A stretch of 63,378 nucleotides of DNA, the filler included, from Pelomyxa schiedti (Eukaryota > Protista > Evosea), in the NCBI GenBank assembly GCA_020536535.1. It is 10 parts of 10 records of this genome, joined end to end, with 100 filler letters (N's around TTAATTAATTAA, not from the genome) between each part and the next. Parts side by side here need not be neighbours in the genome. Positions count along the whole stretch, not along the records: positions 34,815 to 55,894 come from JAHLWZ010000678.1; 9 more parts are not named here. The stretch is one strand, 5' to 3'. This document shows, one piece after another, positions 1 to 63,378 of the stretch (position 1 is the first letter of the stretch; every line of letters starts with the position of its first letter). Under the pieces are notes generated by a model, which saw only the letters and a program-made list of their open reading frames with translations, was not told the origin of the DNA and did no database searches. A program made the translations under genes and the position numbers.

Positions 1-470
1 AGCTATTCCATATGGTTCATTGAACATAGCGTCAGTACCATTGCCATCTAAATGCCCAGCAGTTCCACATCCAATTGTCATAACATCTCCTTTTGTTGAT
101 TTCAATTATTTGTAGTGAAATGCCCGTAGTAGGAAAGCGCCCATACTACAAACAATCAACAAAACAAAAACCGATTGCCAAACAGCATAGATTACATTCA
201 TACTAAAACGCATAAGAGTTGTGAACCTGAAACAGTGATCACCCTTACACTATTACTAGAGGTTGCGAAAATATTGCCATCCCAATCCAACGCAACACCA
301 CTAGGCGAGCAAAATTGCGCGGTATTGCACCTGCCATCCAAACGACCGCTAATACCCGTCCCCGCGACTGTGCTCACTACATCATCATAAGAAACGGTAC
401 GTGTTTGTTGGAGAGATCTGTCAAACAACGAACACACCCGTGTACTGGCCCCCTCGCATTCCTCGATCAA
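1..470 (-). CDS. NHL-repeat protein (3' truncated by the window edge; start uncertain)
   Basis: Two NHL-type repeats: VSTVAGTGISGRLDGRCNTAQFCSPSGVALDWDGNIF (ORF 198..470) and, after an intron, VMTIGCGTAGHLDGNGTDAMFNEPYGIA running off position 1. Confidence 0.8.
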
Positions 471-613
471 TCAAAATTGTATTTGATTCAACTATTAACT
501 CAATAAAGTGACTTGGGCCAGTAGATTTGACGTCTGGGCCAAGGGTCTGTCACGGTGCTCAGCTGAATGCTCCACAAAACAAGTCATCAAGGAAAGTAAA
601 TCCTGAGTTAGTA

Positions 614-2935
614 TTAGGGTTCAAGGCAACTTGTGGGTGAAGCTGGGGGAGAGGGATCTAGGTACCAGTCACCAGCTGTGGCTCCGGCTGTGTAAACGTG
701 GAAAGATACAGTGAACCGGAACAGTGATTTGAGTGGCGCCCTTGTGTGGGACTTGATTATGCTTGTTGACACATATGGAACCCACAGGGCATCGGTTGAT
801 GCCAGGGTGCGGAACTCCCGGCAAACCTAAATTTAGTTTGAGTTTTTGCTCTGAGCACTTGCTTGGTTTGCAGCGGTAATTGAATGCAAAAAGATGATCG
901 AAAGATATACGGCTGAAAGGCGAAAAAGAGATTTTCGGTCACAGTACGAAAAAATATTCATCCACAATTCATGAGGAAGCATGCCAAAAACGTTACTATA
1001 AAGCTGCAACCACCAGGCATCTCCCTGCATCTTTCCTTTGTATTCAATATTAATATTTTTTTGAACAGTAAATTTCTGAGTACCTGTGGGTAGTCCTGAA
1101 GGCGTCAATGCTCGGCCACCAGCCAGTATGAGGGAGCCAGTTCCGGAAGAAAGAAGAGTGTGGAATTCTCGTACTGGGGGTGAATTCGCAATATCAATGC
1201 GGGACCATTCGTATGAACCCAACGTGAGTCTAGTCAAATTAATGTGAAGGTTGAAAAGGGAGAGAGTACCATACCTCAGTAAAACCATAGACTTTGCTGT
1301 AGGTACACAAGAGCACACAAACATCTCGTCCCCAATGACAGCGGCTGAATGACCTCGCATAGGAGGCGGTGTGATACCTTTGGTCACTGGCTTGAGCCAT
1401 TCCATGCAGAGCAGATCTTGATTTAGGTGAGAGGTGACTTCTTAATAAAATTAGGGCTGTTATTACCAAAAACCCACAAATCGTTGAGGCTTTGACCACT
1501 TAATGTTCCGCCTGGTTGAAGTTGTACAGGTTTATTTTTTTTTCTTTCTGACTTAACTTACCAAATATAATCATGGTCTTATTGTGACAAATAGCGGTGT
1601 GACGAAATCTTGCACGCGGAGCTCGTATTGTAGGCTTAATTGGAACCTTAGTGAACATTGCTTTAATGATCAGTCGTATTAAAAAGGGGCAGACTGGCAT
1701 CCAACTGCGTTCAGCCAAGTCGTAACACGTCACATCCTCACATGCCATACCATTGGAACACCTTGCGTTTTTCAATATCACTGCATTAGGTAAAACTGGC
1801 TCAACTCACCCACCAAAGATAAATAAGCACTTGTCAAAAAAATCATTGATGCCCAATATTGGGGAGATGGGGACGCAGAGGCATTTCCTTCAGGAAGGAG
1901 GGACCACTCCCCAGTTGTTACATTAAGGCAACGCAAGGCATTTGTATAGCTGTTACTTTTTCCTGCGCGCTGCGTTGGTTGAGAAGCTATTGTAGGAATG
2001 AAGTAACCTCCAAAGAGGAATACTAAGTTGTCAGTAAACCTTAGATATTGGGTTTCCTGCTCTTCCAGTTGTGGCTACTTTGACGACATGTGCAAAAAGA
2101 TCTTGAATATGGTCATCAGTTAAGGCACTTATTTCAAGATATACTGAGGCGTAAACATTTCGTGCAACCTGAAGGATGTCACAGAATTCCTACGGTGATG
2201 AGTCTACCTCAGATGCGCTTTCATAAGAAATGGGCATAACCCCTCGTGATACAAGCTGCTGTAGGACAATAGGGTTTGACCTCAAATCCCGTTTTGTTCC
2301 CACCAGGATGAACGGCATATTTGGACAATGGTGAGAAATCTAACTTTCATTGGTACAGTGGAGGTGGTTCATCAGGTAACCCACCTCAGGGACCCACTTT
2401 TATTTGGAAAACGTTAAATAAAGTTTTTGTGGTGGTGTTACCTTTGACAAACATTTTCCAAAGAGGCATGGGAAATAAGCATACCTTACGTGTCACCACA
2501 AAACGAAAAAGATGGGCTCCACCAGGACAAGATCGGCGTGTGGGTAGCTCAGTGCCCTCTGCCTGTCATAGTACTCGACACCCCCGAGGATCATGAATTT
2601 CAAAGGAATAAAAGAGGGTACTAGCACCCGCAGTATCCCATAATACATTCGTTGTCCTGGTACACTACATTCATGCTTCATCACCAAATGGCAAGGAAAT
2701 AAGGAAAAACCTGTAATTATCAAACACCTTTGGTGACAATGTGCATGCACAAAAACAAAAAATGTGGGTAGTGATTACGGTTGGTGTGATTGCGGTCGGA
2801 AAAGCTCCAGAAGTGCACCGTAGAAGCAGGCACGTCTGAGAAACTACAATCAGAGGAATGACGAGAAGGAAAACCACGTGCTTTGCCAGCACCGTCCTAC
2901 GGGGACTATCTTCGGTTTGGCATGTTTTAACCTTT
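614..2935 (-). pseudogene. Rho-like GTPase + Kelch repeats + C-terminal F-box; frame-disrupted
   Basis: Rho motifs appear in order: KIVPVG/DGAGK, TCLLLRCTSGAFPTAITPT-VFDNY, LWDTAG, EYYDRQRALSYPHADLVL, SHASLENV, WVPE, YLEISALT. Kelch repeats follow (CLFIFGG, PRARFRHTAICHNKTMIIFG, PPPMRGHSAAVIGDEMFV, PPVREFHTL). Then an F-box: LPHELWMNIFSYCDRKSLFRLSA|VCREFRTLASTDALW, with stop at 614-616. Several junctions cannot be kept in frame with GT-AG introns, e.g. in the G1 box and the T7 run near 1836-1842. Confidence 0.65.
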
Positions 2936-3099
2936 CGAGAAAACGATCACTGATATTCTACAGTAGAAAACCAACAAGCGCATTTTTTACGAACAACATG
3001 AAGACTTCATCTTTATTTGTGACACTGGAGAATGGCGTCCGGCACTTTTGTGGTTTGAATGAATGTTCTCCACGTCCAAACAAGTTGGCCTCGTTCCCC

Positions 3100-3345
3100 T
3101 GTTACAATAATGCAATGTTCAACCTTGGTGTGTGTTCTGAAAATGCGGCGCTGTTCCAGAGGGCAGCTGATGCTGGTAACATCAGGACAATGTGCTGCCT
3201 TTGGGTGTGTTACTGTGCTGACAAGGACGTGAGCAAAGATATTACACTATTCCAGAGGTCTGATGCTAGTGTCACAAGGGCAATAATGTGCGACCTTGGG
3301 CGCTGTTACGAAAATGCAATGCTCAACCTTGGTCTGTTCGACTTT
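3100..3345 (+). pseudogene. Degenerate Sel1-like repeat fragment
   Basis: NAMFNLGVCSEN, LFQRAADAGNIRTMCCLWVCY and AIMCDLGRCYENAMLNLG resemble Sel1 repeats with internal deletions. No complete gene is evident. Confidence 0.5.
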
Positions 3346-3432
3346 GCAATATTACGTGGGACACCTTGTTACATGGGTACCCACCTCGTGTTCCCAATAA
3401 ATTCTAATGGGTTTTAGCACCTAAAAAGTGCA

Positions 3433-4955
3433 GTGAACACGATGATTCAAAGTGGGGCCTGTGGGGGTTTATTCCACGGCACGAACTGTGTGCTTCTACA
3501 ACTTTGTTTCACATTAATTTCACCATACAGGTTTAATAATCCTTGGGTACACCCGGGAAATGACTTGGTTCTGGGTCACAGGGTGCGTCAAGATGTCTCA
3601 TCTAAAATGATATTCAACGAGACAATGCAGAGAATGCTGACCATGTATTTGCAGCCGCCCTGGTGCGTCGGAACTGGCTTCGAAACTATTTTCGCCCGTG
3701 ATCGCCTCACTCTGGTTAAGGAAACTCTACAAAAACTGCGTGACGTAAAACAGAGACTCCACAAACAACCAGAATGTGCATCACCTTTTCAGGTTATTTT
3801 ATTTCCTAACAATATGTATTCAGCTGCCGTTTTGTCTTGGCGGCACAATAAAGCAAAGCCGTCGACTGGGTGAGCCAGCAACACAAAAACAATAGTTACT
3901 CACCCTGACAATAGGGAAGTGGCACAGCAAGCCCTGAAGAGCAGGCCACAAACCATTGGTCCTGGGACTCTCCAACAAAAGCTACAGGTTTTGTTTATTT
4001 TACACATTTGTAGCAAAAATAACAAATGTTTTTCGACAAACAGAACCTACAAGGAGTAAAGGAAAAAATTGTCAAGTTCCATCTGAATCTCCCTGATTTT
4101 GGTGGGAATTACACACCAGACTTCCCCAAATATCAGATCCAGACAGACTTGGAGGTGTCAATCAACAACATACCCCAATGTCACTGTCGCCCCAGAGGCA
4201 CACACACCATTATGATGGGGAGCCCTGGTGTTGGTAAGAGCACTTTGCTGAATTCAATTTTCTCACGTGACCTTGGCTCCCCTATGCCGTTTCCTTCGGG
4301 GCTTTCGTTTGGAACTGGTCTGACCACTACCTGTCACCAAAAGTTGGATAATGATGGGTTAATGCTCATTGATACACCAGGATTATCTGAAGCAAACCTG
4401 GAATCCATGATCAAATACATAAGCAGTCATGTGATTTCAGGAATATGCAAGCCGATCTTTGTTGTAGTTCCTGAGGCAGGCCGCATCCGAGCGGAAGACA
4501 AAGCAATGCTTAGCTCTGTGCTGCAGGCTGTTCCAATGATCAAAGGGAATTACTCTATCATCATCAACAGGACCCCTCCTGGAATGTTTGACAACATTCC
4601 AGGAGGAAAGGATTCATTCATAGCACAGCTGCAGGGGAGTTTACCTTCGTCATCAAGCGTTTATTTCTTACCGATCATCAACGCCTGGGAGGATGTGGAT
4701 AATGTAGATGCGTTCAATTTGCTTCCCGGCGACTTCATAGAGTTTATTAAGCGAGCTCCCGTGGTGGATTTCCCTCCAAGTACCTTGACTGAGGATTCAC
4801 CACCCACAGTTGGGGAATTAGTTGGACTCACATACAATAATACCATAGACCAGATGCGTGAATTGCAAGAAGAAGTCCAAGCGGCAAGGAGCTCCAGCAA
4901 CATCACTACCCCCGCACCGTTGACCACTGCCGTGCACTCTACATCCATTCCTTGA
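3433..4955 (+). CDS. TRAFAC-class (AIG1/septin-like G-domain) GTPase, cassette gene A1; 5' exons uncertain
   Basis: ORF 4026..4955 has G1 GSPGVGKSTLLN, G2 GLSFGTGLTT, G3 LIDTPG, G4-like IINR and a short coiled coil. Upstream coding exons at 3433-3990 are inferred. Confidence 0.8.
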
Positions 4956-5024
4956 CTCCTTACAGGGAAGCAAACCGACTGAAAAAAAATTTTTTTTAAT
5001 TGGATTGGAGGGGAAGGAGCGTTG

Positions 5025-6284
5025 ATGTCGGGTCCCCCGCCGCTTGGTTCCTACCCTCCCATTACCACGATCTTCATGGGTCCTTTGGGAGTGGGCAAGA
5101 GCGCTTTGCTGAACGCCATTGTCCGAGTTCCGCCGGGGTCGCCTTCGCCTTTCCGCTCCGGTAATTCGATCGGCCCCGGATTGACAACAAAGTGTGAGCA
5201 ATTTACTGATCTGATGGACGGCGACAGGTACATTGACACTCCAGCTCTTGGTGTCGAGAGGCACCAACAGCAGGCGGTACTGGAGGCACTCAACCAAGGA
5301 GGACTTTTCCGAGTAGTTTTTATTGTGGTGCCGAGGGCAGGGCGTGTGCAGCCTGGTGACGTCACAATGATGTCTCTTTTGCACCAGGCTGTTCCAACAA
5401 TTGGGTCCGGTTACCTGATTGTGATCAACAAAGCTTCGCCGGGAGTGATGAATGGAAGCATACCTAACAAAAGGGAGCTCCAAAGGAAGCTGCAGGAAGG
5501 ACTTCCACCCACTTCCAATTTTTACTACTTTCCTATTGTGGAAGCGTGGAGTTTGCCCAATTGTGACCACCGTGCTTTTGCTGGTTCAGCAGACTTCAGG
5601 AATTTTATTCAGCACGCTCCTGCTGCTGCAATTCCCCGCGGTTCCATTTCTTCCTTTCTTCCAGATGAGCAACAGTCCCTTATTCATGCATTTGAAAGTA
5701 CGTTATCGACTGAGCGGATGTTTCAGTCAATGAGGGAACTGTTTCAGGAACTGGAGGCAAAAATACAAAGAGAAAGAGCTGCAGCTCTAAAAAAAGAATA
5801 CAACTTGCAAATGGCACTGTTCTGTGCCACGGGGGACACTAAACATAGGCATGTTTCATTTTCATTATTATGAGTATTTTGTTGTCTCATTATTCACAGC
5901 CAAAGAGCTGATGAGGTGAAACAATTTGAGGAAGAGACCAAAAACAGGAACCAACGAATGGAAACCCTTAGGTGTGCAGTCACCACATCACTGGCAGTCT
6001 TTTAAAACATAACCCAAAGGACTTCACATGAATTGAATAAATCACACCATGTAATTGTTGTGAATCGTGGGGTGAATATGATATCCTGCCACCTCACAAA
6101 ATCCAGTGATTCCACAGGAGAAGACAGCTGGTTTAACATTCCAAAGGGAGGAACCCATGAATGGGCACGCAACGGGCCTGAGATGCTTACATACAGCTGG
6201 CAAGGTACTGCCAGACAGGAACGAACAGTTCACCCAGGAGACATCATGTATGCTCAGGACCAGGCTCTTTTTTCTTCCAGTTAA
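5025..6284 (+). CDS. TRAFAC-class GTPase, cassette gene B1, with coiled coil and a possible C-terminal Trp-containing beta domain
   Basis: G1 GPLGVGKSALLN, G2 GNSIGPGLTT, G3 YIDTPA, G4 VINK. Coiled-coil exon at 5900-5971. An acceptor at 6018-6019 joins it in frame to ORF 6033..6284, whereas the nearer acceptor (5997-5998) gives a stop at 6003-6005. Confidence 0.8.
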
Positions 6285-6300
6285 TGGGGAAAAACCGTAA

Positions 6301-7460
6301 AATAGTATTTATTATCCAATTTATGTGATACTGAGAGCATATGGCAGATCGCCACAATTAATTTATAACCACCACCCTGAAGTCAAATGGTGCCCAATTG
6401 GGTTTTCCCCAAATTGGGCACATTTTGGGCACCTCCACCTTGCTGCTTCCTTGTTCCAAATTGGAGATGTCCTGCTTTTGGGCTCCAATTTGGGGTGAAG
6501 AAAAATCACAAAGTTGATAGGTGTTTAGTAAGGTGGTTCCCAACAGCCAGAAATTCAGCAACGTGTGGACCATTGAAAAAACACTCAGTTGAGTTCCTCA
6601 CTTTTGTGTCTGTAGATTGCAGCAAGCCAGTGGTACCCTTCACCTTTCCCAGAAAAGTGAATTTCTGGGAGTACAAACAGTTGGCCAATTCCGGCCATAA
6701 CTGGATCATGGGTGGAGGGGCAAAGGCGTCAGTGTTTTCCCAAAGACCCAAGGGGCAAAGGTTTTTGCTGTCACTTTCCTCTGGAAACCCCTAGGGGTGA
6801 AGGTTTTTCCTCTCAAAAAGCCTCATGCCATGGGGTGAAATAAGGTAAAAAAAGGTAGTATTTGATAAAAAAACACTGTTAAACTTCTTTTTGCACAAAG
6901 TGTGCTAGTGACAACAAAGCAGCCACTTTGGAGCAACACTGAGGCCATAAAACAGGTTTTTCCCACAGTTGTCTTCCCATGAAGGGCCCAAAACATGGGA
7001 AAGCCCATGAAGCTCCCACAGCTTGCTCTTGGTAATGTGTCCACAAGGAGTTGTTGTGTACATTTTTGGACTACAAAAAAATAAAGTGAAAATTTAAGTT
7101 CTATTTGTGTTATGGTTCATACAAGAAGAAAGGGGTTACTGGATTCAGCCCAGCACTTCACAATACCTGCATCTGGTCTGCAGTTGTTAATAACAATGCC
7201 ATCTCTATAGCATGGGCATCACCTTGTGAAGATGTTATGCTTGAGAGTTTATTTATCCCCTTGACAGAAGACTGAGTAAGGTTGCCACATCAGAGGTTTG
7301 GCAAATTTGAGTTTCTTTTGTCAAGTCCACATGGGAAAAACAACACCATGGTATCCAGGAGTGTACACCATACACAAACACCTGAAACAGGAATAGACCC
7401 CAAGATGGACCTTTGTATTTGCTCCACTAATAGTCCCAGGTGACCTTCTTGACTACCCAG
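6301..7460. mobile_element. CpG-depleted, non-coding or decayed segment (putative repeat or transposon relic)
   Basis: About 4 CpG in 1160 bp counted by eye, against dozens in the next 400 bp. No intact ORF. Palindromic CCAA(A)TTGG motifs and a GTGCCCAATT...AATTGGGCAC inverted repeat near 6390-6422. No transposase homology was recognised. Confidence 0.3.
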
Positions 7461-7630
7461 CACGCACAAAAATTGCATTTCCTTGGTTGATGTTTTGCGT
7501 AGGGACTCTTGTGAAACTCTCCCTCCTCGCGCTGGGTACCGATCCGATCGAATCTGTTGATTGGCAGGTGTTTAAAAAGCAACGAAACCTAGAGCTTCCT
7601 TCGGCTTTTTTTGTAGTTTTTTTTCTCGGA

Positions 7631-9747
7631 ATGACAACCACAGCGCTGTGGCGTGATGCGATGCGACGCACCGAAGCCATCCTCGCACGCAACCCGGGCA
7701 TATACACCAATGCCCTTTTCTCGCAAGGTACTACGCCTACGACGCAGCCCCTAGGAGCCGACAGCGGCGCAGGTGCACCGCTGATGACGTCACCTCCGCC
7801 GCCTCACTCCTCGTTTCTTGTTTTTGGTCCTACCAGGGTGGGGAAGAGCACCCTGCTGAACCTTGCAACATCGGTTGAAAAGCGTTACGAAGTACCACGC
7901 CTCACCAAGTTGACATTAAAATACGAGGTTCGTTTCACCTTTTTTACACAAGACAAAACATCACCAAGCAAAACAACAAACAACAATCAAAAAGGTACCA
8001 AAGAAAGACCTCGTCTTTATCATTGGGCGAACCGGTGCTGGGAAGAGCTCGTATATCAGGTCTTTGTTAGGCCTGCCAGAGCTCTATATACAGGATGAAT
8101 ATACAATCGAGATAGATTCAGAAGATACCTGGTCCTGGGCGCCGACAGTGGAAACTCTAACACCAGATCCTTGTGATCTGTTGTGCACACTGGCTGATTC
8201 TCAATATTCTTATTGTCCCTGGGATCTTTGTGAGACATTGCTTCCTCATTCACGATGGACTGTCCCCTCTCAGACCTTACAAACCATAGTACAAATATGG
8301 AAACCAAACGGTGGGAGAATCAGAAGTACCTCAGCTACCTCTGGATATATGTATCTCCAAGGTTTCTATTCTATTCTCCTTCAGTCAGTTATGCTTACAA
8401 CATCAAGGAAAGGTGGACTTACTCCCCCAAATAGTCAAAGGACCTGTGGATACGTGCCATAACTTCAAAGCATGGTATCTTCTCCCTAGGTCAATGGAGG
8501 ATCTTGTGGTTTCACAGAGGCAGTCGAACATTACTTTACTTTCAGGTTCCTCAGTGTTCTGGGTTCTTAAACCCCATCACCTTCCAGCCCCTCCAAATGA
8601 AACGAATCTAGACCTGAAGCTAGAGAACATGACGAAAGAGATTGAAAAGATGCTGAAGCTGTGTGCCGAATCTATTTCCACTAGGATTCCGCGTGCCCTT
8701 GCCCCTACAAAACCGAAACTAAAACCATCCAGCGTTCGGTTATATTGGACTTCACCCATTACAAAATGGATATGGCATGAAGGCACCTACAAGCTTCCAA
8801 TATTTCACCATGCCGAAGGCAGCCGTACAACGACCTCAAAGTCCGACGCCTTTGATCCTTGTTACCAGCAGAAAATAAAGCCCCAGGAGCAGGGTGAAAA
8901 GCTAATGCCCAGGGAAATTGAATATACCCTAGCCCCAAAATCGGAAACCAGCAACTCATCCCAACGCAGTAATACCAGAAATACTCATACAATCGTGATT
9001 GGAAACCCTGGTGTTGGTAAGAGCACGTTATTGAATGCTATTTACCCCCGAGATCCTGGCTCTCCGGTTCCGTTCCGGTCGGGGCTTTCGTTTGGCTCCC
9101 CTTTGACTACCGGGTCCCTTAAAAAGTTGGATATATATGGGAACGGATTCATTGATACACCAGGAATCTCCAAAAAACACATGGAACAGGCCACTTCCGA
9201 GATAATCAGCACACTGAATACTGGAGGACTCTTCAAAGTGATCTTCGTGGTAACTCTTGAAGGAGGCCTTGTACGAATGGAAGACAAAGTTACTATTGGA
9301 TTCATGCTCATGGCTGCTCCCACGATTGGAGAGAATTACTCTATCATTGTAAATAGGACCACACCATCCCTGTTTGATAGCAATCCAGGAGGAAAAGCAT
9401 CGTTGATAGCAGAGCTGCAGGATGGCCTGCCTCAGTCATCGAGCGTTTTCTTCTTACCGTTCTTTGACGAGTGGGAGGATGTGGACAATGTTGATGCATC
9501 GAATCTAGTCCCAGACGATTTCAAAGAGTTTATTGAGCGAGCTCCTGTTGTTGCATTCTCCCCAGGTACAATTCCTAATCTTTCACCCACAGTCTGGACA
9601 ATATTGAGAAATGGTGCCCTCATGGCTTCCGGGAGGGACCAAATACGCAAATTGCAAGAAGAAGCTCAAGTCGCCCGGAGTCCCAACAACATCGTGGCTG
9701 CCTTCACGCCCAGAACTGGTGCCACGAGCTATCAATCAACCCCTTAA
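7631..9747 (+). CDS. Multi-P-loop TRAFAC-class GTPase, cassette gene A2
   Basis: Three Walker-A-like motifs: GPTRVGKSTLLN (~7825), GRTGAGKSSYI (~8025) and GNPGVGKSTLLN (~9000). The last is followed by GLSFGSPLTT, FIDTPG and IVNR, and the C-terminal ~250 aa is clearly paralogous to A1 (both share WEDVDNVDA...DF.EFI.RAPVV.F). Confidence 0.8.
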
Positions 9748-9831
9748 TGGCTTACGATAAAAAGAAATTAAGCCGACCAACGAAAAAAATTTTCATACGA
9801 TCGGACGTTCGACCAACAACGGAGAGCCTTT

Positions 9832-10779
9832 ATGGCCACCATCGCCTCTTGTCCCCCAATCAGTTCCTTCCCCAGAGTCACAACCGTTGTTTTTGGCAAC
9901 CAACAGGTGGGCAAGACCACGCTGATGTACTTGATGAGCGCACGTCCCCGCAGAAGACCAGAGCCACTGCTGGACGGATACGATCCTAACTACCAGACAG
10001 AATTTACTGATCGCGATAACCTCTTATACGTTGAAATAAGACAGCATTTCGAGGCTGTAGAAGGTGCACTCAGTCGTGAAGGGGCGTTGCGAGTTGTATT
10101 TATTGTGACGGTGCTGTCAGGGCGTGTGAGCGAGGACGGTCAGGACCTGTTGTCCTTTGTGCATCAAGCTGCTCCCATGATTGGGCCCAATTATTGCATA
10201 GTGATAAACAAGGTTTCACCGGGAGTGGTGAATGCAACCCAAGAACAAAAAAGCAGGATTGAAACTGAGTTGCAAAACGACTTTCCTTCCACTTCCAATG
10301 TCTACTACTTTCCCTACGTGAAAGAATGGACATCGCCCAACTGTGACCCCTGCACTTTTGCCGGCGTTCCAGAATTTAGGAGTTTTATTCAGCAGGCTCC
10401 TACTATTTGGATACAGCCTGGCTCCCTTAATTCACGCTTTTTAGCTTCGATTCGAGGAGCAAGGCGCCCTCTTGAGATTCGAATTTGGCACCTAGAGCGT
10501 CATCAATCAGCGACGGAACAGCTATACGAAGAATCTCAGGTCAGAGAAGGAGAACACTTAAAGATTATCTACGAGTCGCTCCTAGACCATTTCCGTACAA
10601 CTGGGCAGACTTGTGACAGGTTTAATGTAGTGCACCCCTCCTGGGACTCATTATTCACACAGAGAAAAGGCTGATAAAGCAAAAAAAGAACTGGATGACT
10701 TCGTCAATTCCCGCGATAGAGATTGCCTTAGGTGTGTTGGTACTTACACTTCTAATCGTTAAAGTACATTAGAAGAACT
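9832..10779 (+). CDS. Degenerate GTPase, cassette gene B2 (3' truncated at contig end)
   Basis: Paralog of B1 (RVVFIVTVLSGRV, VINKVSPGV, YYFPYVKEWTSPNCD) with the same 3' intron positions. G1 is GNQQVGKT and no DTPG G3 motif is visible. Confidence 0.75.
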
Positions 10780-10879
10780 NNNNNNNNNNNNNNNNNNNNN
10801 NNNNNNNNNNNNNNNNNNNNNNNTTAATTAATTAANNNNNNNNNNNNNNNNNNNNNNNNNNNNNNNNNNNNNNNNNNNN
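10780..10879. other. Artificial contig linker
   Basis: N44-TTAATTAATTAA-N44 (stop codons in all six frames). Confidence 0.99.
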
Positions 10880-11093
10880 GATTCTCTCGTCACTATGCCG
10901 GTATCTCTGCATTCCTCAAAGTCGCAAGAGATTTCAGATTATTAGAACTGATGCACGTCTGCGAACGAAAGAAAATTTTTGTGATCACAAAGGATCTAAT
11001 ATCTTTAGCTAGCAGTGATGGTGATACATGAACCATCACCTACACGAGAACCAAGTTGGAAGAATTGAATTCCGGTTGAGTGTAACGTAATTC

Positions 11094-12434
11094 TCACCAT
11101 CTGTCATAATCACTACCAGAATTCCACTGCTCATCCTCACAGATTGTGGGTACAATCGTCACAATGGCAATTGATTTGCCTGTTATTGCATCGTGGACTG
11201 ATAATTGCATCTGTGCTGTCTCTTCTCCTGATGCACTTGAAGGGGATTTTGGAACGAGGGAAGCATAGATTCCCGGATCAGTGGAATCTACATTCCAGTC
11301 TGGGTCAGTTCCCTCCCTGTGAATTTTACACAACCGGTGCCTTGTGTCTGAAGTGCTGTATACCTCTCTCACTGTGCTCCTTTGTGGATCTCTGGGCGTC
11401 AAAGAGAAGTGTGCAGGTGGAATGCATTCCAGCTTCTGGTACACCAAGTGAGGGAATACCCGCTGCTCCCTCGTCTTTGTGTTGTAGACACCGATGCCAT
11501 GATTACAAAAGTGCATTGTGAGAATTGTGTCGGGTGCAGCCCAAAGCAAGTCAAACGCTGGTTCAGGAAGGGCAAGTGTGTGGGTGATAACTGCCTCTGT
11601 GCCAGCAAGAACACTCTTCTCGAGGTCCACAAAATAAAGGCATCCACTTCCATCAGCAGCAAATGAAGCACCAATGACAACAAGCTCATCACCACAAGGA
11701 TTGAAAGGGGAGAACGTGGCACCACACACTTCAATCGGGACAGTGAGTTTCAGACAAACACCAGCTCTCTCAAAAGGAGAAGCTACTCCCTTCTCCATCT
11801 TCCACACAACGAGATTGGTCAAGGTTTCCCTGGAAGAAGTGACGGCAACACCCACCCACTTGCGATTGGCCACCCAGAATCCAGACTCGAGGCACTTTGC
11901 ACCTTCTTGGGGGTAAATAAGCAGTTCCACTGTGCGCTTGGCACAATCAAGCACACATCCAAGTGCCTCACTCGATTTACTTGTCACCAGGAACATTCCC
12001 ATCCCATTGCCATCGCCATCGCCACCATCGCCACCACCCAACGGCCTATTCACAGCCAACCAATCAGCCATCCTCGGTGGGGCCTCACTTGCTGTCCAGC
12101 ACTTGCACCACACCACCCCCAGGGTGGCACTCAGCCCAATGAACACGTCCACCCTGGTGGCAGCCTTGAAGTAGTAGTCGGTGGATCCAGGACGCATCCA
12201 GATGTCACACACAGGCGTGCACGTGGCATGAAGAGAGAGCGTGGATCCGACTTTCCTCACACAGCTGACGACCCACTGGCGACCGAATTCCTCGAACAAA
12301 GCGGGGTTCTCAACAAGGAAAAAACGGGCCGGGCTGTGGCAACCACACCTGCCAATCGACGCACACGCAAACGCAACGAACTGCGATCGTGCGAGGGCAA
12401 CGGCCTCAATCATCGACACTGGTGCTCGTTTCAT
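11094..12434 (-). CDS. Intronless member of an expanded lineage-specific family (ARxQFVA...RCG..SP N-terminal motif), 446 aa
   Basis: Full ORF. The N-terminal motif ARSQFVAFACASIGRCGCHSPARFFL...FGRQWVV recurs at 14932, 57989-58254 and 59701-60090. The beta-rich C-terminus could be a propeller (inference). Confidence 0.8.
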   Translation of the reverse strand: MKRAPVSMIEAVALARSQFVAFACASIGRCGCHSPARFFLVENPALFEEFGRQWVVSCVRKVGSTLSLHATCTPVCDIWMRPGSTDYYFKAATRVDVFIGLSATLGVVWCKCWTASEAPPRMADWLAVNRPLGGGDGGDGDGNGMGMFLVTSKSSEALGCVLDCAKRTVELLIYPQEGAKCLESGFWVANRKWVGVAVTSSRETLTNLVVWKMEKGVASPFERAGVCLKLTVPIEVCGATFSPFNPCGDELVVIGASFAADGSGCLYFVDLEKSVLAGTEAVITHTLALPEPAFDLLWAAPDTILTMHFCNHGIGVYNTKTREQRVFPHLVYQKLECIPPAHFSLTPRDPQRSTVREVYSTSDTRHRLCKIHREGTDPDWNVDSTDPGIYASLVPKSPSSASGEETAQMQLSVHDAITGKSIAIVTIVPTICEDEQWNSGSDYDRW

Positions 12435-12479
12435 CGAATCAAAGATTAGATTTTAAAATTGGGTTCTGAGGGTTTTTGA

Positions 12480-14920
12480 GTCCTGATTCCGAGGTTGGAG
12501 TGCGTCACTACGGCGTTCCATTCGTTCGCTGTGCGTCGTTCGTCGTATCAGTTCAGTTGTACGGTGTTGCATGGAGTTGTTGTCATTGAGGTGACGAAGT
12601 GGATGGTGAATGTCGATGCTGTGTTGTAGTAGGTTGATGATGATGTTCGGTGTTCAGGTGCTTGTTCGTTGTTCTGTGATGCAGGTAGTGCGGTTGTGTA
12701 CTCCTTGAGGGTGCCAATGTACCTACATGGTGCATTTTTTTTTTTCAAATTTATGTGTGCCATGTTAATTTGGAAATAACAAGCAATAGCACATTCTGGC
12801 TCATGAGCCAGACCTCTTGTGGGGTTTTGGCTGTTTCCCAGGTCCATGCATGAATTTTGCTCTGATGCCTTATTTCATAGGTATGCAGAAAATGCTGTGG
12901 CGGCCAGAGTAGAGTTGCTGTTGATTACATGCTTGTGCAAAAGCTTCCTGATTGCACAGAAATTCCTTCAGGTTCGTATGTGATAAAATTCTAGCTAGCA
13001 TGCTAACTCAGATACAGATGTGTCATCAGGATTGATGCTTATGTCTCCTGCACCTCAGAAAGTACTGTGCATACTTGCCTAGAGCCTTTGGGTGGTAAGT
13101 CAAGAATAGTTGCTGTTCTGCATCTGACTTCTGACAGAACAAAGGACTTTTGTGAAATTGGGCTGATTGAATTCCAGGCTTGAAGCTGACTTGCCAATTC
13201 CTTCTGCAGTTGTTGAGATGCTGTCTGCTCATGGTAGTGATTGGTCTGGATGATCTCCTTGAAATATGCACTGCCAGCTTCCAGCTTGAATGAATTGCAA
13301 GCATGAATTGTTCTTAGGTATGGTTCCATTTTCCATAAGATGATTCCTTACTCATGGTTGCTGCAATTGTTGTTGCTGAGTGCTCCTTTGCTTGTGCAGC
13401 TTGAATGTTCTAGCATGCTGTGAGCTGTGCTGGTGTGCTTCTTGTGTTTTGCTGCAAATCAGGTTTGCTTGTATCCTTCGTATCATAATCTGATACCATT
13501 AGGTGCCATTGCCAATGATATGCTTGCTGCTCTCAGTTGATTTGAACAGTGTCTGCCTTGCAGCATTATTGCTGAGTTGCGCATTTGGTTTTCCAGGTAT
13601 GTGCAATAGAAAAGGAGTATGTATTGACTTGCACATGGTAGTGTCTAGAGCTTGTACAAATGCTTGAAAATGATTTGTTGGTCCGCCTCAGAATATTCTT
13701 GCTCATGGCGGTCCTATAGCAAGTGCTAGATTGCTCGCAGTGCTCTCATTGCTGAGCTTCAGGGTGCTTGGCAATATTGGTATGTTCAGTCTCTCAGAGC
13801 TTTCTTGTAACTCAAGAAATAGGTCTGATTTCCTACAGGGGAACAAAGTGTGCACATTGTTCCCATTTATCACGTCCTGTAGGCCAACTAACAATGAGGT
13901 CTGACAGATAAGTCCTGGCCATGATAGCAATGACATCACAAGATGTCAGTGAGCTTCCATGAAGGCGCCTCACTACTGTGTTCCTGAGGGCACCCTGCCC
14001 TAAGGTTGATGCAGTGTGACACAGTAATTCCATTACTAACTTTCTCTCAGATGGTGTCACATAATCCAGAGGGTTCTGCAATCCCTGTGCAGAAATGTGA
14101 AACATAGGTTCAGGTAATCTTTGTTTTTAAAATCAAATTGACTCACAAATCATTTTAGGGTTGAGGAACCGATTTTATGACAATTCTGAGAGTGGCAATT
14201 GATACGGAGCTTTGGGTATGTATTCCTCACTTCAAAGAATGTTCACCATTACTATTTCGAAAATTTCTATATCATGGAGTGAAATTTGCTATCCAAGTAG
14301 CATTAACTGCTTAATATAACGCAAGATAAGCCAATAAACCAATAAATACAACCGAAATGAATAAATAGAGTGGTACTAATGCTACATAGCTTTGGATGAT
14401 TTCCAAGCTTCGATACTGCATATCTAGCATTCCCGCGTTTATAAGAACACTTGCCAGATGTTGCGTGCATGATTCCCATAATTTCTGTTAACTAATCATG
14501 TTGCAGGATGCGTTCTGCCAGTGCCGGAAATGTCCGCTTCAGTGCCGGTAATATCTTCCAAAATGCCGGTTGAGAACGCGATTCCGCATTATCACTCTTG
14601 TCATGCCATAACGATTCCACCATGCCGGATTCTCTCTTGAATTCTTGTGATGTGGATTTGATTTGGGTATCCCCATATCTCTTGCAATCTTAGTCACCAG
14701 TACATCTATGTTTGTGTGGTCCACCCATTCCCCAATTTGTGAGTATCCAAGTGTTCTCGACATCACACGACATCGCAGTCATCACTGCTGTTCCACGTCA
14801 TCATTGAAGCGATCACAAGAATTCGAGAGAGAATCCGGCATGGACAAGGGAAAGAGGCTTCAATTTAAAGTGTGTTCTCAGGTGAGGTTAGTTTTTGATG
14901 GCAGGTTCAAGGAAACCGAT
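12480..14920 (-). pseudogene. Decayed coding relic, product unidentified
   Basis: Protein-like reading on the minus strand is broken by many stops (e.g. KLWESCTQHLASVLINAGMLDMQYRSLEIIQSY, QLMLLG*QISLHDIEIFE, LFLELQESSERLNIPILP). Strong CpG depletion at 12721-13680. Confidence 0.45.
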
Positions 14921-14931
14921 TTCTTTATTCG

Positions 14932-15246
14932 ATGACGATGCGAGGGATTCCAGCATCAGTGGCAACGATAGAGCCCGTCGTCGACGCACGATTGCAGTTC
15001 GTTGCGTTTGCATGTGCGTCGATTGGCAGGTGTGGTCGACGCAGCCCGGCCCGTCTTTTCCTCGTTGAGAACCCCGCTTTGTTCGAGGAATTCGGCCGCC
15101 AGTGGGTCGTTGGCTGTGTGAGGAAAGTCGGGTCCAGTCTCTCGTTCCATACCACCAATTTGGAGTCGAATAACACGTGGATTCGTCGCGTGGGGAGTAC
15201 TCCTGACTACTACTTCAGGTCTGTCACCAGGGTGGACGTGTTCATT
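14932..15246 (+). CDS. Paralog of the 11094-12434 family protein (3' truncated)
   Basis: ARLQFVAFACASIGRCGRRSPARLFLVENPALFEEFGRQWVVGCVRKVGS is almost identical to the N-terminus of the 11094-12434 protein, in inverted orientation. Confidence 0.8.
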
Positions 15247-15346
15247 NNNNNNNNNNNNNNNNNNNNNNNNNNNNNNNNNNNNNNNNNNNNTTAATTAATT
15301 AANNNNNNNNNNNNNNNNNNNNNNNNNNNNNNNNNNNNNNNNNNNN
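15247..15346. other. Artificial contig linker
   Basis: N44-TTAATTAATTAA-N44. Confidence 0.99.
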
Positions 15347-17304
15347 GTCTTCCAAAGGAAATTATTATTCTTGTAACAAAGGTAGAGGCTTTCATACAGT
15401 TGTTCTTATCTCTGTCAAAGACATCAAAGATTGCGCGTAATACTATCTTGTTAGTGCTCCAGTGAGGAGCTACTTTGTGCACAACAGCGCAAAAAGTTTC
15501 AAAGTTGAGGAGTTTCCAAGATGGCTGGTGTACTTGAGTCGGTTCGGGATCGGTTGTGGGTCTGAGGGTGCAAACAGGTTCTAATTCTTTGCAGAGTTGT
15601 TGAAGCTCTGACCGGCTGAAGTTGGTAACTTTAGATAGCAAAACAATTTGTCTTCCAGACAGTTGTAATCGTGTGTCAGCCATAATTGTTTTACGTGATT
15701 CCGATAGCATATTGGCAAGTGTAGTATCACCAATTTTCATTGTCAAATAGTCTATCTAGAGAAAAAAGAGGTGGAAAGGCACAGAGACCAAGTAACAGCA
15801 AACTCACCTGCCGGAAAAAGTGAGTAGTGTCAGAGTCAGCGATTGTATGTGCCAGTGTGTGGCACACATGAGCACACTTGAGTACGTCTTCTTCTGCCTC
15901 GCTGCATTCAAGCCCGGCCCGCTGTAACAGTGCTACGCATGCAGCATATACAGGAGTGACACTCCCGGTGGAGAGGATGCGATCCCACAAATTCCAGAGG
16001 ATACTTGCAGAAAACTGATGCGCAAAACAGCATAGAACCCAGCTTGTAGTTAATAAACTGTGATGTAACTTATAGTTATTGAGTGTCACTGTCACTCCAG
16101 GAATGTGTTGGTGGATCAGTTTTTCCAGGACACCTTGGGCAACAAGGAGACCTGCAATTGTATTACTCATTATTAATAAGTGTGCGTGCCTACCAAGCAT
16201 ATGATCGTGGTAACAGTCCACCCCTATGATATTGACAATTCTGTTCATCACCCAAAAGGCGTACTCCTCGGAGTGAGGGTCACTCGGGGAGAGAAAGCAC
16301 CCACAGCCAAGAAGTGATGCCGCCGCAAGATCGTTCAGTGATTGGGTATACCCAACTGGAGATATATAAGCAAGACAACAGTGAGAATAAATTTTTACTT
16401 CCGGGATGAAGGGCTGCAAATGCTACAAGCAGGTTACGCAACAAGTGACATCCCCGAGAGGATTCGTCAGGGAAGAATGAACTATCTTGAGCAAAAGATC
16501 AGAAATAGCCTGAGGCCAAAGCCAAATAATTACCTGTGAATGTCCGTGGTATGTCTAGTTCAATCTGGTGTAATGTCTTTGCAGGAATCTTCAATAAACA
16601 ACGCCGTTAGGGATGTAAGAACCCAAAAAAAAAAGAGAGTGTGGTTAAAAATTAATGCTGTTACTCTATTTCCAAGAAAGAAAAAACGTAAAAAAAAAAA
16701 GGGGAGGAAATAGAACGATAGGATACACACACACAGAAGTTCTCATTGGCTTTGATTTGAGGTCGTCGTACCGCACACCCATAACTGCGTTGATCGACAC
16801 ATACGCCCTCATTGCAAAATTCCAGCCGGCGGCCCTCTCCTCGGCCTCCCTCGTCGTCGTCCAGCACGTCCTCCCCGCCACGCGTATCCCATAAGCGTCT
16901 CTCTCCCCACCGGCGTCCCCTTCCCCGTCGCCGTCGCCGTCCCCAACGTACTCCAGTCCCCAGTTCAGAGTCGACGACGCAGACGACGACGACAGCGAGA
17001 GCGAGAGGGAGTCCGGGGTCGGCGGTGGCTGGTACTGGTACTGATACTGATACTCTGAGGAGGAGGACGGCGTGGCTGTGGGCGTGGGCGTGGGGGCATT
17101 GGCAGGCCCCCTCCCTCCCCCTCCCCCTTCGCCGTCGTTGTCGTACGGCGTCGTACGGGCGCTGGTGACCTCCACCTCCGAGTTTGCGGGGTCGGCGTAC
17201 GACGCGCAAGCGGCTCCGTTGGTTGCAAGTGCGTTGTCACATTTGCACGCGGGGCTCTCGCCCCTGGCGGCCTCGTCCTCCCCGTCGCGCCCTGCCGTGC
17301 TCAT
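15347..17304 (-). CDS. TBC-domain RabGAP with C-terminal EF-hand-like region (TBC1D8/9-like; 3' truncated)
   Basis: Spliced reading gives the Arg finger QIELDIPRTF, LRNLLVAFAALHPGIGYTQSLN (Gln finger), EEYAFWVM, WNLWDRIL, then IFDVFDRDKNNCM (EF-hand-like). Confidence 0.85.
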
Positions 17305-17374
17305 CACAAGTAACTTGCCGAAAAGTACTTTTGATTGATGATTTTGATCTTTGTGGTAATTGTTTTGATTTTGC

Positions 17375-19911
17375 TCACTCTGTGTCCATTGAGTCATTCT
17401 GGTGGTTGTTGTTGTTGCCATTACTTATCGGTTTTTGTTTGTCACTGTCATCACTGCTGGTATCATCCTCAGTGAGCATCGAAATGAGCTTCTGTGCCGA
17501 TGCCTCCACGTTGTTGCTGCAGGTGCTCCCTCGTATCCTCTCCAGTATAGGTATGGCCCCCAGTTCAATGAGTATCGGCTTGAAATGGTTGCCGGAGCTT
17601 CCTGTTCCAACCAGCATTGCGGTTTCAATGGCCTTTAGGGATGTCATCTCAAAATTATCATTATCTTTGTGTGTAATGGTATATAGAAAACTATCAAACA
17701 GTACTAACCCCAAGAACATGTCTCATGAGAAGGATTTTATCATCATCGCGGTCAAGGCACCCAAGTAGTTCAACAATTGCACGCAGAGCACCTTTATTGA
17801 ACAGCACACTATTTTCATATGAGAGGCCAATACTGTTTTTGCAAAGAATAGGGAATAACTAACTTGGTGACATCCTCTGATCCCTTGGTTGCTGCATTGC
17901 AAACAACAAACGCAGCTTCTTCTCTGACATCCATTGCTTCGCTTGAATCCAACAACAGTTCAATAATTCGCTCGAATATACCACGCTCCACAGCAATGAG
18001 GCGGACTTGTTCCCTTTTGACAGTGACATCATTGTTAGTGTTGGTAAGTCTGAAGGTGACTGAAGGGAGAGAAACGAAAAGCTGTTGAAGGGTGCGAAAG
18101 GCTTGGGAAGTGAGAGTGGTGGGTATCAGCAGGAAAATGGTGTCACGGCTTATGCATAACATACACACCTTGTTCCAGCGGCAATGTTGGAGAGCTTTCA
18201 GTGGATGTCAGTGTGTTGTTGAGTTTTTTCAAAAAGTTGAACACTCACAAGCCAACAAGTCTCCTTCCTCACACTCTTTTTCGCACTGTTCAATCTGCAT
18301 AAATGAGTTAGTAAGAAGTGATTGTGACGAGGGAACGGCACAAGGGCAATATTCTGGGCAGAACTCCGGCATCAATCACTGCCTGGCAATGATGTTGGCT
18401 TGTTGGTTGGCAAGTTTGTTTTCAAACCTGTGTTTCTGTGTTGCTTTGCTTGTGATCAGTGTGACTGTAACAATGTGTGAATTTGGAAAAACCTCCCAGT
18501 GGCAATATTTCCCACTGCACGAAGTGTTGTAATCAGAGTAGTAACATCCGCACACTTGAATTTTTGTTTTGTTTAAAAAGAAATGAGGAAAACGAAAAAC
18601 GGAAAGAAAACAAACTTCGAGAGCTCTCACAAGGTGGGCACACATCCCACCTGCAATAACATGTTCGGAAAAGCCATCAATATCAGTTAATAAACAGAGG
18701 GACCTTATTGATTCATAAACAAAAAAAAAGTATTGGATTGGTAGGAACTACCAAGTGAGCTCAGTTGTAATTTCCTGATCTGAAACCGCGAAAAGAGCTG
18801 TAAGAGTTGGAAAGATGTCACAGGTTGGTGCTGCACGACAATAAGTGGGCATTGAAGGAACATTTGACAGTGTACTTGGGATGAAGTATCTGTCCGATGG
18901 TGGAGGTGTCCATCGGCATCCATTGTGGAATGCCCAAATCTGGTTGGGGTGATTGTTTTTTATAAATCAAAATATCAAGCGATCATTTTCGAAAGGAATA
19001 GTCAGTGGAAGAAAAGACTACTCACTGCATTTCTCAATAGTGAAATGTCGTTCGGGAATGTTTGCATTGCCTTGATAATTGCAGGAACGAATCCAAGCTC
19101 CAATATTTCATCGCGATGAACAACGCTGGTGCCTTCAATGTTTGCAAGTGTCCATGCCGCCTGTCCATTTGCCAAAAAAGGAGGTAAGTAAACAAAAGAA
19201 ACCTAACAGAGGAGAAAGGAACCTGCTCACAGACAAGAGAACTTGGGGAGGAAAGAAGGGAAACGAGTTGAGGCAGTACCCCAAATAGAACAACTTTATC
19301 TGTTGGGCCTGGGTCAGTTCCACTGACCACTAATGAATCACAACATACAGAGGGTGGAGTAAGAAAGATGTTAAAACAACAAATGTCAGACTTACAATTG
19401 GTGAGAACCCACAGAGCATCATACTGCAAGTTGGTGTTGTCACTCTAGAAAAAGCAATTTTCACAAAGTAGAAAAGGGGGGAAAAGGTACATAAGACAAG
19501 AATTGAATGACTCTTGGAACACATCCACTTTCCAGCACCTCTTCGATTGGTGGAATTTCTGTTGGATTTGATAGGAATGGCACTCACGTTCACGCGAAAA
19601 ATATACCTCCAGAAATTCGATTTCTAAGTTGCACGAGGGCCGCCTTGGCCTCTGTGAAATCAGTAGACATCACTCGCCTGCACAACTCTGCAACTGTGAT
19701 GACGTCACTGCTCCCATTCAAAGACCTCTGTGTCCGACGCGCCATCAAGGCCCGACCCCCTCGGATCATCATCGGCCTTGTTCAAATGAACTTCACCATC
19801 ACGAACAACGCCACAGAGGGAGCTCTTTTTCATGAGATTAATTAGAATGACACTGAGACCCTCCAGGGAGTGTGCTGGTGGTGTAGCAACACAGAGAAAA
19901 GACAAACCCAT
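17375..19911 (-). CDS. Importin-alpha-like ARM-repeat protein (start uncertain)
   Basis: PPIEEVLESGCVPRVIQFL, LQYDALWVLTN, GVLPQLVSLLSSPSSLVCEQ, GIFERIIELL...VREEAAFVVCNAATKG match importin-alpha ARM repeats. Confidence 0.85.
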
Positions 19912-20004
19912 TTTCGTCTAAGATCTCGCTTCCGGATCAAGTAAGTGTGCAACATAGCTCCATTCGTCTAAAGCAACAAAACCCCCTTTTGGTCTCCACG
20001 TGCG

Positions 20005-21060
20005 ATGCACAACAGCTCCTCGCCCACGTCGGGAACGTCGCCCAGGACAGTGACAACTCACAATGACGCAACGACCATCAAGCAAGCGTCGCTGGCCAAA
20101 TACAGCCGCCCCAGCAGCCCGGCGTCCCACAAGTATCCTCAGCGGGGGGGGGCAGAGTACCTCGGGGAGGACTGTTCGTCACCGTCGCCGGCGCCCCGCC
20201 CCGCGGCGCGCAACCAACAAACCTCGGAGGCAGGGAAGGGGGGAGGCGGCGGGAGTTATGGGACGTGGAAGTGGTACGAGGTAGTGACGATGGTGGCGTT
20301 CGCCCTGTGCGCGTGCGTGATCGTAGCTGCGGTGTGCGTCGTGCCCTTGAACACCTCCACAATGTACGACTCCCTAGGTACTTTGTTGTTTGTCTTTCTT
20401 CTTCTTCTGTTTTTTTTTTTTTTTTTTTGATTGGCATCGGTTGTGTGTGGTGTGTTTTCGCGCTTTTTTTTTTTTTTTTTTCCCCTGTCGTTTCTCGTTC
20501 CTTCGTCGTTTCTTTGGGTCCTGCCAATTCACGATAATCAATAATCCTCTTCGTTCAGAGAACGAGGTCTACGTTGAATGGAACGGCAACGGACGCGGCG
20601 CACCAAGTTGGTGAGAGGCTTGATGGAATCGCCTGTTACTGGAAATGTACTCGGATGCTGTTCTCAGTGTATGTTGTGTGTGTTGGAAACCACAAATATT
20701 GGCATTTCAATTGTATTAATTAAAAGTTTGAAAATACTAAACTTCTCTTTCAGGAGATGTATGTCAATGTTTCCAAATCAAGCCCGAGCTGTTTCGCATT
20801 TGGATCGCTGTTAGGGGTTTACCCAGTATACTATGAGAACTCTTCAGAGTGCAACTTGGGAATGAGTAGCTTCACAACTGATCCTCTGCAACCCGGCGAT
20901 TCTGGATACCAAGCAATGATGAATGGCATCCAAACACTGATGTGGAGCCAAACGCCTTATCCTAATGAACTCGCGGAATCATTTATGAGCAAATATCTAA
21001 TCAGCGGTGTCACGGTGATAACTCCCTCTTTTGCACGGATGTCACCTTGGTTTGATATGC
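20005..21060 (+). CDS. Hypothetical single-pass (type II-like) membrane protein (3' truncated)
   Basis: S/P-rich N-terminus, hydrophobic segment VVTMVAFALCACVIVAAVCVVPL, GT-AG introns and ORF 20757 onward. No family recognised. Confidence 0.55.
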
Positions 21061-21160
21061 NNNNNNNNNNNNNNNNNNNNNNNNNNNNNNNNNNNNNNNN
21101 NNNNTTAATTAATTAANNNNNNNNNNNNNNNNNNNNNNNNNNNNNNNNNNNNNNNNNNNN
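21061..21160. other. Artificial contig linker
   Basis: N44-TTAATTAATTAA-N44. Confidence 0.99.
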
Positions 21161-21343
21161 CCCTTGCTTTGTCATATTTTTTTTCAAAAAAAACCAACGC
21201 TTAAAAGGAGCCCCATTCAAAAACACGACGCGGTTCCGATTTGTGTTTAAAAAAAAAACACCATTCGCGTTCAAATTTTTCCAGTGGCAAACGCATTCCG
21301 GTGTACACGAAAAGTTTTTTTTTTTTTGCCAACACGCACCCTA

Positions 21344-23926
21344 ATGGCAACGAGGAAGGGCACGGGGGACAGCGCAGCCGCCGTGCAGGCGAGGCCGCCG
21401 CACCGCGGGGCGACCACCGTAAAAGAGGAGCCGCCGCACGAGGCGGCCCACGCGGACTCGGCCGCGTCGACCAGCACGCCGGCGGCACCGGGGAGGCCAA
21501 GGATCAAAGGAGAGGCGAGGGAGCCGCCGGGCCACAGTGGCCGCACGGAGGACGAGGAGGAGACGCGGAAGCTGGAGGAGGGGAAGCTGCGCGAGCGGGA
21601 GCGGGAGCGGGCGCAAGAGCGGGAGGAGGAAGAGGAGCGGGAGCGGGGAGGAGGGGGAAGGAGGGCAGGCGGGGGGGCGGGGATGCCGGCGGCGGCAATA
21701 ACGCTGTTGTTCTTAAGTGAGGACGAGGGCACCATCAAGAATTTTCAAGGTGGCCACTTTCTTTTTTTTTTTTTTGCACTGGGCTGGTCTCCCTAATGTT
21801 ATGTGGTTTTTACCAATAAAAAAAGGTGCTAGGGAGATGACTGTGTCTTTTCCTACACCTAACTTCACCTTTGAAATCACACGGAGTCTTTTTGAGGAGG
21901 TTTGTTAGTCCATTATATAAACCACTCCTCAATTGGGCTCTAATTGGGGATTCACAATTCATAGCTGGACCCCGCTTTGAAGCGCCAAGTGAGCCGCACG
22001 CACTGCCGGTTTGTATTCCCTTCCTTGTTTTTCCTCGCCGTGAGTGCTGAAACAAGATTTCGACTTGTTCCAACAGCTGATGAATACATGCATGAATTGT
22101 GGGTGGATGACCTCAGCTGTATGACTTCTCGTACCTTACTTTTGTACCAACTCGGGAATTAGTGAATGGGACTGTATTGAACAATTGCCTTATTGGAAAG
22201 CCCTACTCGAGACGTGTCAAGCACAACGATATCATTGGGATTGTTACTGTGAAAAATGAATCACAAGATGGTCTCAAGGTAACGTTAGGCATGAGGGTAC
22301 AACTTGATAGTGGAGTTGAAGATCTGTCACCGGACAGTCAGAGTATTTCGTGCACAACAATTACATCACCCAAGCCGCCAACCCGTTTACTTGAAGGCCA
22401 CACAGCTGAACCTCCAAGCAAAGAAGCCCCACTCCTAACTTCTTCCCCTCTCCTGCCTGAGCAATCCAGAAACATTTGCAGTGCAGAGATGGTGAGGGTA
22501 CTTGTACTGCTTTACATCTCATCCATTCTTTTCCTGTAGAGCAGTGAGTCTGAAATAGAAGTTTGCACAGTCAACCCACCAAAGGTGCCCACAAAGTCAT
22601 CTAGTCCAAAGATTACAAAACGGTCACCAAAATCGAAACGAAAGGAGACTTCCATAAAATCCCCGCCCAATACTTCCAAACTCCTGCCGGAAATTCCAGC
22701 AGATGACCCACCTTCAGACAACTCCACAACAATCATCCAAGCAACGACTCTCAGTTCAAGAAAACTTACAAAGCACAAACCTTCTGTAAATTCTACACCC
22801 GAGCCTAGAGTAACTGGGAAAAAGCATCCCCCTCCTGGACCTACCTCGAATGAAAGTTCTGTCATTGTACCACCTGCCAAGAAAAATCGAGTTGACCCAC
22901 AAAAACCCAACTATCCCGCTCGCCCCTCACCACACACAAGTACCTGTTCTGTGTCTAGTGAAGCCACAACGCTCAGTAAACCAAAATCGCAAGTGAACTA
23001 TGCACTTGTTGGATACACTGAACAAGGTAAGGAACCCCCAATTTTTCTGTTGTTCATTTGCGCCAAAGAAAAGGGGGAACAGACAAAATGGCCGAAGATC
23101 TATGGCAACTATGTCAAAGAAAGGGCACAACCACCATTAGTTGATGTTATTGTTGTATGTATAGTAGTATCCTCATTGGCCAATATTAAACATGGTTAGC
23201 TGAGGAAACAATTTTGGAACTGTCCATCACAATACTCCAATGAGATCAATCTTCCATTATGCCTACGTGACAGCACAATCCGTTTTGTCAGTAGTCGCGA
23301 CGACTTAAAGAAGCTATGCAAGGACATGAGTACAACTATACCGAACGAGCTGTTTCCACAAAAAGGTTCTTACAAGAGATGACTTCCTAGTATTCACTTT
23401 CTAATATTAATCTGTCAGGTCTTAAGGGTCTTATTTTAGACCCAGATTTGGCTTCCAACAGTGAACTGTGCGCCAATCTAGATACTCTGTTTCAGGTTCT
23501 AACAATAAACTGCCGTAAGGTATTCACTGAAATCCTCATCCTCCAGGAATATGATACAATTTTCTCGGCACCGCCCCTTAAGGCTGAAATTATGAAGCGA
23601 GTCAATCCTAGTATCTTTAATTACATTGGCACATCACACTGGCCTAACCCACTGTAGGAAACCAACATAAATTCGCCCAATTGCCACCCTATGAAATATC
23701 TACCGCCGAGAAAGGTCTGGTTATATCGGATTTACTGTGTCAGGGCACAATGCCCCCAATCAAGCACAGGGAACTTATCAAGTCCTGCATACTCCTAGCC
23801 TTCAACAAGATCACCAAAGTCAGAGACTTAATATTTGTTACGGACAATCCTGTACTACAAGACCTCGCAGATAAAAACCAGGTATCGGCACACCACTTGA
23901 ATCTCAAGATTATTGAACACACATAA
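21344..23926 (+). CDS. FHA-domain protein with S/P/K-rich linker and a degenerate PIN-like C-terminal domain
   Basis: Spliced FHA: FEITRSL...VSRTHCRF...LWVDDLS|LNGTVLN...VKHNDIIGI. The C-terminus has ILILQEYD, ELIKSCILL and LIFVTDNPVLQDLA, resembling PIN_4 motifs (less certain). Confidence 0.75.
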
Positions 23927-24212
23927 TAAGGTATCCACTGCCTCCGTGGAACAAATCCTGAGGAGACGGCACTAAGTTAAAATACCACTTGGGCGAGTCA
24001 AATAATCAACAGCCCAGAACCCTGTCATTTTCGGGTTATTGGTCTCCACCAACGTCGTACCCCAAAACTAGACGTTCCAATAAACTGGAAAAAAATTCGT
24101 TGGAATGTGTTAAAGCCAGACACATAGAGGAGAAGGTGAAGAGGATTTGGGGTTGTGAGGTGCCCTACAACTCCAGCATAACTTGGGAGGCTGGGGTTTG
24201 GTTGATTCCCAA

Positions 24213-24308
24213 AGCTGAGCGTAACTCACCTTGCATTTCTTGGCGCTTGTAGAGTCCATTATCATTTACTACAAGCGCCAAGAAATGCAAGGTGAGTTAC
24301 GCTCAGCT
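24213..24308. repeat. Perfect 40-bp inverted repeat with 16-nt loop
   Basis: 24213-24252 (agctgagcgtaactcaccttgcatttcttggcgcttgtag) is the exact reverse complement of 24269-24308. Confidence 0.97.
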
Positions 24309-24412
24309 GTTGTTGGAACGGTAGGAGTGAAAAAAGAGTAGTACATTGGTGAGGAGTGAGATTGATTTCTGCTGCAGCATTGGCGTCTACACATTGAGTA
24401 ACACAGAAGAAA

Positions 24413-26498
24413 TTAGTGGGTGAGCAACCTTTTTACTAAGAATGTATCATCGTTGTGTATTATAGACCTTAACAAGTACGTGCTTGCACGGAGTGCAAAG
24501 AAGTAAATTGTGAAGACGCCTCCAGAGACACTCCGGAGTATAAGAAGTTGGGCCAAAGAATATAATGATGAAAGGGGAGAAAAAGAAACCTGGGTTCTTA
24601 CGTACGCTTCCTGCTTGCTGACTTGCTGACCGCCGCTCGCCTCGCCACACAGATCTGGAAGCCGCTCCTCCAGCAGCACGCCTCGCCAATAAGCGACACC
24701 ACCAGACCAGCCGCTCGCACCACCACAACACCAATGCCGTGTCGACGAAGATCCAGGCTTAAAACCCTTCTTTGGGTTTGTTGGCCGATGAAGGAATAAC
24801 CATGATTCTTCTTTATGCAGCTGCACTTCCTTCTTTTAAAAAAACAGGAAAAAAACCTGACCAAATACAAAAAGACACTTGAAGCCTACAGAGTCTCAGA
24901 GCGAGGAGAGTGAAAGAAATCAAGAGGGTTCTTTGTTCCATTTGGATTGCATCTCATTGTAATGGTCGGGTGGCCTTCGTACCTTGCCTTGTTTATGTAC
25001 AAAGCGGAATTATTCTTTGTGCTGCCTAAGCAGCATCTTGTACATTTAGTCATTTGAAGGAAAGGTTTAGAGAAAGAAATTTGGGTGCATCTTCCATTGG
25101 ATGCAGGAATTCTCCCACGATGTCTGGCAATGGAGCAGTTTTGTAAAGGTGATCAAGGGAATTACGATTGCTCACCACAGTGGAACGCTGTGGTGATTGT
25201 ATAAATTAATCAGAATATGTGCCACAAACAACAGGAACAAAGTGAATGCAACATACACCAGCGGAAGACCCCTGAGACTCCCTTGGTGAGTTCTTCAGCG
25301 AGTGCGGAGTTGATTTCTGTTTCGGAACCGATCGCTCCAATAAGGTTGAGTAAGCCACAGCCACCGCTTTAGATGGTTTGTACTTGCCTGAGTTATGAAG
25401 GTTAGAGTGCATTCAATAACAAGGTTGATACTCTACGTTCCTGAGCCAGCATTGCGGAGTTATTGGATACATGCAAGCCACAACCATTACATCAACAGCT
25501 CGCTCCGTCATAGCTTTGTCTGCGTGGGGTGGGCATGGTAATACGGATATATATGCGCACACTGTGCTCCATCTGCCACCCGCGTGTAGTTTAAACAACT
25601 TGATAAGGCACTTCGCTGGGGGGTTCAACTGATGGCCCAGAATAGAAATCAAATCCTCTGTGTGGTGCTTGAGCTGAGGTGGAACTGTGTTTGGTAATCC
25701 TTACATTAGCATTTCCAACATCAATCGAGATAGAATTGTATATTATCATACTAACTTAAAGTTGAGATACAAGTTCACAAGATCAACCCCCTCCACGATT
25801 CCACCAGTTACATCAGCACCCTTCCGAGGTTTTCAATTGAGCAATGTGATCCTTTAAACGGTTTCTGAAGAGGTATTTAATGGGGAGAAGATAGCGTGGA
25901 TTTGATTACTAGCTAATCTGTATCCCCAGCAACGGTAACACATGGACTTGCAAATGACTCACCATTGGTAAAAAGTCACTCGGTTGTGCTTACAACTGCC
26001 GCGGTTTTATTTGTGCATGTCTTTGCAATGTCCAGGATACGAACGAATATCACTGCTATATTTCCTTCGTCTTGCGTGATATGTGAACGGATTCCTGACC
26101 TGCCACTTGTGTTCTACAGGATTTGGGCCTGTTGACCGCCGGATCCGGGGAGGGTCCTCACCCGGAAACTCCTGTGGATGTCCATTCACGCTCCACAGGA
26201 TTGGGAAACGTAAAGGGCATGTAGAAGGATGCACTCATAATATTGTTCAAGTAATTAACACTGAGCATGACCTTCCTCATTGTGGGAGCAACAAGCCCGA
26301 GCCACACAATACCCCGAGACTCTTGTGACACCACTGCGACCCATAGTTGTTGAAGAACAGAAATTTTTCCGAGTTCTTTTGGCTGTGTTGTCGTGATTCG
26401 GCACAGGAGTTGGTTATGAGGATGACATTTATCCACGTGGGAACAACCGTTGTGTAGAGTTGATCTACCGGTAAAAGAGTGGTTTCCTTGCTTGCCAT
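24413..26498 (-). CDS. Probable multi-exon hypothetical gene(s); not resolved
   Basis: Several minus-strand ORF pieces are bounded by GT/AG sites (MASKETTLLPVDQLYTTVVPTW..., VMLSVNYLNNIMSASFYMP..., WRGVLLEERLPDLCGE). No consistent frame or family could be established. Confidence 0.3.
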
Positions 26499-26923
26499 TT
26501 CACTGCTTTTCGTAGAAGCATCACGTTCTTGTTGGTAAGAATGCGCTAATGAGGCTCGTGGTAGACTCTTTTTTGAACAAAAAGAAGGAAGAAATTGCTA
26601 TTGCATTGTCAGAGCAAATTGGACATAGTAAATAAGAAAAAATAACTTTATGTTACCAGATTTACACTAAATCGCCACTGTCTCCTCCTGGTCACGACGC
26701 TGAGGTTAATGGACAAAACATTAATGTATTATTGTCGTGTGGTGACTACTACACTTGAAGAGGTTTGCAAACTAAAATAGTGTGGTGAGGTGGCAACTCT
26801 TTGTGCTGATAGGGGGGTGATGTGAGGTGTATATGTACTGGGGAAATGATAATGGCAATAGTGGGTGTTGTGGGAAGGGGACCTGTTCTCCCACAACAAG
26901 GAGCAGCAACCCTTTTGTCCCGT

Positions 26924-27373
26924 TTATGACGACTTTGCCTCTGTGGCGATACTTGCCAAGTAGCTTGCCATAACTTGTTGTATTTTGTGTCTGCCATCCG
27001 CTGAGAGGTTATCCCATGCTGCTTGCACCAATTGAGGTGATACAGCATGAACTGCACCAACTGCGGAACTCGATTGAGTAACCCAATGTAGTACTTTGCA
27101 CATCCTTGTACTCAACTCAGGTGTCACTAGTGCAGTGTTGAGTACTCTCACAAATATCTTAACGATGTGCGGGAGGTTTCCGTAATTTGCCCCAAGAAGA
27201 TTCACATTTGCACTGTGTAATGTGTCAGACGGAAATAGGAAATCCAAAGAACGACCTTTCAATAAAATAGCATAAGATACCATAGCACTCATGTGCTTCC
27301 TCTTCATCCTCCGTGATTGGAAGGTATGACAACCAAAGAGGAAGTACTTCCCCAAGGTTGACATATTCAGTTT
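26924..27373 (-). CDS. IPO5: Importin-5 / Kap121 C-terminus (5' truncated)
   Basis: EVLPLWLSYLPITEDEEEAHECY followed by LLGANYGNLPHIVKIF...WDNLSADGRHKIQ matches the importin-5 C-terminal signature. Confidence 0.85.
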   Translation of the reverse strand, partial: KLNMSTLGKYFLFGCHTFQSRRMKRKHMSAMVSYAILLKGRSLDFLFPSDTLHSANVNLLGANYGNLPHIVKIFVRVLNTALVTPELSTRMCKVLHWVTQSSSAVGAVHAVSPQLVQAAWDNLSADGRHKIQQVMASYLASIATEAKSS

Positions 27374-27473
27374 NNNNNNNNNNNNNNNNNNNNNNNNNNN
27401 NNNNNNNNNNNNNNNNNTTAATTAATTAANNNNNNNNNNNNNNNNNNNNNNNNNNNNNNNNNNNNNNNNNNNN
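27374..27473. other. Artificial contig linker
   Basis: N44-TTAATTAATTAA-N44. Confidence 0.99.
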
Positions 27474-30130
27474 ACCTGTATTGGTGTCCCTCAATTGCCT
27501 TTGCAATTGTGCAACTTGTGACTCCAAGTCTTTGATCTGCATGGAACGACTGAGATTGTTTGTGTTAGTGGTTGGTTGTTTTGTTTATGTTTATTTGTTT
27601 GAGTTGTTTTAAACTGAGATGAAACAGAGATGTGGTGCTGCAGCAGTGGCTTCTGGGTTGCCAAGTGTGATCGAACCTCTTCTGCAATGATTTCTGCATC
27701 TCCCACTACAATTCCAAGGCTGCAAAGCTGCTGAACAGTGTAACTGGCCAGTGTTCTTCCCCGGAGTTTTGCTGATCTGATGATGTTGAGGGAGTCATTG
27801 TCCAGCCCATGAGATCCAAGCCACACACACACCTGATCCACGTTGGCTGTTGAAAGGCAAAACACTGATTGTTGTGGTGCTGATGCTTTTGTTTCCAAGC
27901 CGTAATTAAGCAAACTTTGTTGCTGTGGTGGTGTTGGTGTGATTGTGCACTCTGTGGAGGAGTTTGTTGGAGGGTGTGGCAATTCTGCACACAGTTGGTG
28001 TGTCCCTTTTGTAGATGTGTTCCCCTGTGAATTTGCTGTAGATCGGTGGTCATTTGGCGGTGGTTTGGGTGGCAAATTGGTTGGCTTTGGAGTTTCAATT
28101 TTGGTGGGTGAACGTGTCTGCAAAGAAGAATCTGCACTTAATGGTGGTGTGCCCTTGCCATTTTTGAAAGCCATGGCAATGGTAACGTAAAACGCTTCCA
28201 TGATGTCAAGGAACTCATCCCACACCTCTTGGCACTTGTATGTCCTGTCTCCCAAACACAATTCCCCATTGTCCAGTGCTGGCAGCCACCCCAGCCCCAA
28301 CTCCTCAAAGTTCAACGAGTGGCGCACGATCGGGGCACCCCTGGCCCCAAGCATCTCGCTGATCAGGGGCAGGTCGCGATCAGACACCTTTCTGCGTGTG
28401 GGTGTGATGTAGTAGTACACTGGTGCAGTTGCCAGTGGCAAGGCCTTGTTGAGAGTGTGAACGCAGAATGCCATGAACCAAGCGGGGGCCCCTTGACTGG
28501 ACCTGCCAGAAGGCATGGGGAAGTCCCCACCAAGCACGCCCAGCTGCCTGGGGCAGCCCTCTTGGCTGGGCATCAGCAATGCAGCTACCTCACAGAACAC
28601 CTTTAGGATTGCCGCTCCCGTCTCAGCACCAGACAGTGCGTCAACCGCCAAAATGGCGGGCACGGCGGCGGCAATTAGGCCGTCACTAGACTGGACTTCC
28701 ATTGCAGGAGCACCTGGTGCTGTAACTATAATTAAGAGCAGGGGTGCTTCGGTGCGGCCCTGACCCAGCTTCTCCAATTCATCAGGTAAGGGGTCCTCGT
28801 CTGCAGTGCCTCCAGTGGTGGTAACACAGATGAACAAGTCGAAGCTGCCAGGTGGTGGGACCGTCGGTGGTGACGACGGTGGGCATGGGGAAGAGGGAGA
28901 GGGAGAGGGAGAAGGGGCACGAGGCGGCGGGAGGACTACGTGCCTGAAAACCGATTCAACGCCGCAGGCGCGGAGGAGGAGTTCCACCAGGAGGGAATAT
29001 GGGGCGACGTGGGGTTGGAACACAATGCAGCAGTGTTTATGATGCAGCGGTGTTCCTTTCGCAGCAACAGAGTTTTTAGGTGTGAAATCTATGGATGGGT
29101 TAAAAGAAGAATCTGCACTTAATGGTGGAGTGCCGTTACTATTTTTGAAAGCCATGGCAATGGTCACGAAAAACGCCTCAATGATGTCAAGGAACTCATC
29201 TCGCACATCTTCGTACTTGTATGTCGTGTCTTCCAAATACAATTCCCCATTGTCCAGTGCTGGCAGCCACCCCAGCCCCAACTCCTCAAAGTTCACCGAG
29301 TGGCGCACGATCGGGGCACCCCTGGCCCCAAGCATCTCGCTGATCAGGGGCAGGTTGCGATCAGACACCTTTCTGCGTGTGGGTGTGATGTAGTAGTACA
29401 CTGGTTCATCTGCAGTTGCACCATCTCTGGCCAGCAACAAGGCCTTGTTGAGAGTGTGAACGCAGAATGCCATGAACCAAGGGGGGACCCCTTGCAAGGC
29501 CCGGCCACAGGGCATGGGGAAGTAGTCACCAGGCACACTCAGCTGCCTGGGGCAGCCCTCTGGGCTTGGCAGCAGCAATTCAGCTATTTCGGAGAACCCC
29601 TTGAGGGTAACTGCTTCCATCTCAGCGCCAGCATCAACCGCCGAAACGGCGGGCATAAAGGAAGATAATACAGTGTCGAACCTGAGCTCCATCACGGAAG
29701 CGCCTGGTGCTACGAAAATAAAGAGGTGGTGTCTCATAGACATCAAATCGCCCAAATCGTCGTCGTCATTCACGGTGGTGACGCAGATGTGAAAGTCAAA
29801 GCTGTCCGCTGAGACCTTCAACGGCGACGATGGTGGGCATGGGGAAGGGGAGGGAGAGGCAGAGGCAGAGGCAGAGGGAGAGGGAGGAGGGGCACAAGGC
29901 AGGGGGAGGACTACGTGCCTGAAAACCGAGGTAACGCCGCAGGCGCGGAGGAGGAGCTCCACCAGGAGCGAGTACGGGGCAAGTTGGGGTCGGAAAGAGA
30001 GGCAGCAGCGGCTGTTGGGCGAGAGCCTGGTGTATGCCTGAGATGTGTACCGGGCCTCACGGATCGTGGGTCCTTCGTTGTCGCCCATTTGCTTGGCCGC
30101 TCGGGTCGTGGATCCTTGGTTGTTGCCCAT
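27474..30130 (-). CDS. Protein with two tandem ~300-aa repeats, a SAM domain and a coiled coil (3' truncated)
   Basis: Long ORF 27491..30130. Repeat units at ~29106-30008 and ~28124-29033. SAM-like VDQVCVWLGSHGL...LRGRTL...LCSLGIVVGDA. A probable intron then leads to QIKDLESQVAQLQRQLRD and the gene continues past the contig end. Confidence 0.75.
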
Positions 30131-30299
30131 TTGGTTTTTTCTTTGAGGTACCTTATCAAAGCACCAAGAGATGTGGGATCAAAAATAACAGGGAGAAACA
30201 AAGATATAATTACGCCCAACAGAGGGCGCTATTCATCGTGTGGCCCCAATCGTCATGAACCCAAACAAAGTTTTTTCTTCCAGGAAATCAAACAAAACA

Positions 30300-31161
30300 A
30301 TGTCAGCAGCGACACTCCCGCCGGTTTGGTGTCTGCGTTTGTCCCGATTCTTGTATCCAAGTCTCAATTCCACAGCAGTGTGCACCTTCTGAGGCAGAAC
30401 GCGATGTCATTAAAACACTGACTGCCACTCATCCAATGAAAGCTGGGGAGATTTGGTTCCTCATCTCATTAAGATGGTTCACTTGCTGGAAAATTTACGT
30501 TTCATACTATTGCTCTCCCTCGAGCTCATCTGGTTGCGGTGCCGTATGTTCTTTGCCCCATATTACAAAAATGATTCATATAATTCATGTTCTTTGAAGG
30601 GGTTGTTTGAACACTCTAGTTAGGCCCCCAGACCAGGACCGATTTCGAACAGTGATCTCCTTGAGGAAGATGGTGAGCTCAAATATTCTGTGTCGGAGAT
30701 GACACACTATGAGGTGGTCAGCGGTGTTGTGTGGAATACACTGAAGGGATGGTACTCTGGTGGGCCTGACATCCCTCGTCCTGTGATTTCCTTCCCTGCT
30801 CTGTACGGAAATGTTCGTCTCTCGGTGGAGCTGCAGCCACTGAGACTGCACATTGCCAAATCATCTGATACAACAGCTTCTGTGTTGGCATACTTCAGCA
30901 GAATTGACACTGTTGGTCATCTTAAGGTAGAGACCATTTTCAAGCAGAAGTACAATTATAATTCACTCACACCAGAAAACAATGTGTGAGAGAATGGGAT
31001 TGGAGCCAGACAACATCCACGTGTGGGACTACCACAGCGGCATTTGGCTCAAGGAACTTCATGATCAACAAACTCTGCACTCTGAACAGATTCTTCACAA
31101 CCAAACGGTTATTCTTGATAATATGCTTCCAATAATGGACAAAAAGAAGTTTAATGGTTGA
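30300..31161 (+). CDS. Stand-alone DUSP + ubiquitin-like domain protein (USP4/11/15 N-terminal module, no catalytic domain)
   Basis: A four-exon model with phase-0 GT-AG introns gives MSAATLPP|QCAPSEAERDVIKTL...GEIWFLISLRWFTCWKIY...|APRPGPISNSDLL...YEVVSGVVWNTLKGWYSGGPDIPRPVI...VELQPLRL...FSRIDTVGHLK|KTMCERM...IHVWDYHSG...QILHNQTVILD...NG*. Confidence 0.8.
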
Positions 31162-31443
31162 CTAGGTTATGCTGGATGAAAAAAAAGATGATGGGTTTTG
31201 GCCAAGCCGCAGGAGATACTACTACCCATAGGTTTGTGGTTCAGGAGCTAAATAAATAATGCCCCACCCGAAAAATCGATAAATCGCTTTCTCAGGTCAT
31301 AAGTGCCAGCTGCCGGTAGATCTGACAACAATTAAATCGCTGGTCCCAAGACTTTGAAAATGCCCGCACTAATGTGCTGGTTGTGCAGGGTACCGTGTAC
31401 AAAAAAAAATTGTTCTTTTCCACCATTAAACGAACAACAGGCC

Positions 31444-34400
31444 TTAACTTTGTTCACAGTTTTTTCTGTCGAAAATCCTGAGGAGCTGAGTCATTGTGGG
31501 ACGGGCGTTGGGATCGCGAACCCAGCAATTCACCACGATGGTCATGGCCCAACTGGGTAGTTTGGGTGCCGGTGGTGATTTTGGAAGTTGTGGGAGTATC
31601 TTGCCGAGTGCCAGTTCTCCTGCAACGCGCATGTCGATCATTTGAGCCTGCCCATTGAAAAACCGGAAATATGTGAAATCAAGGTGGCTGAAGGGCGAAT
31701 TTATGGGATCCATCAGCCTGAAAACAGCCATTGCTTTATTTATTTTTGTGTTGGTTAGGGCTGTTGCTGCACAAAAAGGTATTTACCAAAGCTCCAAACA
31801 TCAGCCTTTGTGTCAGACTTTTCATGATTGAAATCTTCGGGCGAATATACTTCCAACAAGGCGCATCTCCGAGTCTGTGCTGCTCCGGAATAAAGAACTT
31901 GAGACAGCCCAAAATCAGCAATCTGGTATCAGCTAGTGAGCAATATCGAACAACAGTAAAAAGTGGAACCTTTGCCCAAGGGCCGGGGCTGGATTCATCC
32001 AAGGAGCAAATAAAAATGTTTCCTGTGAAGCATTACTCTCTATAAAATTAAGGAAGGAATAATAGAACCTGTGTGGAGGTCACCGTGAACAATGGGAGGT
32101 TTCCGGGTGTGCAAAAATTCCAGGCCCTGGGCCACATCTTTCAAGATCTTCTTCCTCATGCTCATTGGAAGGACTTGGTCCAAGAATCGGGTGGTGTTTT
32201 CCCCTTTTTCAAGACACACCAGCACCAAGTCGTTCAAGTTCGGTTTCTCGATTTTAGTGTCTCCAAGAAGTTTTATGACACTCGGTGGAATGATGGGACA
32301 AATAAGCTCCATCACCAAGTACAGGTTCGGGGAAAGACAAGCACCATAGAACTTGACAATATTTGGATGCGCGGAAACTGCGTTCAGAAGTGTTGTCTCA
32401 AAGATGAACGCTGCAATGGCTTGGGGTGTGACCACCTCCTCCAATGGTTGTTTTACAGCCACGGGTTTGCCCTGATATGTTGCCCTCAGCACTTGCCCGA
32501 AACCACCTCTTCCCAATGGTTGCTGGGAGGATATCTCGAGTTCTGCAGGAGCAATCACAGGCAAGTGCTCGAGGAGGATATCTGGTGCAATTTCTGTCAG
32601 CTCCACTTCAACACTTTCTGTCTTGTCAGCTTGGCAGAGAAGATACTTCGTTCCTGATTTTGCCGTTTCAAGGACTGTTTTTTCGGGGAAACATGTTGTG
32701 CTTGGTGGCAGGCACACAACACTATGTACAGGCTGTTGTGTCGGACCAGAACGCAGGAATTGAAGCAAGCAATGAGAGCAAGGAAAAGAGGTATCCAATC
32801 CATTTAATAAATCATTGTAGGAATACTCCATGAATTGCTTGATCAAAGTCATCACGTGGAGTATCAAGCTCTTCCTTTTCCACAGTGGTGTTTCTTCTTT
32901 GGTGGTGATATTCGGTGCTGACCCTTGGGGTGAATTCGCTGGCTCCTCAATTGTGGTTTGCATGCAAATGTTGATTGCATGGTTTTTGTCTTTGTCCGTT
33001 GAATGTTGCATGACCTCGTGTGTCATAAGCAGTTTCTGCTTTATGACGGACGAAGAAGCTGAATCTTGGATACTGAGATTTTCAATGATGAGACCTTCAT
33101 TCCATGCCAACAGAGAGACTGTTTCTGGAATTCCAAGCACCATCACCATCAACCTTGGGAAAAACCCAATTGGTAGAAAGTGGAACCTGAGAACTCTCCC
33201 GCTCATGACAACCTTGGTACCTGTCCCTCCTGCGATCCAAAATGAGGCTGCTTTTGCACTTTCCTCAGAAGAGCAATGCGTGAGGTCTGGAAGAAGGGAG
33301 GGAGCTACTAGGCGCCCGTCAGACATGGTGAACAGGATTTCAAAAGTCTGCAATAGCTCAAGAAGGGTGGCATGCTGTTCGGGGGGAAATTCAGCAAAAA
33401 GCTGAGGGATATTCCTCCGGAGCACAAAACCATTTGTGACCCAGCCGGTTGTTCGTATTCTGACCACTGATGTCATCACCTTGGAGAGGTAAGCTGGTTT
33501 CAGCACAATCAAGTCACAAAGTGCCATCCCAGTTTTCCTCCTCAGGAAAGCTGAGTCTGACTTAGGTGAAGATTGCCCCATCAGAGTGCTGCACACTTTA
33601 TTGTGGTGCCTGAAATGTATGATGCTCCCTGCGTCCAACAGGAAGTCAGAACACATGTCAATTTCTCCTTGATCAATAACTTCGCTCTGACCAACACCCT
33701 TTGACTTCGCAATTGCAACATAGTCACTCCAAATAAGCGTATCGTCTGGCATGGCTGTAAGGTGCTTGTGCAAGTGAACCCAGTTTGATGATACAGTAAT
33801 CTGACGGGTATTTGCGATTTCCTCCAATTTGTCTGAAACTCGCTCCACAGCACCCTTTACACATATTGTTTCTGTTTCATCCCCTTTTTCGATCAGTGCA
33901 ATACCATCTCCAGTGGCCACACTCAATGCAAAAACACCGCAAAACTTACTGGAATAAGCTTGATCTCTCATTATGGCCCGCAAAGTAAGGCAGGCAAGCA
34001 AGGTCCCAGTTTTGTCAAGGTGCGTTCCAACAAGAACAATACGAACCTTCTCTTGCCAGAATGACATATTTATCAGATCCACCCAGTACTTGATTTTTGG
34101 TGGAAGTATCACATAATCACCATTCCAGTCAACAAGTGATAAGTCGAAAAGTAACAAGAACACAGAGTTGCTGCACAAGAAGAACTGATGTGATGGGTAA
34201 AGCACATCTTGACCTCCTGCCCAATTTTGTGTCACTCAATAAATTAAAAAAAAGGGGGAAAATGAGAGGTGGGGCAAACACACCCAAATCCCAGGCAACC
34301 CATGTGTGTTCACTGCGGCTGCTCAACTTGAATGGTGGAGGGATAGAAACTCCATCAGTGGACTTGTTTTTTTTCACACTGGTTGTGTTCCTGTTCTTCC

Positions 34401-34714
34401 TCAGGCACCTCAGCAATGTTGTTTTCCCCACACCACCATCACCCACCAGAAGAAGCTTGTGACTCTTCCACTCAACAGGCTCACCACTGTACACGGCGAC
34501 CGGATTCTTTGTGTCCAGTAGATTATTGCTGAGGAGCTGGGTCATTGTGGGACGGGCACGTGGGTCGCGGACCCAGCAGTTGACCACGATGGTCTTGGCC
34601 CAACTGGGAAGTTCACGTGCCGGCGGCGATTTTGGCAATTGTGGGAGTATCTTGCCGAGCCCCAGATCCCGCGCAATGTCTGTGGGTCTCATGATAGCCT
34701 GCCGGTTGTAAACC
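31444..34714 (-). CDS. Roco protein: kinase (partial) - Roc GTPase - COR - kinase (5' truncated)
   Basis: ORF 34129..34692 runs from a kinase C-lobe (CWVRDPRARPTMTQLL) straight into Roc (KLLLVGDGGVGKTTLL, AWDLG|GQDVLYPSHQFF). COR follows (FLPIGFFPRLMV), then a kinase: GRGGFGQV, VAVK, HGDLHTG|N, IADFG, KADVWSFG, CWVRDPNARPTM. Confidence 0.9.
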
Positions 34715-34814
34715 NNNNNNNNNNNNNNNNNNNNNNNNNNNNNNNNNNNNNNNNNNNNTTAATTAATTAANNNNNNNNNNNNNNNNNNNNNNNNNNNNNN
34801 NNNNNNNNNNNNNN
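34715..34814. other. Artificial contig linker
   Basis: N44-TTAATTAATTAA-N44. Confidence 0.99.
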
Positions 34815-35446
34815 CAACAACAAAACAACTGCAACAGGTGACCATAAAAGAAGAATGGGAGCAAGAGAGAAATTACCATGGAATTCCAACAGAATGGAAA
34901 TGCCTCACAAGCACAGCCCCAGCCCCGAGATATTTTCTCCACTCGTGTGCCTCACCGCAATGCCCACATGTTGGAATGGAGTCCCGGCAAAATTAGGCCG
35001 ATTCCCCATCACACAAGCAATCTGCAATCACGCTACATGACGACCACACAACGATGAGTGCCCACCACCACCAACCAAATCCCCAGTTCTGCCAGCAGCA
35101 GCCTCATCGCCAACCCAAACCCACCGCGAATCTCCCTCCACGCGCAACAGAGTGTGATGTCCAACAACCACAACCAGCCAATGGCGTAATCGCACATGCG
35201 ACCACCGCGAACGATCTCACTACGATGCACGTCACTTGACTGGGGGTGCGTCACAACAGCGACAGCGACAACCGCACCACACTACCCACGTCACTCGTTG
35301 TGCAGATCTCGGCAAATCACATCTAGATCCATTGTTGGAAATATCTATTTATGCTTCGCCGGAGTTGCAAATGTTTCCCCCGTTTTCCCTTTAAAATAAA
35401 AAAAAAAGGCAGCGTAACCACTTAAACATAAATCACAAAAAAAAAA

Positions 35447-36021
35447 ACAACCAAAGTTGCACGTGACAACTATGACTAGAGATCTACCACGAATACTAAA
35501 GCCAAACCAACCTTAACAGCGTGTGTTTGTTCTTCCCTGTTTGCGTTTTTCTTTCCCCCCTATTGCAGTTTTTGTCACGCATACCACACGAAATTTAAGA
35601 CACAATACTCCCACCATAGTTACTGGAATCCACTTGGTGTTAATATGCGTTTTTAAAGGGGGGAAAGCAAAGCCGATTTCCTCTCGTTGGTTTAAGCCAG
35701 TAAATACACCAACGAGAGGAAATCGGCTTGACTTTGACGAGAATTCCAGCAATTTGCAGCAAGGTATCTTGAGTACCTTACAAGAGTTCACTAACCGGAC
35801 CAACAGGGACCGCCACACCCACAGAATTTGCCCTTTCGTGTAAAATGCTTTTCTCCTAAATAAAAAAAATCGCCGCCTCGATGTTGTTTTGCTGTCATTG
35901 GGGGTATGGGGTGTACTCACACGGGCAGTTGCCCCAGCGACCGCCATTACGGTACGCCGTAACCCCTGCGCGCGCATGTGCAGGTGGCCCAACTGCCGCA
36001 CGAGAAACAACCCTGCAATGC
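35447..36021. repeat. Dispersed ~0.6-kb repeat, copy 1
   Basis: Near-identical (with indels) to 55296-55894, same orientation. Confidence 0.9.
35670..35729. repeat. Perfect 22-bp inverted repeat with 16-nt loop inside repeat copy 1
   Basis: aagccgatttcctctcgttggt (35670-35691) pairs with accaacgagaggaaatcggctt (35708-35729). Absent from copy 2. Confidence 0.95.
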
Positions 36022-36135
36022 AGTGGGTGTAGTCAATTCGTTGACCTAGCAGTTACGCGCAGCCGGGATCGACCAGGCAAGACGACGTCCAGTACGAGGG
36101 CAAGAGCGAGACAATCAGTGGTGACGTGGAAATTC

Positions 36136-36980
36136 ATGCAACTGCAAAATCACGATGAGTTGTGTGGCAGGATGATACTGAGCCCCGCTTTATTTTCATA
36201 CAGATGGCCGCTCAATGCACTGTGCTCTGGGACTCACAGAGCCACTGGCGTTGCCCTCGTTATTGGTACTTTTTTTTTTTTTTTGAGCTTTTTGTCTTCC
36301 CTATATATATATGTTGCATCCCTGGTTTGTGCGTAAGTTGGTTTTGTTGTATCTGTGATTAACTCGCTAATCCTGGTTACAATGACCAAATAGGTTTTGG
36401 TGGCATTATGTTAGGCGGACTTTCTTCACATTTTCATCCTGCCATGAGACAATATTTAAAAAGGTATGGCTACGTAATCCGATGGTGCGTGGGTTTTCCG
36501 ATGTTATATCATATGCTTGCCGGCCTGCGCCACCTGGTGTGTTTCCCTACACCACCCTACTGGAAAGTATCTAAATAACAAGTGAAACAACCCGGCACAC
36601 ACCATGCACTCTCACTATCAATTCGCGGACGCGCAGTGCTTCGTTCACTTGAAACCGCATGGGACTATGGCCTTTTTGGGTTTGACATGAATCACTGCCG
36701 CCAATTCCCTCACTCGCACCAATCGCCCAACAACCCAAGTGCGCCGCTTCGTACCAGTTGCTGTCCAAGTGCTTTCCCCGCTAGACTTCCGCTAAAGGGC
36801 AAAAAACAAGAAGAAACAAAAAAAACCTCTGATTTTTCTCTCTCACTGTTAAGGTCTTTACCTGTGTAGTTTGGGAATGCAATTGATTTGAGGGCACTTG
36901 ACGGAATTTGACTAGTCAAGTCTCATGCTTCGTTCGATTTTTTTGTTTGTGCTTTGGAAACACTACATGGTATTTTGAAT
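36136..36980 (+). CDS. SDHC: Succinate dehydrogenase cytochrome b subunit (both ends approximate)
   Basis: LSPALFSYRWPLNALCSGTHRATGVAL and VGFPMLYHMLAGLRHL|WDYG match the SdhC LSPH...HRxTG and heme-ligand HxxxGxRHLxWD motifs. Confidence 0.85.
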
Positions 36981-38719
36981 TGCCTTGCCTATTGAGTGGA
37001 TGGTGCCAGTTTGTGCGGCTGTGTGCCGGGTCCAAGCAAGTTCCAGAATTGTAATCAGGGTTGAGGGGTAGTCATAGTTGGCAGTGGCTGCCGCAAGAGC
37101 AAAAGCGCCAGTTGGGTGAATGCACGGGTTGGGGTTAACCTTCAAGTCACAATGTCAGGAGGTACTTATTATATGATGGAGGGTAAGTAATGCAGACAAC
37201 CTCTGGAGGGGGAAATGAGATTGAGTAGAACAATTGACGTGGGAAGGCTCACCTAGAACATAGGCAGTGCCATCTTTGAATCTCACATCCACTCGGGCTA
37301 AGAACTGAATGACTACATTATTTGGAAGTGTGAAGTACACAAACCAAAGTCACGCATTCCCACTGCCTTGAATGCACCTACAGCGGCATCTGCAACCAGC
37401 TTAGCGGTGGGCTCATCTAAGATTGCCGGGCAGCTCAAGTCAAATTCTTTGAAAAACGGAGAACTTTCATCCCACTGAAGGACGTAGTAGTCAACGAAAA
37501 AGATACAGCAACGAAACTCACCTTGGTCTCAAAATCGTATATTCTCATGTAAGGGTCGTCTATGAGACCAAACAAATACTCAACAAGAGGCAAAGCCACA
37601 GCTCCTTCAGTGACTCCGTCTCCAGCTTCCCAAACAGAAACTGTGAACTCCCTTCCATCAATAAACTGCTCCACAAGTGATGGCGTTTTGTAGACATCTT
37701 GCATGAATAATACACGGTCACGCAACTGCTGCTCTGTTTTTACGATACTGGCATGCTTGCTTATCCCAATGGATGCATCTTCTGCCAGTGGCTTGACGAT
37801 AAGGGGGGGACTTTCAGGGGGAAGAGGGAGTGAGATAGGGTCTGTGTGGGAGTAAAAAGTCTGCCCCAATGGTGTGGAGAGGTGATTTTCAAGGAATTTT
37901 TCTTTAGCAAGCCCCTTGTTGACAGCTATCTGCAAGGCTTGTTATATTTAATACACAACATGCCTCTGACCTTTAGTGCGGTTGAATTTGGACCTGTATA
38001 AGCAAATCCCATTTTATCAAAGGCATCAGTTGCGTCAGGATGTTTAGAAGAAAGCCCATCTACAGACTCTACAAGATTCAATATTACTGTATGATGGCGA
38101 TCCACTTCACCAAGCGCCTTCTCAATATCTGAGACCGATCTGACTCCAATTGCCCACACGCGCACATCAGTAGAAGGCAAATCCATTTGGCATGGGTCAT
38201 CTGGAAATGGAGAAGAGTAAGTATCTGTTTCATTTCAAGGCGGAATTCCAATGACCACATTCAAGTCAAACGCAGTCATGAGCTGAGCCACGTTTGTAAA
38301 AGAAGAGCATTCGAATACTTACCGCTATTGCAGTCACCGCCAAGAGGGTGAGGGTTGTGCCTCAAGAAGGCAGCCAGGAGGCCCGCTTTGGCCTCGGGAG
38401 TGCTCAACGTGTCCACTATCAGAAGTGACGTGTCCCTCGCCTCATCGTCACTGCTGAAGTTCTCCTCCTCTCCTGCGCATCCAAAATTAACGCGTTCGAA
38501 ACACCTCCAACGGGGGGCCGCTATTTCGCGAATGCCGCGGCGGGCGACAAAGAACGGCGTAGTGGGGCCAACAAACCTGCGGATATGTAGTCCTCCCTCA
38601 AAACCACGTTGTACATTACGATTACGTTGAACAACAACACCCCCGCCGTAACACCGACGCCCAGCCCCATCGTCGCTCCCCCCGCTTTGTTTTCTTCTAA
38701 TTCCCCTTTTTCGGGTCAA
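36963..38719 (-). CDS. D-Ala-D-Ala-ligase-like ATP-grasp protein, bacterial type, with introns (5' end uncertain)
   Basis: ILNLVES, GFAYTG, NKGLAK, LIVKPLAEDASIGI, LVEQFIDGREFTVSV, ARVDVRF and VL(E)VNPNP occur in the canonical order, separated by GT-AG introns. Confidence 0.85.
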
Positions 38720-38810
38720 GGTTTGGATCTCGTGGCTTCCAATTAGCCGGGGCGCGAACTTAGAATTCTATTGCCGAAGTGGCACTCTAAAAGAGCGCAG
38801 GGAATAGGGG

Positions 38811-41800
38811 TTAATTCCACATCATTTGTTTTTTTGCTGCTCTCTCTTTCCTGTGATGTGACTTGTATAAGTGAGCTGCCTTGCCATGGCTGCCACCACG
38901 TGGGTGTGGGTGTGCTGTTGAATGTGTTGCTGTGCTTGTGGTATGCTGGTGATGTGCTGATGAGGCCGAAGTAGCTGTTGATGCTGAGAAAATCGGTGAG
39001 GGTGATACGGCATTTGATGATGGCTGCTGTGGTGGTGTTGCCTGTGTGAATGTGAGTTGTGAATAGTTAATTGAATCAAAAAGGAGAGAAGGGAGACCCA
39101 CTCGTGTGCTGGGTGCCTCCTCACTTGTACTGGAATCCTCGCTTCCATCACTGTCTTCTGAGGATTCTTCGTCTTCGCTCTTGGTAATTTCCTCCCCACT
39201 ACTTTCACTACTCTCGTCGTTATTCAGGGCTTCCCCATCATTGAACTGATATTTCATAAAGTCGTCCAGAGAGTCATCGTAGTCGTCATTATAGTAAAGT
39301 GCGAGTACTTTCTCCTGAATGGCTGTAAGGTGCAACGAGTAGAGGACAACAAAGAAACCTTCAGTCTAGGAGCCCAAACTTCATCATCTTCAAGGAGGGG
39401 TCTTTTACCTCTGTGAGCCCGGGACCTGCAAGGAATGTTAGGAAATTACTAGTTTACTGATGTACACACGGGGCTGTGGAGCTGGGAAGAGTTCCTTCTA
39501 CTAGGCGGCTAATAACAGTTTCTGGATTGTTGCCATTCTCTGAGAGATACCGCCTCACCAGTTTGATTGTAAGATCTGGGAAAAGATCCCGAATTTGTTT
39601 GATGCCTTCATCAGCTTGTGAAGTCGTGCTGGAAGAAGTAGGTGCAGCTGCTGTTTCAGTTGGAGTTTCAGAAGAACCTGATCTTGTTGCAGTACTATCT
39701 GGAGAAGGGGATTTTGCAGGTGGTACAACCGGAGCAATGGAAGCATAGAACTTGATCATATTATCAACACGGGGTTGGTCCCTAAGACATATTATGCAAA
39801 GACTCAACATGAAATTCATACATTTTGACTTTGCCAGAAATTTCCGGCAACCAACGATGAATTGGAAATATCTCCTGGAAATCTTTGACGAAATCAATCT
39901 CTTTCACAGGTGCTTTCAGCTTAGCAATCATGGAATCGAGAACAGAAGAAAAGTCGTTGGCACTTGACTTGTTTGTTTGGGAAACTGCTTCTAGGGTTCC
40001 AAGGAGGCTGTCTCCAATTTGAAGGAGGTCAGATTCTTTACAGAAATCGCAGTAGGTACTGAAGTGCCCTGATGCATTATAAGAACAAGGACGTTTGCCT
40101 ACTTCCCAAGGTATACCTCGATATTGTCCACTGAGGTTTTCAACATAAAAATGTTGAAACACAACTAATGCCACACTTAAGAGACAGCGATAAAGATTGG
40201 GCATGGCCGAGTCGAGCACAAATTGCAGTTCGTTACCAACTGCTCCAGGCATCTCTTCTGCATTGATAGCAGCAGCACAGTGGAGAAGATTCGTGTGCAT
40301 ATAGCACCGTGCAATAGCTTGGAATGCTGCATGTTTCTATTTCATAATCTATTAGAACTCATTAAGGAATATGATTTTGGCTCACAATGTCCCTGATAAT
40401 TCTTTATTACTTTATGTACATTTGTATTTATGTGTGTTTATTGTCATTGAAAACCACCTGAAATATGTGACTTGCATGAGGGTAGACACGAAGAAATGAT
40501 GCCAATGTTGCTGCAGTGTCCAACAAATACAGCGCCATATCGGGGGAATCCTCTGGTAATTTAGGAAGAGGATGCTGCTCTAACTTTGTTACTATCATAC
40601 AACTACTCGCGTGTCAGTTTGTACCTATGACTTGGAATACTTTCAAAATTGTTGGAACCATCTCATCAAGACTTTGGTAGAGTGCTGGAACAAGTGTGAA
40701 GAGTGTTCTTACGAGTGTTTCTAGTGTTTTTCCACCACGGGCCGCATAAATAGCACACAGATCCAAAATCTGTTAGAGTAAGCTTTAGAGGCTTCACGGA
40801 TTTTCACCTTTGGAATGTCCCAGAGATGATGTTGCAGAACTAACTGAGCATAATACTCCCTATACATACCAAACTTAAATAAAATAAAAGATTTGTTCTA
40901 TATTTACAAATATATAATAGATACAGGAAGGTAGTAGGGCATACTTGCCCATGAAATTAGTTGGTGACTCTTTATTTGTTCCAAGCCGAAGGAGTACACG
41001 AAACATCAAGGACAAAATCTCCCTGTTGATTGTGGTATTCAATTTGGTCTCACGGGCGGTATGTGAGTCCCAGGGTCGTCTGAAGTGCTGTTTGGTGCAT
41101 GGTTTCGGAAAAGAGGCTTGTTAATTAAGACTAACCCTCAGGAAGGAATCAATAAATGCCACCAACGAGTCGTCATAAACAACTGTGGACCAAAATTGTT
41201 TGTATGACATATGCAATAAACCTGAAGCATCAATCATGACGTGCTGAAGAGTCTCGTTGGCAGATTCCTGTGAGGTACCGGTACTAAGAGGCACAAGGGC
41301 AGAGTCTTCAAAGAGATAGGGCAAGAAGCCACCATCTGAGTAAATCCAGTTATTACAGGGAAGAAGCCAGCATGTTGATACTTGATCGATCCACCCATTT
41401 TTTGTGAACATCAGGAACGCGGTCAAGTTCTCCCAAAGAGTTTGCTACAAGAGTGAAAGACTGCTCCAACGGAAGAGGGGAGGTTTTTTTTTCGCGTTCA
41501 TGCAGTTTTATCTTTTCTTCCAATTCGATTTCATGTTGCTATGTTTGGTGGGGTTAAAGGCATCGTAATTGGTCCCCCCTTTGCTATTATTTGCAAAATA
41601 AAGCTAGTAAAGTAAATGTGACAACCATTCATTCATCACACAACAGAACGCAAACGCAAACGCACCTCCTTCAACGCGGCCTGTCGTTCTGCGATTTGTT
41701 TTCCTGTCTTCGTGGGAGTAGCTTCCTGCGAAACGGCAGGCTGGGCAGCAGTCTTCGCGGTTTTCACTGTCGCGTTACTGCTGGGCGTCGGCTGCGTAGT

Positions 41801-41986
41801 AGATGCCGCAGTTGCTCCACTCGCTGGTTTTGTGGCTGACGAAGGAGTGGGTGTTGTTGCGGCCGCCTTTTGTGTTGGTGTCGCGGCAGTTCCGGCGTTG
41901 GTGTTGTGTTTGGCCTTGTTGTGTGGTTTGCTTGGTTTGTTGGGTTTGTTGGTGTTGGACTTGTCCTTGTCCTTCGTCTTGCCCAT
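38811..41986 (-). CDS. ASCC2: Activating signal cointegrator complex subunit 2 (CUE-domain protein)
   Basis: LLHMSYKQFWSTVVYDDSLVAFIDSFLR, CUE domain IKQIRDLFPDL...NPETVISRLVEGTLP, YYNDDYDDSLD and a C-terminal HHRKERAAKK. Confidence 0.85.
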
Positions 41987-42513
41987 TCCCTGTTTCTAAA
42001 GACCAATAACAATTGAAATGAAAAATGCGAAATTGAATCGCGTATCCGTCTCTGATAGGGGTTTCTGCCTCGGAATCCCTCTGTCCGACTTACTGGTGCT
42101 GATCGTTCGAACGCCCACCCCACAAGAAGCTTGGAGCTCAAAACGGGTGTTCTCAAGAGCCTGGGTGCTGACGGCAGCATTCACAGGAACCCAAGAAAAA
42201 AAAGAACTTAGTATCTGGGTGGCAGCGAAACCTGTTGATCAGGGGAAAGATCAAGCAAGTATAGCGCCACTCACAGCTCTCATCCCTTAGGGGGAAGTAG
42301 TTGTAACGCCACGTGAAGCAGAACAACGCCGTAATAGGGAGTTCGAAAATGAAAGGCCCTAGCACTTGTTCTCACTTGCCGGGCGAGATCCGTATTCTTC
42401 ATTGTGGGAAACCCAACGTTCGCCTAAATCTACTAAACGTACGAACTCGTTTCCTCTCCGGTGGCCGACTCACCAAAGGAAAACAGGGTTTCCCCTGACG
42501 AGACCAAGAGTAG

Positions 42514-44278
42514 ATGCGGGGGTTGTTGTGGTTGACGGTTGTAGTTATTTCGGCCTATGTGGTCGTCGGGGCCGAAGTTGTTGCGCGTGGCACAAAAACC
42601 TCGCCTACACACTCATTCACAGGTTTCTGGGTTTTTTTTTTTTTTTTTTTTTTTTTATTTTTTTTTTTGCGTAGTTGTGAGTTTGTATGCGTAGGAAGTG
42701 AAGAAAACAGTCAATATTGGACGTTCAAGTCACAATCCAAGGCCACCAACCCTGCATTTTATAGACTGACTGACGCGTCACCTCGTGTATCAGGTTCCTT
42801 ATGGAATACTGAAGTAAGTGACCTGCTTGAGTAATAACGCTTCTCATCTTTCGGACCTCAGAAAATGATGTCTTCAGACTGGGAAACTACAGTCGGCTTC
42901 AGGTTTTTAAGTTGTATGACAATAAAGAAACTTAGTTTTTCAGAGTATTTGGAGAGGCCACGAGTTACGGGGAAGGGATAGCCCTATGGTATGCAGATGA
43001 CCCCACAAAAGAAGGCATGTTGTTTGGGTATTCAGAAATGTTTTCTGGTTTACTTGTGGCCGTTTTTACCAATGAGGTTATTATCCACTGTTTGATAACA
43101 CTAACCGATACACAGAATCTCCCTTTGATTCAGGGCTTTGTTTGTAACGGGACGCGGTGAGCACGCCGCTTTCCATCTCTCTTTTTCTATTGCTTATCTT
43201 TTCAGTTCTTTTAAACGAATAGGCTCTTGCCAGTACAACTTCCGAGGAGAAACACCAACCTCGTATCTGAAAGTTCAATATTCGTCTACGCACTTGAGTG
43301 TCTGTAGTATATCCAATTTACCATTTAATGACTGACTGTTAACATCTCTCAATAGGTGCACCTCTCGTTCTTGGGTTCCGATTTGGTCAAGTGTTTTGAT
43401 GCACCCCTGACGTTACCCAACGGGTACTACTTGGGTGTCACTGCATCTACTACCGAGACATTACTTGGTCAGGTTCCCGAATTATTTATGCACTAAAATG
43501 ACTCGAATAAATATGAAGATACACACGACATTTATAGTCTTTTGACGACTGAACTGAGACCGGTTCCGGTATTAAATCCCCATGCAGCTTCCCCTAAAAA
43601 CAGACAGGAGCCAAGAAGGTTGACTGCTGAAGAAAGGAAAAAAACTAAAGAGCAAGGTTGGATACAACTTCTCCTGCCATGGATTTGACCATAAATCTCA
43701 GACCAGAAGATCAAAGGCCAAGTTAACGAGCTTACTAAAACCTTGGCAACTCACTCAAGGAACCTAGATGTGGGCCTTCTTAATAAATCATTACTAGTTA
43801 CTAATTTCACCAGGGTTTGGACGAAATGCGAAATATAAGGTTCCCAACAACAGGGTCCTTTGATAAAAGCTTACGCAATTTGTCCGTCATAAACTACCAG
43901 GACAGATTTTACACTTTCAGGTATACACTCCATCATCTACGAAATCCTTATTTGATGAAGACTACTTTTGGAACCCGTAGTTGGAAGTTTACAAAAAAGT
44001 CTGGATACATTTACAGCTGTTGCCACAGAAACAAAACAACTAGCGGACCAAGTTGCTGTGTGTATTTTTAATATACCCTCTCTTTCTGCTAACCCGCAAC
44101 ACAGAACATGAAAGCAAACCTCAAATCCACAACTGCCAATGTGAAAAGAGCCTTTGGAACCGATAGTCAATGGAGCTACAGCTTCTGGGCCCTCATTCTA
44201 GTTCTCGAACTCACACTGATCGCTGTTGTTTTTGTCATCAAAACAAAGAAGCCGGAGCTATCGCTCTCTTCCCATTGA
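42514..44278 (+). CDS. L-type lectin, ERGIC-53/VIP36/Emp47-like type I membrane protein
   Basis: Signal peptide, RLTDASPRVSGSLWN, GEGIALWY, LPNGYYLGVTAST, coiled-coil stalk, and a C-terminal TM segment FWALILVLELTLIAVVFVI. Confidence 0.8.
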
Positions 44279-44781
44279 CACTTCAACACTTCGTACCATG
44301 TCTGAAGAAACTCATCACATGTGCACTATGTTCTGTTCTCAACACGAAACCCACTTCTTCGTTGTGGAATCTTTCGTTTTTCCCGGAATGGAAAGTTTCC
44401 AGACCCATCACTTTAGACAAAAATCTATAAAGTTTGCTGCGTTATCAGGAAGGCACGCACCAAAAAAATACAAACCGTACAAAATCAAAAGTGCAGTGTC
44501 AGTAGGAGAACCGCTTGGATCAAAAATAAACAAGAAAGAAAAGAAATAACCGGTACCCTCATACTTTTAAAGACTGCAATCAATTGACGGTACTCCCCTG
44601 CGGTAATGCATCAACGCACCACGGCGAAACAAAAAAACAAAAAAACAACAAAACGTCATTGCGTGGTCGCTTTTATATCCACACCTAAAAAACAAAAAAC
44701 CATACGTAAGTACGTACGAACATTAACGTAAACTACACGGACCGTACGATTGATCGCTTTTGCAGATCTAAACCATACGCG

Positions 44782-46574
44782 ATGTCTACGGCTCAGATGA
44801 ACCTTGCGGACTTCCAACTTTTACAACAACCGTTTCCTGTACCGCCGCTCCCATCTGAGCCACCAACACCGCAATCGGTGCACCGTATTTTATCCACCCC
44901 ATCGCGCGCTACATCACCTCTTAATTCGAATGCCACGTCTCCGCCCGCTTCATCTCCCCCTCCTCCCACCAACACGTCCGGCGGATCGGAGCGCCCGAGT
45001 GCTCTCACCCAAATGATGAACCAGTCTTTGGCAACGCAAACAATTGCGGCACAACTACAACAACTGCAACAGCTGCAGTTCCAGCAACAGCAACTGCAAA
45101 TGCAATTGCTGCACTCCCATAAACAAGCACCACCGGAAAGCCATCCCGTACACTCAGCTCCAACCCCCATTCCACATTCAGCTCCACCCACTCCACAACC
45201 ACAAACACCTCTGCCAACTGTGCCCCTTTCTCCACTTCCTGCACTGGCAACTCAATCCCTTTCATCTCCAGTTTATAATGCCATACAGCAACAGTTGCTG
45301 CGCCACCTCGTCCTCCTCAAGCAACAAGCTGCAGCGGAAGAAAGATTTGCCAAGAATGGCATCCAGAAGAACGTACATGTGGTTGTAAAAAACAGCCCTT
45401 TTGTTGTGCAAGTTGGTCAAAATCCCCAAGCCCAGTTACCCCACTTCGACTTGAGCAGAATTGCATTTGAATGCAGTTTGGTTTATGACTCGGACGTCCC
45501 TGATCCACAATTATCTGCACAGCCTCTCAAGGTAAGATTTAGTACCAGTTAATTATTTTTTCTTAAAAACTTCCAGTATGTTGATTTTGTCCGAGTCAAA
45601 CCAATGGAGTTCAAAGCCGTTCCAAGTGAGCGGGGTGACCAAATATCTGTTGAGCTCCGAATAAAAGTGTTGACCAGCCAACATGAGGACATGTTCTTCA
45701 GGTTTCTCTTTCATAGAATCAGTTTTCTGGAAGTAATGTTCTTTTAGAGTTCTCATTCAAGGCCTGGACCCAATCACCCGAGCACCTATTGCAAATCTTA
45801 GGCTGTACACAGAGCCTATCAAAGTCATTAGCAAACCAGAACAAATTAAAAAAAGGTTTTATTCAAGGATTTCTGTTAGAAAACGTAATCTTCACCCAGG
45901 ATTTCAGAGGAAACACAAATTTCTGATACCAAGACGTAAGTACTTTCAAATATTTGAACTCCAACTTACATTCCTTTTCTTTAGACCTCGGACAATAAGC
46001 AATCCCGCCAACACCCCTGCTCTTACACCAAGGAAGCGTTCTCCCAACGATTCTCTTATGGAATCTATGGGTCGTATCGAGCAGCAGCAACAACAACACG
46101 GGAAAATGCTTGAACAAATTCTTGAGTTGCAACAACAGGCATCCCCTGCAAAGCGAGCTTGTACAAGTCCTCCCCCTAAATGTTAGCCATCCAGATATCT
46201 TATTCTTTTCCTTTAATGTTGGCTCAGGCTTGGAGATTGACTGTGACTTTGCTTCAGCATTCAACGGCCTTCTCAGGTCCTACAGTGCTCTCGACAGAGA
46301 TCACAGAGCTATCGCAGTGAGACAACTGATGCGATCAGTGAATCCTACTGACCTGGAAAATCTCTCCGAGATGATTGACATGTTCAGTGCCGGTATTAAC
46401 CCACAAATCAACATACATTACACCAAGTTTAACTCTTTCTTTTCCACAGAAGGACTGAAGAAGGAACTTGGACAAGCTGTTCCACCACCCGCATCCACAT
46501 CTCTGCCGATCCTCAACTGCGAGTTCGAGGAGTTCTGCAAAGACTTTGCCACAACACAGTCCTACTACTTTTGA
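44782..46574 (+). CDS. CudA-family transcription factor (Amoebozoa)
   Basis: P/Q-rich N-terminus, VVVKNSPF, VELRIKVLTSQHEDMFF, TEPIKVISKPEQ, and a C-terminal FASAFNGLLRSY...IAVRQL segment typical of CudA/ECudA proteins. Confidence 0.85.
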
Positions 46575-46792
46575 GAAACCAACGCCACACGTAGAGGTAC
46601 TACGTCATCTTGGCCTCCTCTGTAATTTAACTACCAACCCTGTGTGATTTGCACCACCGCCAGGTCGGTGCACTTTTAAATAGAATTATTTTTCTGTGTT
46701 AGAAATCAAGCTCTTTTAGAAAATTCCTTGTAGCAAAAAACTGAAAAACAAAATTCTTTTCCTCGTTCAATCTAATAAAAAAGTGCTAGCCG

Positions 46793-47319
46793 ATGGCGAA
46801 GCATCGTGCGTAACTCCAGTTCTCTTCGTTATGCTACAAACTAACACGCTGTGAAGATCCCGATTTGATTATGTGCCGAAAACAACCAGGCATCGCCATT
46901 GGACGCCTGTGTGAAAAGTGTATGCGGTTTTTTTTCCTCCCTTTTTGTCTTGCTCCTCTGCAACCCTTTCTTATTTACGTGTACTTGTAGGTGACGGGAA
47001 GTGTGTAATTTGTGATTCTTACGTGCGCCCGTGCACATTGGTACACATTTGTGATGAGTGCAATTACGGCTCTTACCAAGGGCGCTGTGTCATTTGTGGA
47101 GGTCCTGGTATTTCTGATGCCTATTACTGCAAAGAGTGCACAATACAAGAAAAAGATGTATGGCACTTTCCTTCGTTTGTGATACACGTCTCACTCAATA
47201 CCAAAAAAAAAAAAACCTACATACAACAGAGGGATGGATGCCCGAAAATTGTCAACCTCGGTAGCTCTAAAACTGACCTATTCTATGAGAGGAAGAAGTA
47301 CGGCTTCAAAAAACGATAG
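46793..47319 (+). CDS. PHF5A: PHD-finger splicing factor PHF5A/Rds3 (SF3b subunit)
   Basis: Spliced product MAKH|[21 protein letters not shown]|[56 protein letters not shown]|[29 protein letters not shown]. Confidence 0.98.
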
Positions 47320-47502
47320 TACCACCCTATGTTATACTCCACTGGCCCCTTCCTTGCCCTGTTCCACTTAGTCAATTCCTCTCTGTTTTTGTTGTGATTT
47401 GAGGCAAAGGACGAAGTAAAGTGACCCCATGCGTGTGAACCTCTCCTTATTGCTGTATTTTCCTTGGAAAAAACATAAAAAAGAAATTTTCTTTTCTTCT
47501 GT

Positions 47503-49119
47503 TCACTCGTCCTTGGCGTTTTTGTTGAATGCAAATGACAATACTAGTGGTGCTCCGCACAGTTGAAAACCTTGTGCCACTTCAAGTGCCTTTTGGGCTT
47601 CCTCGACTATTTTACTTTAGAGAAATTGGGAGTCAATTTTTAGTGCTGGGTACCTTGTTGGAAAGTGACAAATGCGGAGTGCCTTTTTCGAAGGAGTTTC
47701 ACAGTAATGTGAGGCGAAAATGAACCAAAAATGTTGTGGATGTCTTGTTGTAAAACAGGCTTCGCGATGTTTTTTACATAGAGTATCTATGGAACATGAT
47801 TCTGTGGCAATAAGCAAACAAGGAATCCTTACTTTGCTGGGTTTTCTGGGATTACTGCAGGGATTTAGTTCCGGATTGTTTTCAAGTAAAGCTGCCAGTT
47901 GCTCGGGTGTGGCACGTCTTGCCACAATCTCCTTAACAGTGAGGTGTGTAGTGCTACCTTGTGAGGGTGAAGAATTACCTATTTTACACGTTAAATTATT
48001 CTTGACAATTGCAAGGTGGAAGTACCTTCCACTTCTGTTACCTTGCCCTTTTTTCCTTCATTAAGGGGTTTGGGGTTGGGTGAGGGAGTAGCCTGGATTT
48101 CATTCTTTACATCGCTTGTGGATGAGGATGTGGATGAGGATGTGGATGTGGATGTGGATGTGGATGTGGATGTGGATGTGGATGTGGATGTGGATGTGGA
48201 TGTGGATGTGGATGTGGATGTGGATGTGGATGTGCTAGAGGACGTTGGGATTGGAGGAGCGGGTGGTAAAGAAGGCATATTATCGGCATCAATGGGAGGA
48301 AGAAGTGCCGGAGCAGGATACAAGAATTCAAACATTCGCCTTTCGTCAAAACTTTTAAGTAAAGAGCGTTCCAGTTCCCAAGCATGTCTTCCCAGGCCAT
48401 CATCAACTCTGGCGTGCTTCTGTATAAAGCTTAACGTGCGGGCTTGCAAACTTTCCGGTACTATATGAATAATATAGTTGGATTAGCTTACAGGCATTGG
48501 TTCAGAGACGGAACTAAAGCAAATAAAGAAATATTGTGGGAAGGTGTCAATTACCTTCGTAAAGATTTTTGGATCAGTCTTTTGCCAGTAACAATTTCTT
48601 CTAAGTTTTTCTTCTTCAATTTGTAGTCGCTAAGTTTCATCACACCTCCAACAAGTAATTGCTCCTGTGTATCTCCTGTAGAAAAATCTACTTTCTGAGC
48701 TCTGTGTGCCATTGGTTTTGGTTTTGATTGTTGTGGGCTCCGTATGAGGAAGAACGCTGCATACAATGACACATTCGGTGATAATTGCTTCTCCAACCGT
48801 TTCTTAAGTTCCAGTTGAATGATGTTTGGGCTCGACTTAATGGGTGCAACGCCGAGCTGCTGGTCCTCGAAAGGGATGCTGCCAAATGCAAAATATGTCA
48901 CATAATTCAATCGCACCACCCACGAACTACGCGCTCCCCCACGATCTTACTTGCTTCGTGTCGTCCTAATTACACCACGACTGCGGTACCTCGCGGGATT
49001 CCCACACGGTATGCCCGTGACCTACGTAAAATCACTATAACCAAACAAACAGACGAATGATCTTGTCGTACCTCGTAGCTTGTTGGATCTGGCTTGAATG
49101 GCCTCCCATTAACCGACAT
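47503..49119 (-). CDS. RBM41-like RRM protein (paralog family of U11/U12-65K/RNPC3)
   Basis: C-terminal RRM ILYVKNIAKPVLQQDIHNIFG...SAFVTF|..EAQKALEVAQGFQLCGAPLVLSFA, plus GRHAWELERSLLKSFDERRMFEFLY, which resembles RBM41 RREMEIEKSLF...FLKALY as recalled. No N-terminal RRM seen. Confidence 0.7.
48139..48234. repeat. (GATGTG)16 microsatellite encoding a Thr-Ser repeat
   Basis: Pure hexamer run inside an exon of the RBM41-like gene. Confidence 0.95.
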
Positions 49120-49301
49120 TAATTTGACAATCTCTAATCACAAAAAAAACAGAGTCCGTTTGAAGAGGGAAAAAACAAATTGATTCTTGTCGTTTGTTCC
49201 TCCTTCTGTGTGTACAGGGTTTTGTGTTCGCGCTCGCCGCTGTTTTTTGTTCCTTCGTCGATGGAACTTGTCCTTGGGGTTGGGACCCATAATCATCCTC
49301 C

Positions 49302-52300
49302 TTACTCACGGAGGAGCGCGGTGGTGATTCTCTTTGCGCGTAGGTCCTTGAGTGCAATAACCAGTTCGGAGACATTCTCCCACTCCTTGGCTGATTCCTC
49401 CTTGTGGTCAGCGGCCTTCTGGCGGTGCCTGAGGGCCTCTAGGCTGAGCTCCTTAACGCGCTTCTTGCGGTCCTGTTTGTGTTGGAAGATAGGTTAGATA
49501 TACAGTGAAGTTTAATACTTGTGTTCTAGCGCTCCGCGTTTGAATGTAGGTTTGTTTTTTTAGTAAAGATAATAGGGCTGTATACCAGGGACGACTTGAA
49601 GTCATAGTCGGATTTATGCTTATCGGGGTGCTCGTGGTGATCCGGCTTGTGCTCGTCGTGATGGTCGTGTTCCGGCTTGTGCTCGTCATGATCATGATCT
49701 TTGTGGTGTTCATCGGCATGCTCATCTGGCTTGTGCTCGTCATGCTCGGGCTTGTGCTCAGGCTCGTGGTGCTCCTCGTGCTTGGGCTCGTCATGGTGTT
49801 CATGGTCGGGTTTGTGATCATCGTGGTGCTCAGGCTTGGGCTCGTCATGATGCTCAGGCTCGTGGTGCTCCTCATGCTTGGGCTCGTCATGGTGTTCATG
49901 GTCGGGTTTGTGATCATCATGGTGCTCCGGCTCGTGGTGCTCCTCATGCTTGGGCTCGTAATGATGCTCAGGCTTGGGTTCGTCGTGCTCGGGCTTGGGT
50001 TCGTCATGATGCTCCTCGGGCTTGGGCTCATCGTGATGTTCCTCAGGCTTGGGTTCATCATGATGCTCGGGCTTGGGTTCGTCGTGATGTTCTTCGTGCT
50101 TGGGCTCATCGTGATGCTCGTGTTCATCGTGGTCCGGTTTGGCAACCGGGGGGGGCTCGGGGGTGGCCGCATTCCTCTCAGCCTCTTCCCTTTCCTTTTC
50201 TTTCCTGTCAGCCTCTTCCTTCTCCTTTACTTTCCTTTCGGCCTCTTCCTTATCTTTCCTTTCCTGAGCTTCTTTTGCTTTTTGTTCAGCCTCCTCTTTC
50301 AGTTTTTGAGCAGCCTCTGCTTCTTGTTGGGCTTCTGCAGCCTCTTTCTTCTCCAACTCTCTTTGCTGCTCTTCGTCAATAAGGTCGACACATTTATCAC
50401 AGAACGGCTCATTGGAAATTTGATAAAATTCCCCACTTTTCAGTGGTCCTTTGCAGTTGTAGCATTTGAAACAGCTCTCGTGGTAAGTGCGTTTGAGCTG
50501 CGATATCATAAGTAAGAAAAAGTAATTCCAATACAAACCGTCTTGACGAACTGAGTGCCCAGTACATTCTGTTTGCAAGCATAACACAAAACAGCAAAAA
50601 TTTTCTGGAAATCTTCAGAGCAGTAAAGTTTTCCGTCTTTCTTGCAATACGAGCCGGTGATTTTCACTTTGCAGTGATGACAAACAAAACAGTCTGAGTG
50701 TATCTTTTGTCCTTCTTCCAAAGTCACATAAGGTTGAGTCAATGGTTTCTTGCATACTAATGCACAGATTAAAAGGATGCCAACCATATGAAGAAAAACA
50801 AAAAATTTTCATACCTCCACACTTTTCCGCTGAACGTAACTGAGCTTGAGCACATGGTTGACACATAACCTCGTTATTTCTGGCAAAGAATTTATTGCTT
50901 GGGAACGGCTTCTTGCACTCTGTTTTTGGATGTGATTAAGCCTTTTCAAACGAGAGAAAGCAAACCTGCACAAACGAAACATTCAAAATGCCACATCCGG
51001 CCCACAGCCTTCAGGAGCTTTTGTGTGGTGAGTGTCGGCTTCTTGCATCGAAGGCAAAGGCTAGGGTCAACATCAGCCCCAAGAACAACGGCGGTCTTCT
51101 TTGGTGCTTCGGGTGCATCACTGGGTGGCATAGTCTACAAAAAAAAAAGTCAGTTCCACACGTATTTTCGTAGTTTTGGTACCATATGTTCTTCTTTGGC
51201 TGGCCCTAATTGAAAGACCTTGACAGGTCTAGGTGTAAAAAATCTAAGAGTGAATTTCCTCTCGTGTCCTGGATCAAATGTGGAAGGAATAACAATATAA
51301 GGGACCCTGGGCTTTATTTCAAACTTTGCAGTCTCTGGAGAACCTCATTAGTAGGGATAAAAGCACTTTCAATTTACCATCACGATCATTGGTGAAAGGA
51401 TCACTCTGGAAAACTCTGGTCTTGCGAGTCGCAGGAGCAATTGGTCTTGCGGGAACTTTGAAGTATAAGCTGGATACTGCCTTCGAAGAAGAGACAAGAG
51501 ACTACACACCTTTTGCTTCAAAGATATTTAGACCAATAGTCTTCCCATCGTCCTTGCCAGTACCGATTCTAAGATCTTCTTGAGAGAGCACCACGAAACA
51601 GAGCATTGGTTGATCATCATCACTCTGAATACCAAACTGGGGATTTTTGTACCAAGTGGTGGGATTATTTGGGCATCCACCAGCAGTCTCACCTTTCCAT
51701 TCATCCCGGAAAATGTAGTGGTAATGGGGGTCAACGCACTGAAAGCGGGTAAGTAATCACTTGCGTTTGTTCTTTTCTTACCTTTTCCGAGTAAAGGCGG
51801 CAAATGTACAACTTTGTGAACCAACGAGCAAAGTCCTTTACCCGTATCCTGAATGACATAAATAACGCAAGACATAAATTACAGAATGAAACCAGAATGT
51901 CCCATCATCTGCATCTACTTGGTGTAGCTGTTCCTTTATCTCTGGAGTCCACAGCGGACTTCCATCACTCCACTTACCAGTCCATTCTCTTTGTCCCCAA
52001 GGATTGCTAGAATAGTTGGTTAATTTGTTATTTTGGGTTTTTTGGAGAGAAACCGAATTTTGATGAGATTTGTTTTCTACATGCTATTAGAGGAAAAAAA
52101 AGGTTGGGAGGGAAAGCTCTACCTTATCCCCACGAGTAACAGAAGTAGCATAGATCAATGTGTATCTTAGGCATGTGAGAAAGGAGAAACTATGGCTACT
52201 TGCATACGTGTGCTTGGCCATGAGTCCAGTCTGTTGCATTTCTTCTTCTGGCAGGTTGCTCAGTGAGCTACTGCATCCTAAAAGCCATCCCCGATTTATG

Positions 52301-53079
52301 GCATAGGTAATGGCTGCCCACAACTTCTCTCTATCCTCCTTTCTGCGCTCCTTGGACGGCCATTTCAGTACTTCACCAGCACCAGATGTCAGGTCCGAAA
52401 ACGCATAAAGAACATTTCCAGATATAATACCCTTGGAGAGATTAATGGGGAATGGGGAAAAGAGGAAGGAGTACGTGATAACTGCCATGAACCTTAGCAT
52501 AGGCTTTCTCAAGAAGAGAAACCCCTGAAAGTGTTGTTAGGATACATGCCAACAAAAACTTGAGTAAACCTACATTGCTCGTTTGGATCCTTGCAGCGAG
52601 CAAACGCAGGTTTGCGATCAGCTGTGCAAGGCAATCGGTCATCCACACACACAGGCATCCATGAACCATTCTTCCAGAAACGGCAAATAAACAAACCAAT
52701 ATCAAGTTGGTAATCCACAAGTATGTTCTTTATCCTTTGTTTTTGAATAAGAACCAGAGAGAAGGAAGAGGCACAAACAATTCTGGTCGGTTTGCAGCAC
52801 AAGCCACAGCACCAAGGAAGTAGGAATCACGCAAATCGCCTTGTATAACATCGGTGTAGGTTGTACCATCCACTTCCAAAGCAGGGGCGTCTGTGAATTC
52901 ACTGGGTCTCAACCACACGAGCTTGTCTGCTATCGCTCGAAGAGGACTGCCCGTGAATGTAGAGTAAATTGATGTAAGGTCTGCGGGAAAAAGAGGATCA
53001 CAGAACTTCCCATCAACCAAGTGCTGTGGTGTTTCACAAAGCGTGTGAGATGAGGAAAAATATATAACCTGCAAAGACC

Positions 53080-53126
<47 letters not shown>

Positions 53127-53254
53127 GAACCGTCTTTGCATCGGCGACAATCGCGGCTATCGCGTCCGTATCGCTGGGGGGTGTAATAGAGCTCAAAACA
53201 CCAACTGCCGGTGTTGGTGTAGCTGCCGGTGGTGTCGCGGTACTAGTTGTCGCC
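49302..53254 (-). CDS. Calpain-like (CysPc with Cys-to-Ser, plus domain III) fused to three LIM domains, an E/K coil and a His-rich repeat
   Basis: CysPc motifs QGDLRDSYF, VDDRLP, LLEKAYAK, KHTY, IRNPWG and domain III motifs EWKGETAGGC, NPQF, YIVIPSTFDPG. A 48-nt phase-0 intron (51135-51182, GTACC...CTGAC...T-tract-TAG) joins EEHM to TMPPSD and the LIM domains (CLRCKK..WHFECFVC, HSDCFVCHHC, YHESCFKCYNC). The 3' end is approximate. Confidence 0.8.
49610..50140 (-). repeat. Coding tandem repeat of His/Glu/Pro/Lys/Asp (EHHDEPKP-like units)
   Basis: Visible in ORF 49526..50587: DEPKPEHH, DEPKHEEHH and EPEHHDDHKPDHEHH repeated. Confidence 0.95.
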
Positions 53255-53653
53255 ATTCCGCTGGTGCTTCTTTCGGCCTCTTGGGTTTAGGTTTTTTTTT
53301 GTTTTATGAAAAATTTTGTACGGGCAAAGTGTCCTTGGCTTTTTTGTACCGTTCTTCGTAGGGGAGGAATTTTTTCGATTTTTCGGAAGTTGCTCCACCG
53401 AAGGAACAAAAAATAAGCTTTCGGCTAAATGCAAATTTTATTTCGGGGCATCATCACATCACTCCTTGGAAATAAGTCTATTTCTGCTGAAGTCTTCCCT
53501 TCCCGCTATTGTTTCTTGTTGGAAAAGACTTGTTGTCCAAAACACTTGGCTCCCTCTTCTTTTCTTTTTTTACATTTTCTGGAAGTTGCACAAACTCTTG
53601 GTGGTGTGGAAATACCGTTGGAGGTTTGGAAGGAGGAGGAAGGAAAGGGGGAA

Positions 53654-55195
53654 TTAGGACTTGCCCTTATTGGACAAATCGAATTTCATGTCCTGAAGCC
53701 ACAACAGCTTTTCCAGATAGTTGGTACACACAAACTGGTGCACTCGTTTCTTCTTCTTGAAGAGCTTGGAGCGGTCAGCCGTAACCTCAAATCCCATAGG
53801 GAATTTCGTGGAATCCTGTATTTGTGCTGTTGCCAGTTCCACAGCCACTAATTTGCATCTTCCAAAGCGAGAAGCCGGTCTGGCATACAGCAAGTGTGTA
53901 GGAGTGAGTAGTGTGTATGTGTCCTGTGCTTTGCCTTTGTCAAGTATAACCTGCAGAGTTCCATCGCGGATCACTTTGACTCCTGTGGGAAGTGCGGCCG
54001 GAATTGTGGGATCATTCATAACGGCCTCGCATAGGGAGCAAAGGTGCTCTATCTTTTGTGCATTGGCCACGTTGGCATTGATGTCCGCTATGAGGCCTTG
54101 TGTGAATGTGATACTTGCTTCAAGTGCTTCATGTTCTTCAGTGTTCTCGCGTGGCACAACCTTTTGCATCTCTCGAAGAAGAAGAGGATATCTAGATATG
54201 ATGTGGGTACAGGTTGCAGTGTTTGTTTGGGTGAAGTGACAGTTCGAGTGGCATGTGTTTATTGGTGTTTTCTCTGGTTATGGGGAAAGAGGCACACCGG
54301 CAAATTCGTTGAACGGGTTTAATAAGGAAACCCTTTATCTCTAGTGACTTGCATTCTGGTCGCTGACGGCACTGCACGAGAAATTCGTGAAATTTTGGAT
54401 TTTTGTCCAGAGCGTCAATAGTTTGCAAAACCTGCAACAAGTAAAAATTGTGCCAATTCTCTTCAAAACGTTACTCACTGCATCTTGCCTTCTACAGTAT
54501 ATAGAATACGCCTTGGAGAGTTCATCTTGTAGAGATAAAAAGGCATTCCCCACTGGAGGAGGGGAGTGTGGTTGAGCTTTCAGAATGGCTGCTGCTTCCT
54601 TAAGTTTCCCGAGCAGTTGTCTAATGAATGTTTAACTAATCTTGTATATAAGGTCACCACACCTATTTATTGCCGGTAAATCTCTGACATTGATGAAAAT
54701 TAGTGATATATCTTTCTCTGAAACAAAATCGGAAGATTCCAGAGGTGTTAAAAATACAGAGATGATTATCTCCAGATCTGCAACATAATTTTCCTGCAAG
54801 AGGTTATACAATATAAATGCGACTTGGATCCACCTCTGTGAAGCAGAGTTCTTGCATTACATGCATACGAGACACCTCCATTTCATTTAGTGTTGAGTCC
54901 TATTACCGGAGTGATTTAGTGGGAGTAAAAGGATGATGGAAAAACCTCTCCTTGTTCTGGTACAAAAAATGCTTGTAATGAAGCAGTAGAAGCGGATCGT
55001 GTAAGAGATTCCTTATGTGATATTATTTATCAAAGCAACAGTTTTTTTATGATTATTATTAGAAAGTGAGAGACGACTGTTTGTACCCCTGGAGGCGGTG
55101 TTGTTGCTCTTGTGGGTGTTGAGGATGGTATCTGCTGCGGCGCTTGAGGAGAGCCCGGCAGTGGAGGGGTAACAGATTGAGTAATGGGAGTTGAA
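53654..55195 (-). CDS. DH-PH RhoGEF (5' end lost in gap)
   Basis: RMHVMQELCFTE|ENYVADLEII..FLTPL, AYSIYC, FLIKPVQRICR|YPLLLREM, then a PH-like domain ending EKLLWLQDM. Confidence 0.9.
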
Positions 55196-55295
55196 NNNNN
55201 NNNNNNNNNNNNNNNNNNNNNNNNNNNNNNNNNNNNNNNNNNNNNNNNNNNNNNNNNNNNNNNNNNNNNNNNNNNNNNNNNNNNNNNNNNNNNNN
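55196..55295. other. Scaffold gap (100 N)
   Basis: N run without the linker core. Confidence 0.99.
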
Positions 55296-55894
55296 ACAAC
55301 CAAAGTTGCACGTGACAACTATGACTAGAGATCTACCACGAAACTGCAATACTAAAGCCAAACCAACCTTAACAGCACGTGTTTGTTCTTCCCTGTTTGC
55401 GTTTTTCTTTCCCCCCCTATCGCAGTTTTTGTCACGCATACCACACAAAATTTAAGACACAATACTCCCACCATGTTTCGTACTACACTGGCTTTAATAG
55501 TTACTGGAATCCACTTGGTGTTAATATGCGTTTTAAAGAATTTTCGACTTTGACTTTGACGAGAATTCCAGCAATTTGCAGCAAGGTATCTTGAGTACCT
55601 TACAAGAGTTCACTAACCGGACCAACAGGGACCGCCACACCCACCTCCCTCCACAAACGAATTTGCCCTTTCGTGTAAAATGCTTTTCTCCTAAATAAAA
55701 AAAATCGCTGCCTCGCTGTTGTGTTGTGTGGCTGCTGGCATTGGGGGAAAGACGTGTGGGGTGTATTTTGTACAGGGGGTAGGTACCTCACACGGGCAGT
55801 TGCCCCAGCGACCGCCATTACGGTACGCCGTAACCCCTGCGCGCGCGCATGTGCAGGTGGCCCAACTGCCGCACGAGAAACAACCCTGCAATGC
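55296..55894. repeat. Dispersed ~0.6-kb repeat, copy 2 (bounded by a gap and the contig end)
   Basis: Matches 35447-36021 with small indels and lacks the 60-nt hairpin. Confidence 0.9.
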
Positions 55895-55994
55895 NNNNNN
55901 NNNNNNNNNNNNNNNNNNNNNNNNNNNNNNNNNNNNNNTTAATTAATTAANNNNNNNNNNNNNNNNNNNNNNNNNNNNNNNNNNNNNNNNNNNN
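55895..55994. other. Artificial contig linker
   Basis: N44-TTAATTAATTAA-N44. Confidence 0.99.
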
Positions 55995-56712
55995 TCCATG
56001 CCAAAAAAAGATAAAGACGACATACACAAAAGAAAAACAAGGAAGTGATGCGGTGTGCCGAGGGTCGACCGTGGCCGTGGCCGTGCCGGTGGTGCGTAGT
56101 GGTGGCGGAACGGTGTTGTGTTGGAGGCGGTGAAATTATGGGACACGCCGGGCCAACAGTCCACACCACTCCCGCAGTGTGCTTCAAATGGTAGTGTGGG
56201 TTGTGGGATTGGGCTACAAAGTACCTACACATCATTATTCAACAGATGGAACACTACGGCATTTTCGGCAAACAGCGGAATCTGTAACAGAATCAGCAGC
56301 AGCACACAGAGACAGGCACTACTTACTGTTCTGATATTATGACTTGAGTGACACCTTCGGGGGCATATTTCTTCTGCATCAACAATCTTGTGGGGAAGAG
56401 TATCTTTTTGAGAGCAACCAAGGACAGCTGGCAAGCTGGAGCAATGCCACTGCCTTCCTGCTTAGTATTATTGCCTCTGCTGGGCTGGCAAGTCACATTG
56501 CAATTGCAGTATGAGTGCAGCAAAGAAACGCAGGGCTTAGGCTGTCTTACTCCTCAACCCAGAAATTTAATTGCCTTGTGTGGCGGGACAAAGGACCAGA
56601 AGAGAAACTTCGGGGTGCTGCGGTGTATATGAATGATGCTGAACGAGGGAGAACTTCTTCAACTGGTGTGAGTGTGACCGCAGGAGATCGAGTATGAGGC
56701 CTCCTCAGCTCC

Positions 56713-56812
56713 NNNNNNNNNNNNNNNNNNNNNNNNNNNNNNNNNNNNNNNNNNNNNNNNNNNNNNNNNNNNNNNNNNNNNNNNNNNNNNNNNNNNNNNN
56801 NNNNNNNNNNNN
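56713..56812. other. Scaffold gap (100 N) flanked by an 81-bp duplicated overlap
   Basis: 56632-56712 is repeated exactly at 56813-56893. Confidence 0.95.
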
Positions 56813-57888
56813 AATGATGCTGAACGAGGGAGAACTTCTTCAACTGGTGTGAGTGTGACCGCAGGAGATCGAGTATGAGGCCTCCTCAGCTCCATTGCCT
56901 CACTCTCACGGCAGCATGGAGCTCTCTCTCTCTCTGTTTCGCATCATCATGGAACCCCACCCCGTAACATATTACCTGCTCCTACCCTTCTTACTCTTCC
57001 CCTAGTCCAAACAGAATCCTCATCCACTCCACAATGAAAAATAAAGAGGAGACCAAGTGCTGGTTGGCGTTCGATACGATTCGATTAGAAGTCACCAGCA
57101 GAATATCCCCGTCCTCGGAATCCTCAATACATAGTAGATTCCATCGGTTTAAGAAAAAAATGTGTACATCTTGCCCGGGTACAAATTCAACAACTATGCA
57201 GTTCGTAAGTACGAACAATTGTAGTCGAACTTAAAACTTCCAACAAAAGGGAAAAAAAAAGAAACAAACAATCGGGAGCATGGAGCGCTTGGTACCAACG
57301 CTTGCGCACAGGCATCAAGCGAAATTGTTTTGCTTGACCTCTGTTTTTCCATCAATTTTGTGTTTCTGTCTTCATTGAGGGCCATCCTTATTGAAGAGGA
57401 CAGAGAAAACCGTGGGGTGAGTGGGATGGTGCGTACCAGGCTTTGCTGAAGCGGAACATGCTCTAAGACTCTCCACTGTCCAAATACGAAAAATCTACGA
57501 AACGCAGTCGAAGTTGTTCGCTGCGCCGTAAGTGCTGAGCTGAAAGACAAAGAAAAACTGTGCACACGCTTTCCACGTAAAACCAACTACAAGTCAGAGT
57601 GTCCTTTATGTCTATTATAACGTCCTTTCTGTTGACAAGCCGGCGACTTCTACCGAAACTGCCCTCCTTGTGAGGTCAGCTAGTGCGAGTGCCTCTCACA
57701 TCGGATTGATACCACTGTGTGGATATGTTCTAGGAGCTTTGCATCAACGAGTTGGTGGCAAAATGTTCAAACCCATGGAGAGCCCATCCTCGCAGGAAGA
57801 GACATGTGTAACCAATGAAATTGGGTCGGTTGACTTATGTGCCGTTCCAAAGAGTGGTGATATTAAACAAGGTTAAATGGGAAAGCTC

Positions 57889-57988
57889 NNNNNNNNNNNN
57901 NNNNNNNNNNNNNNNNNNNNNNNNNNNNNNNNTTAATTAATTAANNNNNNNNNNNNNNNNNNNNNNNNNNNNNNNNNNNNNNNNNNNN
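57889..57988. other. Artificial contig linker
   Basis: N44-TTAATTAATTAA-N44. Confidence 0.99.
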
Positions 57989-58254
57989 CCCCTCATGAGT
58001 CCCACTGGGCTACGCACTCCGCACCTGTCAACAATGGCCCCAGTTGCCAGTGCAACGAACTGGTCACGGGCCGATATAACTCCCTCAATAACGGCTGCTT
58101 CTGTTGGGGCCTGTTGGTCCCGAAATCGAAGTGGCAGCAGAGGAGGCGGCAAACCCCCCCTGCGAGTTGATGGATCAACTCGTTCCGATGGAAGTCCACT
58201 GGTTGTGCTACGGACCTGCTTCTTGGCTGGTGGTAGCACCTCTCGGACTTTCAT
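57989..58254 (-). CDS. N-terminus of another expanded-family member (truncated)
   Basis: MKVREVLPP...SARDQFVALATGAIVDRCGVRSPVGLMR at the contig edge. Confidence 0.65.
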
Positions 58255-58513
58255 TGTGTGCGATTCGTTTTCGATTTGGTTTGTTCTCGTTTTTGTTTTG
58301 ATGGGGTGCAGTGAATCGGCGTTCGATGCCGCTGGGTGCCGAGTCGCAGAGTATTTGCCGCACCAGGGGCTTGCCGCCGCGGCGCTAATATGCCGCAGGA
58401 GCCTGCCCATTGTGTCCCGCGAGTGCCGAGCGCGACTGGCGGCGGCACTGCCCCCCAGCGGGAGACCAGCGGTGGCCACACAGCTGGATCTCCCCTTGTG
58501 CGTGGGGGGCATC

Positions 58514-59600
58514 ATGATGGAGCCGGAGAGGGGGTGGGGGAGGGGGAGGGGACACTGCGGGAGCGAGGGGGGGTGCGTTGGGTGCTGTTGGTGGTGGCTG
58601 CGGGTGCTGCGGGACTATTTTTGCTGCGGGTTCCAGCGCGCTGCGATGCAGATCGCGTTTTTGTCCGAGGAAGGCCGCGTCCTGCTCCTAGGTATGCACG
58701 CATTCACTGCTGCCTTTCTTTCGCTTAACGCGTTTGTTTTTGTTTTATATCTTTCACATATTTTTAGCTTTGTATACCAAGGTTTTAACATTTAAATTAA
58801 AATTGTACATCTTTGATATTAATTGTAGAGCGGATGCGGCCGATGTGTATTCCATGTACACTGGATGAACCTTTCTGTCCTGGACCCAGTTTAACGATAG
58901 GAAAATTACCACCTTTGCTGCTTCCTTCATCATTGGCTTTGTGGTGGGATGCTGTCAACGAAATCACTCAGGGTGATGTAAATAGAATACCGGGATGTAC
59001 TATAAGTAATAGTGGATTCACCAAAGCAGATATTGCTGCGGTAATGGCCCTGAATGCTTTGGATTCAAGGGAGGAAATAGGAGATGGAAGTTATTACGAG
59101 CGGGCATTGTTCATGGTGCTTTTGCTTAAAGATGGAAGATTTGGTCTCGTTTGTGAAGGCTCCTATATTGACAGTATTCGCAGCCACATGTATGTAAGGA
59201 CCAGTGTATGGGTGGCTCCTACTCTGCATGACCTTGTGTATTTTGCACTCGGAGATAAGGAGAGGAGAATACTTTCTGTTTCCATTCTCCCATTTGACGA
59301 TTACCCTAGTGCAGAAAACCTCCATTTCTCCACCAGATACAAGAAGGTGAAGCCACACAGGAGACAAGTGGAACATGGCGATAAGAGCTACCACCTGGAG
59401 ATTGCTGAGCCACAAGGATACACTCTGGATACATGGCTGGATCACGCAATTACACAACAGGACATAGCCCCGGACCAAGTAATGTACACCCATACACCCA
59501 GTTCAAGCTCTGGTGATGCCGAGATATACCAAGAGTTCCAGGACACATGGGCATTCCTGACAGGTTCATACACGCCACTGGCGTACCTACCTCACCTGCC
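58514..59600 (+). CDS. Hypothetical protein, two exons (3' truncated)
   Basis: ATG at 58514, GT-AG intron at about 58692-58828 in the correct phase, then a long open frame (ORF 58813 onward) with protein-like composition. Confidence 0.7.
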
Positions 59601-59700
59601 NNNNNNNNNNNNNNNNNNNNNNNNNNNNNNNNNNNNNNNNNNNNTTAATTAATTAANNNNNNNNNNNNNNNNNNNNNNNNNNNNNNNNNNNNNNNNNNNN
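59601..59700. other. Artificial contig linker
   Basis: N44-TTAATTAATTAA-N44. Confidence 0.99.
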
Positions 59701-60090
59701 AGCACATTGGTGTGTCTGTTGGCCGTTGGCGTGCTGCAAACTGTGTGCACACTGTTTTCCCAGAAAAACGCTCGTTTTTTGATCGTGTGCACACCGAAAA
59801 AGTTTGGGCAGTCCCAACAGTGTGTGTGACACGCTCACGAACCACCACAGCGGCATCAGGCGGTTCGTCGGCGACAGGGCTGCGCCGACCGCGGCGTTCC
59901 TGGCTACACCCATGACCCATTTCCGGCCGATTTTGTGGCAGAGAACCTGGTGGGGGAGCAGTCGCAGCGGCGACTGTGACGTGCACCGTCCCACAATTCC
60001 CCCAGTGCACATCGCCACAAATTGGTCTCGCGCCCATGGCATGTTTTGTGGTTGTGGGAGCGCAGAAAGTGGTGCGTTGCCGGATGACAT
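59701..60090 (-). CDS. N-terminus of another expanded-family member (truncated)
   Basis: WARDQFVAMCTGGIVGRCTSQSPLRLLPHQVLCHKIGRKWVMG...VSVSHTLLG. Confidence 0.7.
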
Positions 60091-61135
60091 TTAGGTGAAG
60101 TCCAAAAACAGGAAAATTTTGGCCCTACCCTCTGTCTGGAATTTTTTTTTTGTTCAGCAATGTGGGTTTATGATTTGTTGGTTGATGTTGTTGAGGGTGA
60201 TACAGATTCGTGGGTGGTGGAAAGACTTGTGAGAAATAGCGAAGAAAGGACATTCTTGCTTTGGATTGAAATCGCAGACCAGCTCCTTTTCCTCTCCACC
60301 ATTGGGTTACAGGGTCGGGCCAAAATTTTTTCGTTTGGGAAAAAATACGCGGGAAAAGAATTGAATTACTTTTTTTCCGAATTACTTCTGGTTACCGGGA
60401 AGGAGAGGCACACATAAATAGATCTCACACTGTGATTTCGAATCACACCCAGAGTGGGTTCCAAGCTGTTCCCAAAGGGTGGTCTCAAAATGTGAAAAAA
60501 CACTACCCAAGTGGAGAAGGTGGAGGTAAAATCACAACGGGCTCGATGTGGGAGCTCTCAATGTGGACACACAGTGGTCCCCAGGTGGTCCCTGTTCCAG
60601 CCCCTCTGCCCCATGTACTTTATGAAAGCAAATATTTTTTTTTCTTTTGCCTGAAGTGGAGAACCAACTTCAGGCCAGGAATAGTCCAGTCCACCACCAA
60701 CTGTACAAGGTGAAACGAGAAAAAGAAGAAATAAGAAACCATACCAGTGGCTGGCTGAGCTGCTGAAAGTCACAGAGGGCCCCAATGCCAACACTCCCAT
60801 GTGCATACAGCGTGAATGCAGAAAAGGACCTAGAGGTGAGCTATATTTTGGGGGGGGAGGGGGGGGGGGGACTCAAGAAGAGGAATACTGGTGGAATGGA
60901 GCCGACCCGCACGCACACACATTCTGCTGACATCGGCAACACCACCTGGTTTTCAAATGTGAGAAGTCAAAAAAGAAAAATGGAGAAAAGAAATGGAAAC
61001 ATACCACTGTGCCCCTTCTCCTCGTCATGGAATCTTCAATGACCTGTGTTGTTCCTAGTGGTGAATTCAATTTGTGTGGTGAATCCGCCCTCAGCAGCAT
61101 GACCAGCATCACCATTTCCACACTTACACCCACAA

Positions 61136-61589
61136 AACGTGGTTCAGCATCCACCATCATAACACAACGTGATTCAGCACCCACAAGCATCACACAAACA
61201 AAACGTGGTTCAGCATCCACTCTCACTACACAACGTGATTCAGCACCCAATTCACACCACCAAGCCCATCCCATTCCCCCTCACCCACACCATAATACCC
61301 ACAAAACGTGATTCAGCATATCTCTTTGAGTCTGGGTGCATAATTTTACCGTTAAAAAAGACTGAGAAATTTAATTTTTTTGGAATTTTTTTTATGAGAT
61401 CTCCTCAACAGGACTTGCTTGCCCACGGGTGTGTGGCTGTGTTCATGGGGGTTGTCAAGTAACCCCCGAGGGCCCCTGTTGGGGCACCCAAGTCCTTGCT
61501 GTTGTCGCAAAATATCGAAATTGCCTTATTGGGCAAATTATGCACCCGGACTCAAAGAGATATTCTCACAGTCACAACGTGATTCAGCA
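61136..61589. repeat. Six copies of AACGTG(G/A)TTCAGCA
   Basis: Copies start at 61136, 61166, 61202, 61232, 61305 and 61576. Confidence 0.9.
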
Positions 61590-61939
61590 CCCACCGCCAT
61601 TACACAACTGTTTCCTTCAGTGGGAAGGAAGGAAACTGCACCAAAGGAGAACAAAGAGGCACAAAGTATTTTATTCATCTTGGAATGGATGGATACATTT
61701 GGGTGTGTTTGTGTTGAGGTTTTTTGTATATTTTGTATTGGGATTCTTGGTATTTTTTTGTATAGAAATGAGGTGACTTGGTGTGCGTTTATAAAGGATT
61801 CCAAAGTCAAGGGAAAGGCTTGGGTATCTCGATGATCTTTCTGTGAACTTGATTTCCGAACTTGGTAAGTGATGACTCAGCCTCTGAGTCTCCAGTCTCG
61901 AGTCTTGCGAGTGCGCCTTGCGCACAGTTTGCCTGTGTG

Positions 61940-62039
61940 NNNNNNNNNNNNNNNNNNNNNNNNNNNNNNNNNNNNNNNNNNNNTTAATTAATTAANNNNN
62001 NNNNNNNNNNNNNNNNNNNNNNNNNNNNNNNNNNNNNNN
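61940..62039. other. Artificial contig linker
   Basis: N44-TTAATTAATTAA-N44. Confidence 0.99.
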
Positions 62040-63378
62040 TAATCTGTGAATGGTTGTTTGGGTTTTTTCGACCTGTTTAAGGGAGGGCGGTACGAAACAC
62101 CACATGGTGATTCGACGAAGTGAATTTTGATTTTGCTGCCTTTGGTTTCGTTGATTTGGGCTGCTTTCCTTGCCAGGAGACAGGACCAACCGGGACTTTG
62201 ATGTTGATGTGACCTAATCTAATCTTTGTTGAAAAAGGATGTATAATCACGCACCCGGTACGTGGTTCTTTCGCCGCAGTACACATTTGGCGAACGTGCA
62301 GTCCGACCTCTGAAGAGGTTGCAGAAGTGCAGTTGGTTTTCTGTGGCTCATCAATCACCATCACTCTTTATCACTGAACATCATCCCGTTCAGGGAACCA
62401 CAATTTTGTGATGACAAAACAAACCTTGAGAGGAAAACCGACTCCTACGACAACTGCGCACAGCACTCACTCATCCCAGATTGAAGAGATCAGTCTCAGA
62501 TAGGAGGCAACTTAGGATCCACAGAACCGCCTCATAGTACATCGAGGGGGCCCATCTTATGCCCCAGTATCGTCTGTTGAAGTTGGAAGTCGCTGGGCGT
62601 GCCCATTTTTGGCCCTTTGAGGGCCAACGACTCCACTCATGTCTGCGGTCACAACGTCGGTGGTGCTGATTTCGTTCATGAGAAGGCAATGATGTTCAGT
62701 CTCATACTCAAAACACAATAAACAGTGTCACCACAAATTGGAAATTTCTGGCACTGTAGTACCAACTTGGGACTCGATGGGGTCCCCATATGTTTGTATG
62801 GCAGGTCACAGTGACGAGACAGCAGATCAAGATTTTTCGGGAACAAGAATCAAAAAGGCACGAGCCAAAAACAGCGTCACCAATTTTTTTTTCTCTTTGT
62901 TGGTTTGTTTTTCGCAGCCGACACCACAGTTATTTTGGTTCTTCGGCAGAGAAAAGACAAAGAAAAATTAAAACCTCTTTGGCAACAAACACCGTCAACG
63001 GTTTTGTCGCAACACCTGGGCACCCATCGGCCGACGCAAAATAACACACAAAACCACAGTAAGTAGGGTCAGATCCGCGGCGTTGTCGGTTGTGTGTTTG
63101 TTGTTACGTAGTCGGCGACACTAACGAAGCGACCAGGGCCCTGCAAAAAGGCTATATTTTGTTTCCCACTCTCCGCATAAAATCGACTTTGTTTCAGCGA
63201 TATTAGAATGAGTCAACCTCCGGACGGTATTTGTTGTTGGTCTTTTCTTGATCTTCTTTTTTTTTGGTTCAGTGTGTTGGTTGGAGGTTTTTAATGCACA
63301 ATCACTTTGCTTTTTTCCTTGTTACTTTGGGTTCTTCCAACACCAACCAAACTTCCAGAGAATCTTCCCACATCATCT

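What the first reader, a model, noticed from the sequence alone, without database searches (positions are those of the whole stretch)
3433..10779. Tandemly duplicated two-gene cassette of TRAFAC-like GTPases (A1-B1 ... A2-B2)
Seen: four co-oriented GTPase genes forming two A+B pairs. A1/A2 and B1/B2 are each other's closest paralogs. A-to-B spacers are only ~70-85 bp and share CCGAC..GAAAAAAA-TTTT, and the B genes share 3' intron positions. N- and C-terminal extensions differ between copies, and B2 has lost G3. Known: clustered, fast-diverging GTPases (AIG1/GIMAP, IRG, GBP) act in cell-autonomous immunity, and some work as active/inactive pairs. Inference: an undescribed paired-GTPase module in an amoeba, possibly for defence or control of ingested or endosymbiotic microbes.
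Basis: partly seen in the sequence, partly recalled or inferred. Interest (0 to 1): 0.75.

Follow-up and report, generated by a model that had tools for sequence, protein, structure and literature searches.

The report
Paired active/degenerate GTPase genes in Pelomyxa
An anaerobic amoeba (Pelomyxa schiedti) carries repeated two-gene units of GIMAP/AIG1-like GTPases, one gene with an intact catalytic site and one with a damaged site, a pattern that suggests the two proteins work as a pair, though what they do is untested.

Summary
The four co-oriented GTPase genes are real. The window is a Pelomyxa schiedti contig. A1 and A2 are annotated only as hypothetical proteins (Pelo_17101, Pelo_17103).

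A and B are two well-supported sister clades with congruent trees. Synonymous distances match (dS A1-A2 1.1, B1-B2 1.3), so an A-B unit was duplicated whole. The closest copies are not in the window. A third pair, A3-B3 on contig C113, is 72-75% identical to A1-B1 and lies in one 2.2 kb block (dS about 0.3). All copies are under purifying selection (dN/dS 0.35-0.55).

The family is neither amoeba-specific nor small. It has over 1,200 clusters at E below 1e-30, in many eukaryotes and in the amoeba symbiont Amoebophilus asiaticus. Members often sit in arrays or as 2-4 fused G domains. The nearest solved folds are GIMAP7, GIMAP2 and Toc34, roughly tied with Era.

New here is complementary decay. 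Every B has lost the G3 glycine, all of G3, or the P-loop lysine, yet keeps the arginine that aligns with GIMAP7's trans arginine finger. A proteins keep G1 and G3, but A2 and A3 have lost that arginine. Some fused relatives show the same split.

Best reading: an obligate A:B heterodimer in which B activates A. A defence role is speculation.

The parts
3115..4955 (+). A1 gene (public model Pelo_17101, 519 aa). Its last exon, 4041-4955, holds the G domain with intact G1, G2 and G3 (DTPG), a GRIR motif and G4 = NRT.
4956..5024 (.). A1-B1 spacer of 69 bp. It holds CCGAC..GAAAAAAAATTTTTTTT. A1 and B1 are in the same frame, and a second stop codon lies in the spacer beyond A1's own.
5025..5848 (+). 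B1 exon 1: a G domain with an intact P-loop, G3 = DTPA (glycine lost), GRVQ (arginine kept) and G4 = NKA.
5849..5899 (+). B1 intron 1 (GC-AG, 51 nt). It contains the in-frame TGA at 5871-5873. B2, B3 and B5 have an intron at the same site.
   Evidence: GC-AG introns make up 1.59% of introns in this genome
5900..5971 (+). B1 exon 2, encoding the conserved peptide ADEVKQFEEETKNRNQRMETL.
5972..6127 (+). B1 intron 2. The donor AG|GT is conserved in B1, B2 and B3. The acceptor is uncertain, because the public B3 model uses a nearer one. B5 lacks this stretch almost exactly.
6128..6284 (+). B1 exon 3 (..FNIPKGG..ALFSSS, then stop). It lies within the 2.2 kb block shared with contig C113.
7634..9747 (+). 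A2 gene (public model Pelo_17103, 667 aa). The upstream exons carry two extra P-loop-like motifs. The G domain is at 8965-9747, with intact G1 and G3 and the arginine finger replaced (GGLVR).
9748..9831 (.). A2-B2 spacer of 84 bp, with CCGACCAACGAAAAAAATTTTC.
9832..10619 (+). B2 exon 1: P-loop present (GNQQVGKT), switch I altered, G3 deleted, arginine kept (SGRVS), G4 = NKV.
10620..10662 (+). B2 intron 1 (GT-AG, 43 nt). Removing it puts the conserved C-terminal peptide in frame.
10663..10731 (+). B2 exon 2. The donor of intron 2 follows at 10732, and the contig ends at 10779, so the gene is cut off.

Best explanation
The window holds two copies of a two-gene unit from Pelomyxa schiedti. A third copy lies on contig C113.

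Shown:
- A and B are sister clades of one family of AIG1/GIMAP-like, dimerisation-type (TRAFAC) GTPases.
- The unit A-then-B was duplicated as a block at least twice.
- Both gene types stay under purifying selection.

Inferred:
- A and B form an obligate heterodimer across the nucleotide-binding faces, as GIMAP7 does with itself and with GIMAP2.
- A is the working GTPase.
- B is a pseudo-GTPase that may still bind nucleotide but hydrolyses poorly or not at all. It supplies the conserved arginine (A1 R153 equivalent) in trans to A's active site.
- Because B's own site is dead, A's arginine has no target and has decayed in A2 and A3.

The cellular output is unknown. A role at membranes around ingested or resident microbes is possible but speculative.
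For: Unit duplication:
- The trees are congruent: (A2,(A1,A3)) and (B2,(B1,B3..)), with support 96-99.
- Synonymous distances match: dS 0.32 and 0.30 for the young pair, 1.1 and 1.3 for the old pair.
- One continuous 2.2 kb block at 82% identity spans A, the spacer, B and the 3' flank.
- All 3 A genes have a B directly downstream.

Selection: dN/dS is 0.35-0.55, and the 95% bootstrap intervals lie below 1.

Fold:
- The A1 model has pLDDT 78.
- Best structural matches are GIMAP7 (Z 15.4), GIMAP2 (14.8) and Toc34 (14.3).

Arginine:
- The family motif TLEaGRvRpeD aligns to GIMAP7 VLQLGRYTEEE. A1 R153 therefore aligns with GIMAP7 R103 (after subtracting 5 tag residues).
- GIMAP7 activates itself and GIMAP2 through a catalytic arginine finger in the dimer (quoted in PMC8066113).

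Complementary decay:
- In a 60-sequence alignment, the G3 glycine is kept in 55 sequences and R153 in 55.
- The sequences that lose the glycine are the four aligned B genes, plus one other sequence. A2 (L) and A3 (H) are two of the five that lose R153. All B copies keep R153.
- Fused relatives show the same split: P0010, and the group P0103/P0104/P0107/P0133.

Many family members have 2-4 G domains in one chain.
Against: - No interaction, expression or activity data exist.
- No multimer model could be run.
- The single-chain model of the natural fused relative P0010 gave pTM 0.58, which does not show a defined domain-domain packing.
- A1 keeps its arginine, and B1 keeps its P-loop lysine, so the A1-B1 pair is less asymmetric.
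- Other fused relatives (P0101, P0139, P0200) show a different pattern, in which the dead domain has also lost the arginine.
- The structural lead of GIMAP over Era and YsxC is about 1 Z unit, which is a tie.
- G-to-A in G3 is assumed to disable the site by analogy with Ras G60A, from my own knowledge. This was not tested.
Confidence: 0.5

Rival explanations
1. This is plain birth-and-death evolution of a tandem gene family. B is simply an older tandem duplicate of A that is slowly decaying. Adjacency reflects how the genes were copied, not a functional pairing.
For: - The family shows pseudogene-like copies: C804 is split across three frames, C1219 has its P-loop in another frame, and there is a B fragment on C113.
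- B copies also occur without an A: B4, B5 and the fragment.
- dN/dS is fairly high at 0.35-0.55.
- All three pairs descend from a single ancestral pair, so they are not independent evidence.
Against: - B ORFs stay open in at least 5 copies across dS above 1.3, with dN/dS significantly below 1.
- All B copies keep the family's near-invariant arginine, D158 and N181 while losing G3.
- A-type loss of the arginine is the mirror image of this, and it recurs in independent fused proteins.
Confidence: 0.25
2. A and B are one gene. A read-through transcript is spliced across the stop codons to give a two-G-domain protein like the fused relatives.
For: - A and B are in the same reading frame in all three pairs, and the spacers are only 69-114 bp.
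- Fused proteins of 470-580 aa with two G domains are common in the family.
Against: - Two to four stops separate the ORFs, counting A's own stop codon.
- In A1-B1 and A3-B3, only weak GC donors could give an in-frame intron that removes those stops. No canonical GT-AG intron is shared by the three pairs.
- The public annotation calls B3 as a separate gene starting at its own ATG.
Confidence: 0.1
3. These are housekeeping Era/EngA/EngB-type ribosome-assembly GTPases, which is how automatic pipelines name some relatives.
For: There are weak hits to the RsgA, Era, Der and YlqF models. Some metagenome relatives are auto-named EngB or Era.
Against: - All NCBIfam equivalog scores are far below their cut-offs, for example Era 25 against 237.
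- No KH or other RNA-binding domain was found.
- The family is lineage-expanded, fast-evolving and partly degenerate.
- Fusion partners are U-box, LRR, lectins and kinase.
Confidence: 0.03

Closest known systems
GIMAP GTPases, especially GIMAP7 activating GIMAP2 (AIG1 domain, PF04548)
   Same: - They give the best structural matches: Z 15.4 and 14.8.
- The conserved box after G3, with its GR motif, aligns residue for residue with GIMAP7 G102-R103, the trans arginine finger.
- The precedent is an active member stimulating a poorly active member in a heterodimer.
- Genes lie in clusters.
   Different: - Only A1 passes the Pfam AIG1 threshold, and over half the model.
- The P-loop is GNPGVGKST rather than the GxTGxGKS type.
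- G4 is NK/NR without Asp.
- The partners here are hard-wired as adjacent genes with complementary motif loss.
Entamoeba histolytica AIG1 family (29 genes)
   Same: - It is an expanded, variable family of AIG1-type GTPases in another archamoeba.
- It occurs as tandem arrays of 2-3 genes whose members belong to different phylogenetic clusters.
- Only part of the GTP-binding motifs are conserved (PMC5884625).
   Different: - No Entamoeba protein appeared among the listed hits of three sequence or profile searches, so this is probably a different subfamily. A direct comparison was not run.
- No active/degenerate pairing or arginine-finger complementarity has been described there.
Toc33/34 and Toc159 chloroplast import GTPases
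   Same: They have a similar fold (Toc34 Z 14.3). Both are GTPases that dimerise across the nucleotide site and have an arginine at the interface (my own knowledge).
   Different: There is no plastid here, no membrane anchor was detected, and there is no sequence-level membership.
Der/EngA (two G domains in one chain)
   Same: It has tandem G domains, as the fused relatives of this family do. It is the best sequence-level PDB hit.
   Different: - The two-domain model of P0010 does not superpose on Der (TM 0.2, rmsd 18 Å).
- There is no KH-like domain.
- Equivalog scores are far below cut-off.
'GTP-binding protein HSR1-related' genes of Candidatus Amoebophilus asiaticus
   Same: They are members of the same profile family (E 5e-116). 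Three co-oriented genes lie in a row about 90 bp apart, and one has two G domains.
   Different: - They are bacterial.
- They have lipoprotein-like signal peptides.
- All G motifs and arginines are intact.
- A related contig adds a U-box.

Membership tests
MMR_HSR1 (PF01926, generic Era-like G domain) | Pfam score above the gathering threshold of 21.9 bits | tested here: met
   A1 33.8, A2 25.9 and B1 23.6 bits. B2 has no hit.
AIG1/GIMAP (PF04548) | Pfam score above the gathering threshold of 27 bits, over the whole domain | tested here: inconclusive
   A1 scores 30.2 bits but covers only profile positions 4-109 of 212. A2 scores 15.6, B1 15.1 and B2 nothing. Many relatives carry the precomputed AIG1 hit.
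AIG1/GIMAP (PF04548) | Conserved box between G3 and G4 containing the LGR arginine | tested here: met
   The profile-to-GIMAP7 alignment puts the family motif TLEaGRvRpeD on VLQLGRYTEEE. R153 is present in 55 of 60 aligned family members.
AIG1/GIMAP (PF04548) | Closest solved fold is GIMAP or Toc rather than another TRAFAC group | tested here: inconclusive
   GIMAP7 Z 15.4, GIMAP2 14.8 and Toc34 14.3, against Era 14.0 and YsxC 14.0. These are within about 1 Z unit of each other.
AIG1/GIMAP (PF04548) | Nucleotide-dependent dimerisation with trans activation | not testable with these tools
   No multimer prediction or biochemistry was available. The single-chain model of the fused relative gave pTM 0.58.
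Canonical TRAFAC GTPase | G4 motif NKxD with the specificity aspartate | tested here: not met
   The family has N181 invariant, followed by K (46 of 60) or R (the A clade). The position where the Asp would be holds S, T or P.
Era / Der / EngB / RsgA ribosome-assembly GTPases | NCBIfam equivalog score above cut-off | tested here: not met
   The best score is 31 bits against cut-offs of 100-380.
Septin (PF00735) | Pfam score above the gathering threshold of 26.2 bits | tested here: not met
   13.2 bits, over the P-loop only.
IRG / GBP interferon-type GTPases | Sequence or fold closest to IRG or GBP | tested here: not met
   There was no Pfam hit. GBP1 scores Z 12.7 at rank 50, and Irgb10 appears only as a weak Foldseek match.

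The most novel reading that the evidence does not exclude
A widespread but undescribed two-component GTPase switch. A catalytically dead G protein is kept solely to deliver an arginine finger to an active partner. The two are encoded as adjacent genes or as fused domains. Amoebae would use it in cell-autonomous handling of ingested or resident microbes. Intracellular bacteria such as Amoebophilus would have copied the family, adding secretion signals and U-box domains, to interfere with it.
Probability: 0.15. Interest if true: 0.8.

Novelty: new variant of a known kind. Interest (0 to 1): 0.5.

Why it matters
GIMAP/AIG1-type GTPases are linked to immunity in animals and plants and to virulence in Entamoeba, yet their mechanism outside vertebrates is largely unknown.

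Here the gene order and the pattern of motif loss together make a concrete, testable prediction: B activates A in trans through one named arginine. This concerns a family with thousands of uncharacterised members in protists, algae, fungi and oomycetes. Homologues also occur in an obligate amoeba symbiont.

If the prediction holds, it gives a genetic signature for finding obligate GTPase heterodimers from sequence alone: a degenerate G3 with the arginine kept, next to an intact G3 with the arginine lost. It would also offer an entry point to how an amoeba full of endosymbionts manages them.

If it fails, this locus is an ordinary fast-evolving tandem family.

Tried and rejected
- The word-based protein search with B1 found nothing, not even itself. 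The likely reason is that the nearest public model, B3 at 497 aa, falls just outside the length window, and B1 may not be in the collection as that ORF.
- Exact look-ups of A1, B1 and B2 products gave no contigs, so no transcript evidence could be reached.
- PADLOC gave only P-loop-level noise.
- The Amoebophilus genome is not in the searchable genome collection.
- I tested whether an arginine-less relative (P0054) has a B-like neighbour. The neighbour does have DTPA in G3, but it is only a truncated fragment, so this counts as anecdote, not support.
- The Der-like arrangement of the fused relative was rejected.
- I considered a bacterial operon origin for the tight A-B spacing, because the G-domain exons are intronless in a genome with 7.4 introns per gene. 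The B genes have spliceosomal introns, and the nearest relatives include eukaryotic transcripts, so this remains only an idea about origin.
- The resemblance of the spacer motif to the Entamoeba initiator element is from memory and was not tested.
Exons were read and compared by reference only, and the dN/dS values use single exons.
Full report
**What is there**

The piece 1-10779 is contig C1255 of a 52.4 Mb, 5,337-contig assembly. A search with A1 returns 'hypothetical protein Pelo_17101 [Pelomyxa schiedti]' at 100% identity. The assembly size and scaffold count match the published P. schiedti genome (PMC8887013).

Four co-oriented ORFs carry a P-loop G domain:
- A1 4026-4955
- B1 5022-5873 (ATG at 5025)
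- A2 8311-9747
- B2 9832-10674

Pfam gives only generic hits. MMR_HSR1 is above threshold for A1, A2 and B1. AIG1 is just above threshold for A1 and covers only half the model. B2 has no hit. Against a profile of the family itself, all four score E from 1e-52 to 1e-70.

**Gene models**

- A1 is the last exon of a public 519-aa model whose upstream exons start near 3115.
- A2 is the C-terminal part of a public 667-aa model, Pelo_17103. It starts at 7634, and its N-terminal exons contain two further P-loop-like motifs. These N-terminal pieces have no paralogs or only weak ones.
- The B genes start directly at the G domain and have 3' introns.
- Intron 1 sits at the same codon phase in B1, B2, B3 and B5.
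  - In B1 it is GC-AG (5849-5899) and contains an in-frame TGA.
  - In B2 it is GT-AG (10620-10662, 43 nt). It must be removed to bring the conserved C-terminal peptide into frame.
  - The public model of B3 (Pelo_1352) is spliced exactly at this GC-AG site.
  - GC-AG introns make up 1.59% of introns in this genome.
- A second intron follows a conserved CTTAG|GT donor. B5 lacks it almost exactly. B2 is cut there by the contig end.
Exons were handled by reference.

**History of the pairs**

The genome holds about 12 loci of the family:
- three A genes
- five B genes plus one B fragment
- four more distant copies, two of which look broken

Every A has a B directly downstream on the same strand, with spacers of 69, 84 and 114 bp.

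The third pair lies on contig C113, with A3 72% identical to A1 and B3 75% identical to B1. Window 4164-6302 aligns to C113 as one continuous 2.2 kb block at 82% identity. The block covers A, the spacer, B and the 3' flank.

In a maximum-likelihood tree with 39 outside relatives:
- A forms a clade (A2,(A1,A3)) with support 98.
- B forms a clade (B2,(B1,B3,B4,B5)) with support 96.

Synonymous distances agree between partners:
- A1-A3 0.32 and B1-B3 0.30
- A1-A2 1.1 and B1-B2 1.3

So an ancestral A-B unit was copied whole at least twice. The two pairs in the window are the older split, not each other's nearest relatives. Extra B-only copies arose later. One of them, B4, is fused to a protein kinase domain.

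dN/dS is 0.35-0.55, with 95% bootstrap intervals below 1 for all four comparisons. Both gene types are therefore constrained, though loosely.

**The spacer**

CCGAC..GAAAAAAATTTT occurs only in the two spacers of the window (2 matches against 0.11 expected). It is rearranged in A3-B3, where the spacer has diverged more than the flanking coding sequence.

A and B share one reading frame in all three pairs. However, 2-4 stops lie between them, counting A's own stop. No canonical GT-AG intron shared by the three pairs could remove those stops. A1-B1 and A3-B3 have only weak GC donors.

I read the locus as two genes with a very short intergenic region. Whether they share a transcript cannot be decided without RNA data, which I could not reach.

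**What family**

A profile of the four window genes, four paralogs and 52 relatives finds 6,574 cluster representatives at E up to 0.001 and 1,201 at E up to 1e-30.

Named members come from:
- diatoms, oomycetes, red algae, a mucoromycete fungus, and MMETSP and EukProt transcriptomes
- the obligate amoeba symbiont Candidatus Amoebophilus asiaticus, where three co-oriented genes with lipoprotein-like signal peptides sit in a row

A syntenic metagenome contig adds a U-box to one of them. Other fusion partners in the family include Jacalin and ricin-type lectins, LRR, VWA, Sel1 and DnaJ.

Many members contain 2-4 G domains in one chain, and arrays of 3-5 genes are common.

The A1 model (pLDDT 78 overall, above 90 over most of the G domain) is closest to:
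- GIMAP7 (Z 15.4, 203 residues)
- GIMAP2 (14.8)
- Toc34 (14.3)
- Era and YsxC (both 14.0)

This places the family in the Era/septin-like part of the TRAFAC class, with a slight lean towards AIG1/GIMAP/Toc. Ribosome-assembly equivalog models are far below threshold.

In Entamoeba, the described AIG1 family also sits in tandem arrays of 2-3 genes from different clusters, with incomplete GTP-binding motifs (PMC5884625). No Entamoeba protein appeared among the hits that my searches listed. I did not compare the two directly.

**The new point: complementary decay**

The family has a near-invariant motif after G3, TLEaGRvRpeD.

In the profile alignment to GIMAP7, the GR falls on G102-R103. Chain numbering is offset by five tag residues, which the L100Q position confirms. 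[quoted passage not shown] That R103 is this finger is from my own knowledge of the GIMAP7 structure paper.

Among 60 aligned members, the G3 glycine is kept in 55 and this arginine in 55. The Pelomyxa genes are prominent among the exceptions:
- B genes:
  - B1, B4 and B5 have DTPA.
  - B3 has DAPA and also a P-loop Lys-to-Thr change.
  - B2 has lost G3 altogether.
  - The B fragment also has DTPA.
  - All B copies keep the arginine.
- A genes:
  - A1, A2 and A3 keep G1, G2 and G3.
  - A2 has Leu and A3 has His in place of the arginine.
  - On the tree this is most simply two independent losses.

In a symmetric GIMAP-like dimer, each subunit's arginine reaches into the partner's site. If B's site is dead, A's arginine has nothing to do and can decay, while B's arginine is still needed. 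The observed pattern is what an obligate A:B heterodimer predicts.

The same split appears in natural fused proteins:
- P0010 has an N domain without G2 and G3 but with GR, and a C domain that is intact but lacks the arginine.
- P0103, P0104, P0107 and P0133 have a first domain that is intact but lacks the arginine, and a second domain with a dead P-loop that keeps the arginine.

Other fused proteins follow a different pattern, in which the dead domain lacks the arginine too (P0101, P0139, P0200). The rule is therefore not universal.

**Limits**

- I could not run a multimer prediction.
- A single-chain model of P0010 gave pTM 0.58, which neither shows nor excludes fixed packing. It does not resemble Der.
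- No expression, interaction or activity data were available.
- The defence or symbiont-control idea rests only on circumstantial points:
  - a GIMAP-like fold
  - a fast-evolving, expanding and decaying family
  - lectin, LRR, U-box and kinase fusions
  - homologues in an amoeba symbiont
  - the fact that P. schiedti lives with prokaryotic endosymbionts (PMC10579272, abstract)

**Verdict**

The locus is best described as a hard-wired pair of an active and a degenerate AIG1/GIMAP-like GTPase. It is a new variant of a known kind, with a specific mechanism that can be tested.

Noticed in passing
L001:4073-6229 (-), = G000:C113: A B-type G domain (DTPA in G3, arginine kept) is fused in one 719-aa ORF to a protein kinase domain (PF00069, 86 bits).
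   Followed up: partly
window 7634-8361 (+): The N-terminal exons of A2 (public model Pelo_17103) carry two extra P-loop-like motifs, FGPTRVGKST and IGRTGAGKSS, with nothing resembling the rest of a G domain. These exons have no paralogs or only weak ones in the genome.
   Followed up: partly
window 4953-5025, 9745-9832; L001 8396-8513 (-): A and B ORFs are in the same reading frame in all three pairs, separated by 2-4 stop codons (counting A's own). This may be chance, or a trace of a former fusion.
   Followed up: partly
L002:5285-5530 (+), = G000:C113 near 19.3 kb: B5 lacks the second 3' intron of the B genes almost exactly. The deletion is bounded by a GGT microhomology.
   Followed up: partly
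G000:C804:129774-130607 (-) and G000:C1219:875-1677 (-): Two further family copies look broken. C804 is split over three frames with a stop. In C1219 the P-loop lies in a different frame, within a 1,395-codon open frame.
   Followed up: no
L011:6001-10107 (Ca. Amoebophilus asiaticus, CP001102) and L009:8001-11971: An amoeba endosymbiont has three co-oriented family genes about 90 bp apart, each with a lipoprotein-like signal peptide. A syntenic metagenome contig has one copy fused to a U-box.
   Followed up: partly
L013:6001-7795: In an unidentified GC-rich eukaryote, an arginine-less family gene with intact G3 is followed 533 bp downstream by a co-oriented fragment with DTPA in G3. The fragment covers only the first 83 profile positions.
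   Followed up: yes
window 198-1781 (-): Exon-like ORFs of an F-box/Kelch protein (F-box 25.6 bits) and a weak NHL repeat lie on the opposite strand upstream of A1.
   Followed up: partly
window 4026-4955, 5025-5848, 8965-9747, 9832-10619: The G-domain coding stretches of about 280-300 codons have no introns, in a genome reported to average 7.4 introns per gene.
   Followed up: no

Follow-up and report, generated by a model that had tools for sequence, protein, structure and literature searches.

A Pelomyxa schiedti gene that very probably encodes two Roc-COR-kinase units in a single Roco chain

LRRK2, the Roco protein of Parkinson's disease, belongs to a family whose described members pair through their COR domains, and the ordinary members cycle between monomer and dimer in a GTP-driven manner. 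In LRRK2, LRRK1, and Roco4, the closest described relatives of the gene discussed here, Roc, COR, and a TKL-type kinase follow one another in the order that we also find in the amoeba Pelomyxa schiedti. GTP turnover, COR pairing, and kinase output are thought to be linked in Roco proteins including LRRK2, with the coupling still debated, and a 2019 review of the family assigns a single Roc-COR(-kinase) unit per chain to all three of its groups (PMC6337361). In P. schiedti, two such units lie in one reading frame, both in the gene described below taken together with a neighboring contig and in a complete paralogue. On sequence grounds, the gene very probably encodes one protein with two complete copies of the GTPase-plus-kinase unit that is single in LRRK2-type Roco proteins.

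The gene lies on the minus strand of a window of 63,378 nt (filler included), joined from parts of 10 records of P. schiedti assembly GCA_020536535.1, and all coordinates count along that window. The piece analyzed is an entire contig of 7241 nt. P. schiedti is an anaerobic amoeba that is not in pure culture, and its assembly is fragmentary. From the contig edge, the gene completes a kinase C-lobe (its final 61 codons) and passes through a linker of 12 residues into Roc, COR, a complete second kinase, and a stop. Four GT-AG introns of 46-67 nt with intact splice sites interrupt it, one in Roc (67 nt) and three in the second kinase (46, 47, and 53 nt), and the exon translations agree with the GenBank model P0001 (976 aa, ATG at 34692), which covers the gene. 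The features, all on the minus strand, are as follows.

34531-34713, minus: final 61 C-lobe codons of the upstream (first) kinase, by open translation; a 79% DNA repeat of 31478-31661; the contig edge at 34714 cuts off the rest
34495-34530, minus: fusion point and 12-codon linker, SNNLLDTKNPVA, a relic of the final leucine-rich repeat usually found ahead of Roc, by DNA alignment with the P0153 junction, the conventional pre-Roc regions (P0154, P0153 module 1, L001), and conventional kinase 3' ends
34284-34494, minus: rest of exon A, start of Roc of the second module with P-loop GDGGVGKT (34420-34443), up to WDLG of switch II, by Pfam Roc and motifs
34217-34283, minus: intron of 67 nt, GT-AG, within switch II (WDLG|GQDV); matches P0001, with the same exon end in L004
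32069-34216, minus: exon B, a single open frame of 715 codons with the rest of Roc, COR, and the N-lobe of the second kinase; Pfam COR-A 53.5 bits, PK_Tyr_Ser-Thr 54.4 bits
Landmarks in exon B, minus: GTHLD 34014-34028; COR about 33990-32530; N-lobe about 32528-32069; VAVK 32448-32462; HGDLHT 32070-32087
32023-32068, minus: intron of 46 nt, GT-AG, within the catalytic loop (HGDLHTG|N); matches P0001
31970-32022, minus: exon C, NIFICSLDESSPGPWAK; translation is a substring of P0001
31923-31969, minus: intron of 47 nt, GT-AG
31787-31922, minus: exon D, IADFGLS to DVWSF, with the DFG motif at 31908-31919 and the activation segment; translation is a substring of P0001
31734-31786, minus: intron of 53 nt, GT-AG
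31444-31733, minus: exon E, C-lobe of the second kinase ending in RPTMTQLLRIFDRKNCEQS, stop at 31444-31446; from the ORF list, a P0001 substring, and the repeat partner of 34529-34712

As in other Roco proteins, a Roc with nucleotide-binding motifs (GDGGVGKT, WDLGGQ, GTHLD) has COR directly C-terminal to it, and a kinase lies C-terminal of COR as in the LRRK type. THLD takes the place of NKxD in this Roc, as it does in other P. schiedti Roco paralogues. Pfam matched Roc, COR-A, and protein kinase in the open reading frames of the window, the COR-A score of 53.5 bits standing against a cut-off of 35.3 bits (PF16095). In P0001, Roc (PF08477) scores 47.1 bits (cut-off 27), COR-A 52.4 bits, Pkinase 126 bits, and PK_Tyr_Ser-Thr 125 bits. 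COR-B (PF25497) had no match in the window protein at E up to 0.001; P0153 scores 31.2 bits against a cut-off of 27, and the window protein aligns with the COR-B region of P0153 over its whole length. Among solved structures, the best matches are human LRRK2 constructs spanning Roc-COR-kinase-WD40, with E about 1e-24 over Roc, and the kinase of Dictyostelium Roco4, with E about 1e-22. Apart from the two units in one frame, the Pelomyxa gene differs from the LRRK2 type in that no WD40 or other domain follows its kinase and in that its second unit lacks repeats, the window Roc being preceded by nothing of them beyond the 12-residue relic.

The kinase-Roc-COR-kinase order in the window is confirmed. 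From 34713 to 34285, 143 codons are open from the piece edge without a stop or an intron and run from VYNRQAIMRPTDIARDLGLGKILPQLPKSPPARELPSWAKTIVVNCWVRDPRARPTMTQLL at the end of the kinase C-lobe through the linker to VYSGEPVEWKSHKLLLVGDGGVGKTTLL at the Roc P-loop. An earlier sequence-only reading had stated that the C-lobe continues into Roc in frame and without an intron. The same reading had placed a second kinase after COR and had called the two C-lobes alike at the DNA level; Pfam identifies that kinase, which is complete once three introns are removed, and the C-lobes form a direct repeat of 79% identity over 184 nt (31478-31661 and 34529-34712), in the same reading frame, with a start-to-start spacing of 3051 and far beyond chance. 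The upstream C-lobe shares 80-85% protein identity with the C-lobes of paralogues. A kinase upstream of Roc-COR on the same chain is also found in DAPK1. However, the DAPK1 kinase is calmodulin-regulated, whereas the upstream kinase in Pelomyxa is closely paralogous to the downstream Roco kinase (the 79% C-lobe repeat) and abuts Roc via 12 residues. The DAPK type also has ankyrin repeats ahead of Roc and a death domain following COR. In P0001, P0002, and P0153, Pfam found neither of these, nor a calmodulin-binding segment. A DAPK-like reading was rejected on the missing ankyrin and death domains and on the Roco-type kinase upstream.

The remainder of the first unit appears to lie on another contig, L001, whose GenBank protein P0002 contains an LRR-like region, Roc, COR, and kinase. 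The last 121 nt of L001 are identical to window positions 34594-34714 (minus strand). Upstream of this overlap, L001 completes the last kinase exon without a change of frame and also encodes the whole first kinase, COR, Roc, and the LRR-like region. The final SPAdes k of the assembly was 121 (PMC8887013); because the overlap equals this value, the two contigs are neighbors in the assembly graph. The upstream Roc-COR and the repeated Roc-COR-kinase module predicted by the sequence-only reading are supported. The repeats of this first module resemble LxxLxLxxNxL by eye, and Pfam assigned no LRR family to P0002 at E up to 0.001. We favor, at a probability of roughly 0.78, the reading that the window contains the 3' two-thirds of a Roco gene with two modules, the first of them mostly on L001, and that this gene was born by in-frame fusion. 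The full protein would then consist of an N-terminal region with putative leucine-rich repeats, then Roc, COR, kinase, the 12-residue linker, Roc, COR, and kinase, followed by a stop. Counting against a two-module reading are the placement of the upstream module on a separate contig, which scaffolding with RNA-seq pairs did not join to this one, word searches that retrieved only GenBank proteins of this assembly, DNA amplified from single cells, and the module tree discussed below.

The upstream C-lobe could instead be the leftover last exon of a dead kinase, with the real gene a remnant-Roc-COR-kinase much like the GenBank model and the 121-nt identity reflecting a repeat rather than adjacency. 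We consider this unlikely. Isolated C-lobe remnants do exist in the genome, as in P0006 (L006 6571-7062), which has the last kinase exon only, and 61 kinase codons are all that is visible in the piece. Additionally, the graph branches at the shared 121-mer where the contig breaks: since the assembler stopped there, another path touches that node of the de Bruijn graph. But no other C-lobe copy seen exceeds 90% identity to this one, so that a second copy identical over 121 nt would need both a very recent origin and a break at exactly that place, and L001 continues the same exon upstream in the same frame. An independent second unit would also need an ATG within the remnant, because exon A has no in-frame ATG from the junction to the P-loop. 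Finally, a full kinase-to-Roc fusion with the same breakpoint stands on a single 50-kb contig in P0153.

This paralogue, annotated in GenBank as 'leucinerich repeat kinase', is a complete gene (2315 aa, contig JAHLWZ010000388.1) with called genes on both sides. Pfam finds two Roc, two COR-A, and two kinase matches in the order Roc-COR-kinase-Roc-COR-kinase, with the first kinase again running in frame into the second Roc, which shows that the two-module layout is real in the P. schiedti genome. P0153 is about 73-88% identical in DNA to the window gene along the module. In the conventional paralogues L002, L003, and P0154, by contrast, a stop comes right after the kinase and a second Roc is absent. 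Conventional kinase 3' ends read ILSMDW(S) and then stop; both two-module genes depart from this end after CTCAGCA(TG), about three codons ahead of the usual stop, and continue with sequence of the last leucine-rich repeat. The window junction has a further deletion of about 48 nt relative to P0153, leaving 12 residues of last repeat and linker where P0153, with its junction at about 14675-14757 of L006, retains 27. These junctions suggest an in-frame fusion in which the coding sequence of one LRR-Roc-COR-kinase unit, broken about three codons short of its stop, was joined to the final leucine-rich repeat of another; the latter would have been stripped of its start, its N-terminal region, and nearly all its repeats. 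Either a tandem duplication of the segment or a deletion between two neighboring genes may have been the source, and both would leave an identical junction. Inspection by eye of the junction and kinase-end sequences revealed no microhomology that would give the observed junction and explain a recurrent fusion.

Whole-genome amplification from single cells generates chimeras, and the junction at 34495-34530 could in principle be one of them, or could come from the false joining of two separate Roco genes in tandem. The P. schiedti DNA was obtained from single cells by GenomiPhi amplification and assembled with SPAdes in single-cell mode (PMC8887013), and the family offers many similar paralogues. 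Such an artefact is nevertheless very unlikely, as the junction keeps the frame and coincides exactly with domain borders, with constraint on both sides of it. A k-mer misjoin would have no pivot, because the junction sequence has no second copy in the contig or in the other loci, and the occurrence of the same breakpoint in P0153 at only about 85% DNA identity marks the fusion as an old, diverged feature.

How the modules came to be repeated is more intricate than the internal tandem duplication that the sequence-only reading proposed. The repetition itself holds, given the modules on L001 and in the window. A simple recent duplication within the window gene is, however, ruled out by the module tree, in which the window module pairs with the single-module P0154 (100/99; 76% protein identity) and not with its own upstream module. 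In the same tree, the two modules of P0153 are sisters (100/100). An old two-module gene duplicated in its entirety would give a different pattern, and a single origin of the fusion therefore requires later conversion; otherwise, the fusion occurred twice. One ancestral fusion is the simplest reading because the window breakpoint matches that of P0153. Recombination or gene conversion among the paralogues would then have to have reshuffled the module bodies.

A third alternative accepts the locus as real but takes it to be inert, either as a fused pseudogene in a fast-turnover family or as a gene from which only one module is made via internal transcription starts or alternative splicing. The Roco family of this genome is indeed large and in flux, with many similar paralogues, remnants, and segmental copies. 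RNA-seq pairs were used to scaffold the published assembly (PMC8887013), and the window contig and L001 were left separate all the same. Constraint on Roc-COR is only moderate, at a dN/dS of 0.3-0.4; exon B has a dN/dS of 0.30-0.35 against four paralogous modules, and the modules among themselves give 0.2-0.4 at a dS of 0.5-0.7. Set against this, divergence to such a dS without disabling changes is unexpected for a pseudogene. Neither the coding sequence in the window (about 2.7 kb) nor the first module on L001 has a stop or a frameshift, and both the splice sites and all catalytic motifs are preserved, so that we regard an inert locus as highly improbable. A word search with exon A (143 codons), looking for read or transcript support of the junction, retrieved only P0006, the C-lobe remnant of the same assembly, in a search spanning proteins of 79-250 aa that a longer junction-spanning ORF would escape. 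Word searches with exon B and P0007 returned for P. schiedti only GenBank proteins and no transcriptome-derived protein.

Judged from their residues and from the dN/dS of 0.2-0.4, both Roc-COR-kinase units look functional. Each has the P-loop, switch II, THLD, the VAVK lysine motif (VAVK or VVVK), the alpha-C glutamate (IFETTLL), the catalytic Asp and Asn, and DFG. Each module may work in the LRRK2 manner, the nucleotide state of Roc being relayed via COR to the TKL-type kinase, and because both modules retain GTP-binding and phosphotransfer residues, the expected product would be a single chain that combines a pair of GTPase switches with a pair of kinases. The catalytic loop reads HGDLHTGN in place of the HRDLK/RxxN of the LRRK2 type, with Gly for the HRD arginine and His for the catalytic-loop lysine. 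This loop had been singled out as atypical, and it is real once the 46-nt intron is removed, but it is a trait of the Pelomyxa Roco group and not particular to this gene: loops of this type with the conserved His occur in 21 kinase domains of the matches, and all 11 whose source was looked up are from Pelomyxa. Conservation of the His across the 21 domains argues for function.

COR mediates pairing in the Roco proteins described so far, and its two copies in a single Pelomyxa chain may therefore bind each other and form a built-in dimer. The Roco protein of Chlorobium tepidum (CtRoco) likewise brings two Roc-COR units together as a homodimer, although there the units belong to separate chains that associate reversibly, whereas in Pelomyxa they are covalently linked with a kinase between them. 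We tentatively suggest a permanently dimerized single-chain Roco protein in which intramolecular rearrangement replaces the monomer-dimer cycle, an idea that we hold to be possible but doubtful. The first kinase would then occupy the usual place of the leucine-rich repeats against the second unit. If the suggestion is true, the protein would amount to a naturally occurring tethered dimer of the LRRK2 core, ready-made for studying how GTP turnover, pairing, and kinase output are coupled. The practical weight of the gene is limited by a host outside pure culture and a fragmentary assembly. The gene also shows how the large, fast-changing gene family of an amoeba makes new layouts via in-frame fusion of neighboring units.

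The two-module layout is a new variation within the known Roco family, not found outside P. schiedti among the top 150 representatives or in the literature. We searched 1.84 billion cluster representatives by phmmer with P0001 as query and counted domains locally in the top 150; a repeated Roc-COR-kinase occurred in none of the others. Two-module proteins can hide inside clusters, as P0153 itself is not among the representatives, so this blank is not proof of absence. Full-text literature searches turned up no account of Roco proteins in Pelomyxa or of a chain with two Roc-COR units; where papers speak of 'two Roc domains', they mean the two chains of a dimer. A few of the phmmer matches contain several kinase domains without Roc, a chytrid protein being one example.

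The piece at 27474-34714 is one entire contig, JAHLWZ010001366.1 (7241 nt), of the single-cell assembly GCA_020536535.1 of Pelomyxa schiedti, an amoeba (Archamoebae, Amoebozoa) that is free-living and anaerobic. The long ORF of the contig's Roco gene, used in a word search, returned the GenBank model of the gene, P0001 (976 aa, named 'leucinerich repeat kinase'), and several paralogues, all from P. schiedti. Reading the minus strand from the contig edge, 143 codons are open. The first 61 encode the closing stretch of a protein-kinase C-lobe (…CWVRDPRARPTMTQLL), the tail being the only part of this upstream kinase inside the piece, and 12 linker codons (SNNLLDTKNPVA) are followed directly by the start of the Roc GTPase (VYSGEPVEWKSHKLLLVGDGGVGKTTLL). 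The sequence-only reading of a kinase C-lobe that continues in frame into Roc without an intron, with a second kinase behind COR, is borne out by this open frame, by the Pfam matches to Roc, COR-A, and kinase, and by the exon structure. DNA reading with a script check gives five exons in the piece, and all of the junctions match P0001. The introns are as follows.

Minus strand, 67 nt, GT-AG intron within switch II
Minus strand, 46 nt, GT-AG intron within the catalytic loop
Minus strand, 47 nt and 53 nt, GT-AG introns

Exon B is one open frame of 715 codons, in which the remainder of Roc is followed by COR and then by the kinase N-lobe as far as HGDLHTG. The second kinase ends in …RPTMTQLLRIFDRKNCEQS with its stop at 31444, and its C-lobe end forms a direct repeat with the upstream one (79% identity over 184 nt), as the earlier remark on their similarity had it. 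At 32721-32828 (minus strand), the P0001 model removes 36 codons (EYSYNDLLNGLDTSFPCSHCLLQFLRSGPTQQPVHS) as an intron, yet the frame is open there; this stretch is coding in paralogues, with an SFPCxHCLL motif in P0002 and P0003, and the splice is probably a false intron call.

We put the probability that this is a two-module gene at about 0.78. Part of the remainder goes to the possibility that the kinase tail at the contig edge is a C-lobe remnant ahead of a single Roc-COR-kinase module, and the contig L001 bears directly on that point. Adjoining edges in a SPAdes graph share exactly k nucleotides. For the final P. schiedti assembly, SPAdes 3.11.1 was run in single-cell mode with k values reaching 121 (PMC8887013). 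L001 (3633 nt) closes with 121 nt that match the opening 121 nt of the piece's minus strand exactly, and since this overlap equals the final k, both contigs lie next to each other in the assembly graph. The GenBank model of the paralogue on L001, P0002, ends in an odd peptide, YHETHRHCAGSGARQDTPTIAKIAAGT, which is the piece's first minus-strand bases in the wrong frame. At L001 3513-3633, this model skips the last intron, hence the frame shift; read in the correct frame, the same stretch is a normal C-lobe that runs on into the piece. L001 completes the last kinase exon in the same frame and adds the entire first kinase, COR, and Roc, with leucine-rich-repeat-like sequence upstream, so the upstream Roc-COR that had been proposed for a search is found on this contig. 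Searches took single exons or GenBank models as queries, each on its own. The assembler's halt at the shared 121-nt node reflects some additional branch there, and RNA-based scaffolding in the published assembly left the gap between L001 and the piece unbridged (PMC8887013). Joined, the locus would most probably read N-terminal region/LRR, Roc, COR, kinase, linker, Roc, COR, kinase.

A further share of the remainder belongs to an amplification or assembly artefact, against which a second locus can be set. A short-query search led to the 50-kb contig L006, where it matched P0006, a 'hypothetical protein' of 107 aa, and a called gene on the same contig has a product, P0153, with the order Roc, COR-A, kinase, Roc, COR-A, kinase. 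P0153 (2315 aa) is encoded by a complete gene flanked by other genes on each side, has two Pfam matches each to the Roc, COR-A, and kinase families, and passes in frame from its first kinase to its second Roc (…RPTMSQILSMYLVENPQDTIPSRSRAEKWNTLKQSVMYSGEPVAWKRHKLLVVGDG). This layout on a long contig indicates that a two-module arrangement exists in the genome and is not a product of the short contig under study.

The junctions of the two genes can be compared with conventional members. The latter stop right behind the kinase with …TQILSMDW(S)-stop (the single-module paralogues P0154 and L002, as well as P0006 and the second module of P0153), and before Roc they have the last leucine-rich repeat and a linker (…KFVNLMENPLDTIPSRFRAEKWDTMKQFVMY…). 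Both P0153 and our gene keep kinase sequence to CTCAGCA(TG), about three codons short of the usual stop, and then turn into last-repeat sequence (ATCTGxTGG…GGACACAA); in our gene about 48 nt more of the repeat and linker are gone, and 12 codons remain. The breakpoint is common to both genes on both sides and is most simply read as the mark of one ancestral in-frame fusion. That fusion could have come about by tandem duplication of the segment from the last repeat to the kinase end or by deletion between two adjacent genes, which would leave an identical scar.

The modules themselves suggest a more involved history. In a maximum-likelihood tree of 13 modules (P-loop region to DFG), a five-member clade has full support. 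Within it, the L001 module stands on its own, the module of the piece pairs with that of P0154 (100/99; 76% identity), and the two modules of P0153 are sisters (100/100). Judged by this tree, the pattern is not the one expected from an old two-module gene copied whole. Paralogues may have swapped module bodies once the fusion had formed, or the fusion may have arisen at least twice at this position. Two observations make exchange plausible: the start of Roc has a low dS, and the module is a mosaic relative to P0154, with DNA identity of 90% in Roc, 84% in COR, and 73% in the kinase. The first 77 Roc codons (window 34284-34494 against about 745-980 on L001) have a dS of 0.085 from the L001 module, far closer than the remaining module (about 0.6; exon B 0.61), which suggests gene conversion between two modules of the same gene. 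An internal tandem duplication, as originally put forward, describes the outcome correctly and is too simple as the history of this gene given the tree and the mosaic.

The last share of the remainder falls to an inert locus, and the coding sequence speaks against decay. Both modules retain the P-loop, WDLGGQ, GTHLD, the VAVK/VVVK lysine, the alpha-C glutamate, the catalytic Asp and Asn, and DFG. Compared with four paralogous modules by the Nei-Gojobori method, exon B has a dN/dS of 0.30-0.35 (dS 0.47-0.73) and the kinase N-lobe alone about 0.2; the upstream C-lobe tail gives 0.26-0.48, a weak estimate from only 46-61 codons. The roughly 2.7 kb of the gene's coding sequence that lie in the window are free of frameshifts and stops. 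The motifs, the ratios, and the intact frames together favour a coding function that has been maintained in each unit. The catalytic loop HGDLHTGN, rightly flagged as atypical, lacks the HRD arginine and has His at the site of the catalytic-loop Lys of Ser/Thr kinases. The retrieved proteins include 21 kinase domains with H-x-D-L-H-x-G-N or a near variant (HRDLHAGN, HSDLHAGN, HNDLHSGN), and all 11 whose source was looked up are from P. schiedti; in the other relatives retrieved, the His site is taken by Arg (66) or Lys (45). The loop is thus a conserved trait of this Roco group and not peculiar to this gene, and its conservation across the group argues for a working, though unusual, active site.

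Among solved structures, human LRRK2 Roc-COR-kinase-WD40 constructs and the Dictyostelium Roco4 kinase match best. Roco proteins relay the nucleotide state of Roc through COR to the kinase. By analogy with the family, a chain with two full units would carry a pair of switches and a pair of kinases. Its second unit has no repeats of its own and would hang from the kinase 1 C-lobe on a tether of about 26 residues, counted from the kinase end to the first Roc strand. The two COR domains could pair inside one chain, as suggested in the sequence-only reading, or COR pairing between chains could build larger assemblies.

A 2019 review describes three Roco layouts, LRR-Roc-COR, LRR-Roc-COR-kinase with extras, and the DAPK type (PMC6337361). 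All have a single Roc-COR per chain, whereas the P. schiedti gene very probably has two. Nothing was found in the literature on Pelomyxa Roco proteins or on two Roc-COR units per chain. When P0001 was compared by phmmer with 1.84 billion cluster representatives, 227 matches were obtained at E up to 1e-30. The proposed search for the architecture, made by local domain counting, showed no other repeated Roc-COR-kinase among the best 150 of these 227 matches, a blank that is suggestive only since P0153 itself was concealed within a cluster and clusters may hide others. The ten closest representatives looked up are P. schiedti paralogues except for one chytrid multi-kinase protein, and the best matches with a source looked up are nearly all P. 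schiedti paralogues. The sequences are public in GenBank under automatic names, and the two-module architecture seems undescribed. Roco kinases have undergone a large lineage-specific expansion in P. schiedti (P0007-P0021, P0028, P0073, P0153, P0154), and these paralogues have the H-x-D-L-H-x-G-N loop in common, His replacing the usual Lys or Arg. Among distant matches outside the window, P0029, P0082, and P0111 carry four or five consecutive kinase domains without Roc, and one of them is from the chytrid Polyrhizophydium stewartii. At L003 7794-13593, P0004 (1182 aa; N-terminal region, LRR, Roc, COR) is followed 17 nt on by a 480-aa kinase gene, and the two look like one conventional Roco gene split by annotation.

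The genes near these loci are as follows.

Window about 30300-31161, plus strand, DUSP-domain gene, convergent to and downstream of the Roco gene
L006 7167-8061, DUSP gene beside the P0006 remnant, which has an 811-aa gene on its other side
L007 16098-16902, DUSP gene after the Roco gene P0007
Window 27491-30130, minus strand, next gene, an 879-codon ORF with a GenBank model of 737 aa

P0006 (L006 6571-7062) is a lone last kinase exon with no kinase N-lobe, COR, or Roc ahead, left over from a rearranged Roco gene. The ORF at 27491-30130 matches no Pfam family, with only a sub-threshold SAM match at its C-terminus (E 0.013). It begins MGNNQGS, a possible N-myristoylation start, and holds two tandem copies of an internal repeat of about 980 nt (83-94% identity; families D1, D2, D4, D5). 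A small DUSP gene lies convergent to and right behind a Roco gene at at least three paralogous loci, and the DUSP flank in the window has 84-91% DNA identity to the one beside P0006. Given the DUSP genes beside P0006 and after P0007, Roco-plus-DUSP blocks seem to have been copied as units.

Follow-up and report, generated by a model that had tools for sequence, protein, structure and literature searches.

Zhao et al. 2012 (PMC3563603) catalogued fusions of a calpain core (CysPc) with LIM domains in Entamoeba, and Rawlings 2015 (PMC4631099) listed the entry N9TPR9_ENTHI as 'pC2 ~ LIM' while cautioning that fusions of this kind could stem from faulty gene models. The Entamoeba calpain-LIM protein is about 53 kDa in size and keeps its catalytic triad (Cys57, His206, and Asn226; PMC6167430). 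Loss of the active-site Cys with retention of the calpain fold is a feature of a second group of proteins, mammalian CAPN6 and trypanosomatid ClpGM6 and CAP5.5, which the protein described here resembles in this respect. CAPN6 is a non-proteolytic, cytoskeleton-associated structural/regulatory protein (PMC13413365), and trypanosome ClpGM6 is a non-proteolytic, cytoskeleton-bound calpain-like protein (PMC4121973). The domain III of CAPN6 binds microtubules, and a C2 domain is also present. Neither CAPN6 nor the trypanosome calpain-like proteins, which are characterized by repeats and acylation, have LIM domains. None of the papers in the literature collection searched deals with both Pelomyxa and calpain.

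The locus studied here is a genuine gene of Pelomyxa schiedti (Archamoebae), an anaerobic amoeba, and it is transcribed. RNA contigs, Pfam matches, and translation all place LIM domains C-terminal to CysPc on one polypeptide, the same order of calpain core and LIM domains that is found in Entamoeba XP_657312.1 / N9TPR9_ENTHI, also of the Archamoebae. The first-pass annotation had called the protein undescribed unless its architecture proved to be catalogued already. GenBank already contains this fused protein as the identical 1028-aa model KAH3759519.1, under the name "calpain-1 catalytic subunit [Pelomyxa schiedti]", and the CysPc and LIM combination itself stands in the Entamoeba catalogues of 2012 and 2015 (PMC3563603, PMC4631099), so the word undescribed does not apply. 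Coordinates are those of the window, the whole joined stretch of 63,378 nucleotides that was analysed, in which the piece carrying the gene comes from JAHLWZ010000678.1 (positions 34,815 to 55,894). The gene model is as follows.

53256..49302, minus strand: full CDS of 17 exons with 16 GT..AG introns, 1028 aa
53256-53254, minus strand: start ATG, read from the sequence
53256-53131, 53023-52779, 52734-52574, 52524-52475, 52431-52208, minus strand: exons 1-5
52165-52123, 52076-52054, 52006-51893, 51848-51782, 51738-51510, minus strand: exons 6-10
51455-51378, 51334-51183, 51134-50966, 50919-50815, minus strand: exons 11-14
50756-50539, 50497-49586, 49472-49302, minus strand: exons 15-17
52054..52076, minus strand: micro-exon, 23 nt, encoding part of ...KTNLIKI(R) directly upstream of the RNPWG motif
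51135..51182, minus strand: junction intron, 48 nt, phase 0, GTACCA...CTGAC-T10-GTAG, with GT..AG ends
49473..49585, minus strand: last intron, 113 nt, the longest of the gene (RNA joint 49471->49585 in 3/3 RNA runs)
49304-49302, minus strand: stop TAA, read from the sequence
49197..49301, minus strand: 3' untranslated region, about 105 nt (the RNA contig ends at 49197-49200 in X1 and X2)

Translation of the 17 exons is identical over 1028 aa to KAH3759519.1, referred to below as P0001. The RNA evidence consists of assembler contigs from three single-cell RNA-seq runs (X1, X2, and X3), all from one sample; a DNA run (X4), probably the source data of the assembly itself, served as the comparison for splice joints. 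RNA confirms 14 of the 16 introns; the two at the 5' end have no RNA coverage, and the first intron is backed by homology to an intronless contig, L001 (...AKTHLxxGK...). Both joints of the micro-exon (52006->52054 and 52076->52123) are present in all three RNA runs. An alternative 1072-aa model, with introns of 27, 34, and 39 nt and no micro-exon, is excluded by the RNA joints and the exact match to P0001, and a variant genetic code reading through an in-frame TAG at about 51503 is excluded by the 54-nt intron that the RNA has there. An Rfam scan of the 21-kb piece gave zero matches.

The calpain and LIM parts belong to one gene and one spliced mRNA. The domain III exon terminates with ...GPAKEEHM at 51183, and the junction intron, in which CTGAC sits 19 nt from the 3' end and is followed by the T10 tract, links Met504 to Thr505 at the start of the LIM exon; the phase-0 intron with these features that the first-pass annotation had proposed after EEHM is thus present on the minus strand in every detail. 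At 48 nt it is typical of this gene, since 14 of its 16 introns fall between 41 and 58 nt. Retention of the intron would lead to an in-frame TGA 10 codons in, with the next ATG 18 nt past that stop; the short gap anticipated from the unspliced sequence is therefore real, although it had been put at about 15 nt. This arrangement is what might suggest two separate genes 18 nt apart, a calpain and a LIM protein, that are co-transcribed or were mis-fused by the annotator. However, the spliced joint 51134->51183, the check proposed beforehand, is carried by contigs from the RNA runs X1, X2, and X3 and is absent from X4, and the contigs that bear it (1593 and 1866 nt) connect both parts in frame, running from 49934/49977 in the E/K and His region to 51738/52354 in CysPc. 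Separate calpain and LIM transcripts were looked for as well, and the RNA contigs contain no ends near 51150; the DNA run X4 lacks joints of any kind. Further, two homologues from other organisms carry the same uninterrupted open reading frame on transcript-type sequences, one of them, P0002, on L001, an environmental, transcript-like contig of 2108 nt that reads through ...PAKEEDMVAPPEP... to the LIM domains. Two genes are thus exceedingly improbable. The T-tract and AG upstream of the ATG might also be read as a sign of an operon or of trans-splicing, which the cis-spliced RNA contigs exclude. Because the RNA runs represent one sample and were viewed as assembler contigs, rare unspliced isoforms would escape notice. 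The fusion is confirmed by RNA in P. schiedti, in contrast to the Entamoeba fusion to which the gene-model warning of Rawlings was attached.

The predicted product reads CysPc, domain III, a linker of about 45 residues, three LIM domains, an E/K helix of roughly 75 residues, a His repeat, and a C-terminal helix of 60 residues, and the domain order is the one that had been proposed from the sequence.

51797..53005, minus strand: CysPc, residues 49-346, interrupted by introns (Pfam PF00648, 275 bits, profile positions 1-297, full length)
51237..51708, minus strand: domain III (C2-like / CBSW), residues 362-486 (Pfam PF01067, 70 bits)
50852..51056, minus strand: LIM1, residues 531-583, split by a 46-nt intron, 50965-50920 (Pfam LIM)
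50611..50821, minus strand: LIM2, residues 594-644, split by a 58-nt intron, 50814-50757 (Pfam LIM)
50390..50586, minus strand: LIM3, residues 653-704, split by a 41-nt intron, 50538-50498 (Pfam LIM)
50168..50398, minus strand: E/K/A/Q-rich helix, residues ~702-778 (composition and AF2)
49604..50140, minus strand: His-rich acidic repeat, residues ~788-966, with units such as HDEPKPEEHH, predicted disordered
49308..49600, minus strand: C-terminal basic/acidic helix, residues 968-1027, crossing the last intron (AF2 pLDDT 75-83)

Pfam searches with single exons and with the whole protein identified Peptidase_C2 (275 bits), Calpain_III (70 bits), and LIM (106 bits in three stretches). By fold and sequence signature the protein belongs with the calpains (MEROPS C2): CysPc matches PDB calpains with an E value of 6e-70 and is modelled by AF2 with pLDDT mostly >90, domain III forms a beta sandwich in the AF2 model (pLDDT ~90), and the best Foldseek matches of the predicted structure are all calpains. 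The penta-EF-hand domain of classical calpains has no counterpart, as the Pfam scan of P0001 returned no EF-hand family; the C-terminal half consists of LIM domains, helix, and repeat instead. Pfam assigned no family to the E/K helix, the His repeat, or the C-terminal helix, the last of these having no match at E <0.1. Domain III is not listed for the Entamoeba calpain-LIM protein, nor have an E/K helix and a His-rich tail been reported for it, whereas the Pelomyxa protein has all three.

The E/K segment, described initially as a coil, is indeed an E/K-rich helix; however, composition and AF2 model resemble an ER/K-type single helix and not a coiled coil. It contains 30% E, 18% A, 17% K (K+R 24%), and 2% Leu, and AF2 predicts one unbroken helix over residues 702-778 (pLDDT 87-96), a long E/K/R-rich helix with no hydrophobic seam. 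The segment is probably a single alpha helix of this type that serves as a spacer. The His repeat that follows is about 180 aa long, has a pLDDT of ~35, and is composed of H (29%), E (23%), D (16%), P (15%), and K (11%); its DNA contains tandem repeats with periods of 24, 27, and 96.

The active site of CysPc reads as follows.

52831-52829, minus strand: Arg107, replacing the conserved Gly of the GDC motif (alignment)
52823..52825, minus strand: Ser109, codon TCC, at the catalytic Cys position (alignment with solved calpains)
52210..52212, minus strand: His268, catalytic His, kept (invariant column in the 40-sequence and PDB alignments)
52003..52005, minus strand: Asn292, catalytic Asn of RNPWG, kept (40-sequence alignment)

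The first-pass annotation called the protein a pseudo-calpain, and in the alignments the nucleophilic Cys is indeed lost, with Ser109 in its place. The motif reads QGDLRDSYF, compared with QG.LGDC[WY]F in 36 of 40 relatives, so that the Cys-His-Asn triad is incomplete while His268 and Asn292 are present. Judged by these residues, P0001 is a calpain homologue rather than a cysteine peptidase. Ser109 aligns to residue 105 of the best PDB match, 1QXP, a chain that also has Ser (GDSW) and is an engineered, inactive C105S calpain. Exchange of this Cys for Ser is the usual way of inactivating a calpain. The crystallised proteins and P0001 thus share the substitution, its aligned position, and an otherwise intact core; they differ in that the former are laboratory mutants of classical EF-hand calpains, whereas the P. 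schiedti protein is natural and non-classical (no PEF) and has Gly107Arg in addition. The substitutions of CAPN6, which has Lys at the catalytic Cys position, and of the trypanosomatid proteins differ from Ser109.

The assembly does contain the Cys-to-Ser change. At 52823-52831 the DNA contig of X4 has a word depth of ~25 and no variant. The RNA contig depth is 0 over 52775-52921, which includes the Ser109 codon, and since the sole DNA run is probably the source of the assembly, the substitution rests on one data set. If Ser109 were an artefact of single-cell amplification or assembly, or a rare allele, the real protein would match its two relatives as an ordinary, active cysteine calpain fused to LIM domains. 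This view draws on the single base that separates TCC from TGC, on the lack of an RNA contig over the codon, and on the possibility that X4, the one DNA run to cover it fully (share 1.00), is the assembly's own data. It is very unlikely given the depth of ~25 without a variant and the second non-conservative change, Gly107Arg, two codons off, because two changes in one motif would require two independent errors.

The rest of the core is, by alignment, as conserved as that of its Cys-bearing sister P0002: of the 68 calpain columns with high conservation, each protein deviates from the consensus in 6, and only L61I, G107R, and C109S are unique to P0001 among these. Calcium-binding residues were compared with a list of candidate ligands (m-calpain numbering) attributed to Moldoveanu et al. 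2002. On this list, all four putative ligands of site 1 (V89, G91, D96, and E175) match in the 1QXP alignment, and E292, D299, and D321 match in site 2, where E323 is replaced by Thr and its partner R94 by Tyr. CysPc alone is modestly accelerated (43 vs 25 lineage-specific changes, p=0.03); the same comparison detected no acceleration in domain III and the LIM domains. The retention of His268, Asn292, and nearly every other conserved core position would also be expected of a protein that is still a protease, an active LIM-targeted hydrolase using Ser109 as a nucleophile with His268 and Asn292, or using another residue, and Zhao et al. (PMC3563603) point out that a substituted triad need not cost a calpain its function. 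We consider this unlikely, given that the adjacent Gly-to-Arg also alters the oxyanion-side motif, that the acceleration specific to CysPc fits relaxed constraint, and that the same Cys-to-Ser change is found in crystallised 1QXP, the engineered inactive form.

The LIM domains are complete. All eight zinc ligands are present at canonical spacing in each of the three, according to the pattern C-x2-C-x15-23-[HC]-x2-[CHD]-x2-C-x2-C-x14-21-C-x2-[CHD] (PF00412). The linker between LIM1 and LIM2 has 10 residues (14 and 21 in the two relatives) and that between LIM2 and LIM3 has 8. At a candidate Phe site nine residues before the seventh zinc ligand, mapped through FHL2 (F80 and F141), the residues are F571 in LIM1, Y632 in LIM2, and F692 in LIM3. 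LIM arrays that bind strained actin follow a linker rule of 7-8 residues (2020 preprint) and have a conserved Phe in every LIM (Sun et al. 2020 preprint). The sequence of the Pelomyxa array appears to fit these rules only partly. Paxillin, zyxin, FHL, and fission-yeast Pxl1 resemble it in having three serial LIMs, with a LIM2-LIM3 gap of 8 residues, and by sequence its best PDB match is to paxillin LIMs; the 10-residue LIM1-LIM2 linker, the Tyr at the candidate Phe site of LIM2, and the attached calpain are differences.

Paxillin, LHX/ISL, PINCH, and FHL1 score alike as the best PDB matches of the LIM domains, which are therefore generic by sequence. Together with the LIM1-LIM2 linker, whose length differs from one LIM-fused calpain to the next (10, 14, and 21 residues), and a tail with 29% His, this is consistent with a role away from the cytoskeleton, in which LIM array and tail would make other protein contacts, fold back on the core, or have metal binding by the His tail as their main function. 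Such a role seems rather unlikely in view of the canonical 8-residue LIM2-LIM3 linker and the Phe at the candidate site in LIM1 and LIM3. Further, two other protist calpains, P0258 and P0271, are fused to the actin-binding ADF/cofilin domain (PF00241), which suggests that actin addressing of calpains recurs.

Two relatives share the Peptidase_C2, Calpain_III, and LIM combination by Pfam: P0002 (58% identity to P0001) and P0004 (42%), a Trinity transcript from Pelomyxa sp. JSP. The catalytic Cys is retained in both (QGELGDCYF). P0004 ends after its second LIM, and the P0002 contig stops in LIM3 past a frameshift, so any tail would lie outside it. In a calpain tree constructed without the Entamoeba calpain-LIM sequence, the three proteins form a clade (support 100/99), the sister of which is a LIM-less P. 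schiedti calpain, P0012 (97/95). As both LIM-fused sisters in this clade retain Cys, the fusion is older than the Cys-to-Ser change. By sequence, the LIM-fused clade is so far seen only in Pelomyxa-like organisms. There was no Entamoeba sequence among the matches listed in the three homologue searches, and a query of just the LIM region matched nothing beyond P0001, P0002, and a fish mis-fusion of FHL. No large cluster with both CysPc and LIM emerged from the ESM Atlas, and the AlphaFold DB cluster search returned ordinary calpains only, over residues 1-500.

For this single spliced, non-classical, LIM-fused calpain, the explanation that we favour, with somewhat better than even confidence, is that of a proteolytically dead, LIM-targeted scaffold. 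The ancestor would have been a protease delivered to its site of action by its own LIM domains. With the loss of the nucleophile in the P. schiedti lineage, the protein would most likely have become unable to cleave, the substitution being the one by which calpains are routinely inactivated, and the dead calpain may have turned into a binding or scaffolding module. Partners would be held by its intact cleft and mostly intact-looking calcium sites, and the LIM array would anchor it to other proteins, with actin structures as a plausible target; the rigid helix would space out the His-rich tail, for which metal binding or a response to pH is conceivable. CAPN6 and ClpGM6, which are cytoskeleton-bound without proteolysis, provide a precedent for such a scaffold. 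A more elaborate version, to which we give little credence, has Pelomyxa-type amoebae evolving a LIM-bearing calpain lineage of their own, one member of which turned in P. schiedti into a natural substrate trap that keeps the calcium switch, grips partners but leaves them uncut, sits on loaded actin through its LIMs, and carries a rigid helix holding out a metal- or pH-sensing His tail; if true, this would be a scaffold integrating calcium, force, and metal, with no animal counterpart.

The P. schiedti protein is an interesting variant of the catalogued calpain-LIM fusions rather than a novel type of protein. Its practical impact is modest, since the organism is difficult to handle, the protein has a database entry already, and its function is a prediction. 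The transcript evidence nevertheless settles calpain-LIM fusions in the Archamoebae as real proteins, despite the 2015 warning. Non-proteolytic calpains such as CAPN6 and the trypanosome proteins are poorly understood, and P0001 offers a clean model because so few highly conserved core positions are uniquely changed in it. Together, a P0002-like protein with Cys and the P. schiedti protein with Ser make a natural pair for asking what a non-cutting calpain core does.

In Pelomyxa schiedti, an anaerobic, free-living amoeba within the Archamoebae, the calpain-LIM gene lies on the minus strand of the window. Its 17 exons, from 53256 to 49302, translate to the GenBank protein KAH3759519.1 ("calpain-1 catalytic subunit [Pelomyxa schiedti]") at every residue, and the fused model is thus an already deposited annotation. 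This 1028-aa protein was recovered by an exhaustive protein search with a single calpain exon as the query (94% identity over the exon). The product, P0001, is one fused protein with an intact fold and complete LIM domains, in which the nucleophile is missing. It is organized as follows:
Residues 49-346: CysPc core (275 bits; AF2 pLDDT mostly >90)
Residues 362-486: domain III (70 bits)
Residues ~505-530: low-confidence linker (AF2)
Residues 531-583: LIM1, eight zinc ligands complete
Residues 594-644: LIM2, eight zinc ligands complete
Residues 653-704: LIM3, eight zinc ligands complete
Residues 702-778: E/K-rich helix (E 30%, A 18%, K 17%, Leu 2%; AF2 pLDDT 87-96)
Residues ~779-787: proline-rich hinge (sequence)
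Residues ~788-966: His-rich repeat (H 29%, E 23%, D 16%, P 15%, K 11%; AF2 pLDDT ~35), in the DNA tandem units of 24/27/96 nt
Residues 968-1027: C-terminal helix (AF2 pLDDT 75-83), without a match in the family search

The E/K-rich segment had been described as a coil in the first-pass annotation. A helix rich in E and K is present, but residues for a hydrophobic seam are nearly absent, which argues for an ER/K-type single helix instead.

The exon for domain III ends in GPAKEEHM at 51183 and the LIM-side exon starts with TMPPSD. Two features of the gene are relevant to its splicing:
51182-51135, minus strand: junction intron, 48 nt, phase 0 (GTACCA...CTGAC, T10, GTAG)
52076-52054, minus strand: micro-exon, 23 nt, RNA-confirmed
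The junction intron, with its CTGAC and T-tract after EEHM, is as first described, and its size is typical of the gene, in which 14 introns are 41-58 nt. If it is retained, an in-frame TGA follows after 10 codons; the predicted pattern of a stop and a close ATG is present, with a gap of 18 nt rather than ~15. The locus is represented in three single-cell RNA-seq runs, all from one sample, and the spliced joint 51134->51183 is present in RNA contigs of all three, although contigs can mask rare isoforms. The contigs in which it occurs, 1593 and 1866 nt long, are each continuous from the E/K and His region (49934/49977) across all LIM exons and domain III into CysPc (51738 and 52354). No transcript ends or loose ends were seen in the RNA contigs near 51150, where polyadenylation of separate calpain and LIM transcripts would have refuted the fusion, and the DNA run has zero splice joints at the locus. 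In total, 14 of the 16 introns are RNA-confirmed, the two 5' introns being outside the RNA cover.

Intron 1 (53130-53024) contains an unbroken run of ~45 T on the coding strand (53083-53127); read mapping omitted 53071-53135 as a repeat, and DNA contigs break there. Reads differ from the window at 50240 (G>A; all three RNA runs, not the DNA run), 51688 (C>T; two RNA runs), and 49976 (G>A; all four runs). These are most likely strain or allele differences, or variants of repeat assembly in the His region; RNA editing is a less likely source.

The fusion is supported by two independent lines in relatives, P0002 and P0004, both with scores to Peptidase_C2, Calpain_III, and LIM. P0002 is encoded on a 2108-nt environmental contig (L001), which is intronless with an A-rich leader at its start; one unbroken ORF on it links domain III (...PAKEEDMVAPPEP...) to the LIM domains. 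For Pelomyxa sp. JSP, a Trinity transcript encodes P0004 as a complete ORF. Within LIM3, L001 has a one-base frame shift (~1990-2108); P0002 as called ends in ...FAVFALHANRMFLELSL, while the other frame gives a normal LIM3 (CFACKQNVFGTQFVK...) up to the contig end.

A maximum-likelihood tree built from 40 CysPc-domain III regions places P0001, P0002, and P0004 in one clade (support 100/99), with P0001 and P0002 as sisters (100/97). The sister of this clade (97/95) is P0012, a P. schiedti calpain with CysPc and domain III that has no LIM domain and keeps the catalytic Cys. This topology indicates that, within the sampled set, the LIM fusion arose once and preceded the Cys-to-Ser change, and that P. 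schiedti has at least one further calpain with a catalytic Cys. Among 5.8 billion protein clusters, no other protein of CysPc-domain III-LIM architecture was found, whether the query was the whole N-terminal part of 720 residues, a profile built on the three fused proteins, or just the LIM region, and no large cluster with CysPc and LIM together was found in the ESM Atlas. Two other protist calpains, P0258 and P0271, carry a fused ADF/cofilin domain (PF00241), so the pairing of calpain with an actin-binding module recurs.

The nucleophile motif of P0001 is QGDLRDSYF, compared to QGELGDCYF in P0002 and P0004, and Cys occupies this position in 36 of 40 relatives. The substituted codon is located at:
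52825-52823, minus strand: Ser109 codon (TCC), at the catalytic Cys position
Arg replaces the Gly of the GDC motif at residue 107, and the catalytic His268 and Asn292 are retained. Every RNA contig misses the Ser109 codon, and the single DNA run that reads it is probably the source of the assembly itself. In 1QXP, the best match in the PDB, the aligned residue is likewise Ser (GDSW); this entry is a C105S calpain inactivated on purpose for crystallography. Ser occupies this position as well in P0138, an unrelated environmental calpain (QGLLQDSWL). Elsewhere the core shows no decay: P0001 deviates at 6 of 68 conserved columns (kept in >=85% of 39 calpains), a count shared by its Cys-bearing sister P0002, and its only private changes there are L61I, G107R, and C109S. 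In a relative-rate test with P0004 as outgroup, lineage-specific changes in CysPc numbered 43 versus 25 (p=0.03), and the excess was absent in domain III and the LIMs, which fits mild relaxation of the catalytic domain alone.

The ancestor may have been a protease that its own LIM domains carried to the place of action. The P. schiedti copy is most likely unable to cleave and would now act by binding. The E/K helix may serve as a spacer, and the His-rich tail could be a putative metal-ion binder or pH sensor. The LIM array could address actin. Its LIM2-LIM3 linker has 8 residues and its LIM1-LIM2 linker 10 (14 and 21 in the two relatives); at the putative Phe position, mapped via the FHL2 sequence, LIM1 and LIM3 have Phe and LIM2 has Tyr. 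Strain-sensing arrays require a series of three or more LIMs joined by linkers of 7-8 residues (2020 preprint) and a conserved Phe in every LIM (Sun et al. 2020 preprint), so P0001 agrees with this pattern for strained actin in part only.

Several features surround the gene:
54195-54440, minus strand: exon with a RhoGEF (DH) domain, on the strand of the calpain gene and immediately upstream of it
46918-47316, plus strand: PHF5-like splicing-factor gene
37438-37935, minus strand: ATP-grasp / D-Ala-D-Ala-ligase-like ORF
A direct repeat of ~500 nt (35492-35975 and 55348-55846) lies close to each end of the 21-kb contig, its two copies spaced ~19.85 kb with blocks 93-100% identical; it has no match in Rfam and may represent either a dispersed repeat or a feature of the assembly. 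A (GATGTG)n microsatellite (48093-48272) would translate as (Ser-Thr)n or as (Asp-Val)n according to the strand and frame chosen.

LIM is among the 24 domains combined with CysPc in the survey of Zhao et al. 2012, which reported one calpain in Entamoeba histolytica (PMC3563603). Rawlings 2015 listed N9TPR9_ENTHI as "pC2 ~ LIM", noted the LIM-calpain association in Entamoeba species, and cautioned that such associations may be gene-assembly errors (PMC4631099). The Entamoeba protein (~53 kDa) has been tied to programmed cell death, its LIM domain not being considered, and it keeps Cys57, His206, and Asn226 (PMC6167430). Non-proteolytic cytoskeletal calpains also have precedent: CAPN6, which like the Ser109 protein lacks the active-site cysteine, stabilizes microtubules via its domain III (PMC13413365), and cytoskeletal calpain-like proteins occur in trypanosomes (PMC4121973). 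Our literature search found no paper naming Pelomyxa together with calpain.

The observation of a calpain fused to three LIM domains is confirmed, and part of its interpretation finds support. Both gene and architecture are real and, given the deposited protein and the Entamoeba listings, not undescribed as first claimed; the protein varies on a known type in having Ser for Cys, an array of three LIMs following domain III, a putative ER/K-type helix, and a His-rich tail. The P. schiedti case proves that fusions of calpain with LIM domains are genuine in Archamoebae and provides what is probably a natural dead-versus-live calpain pair.
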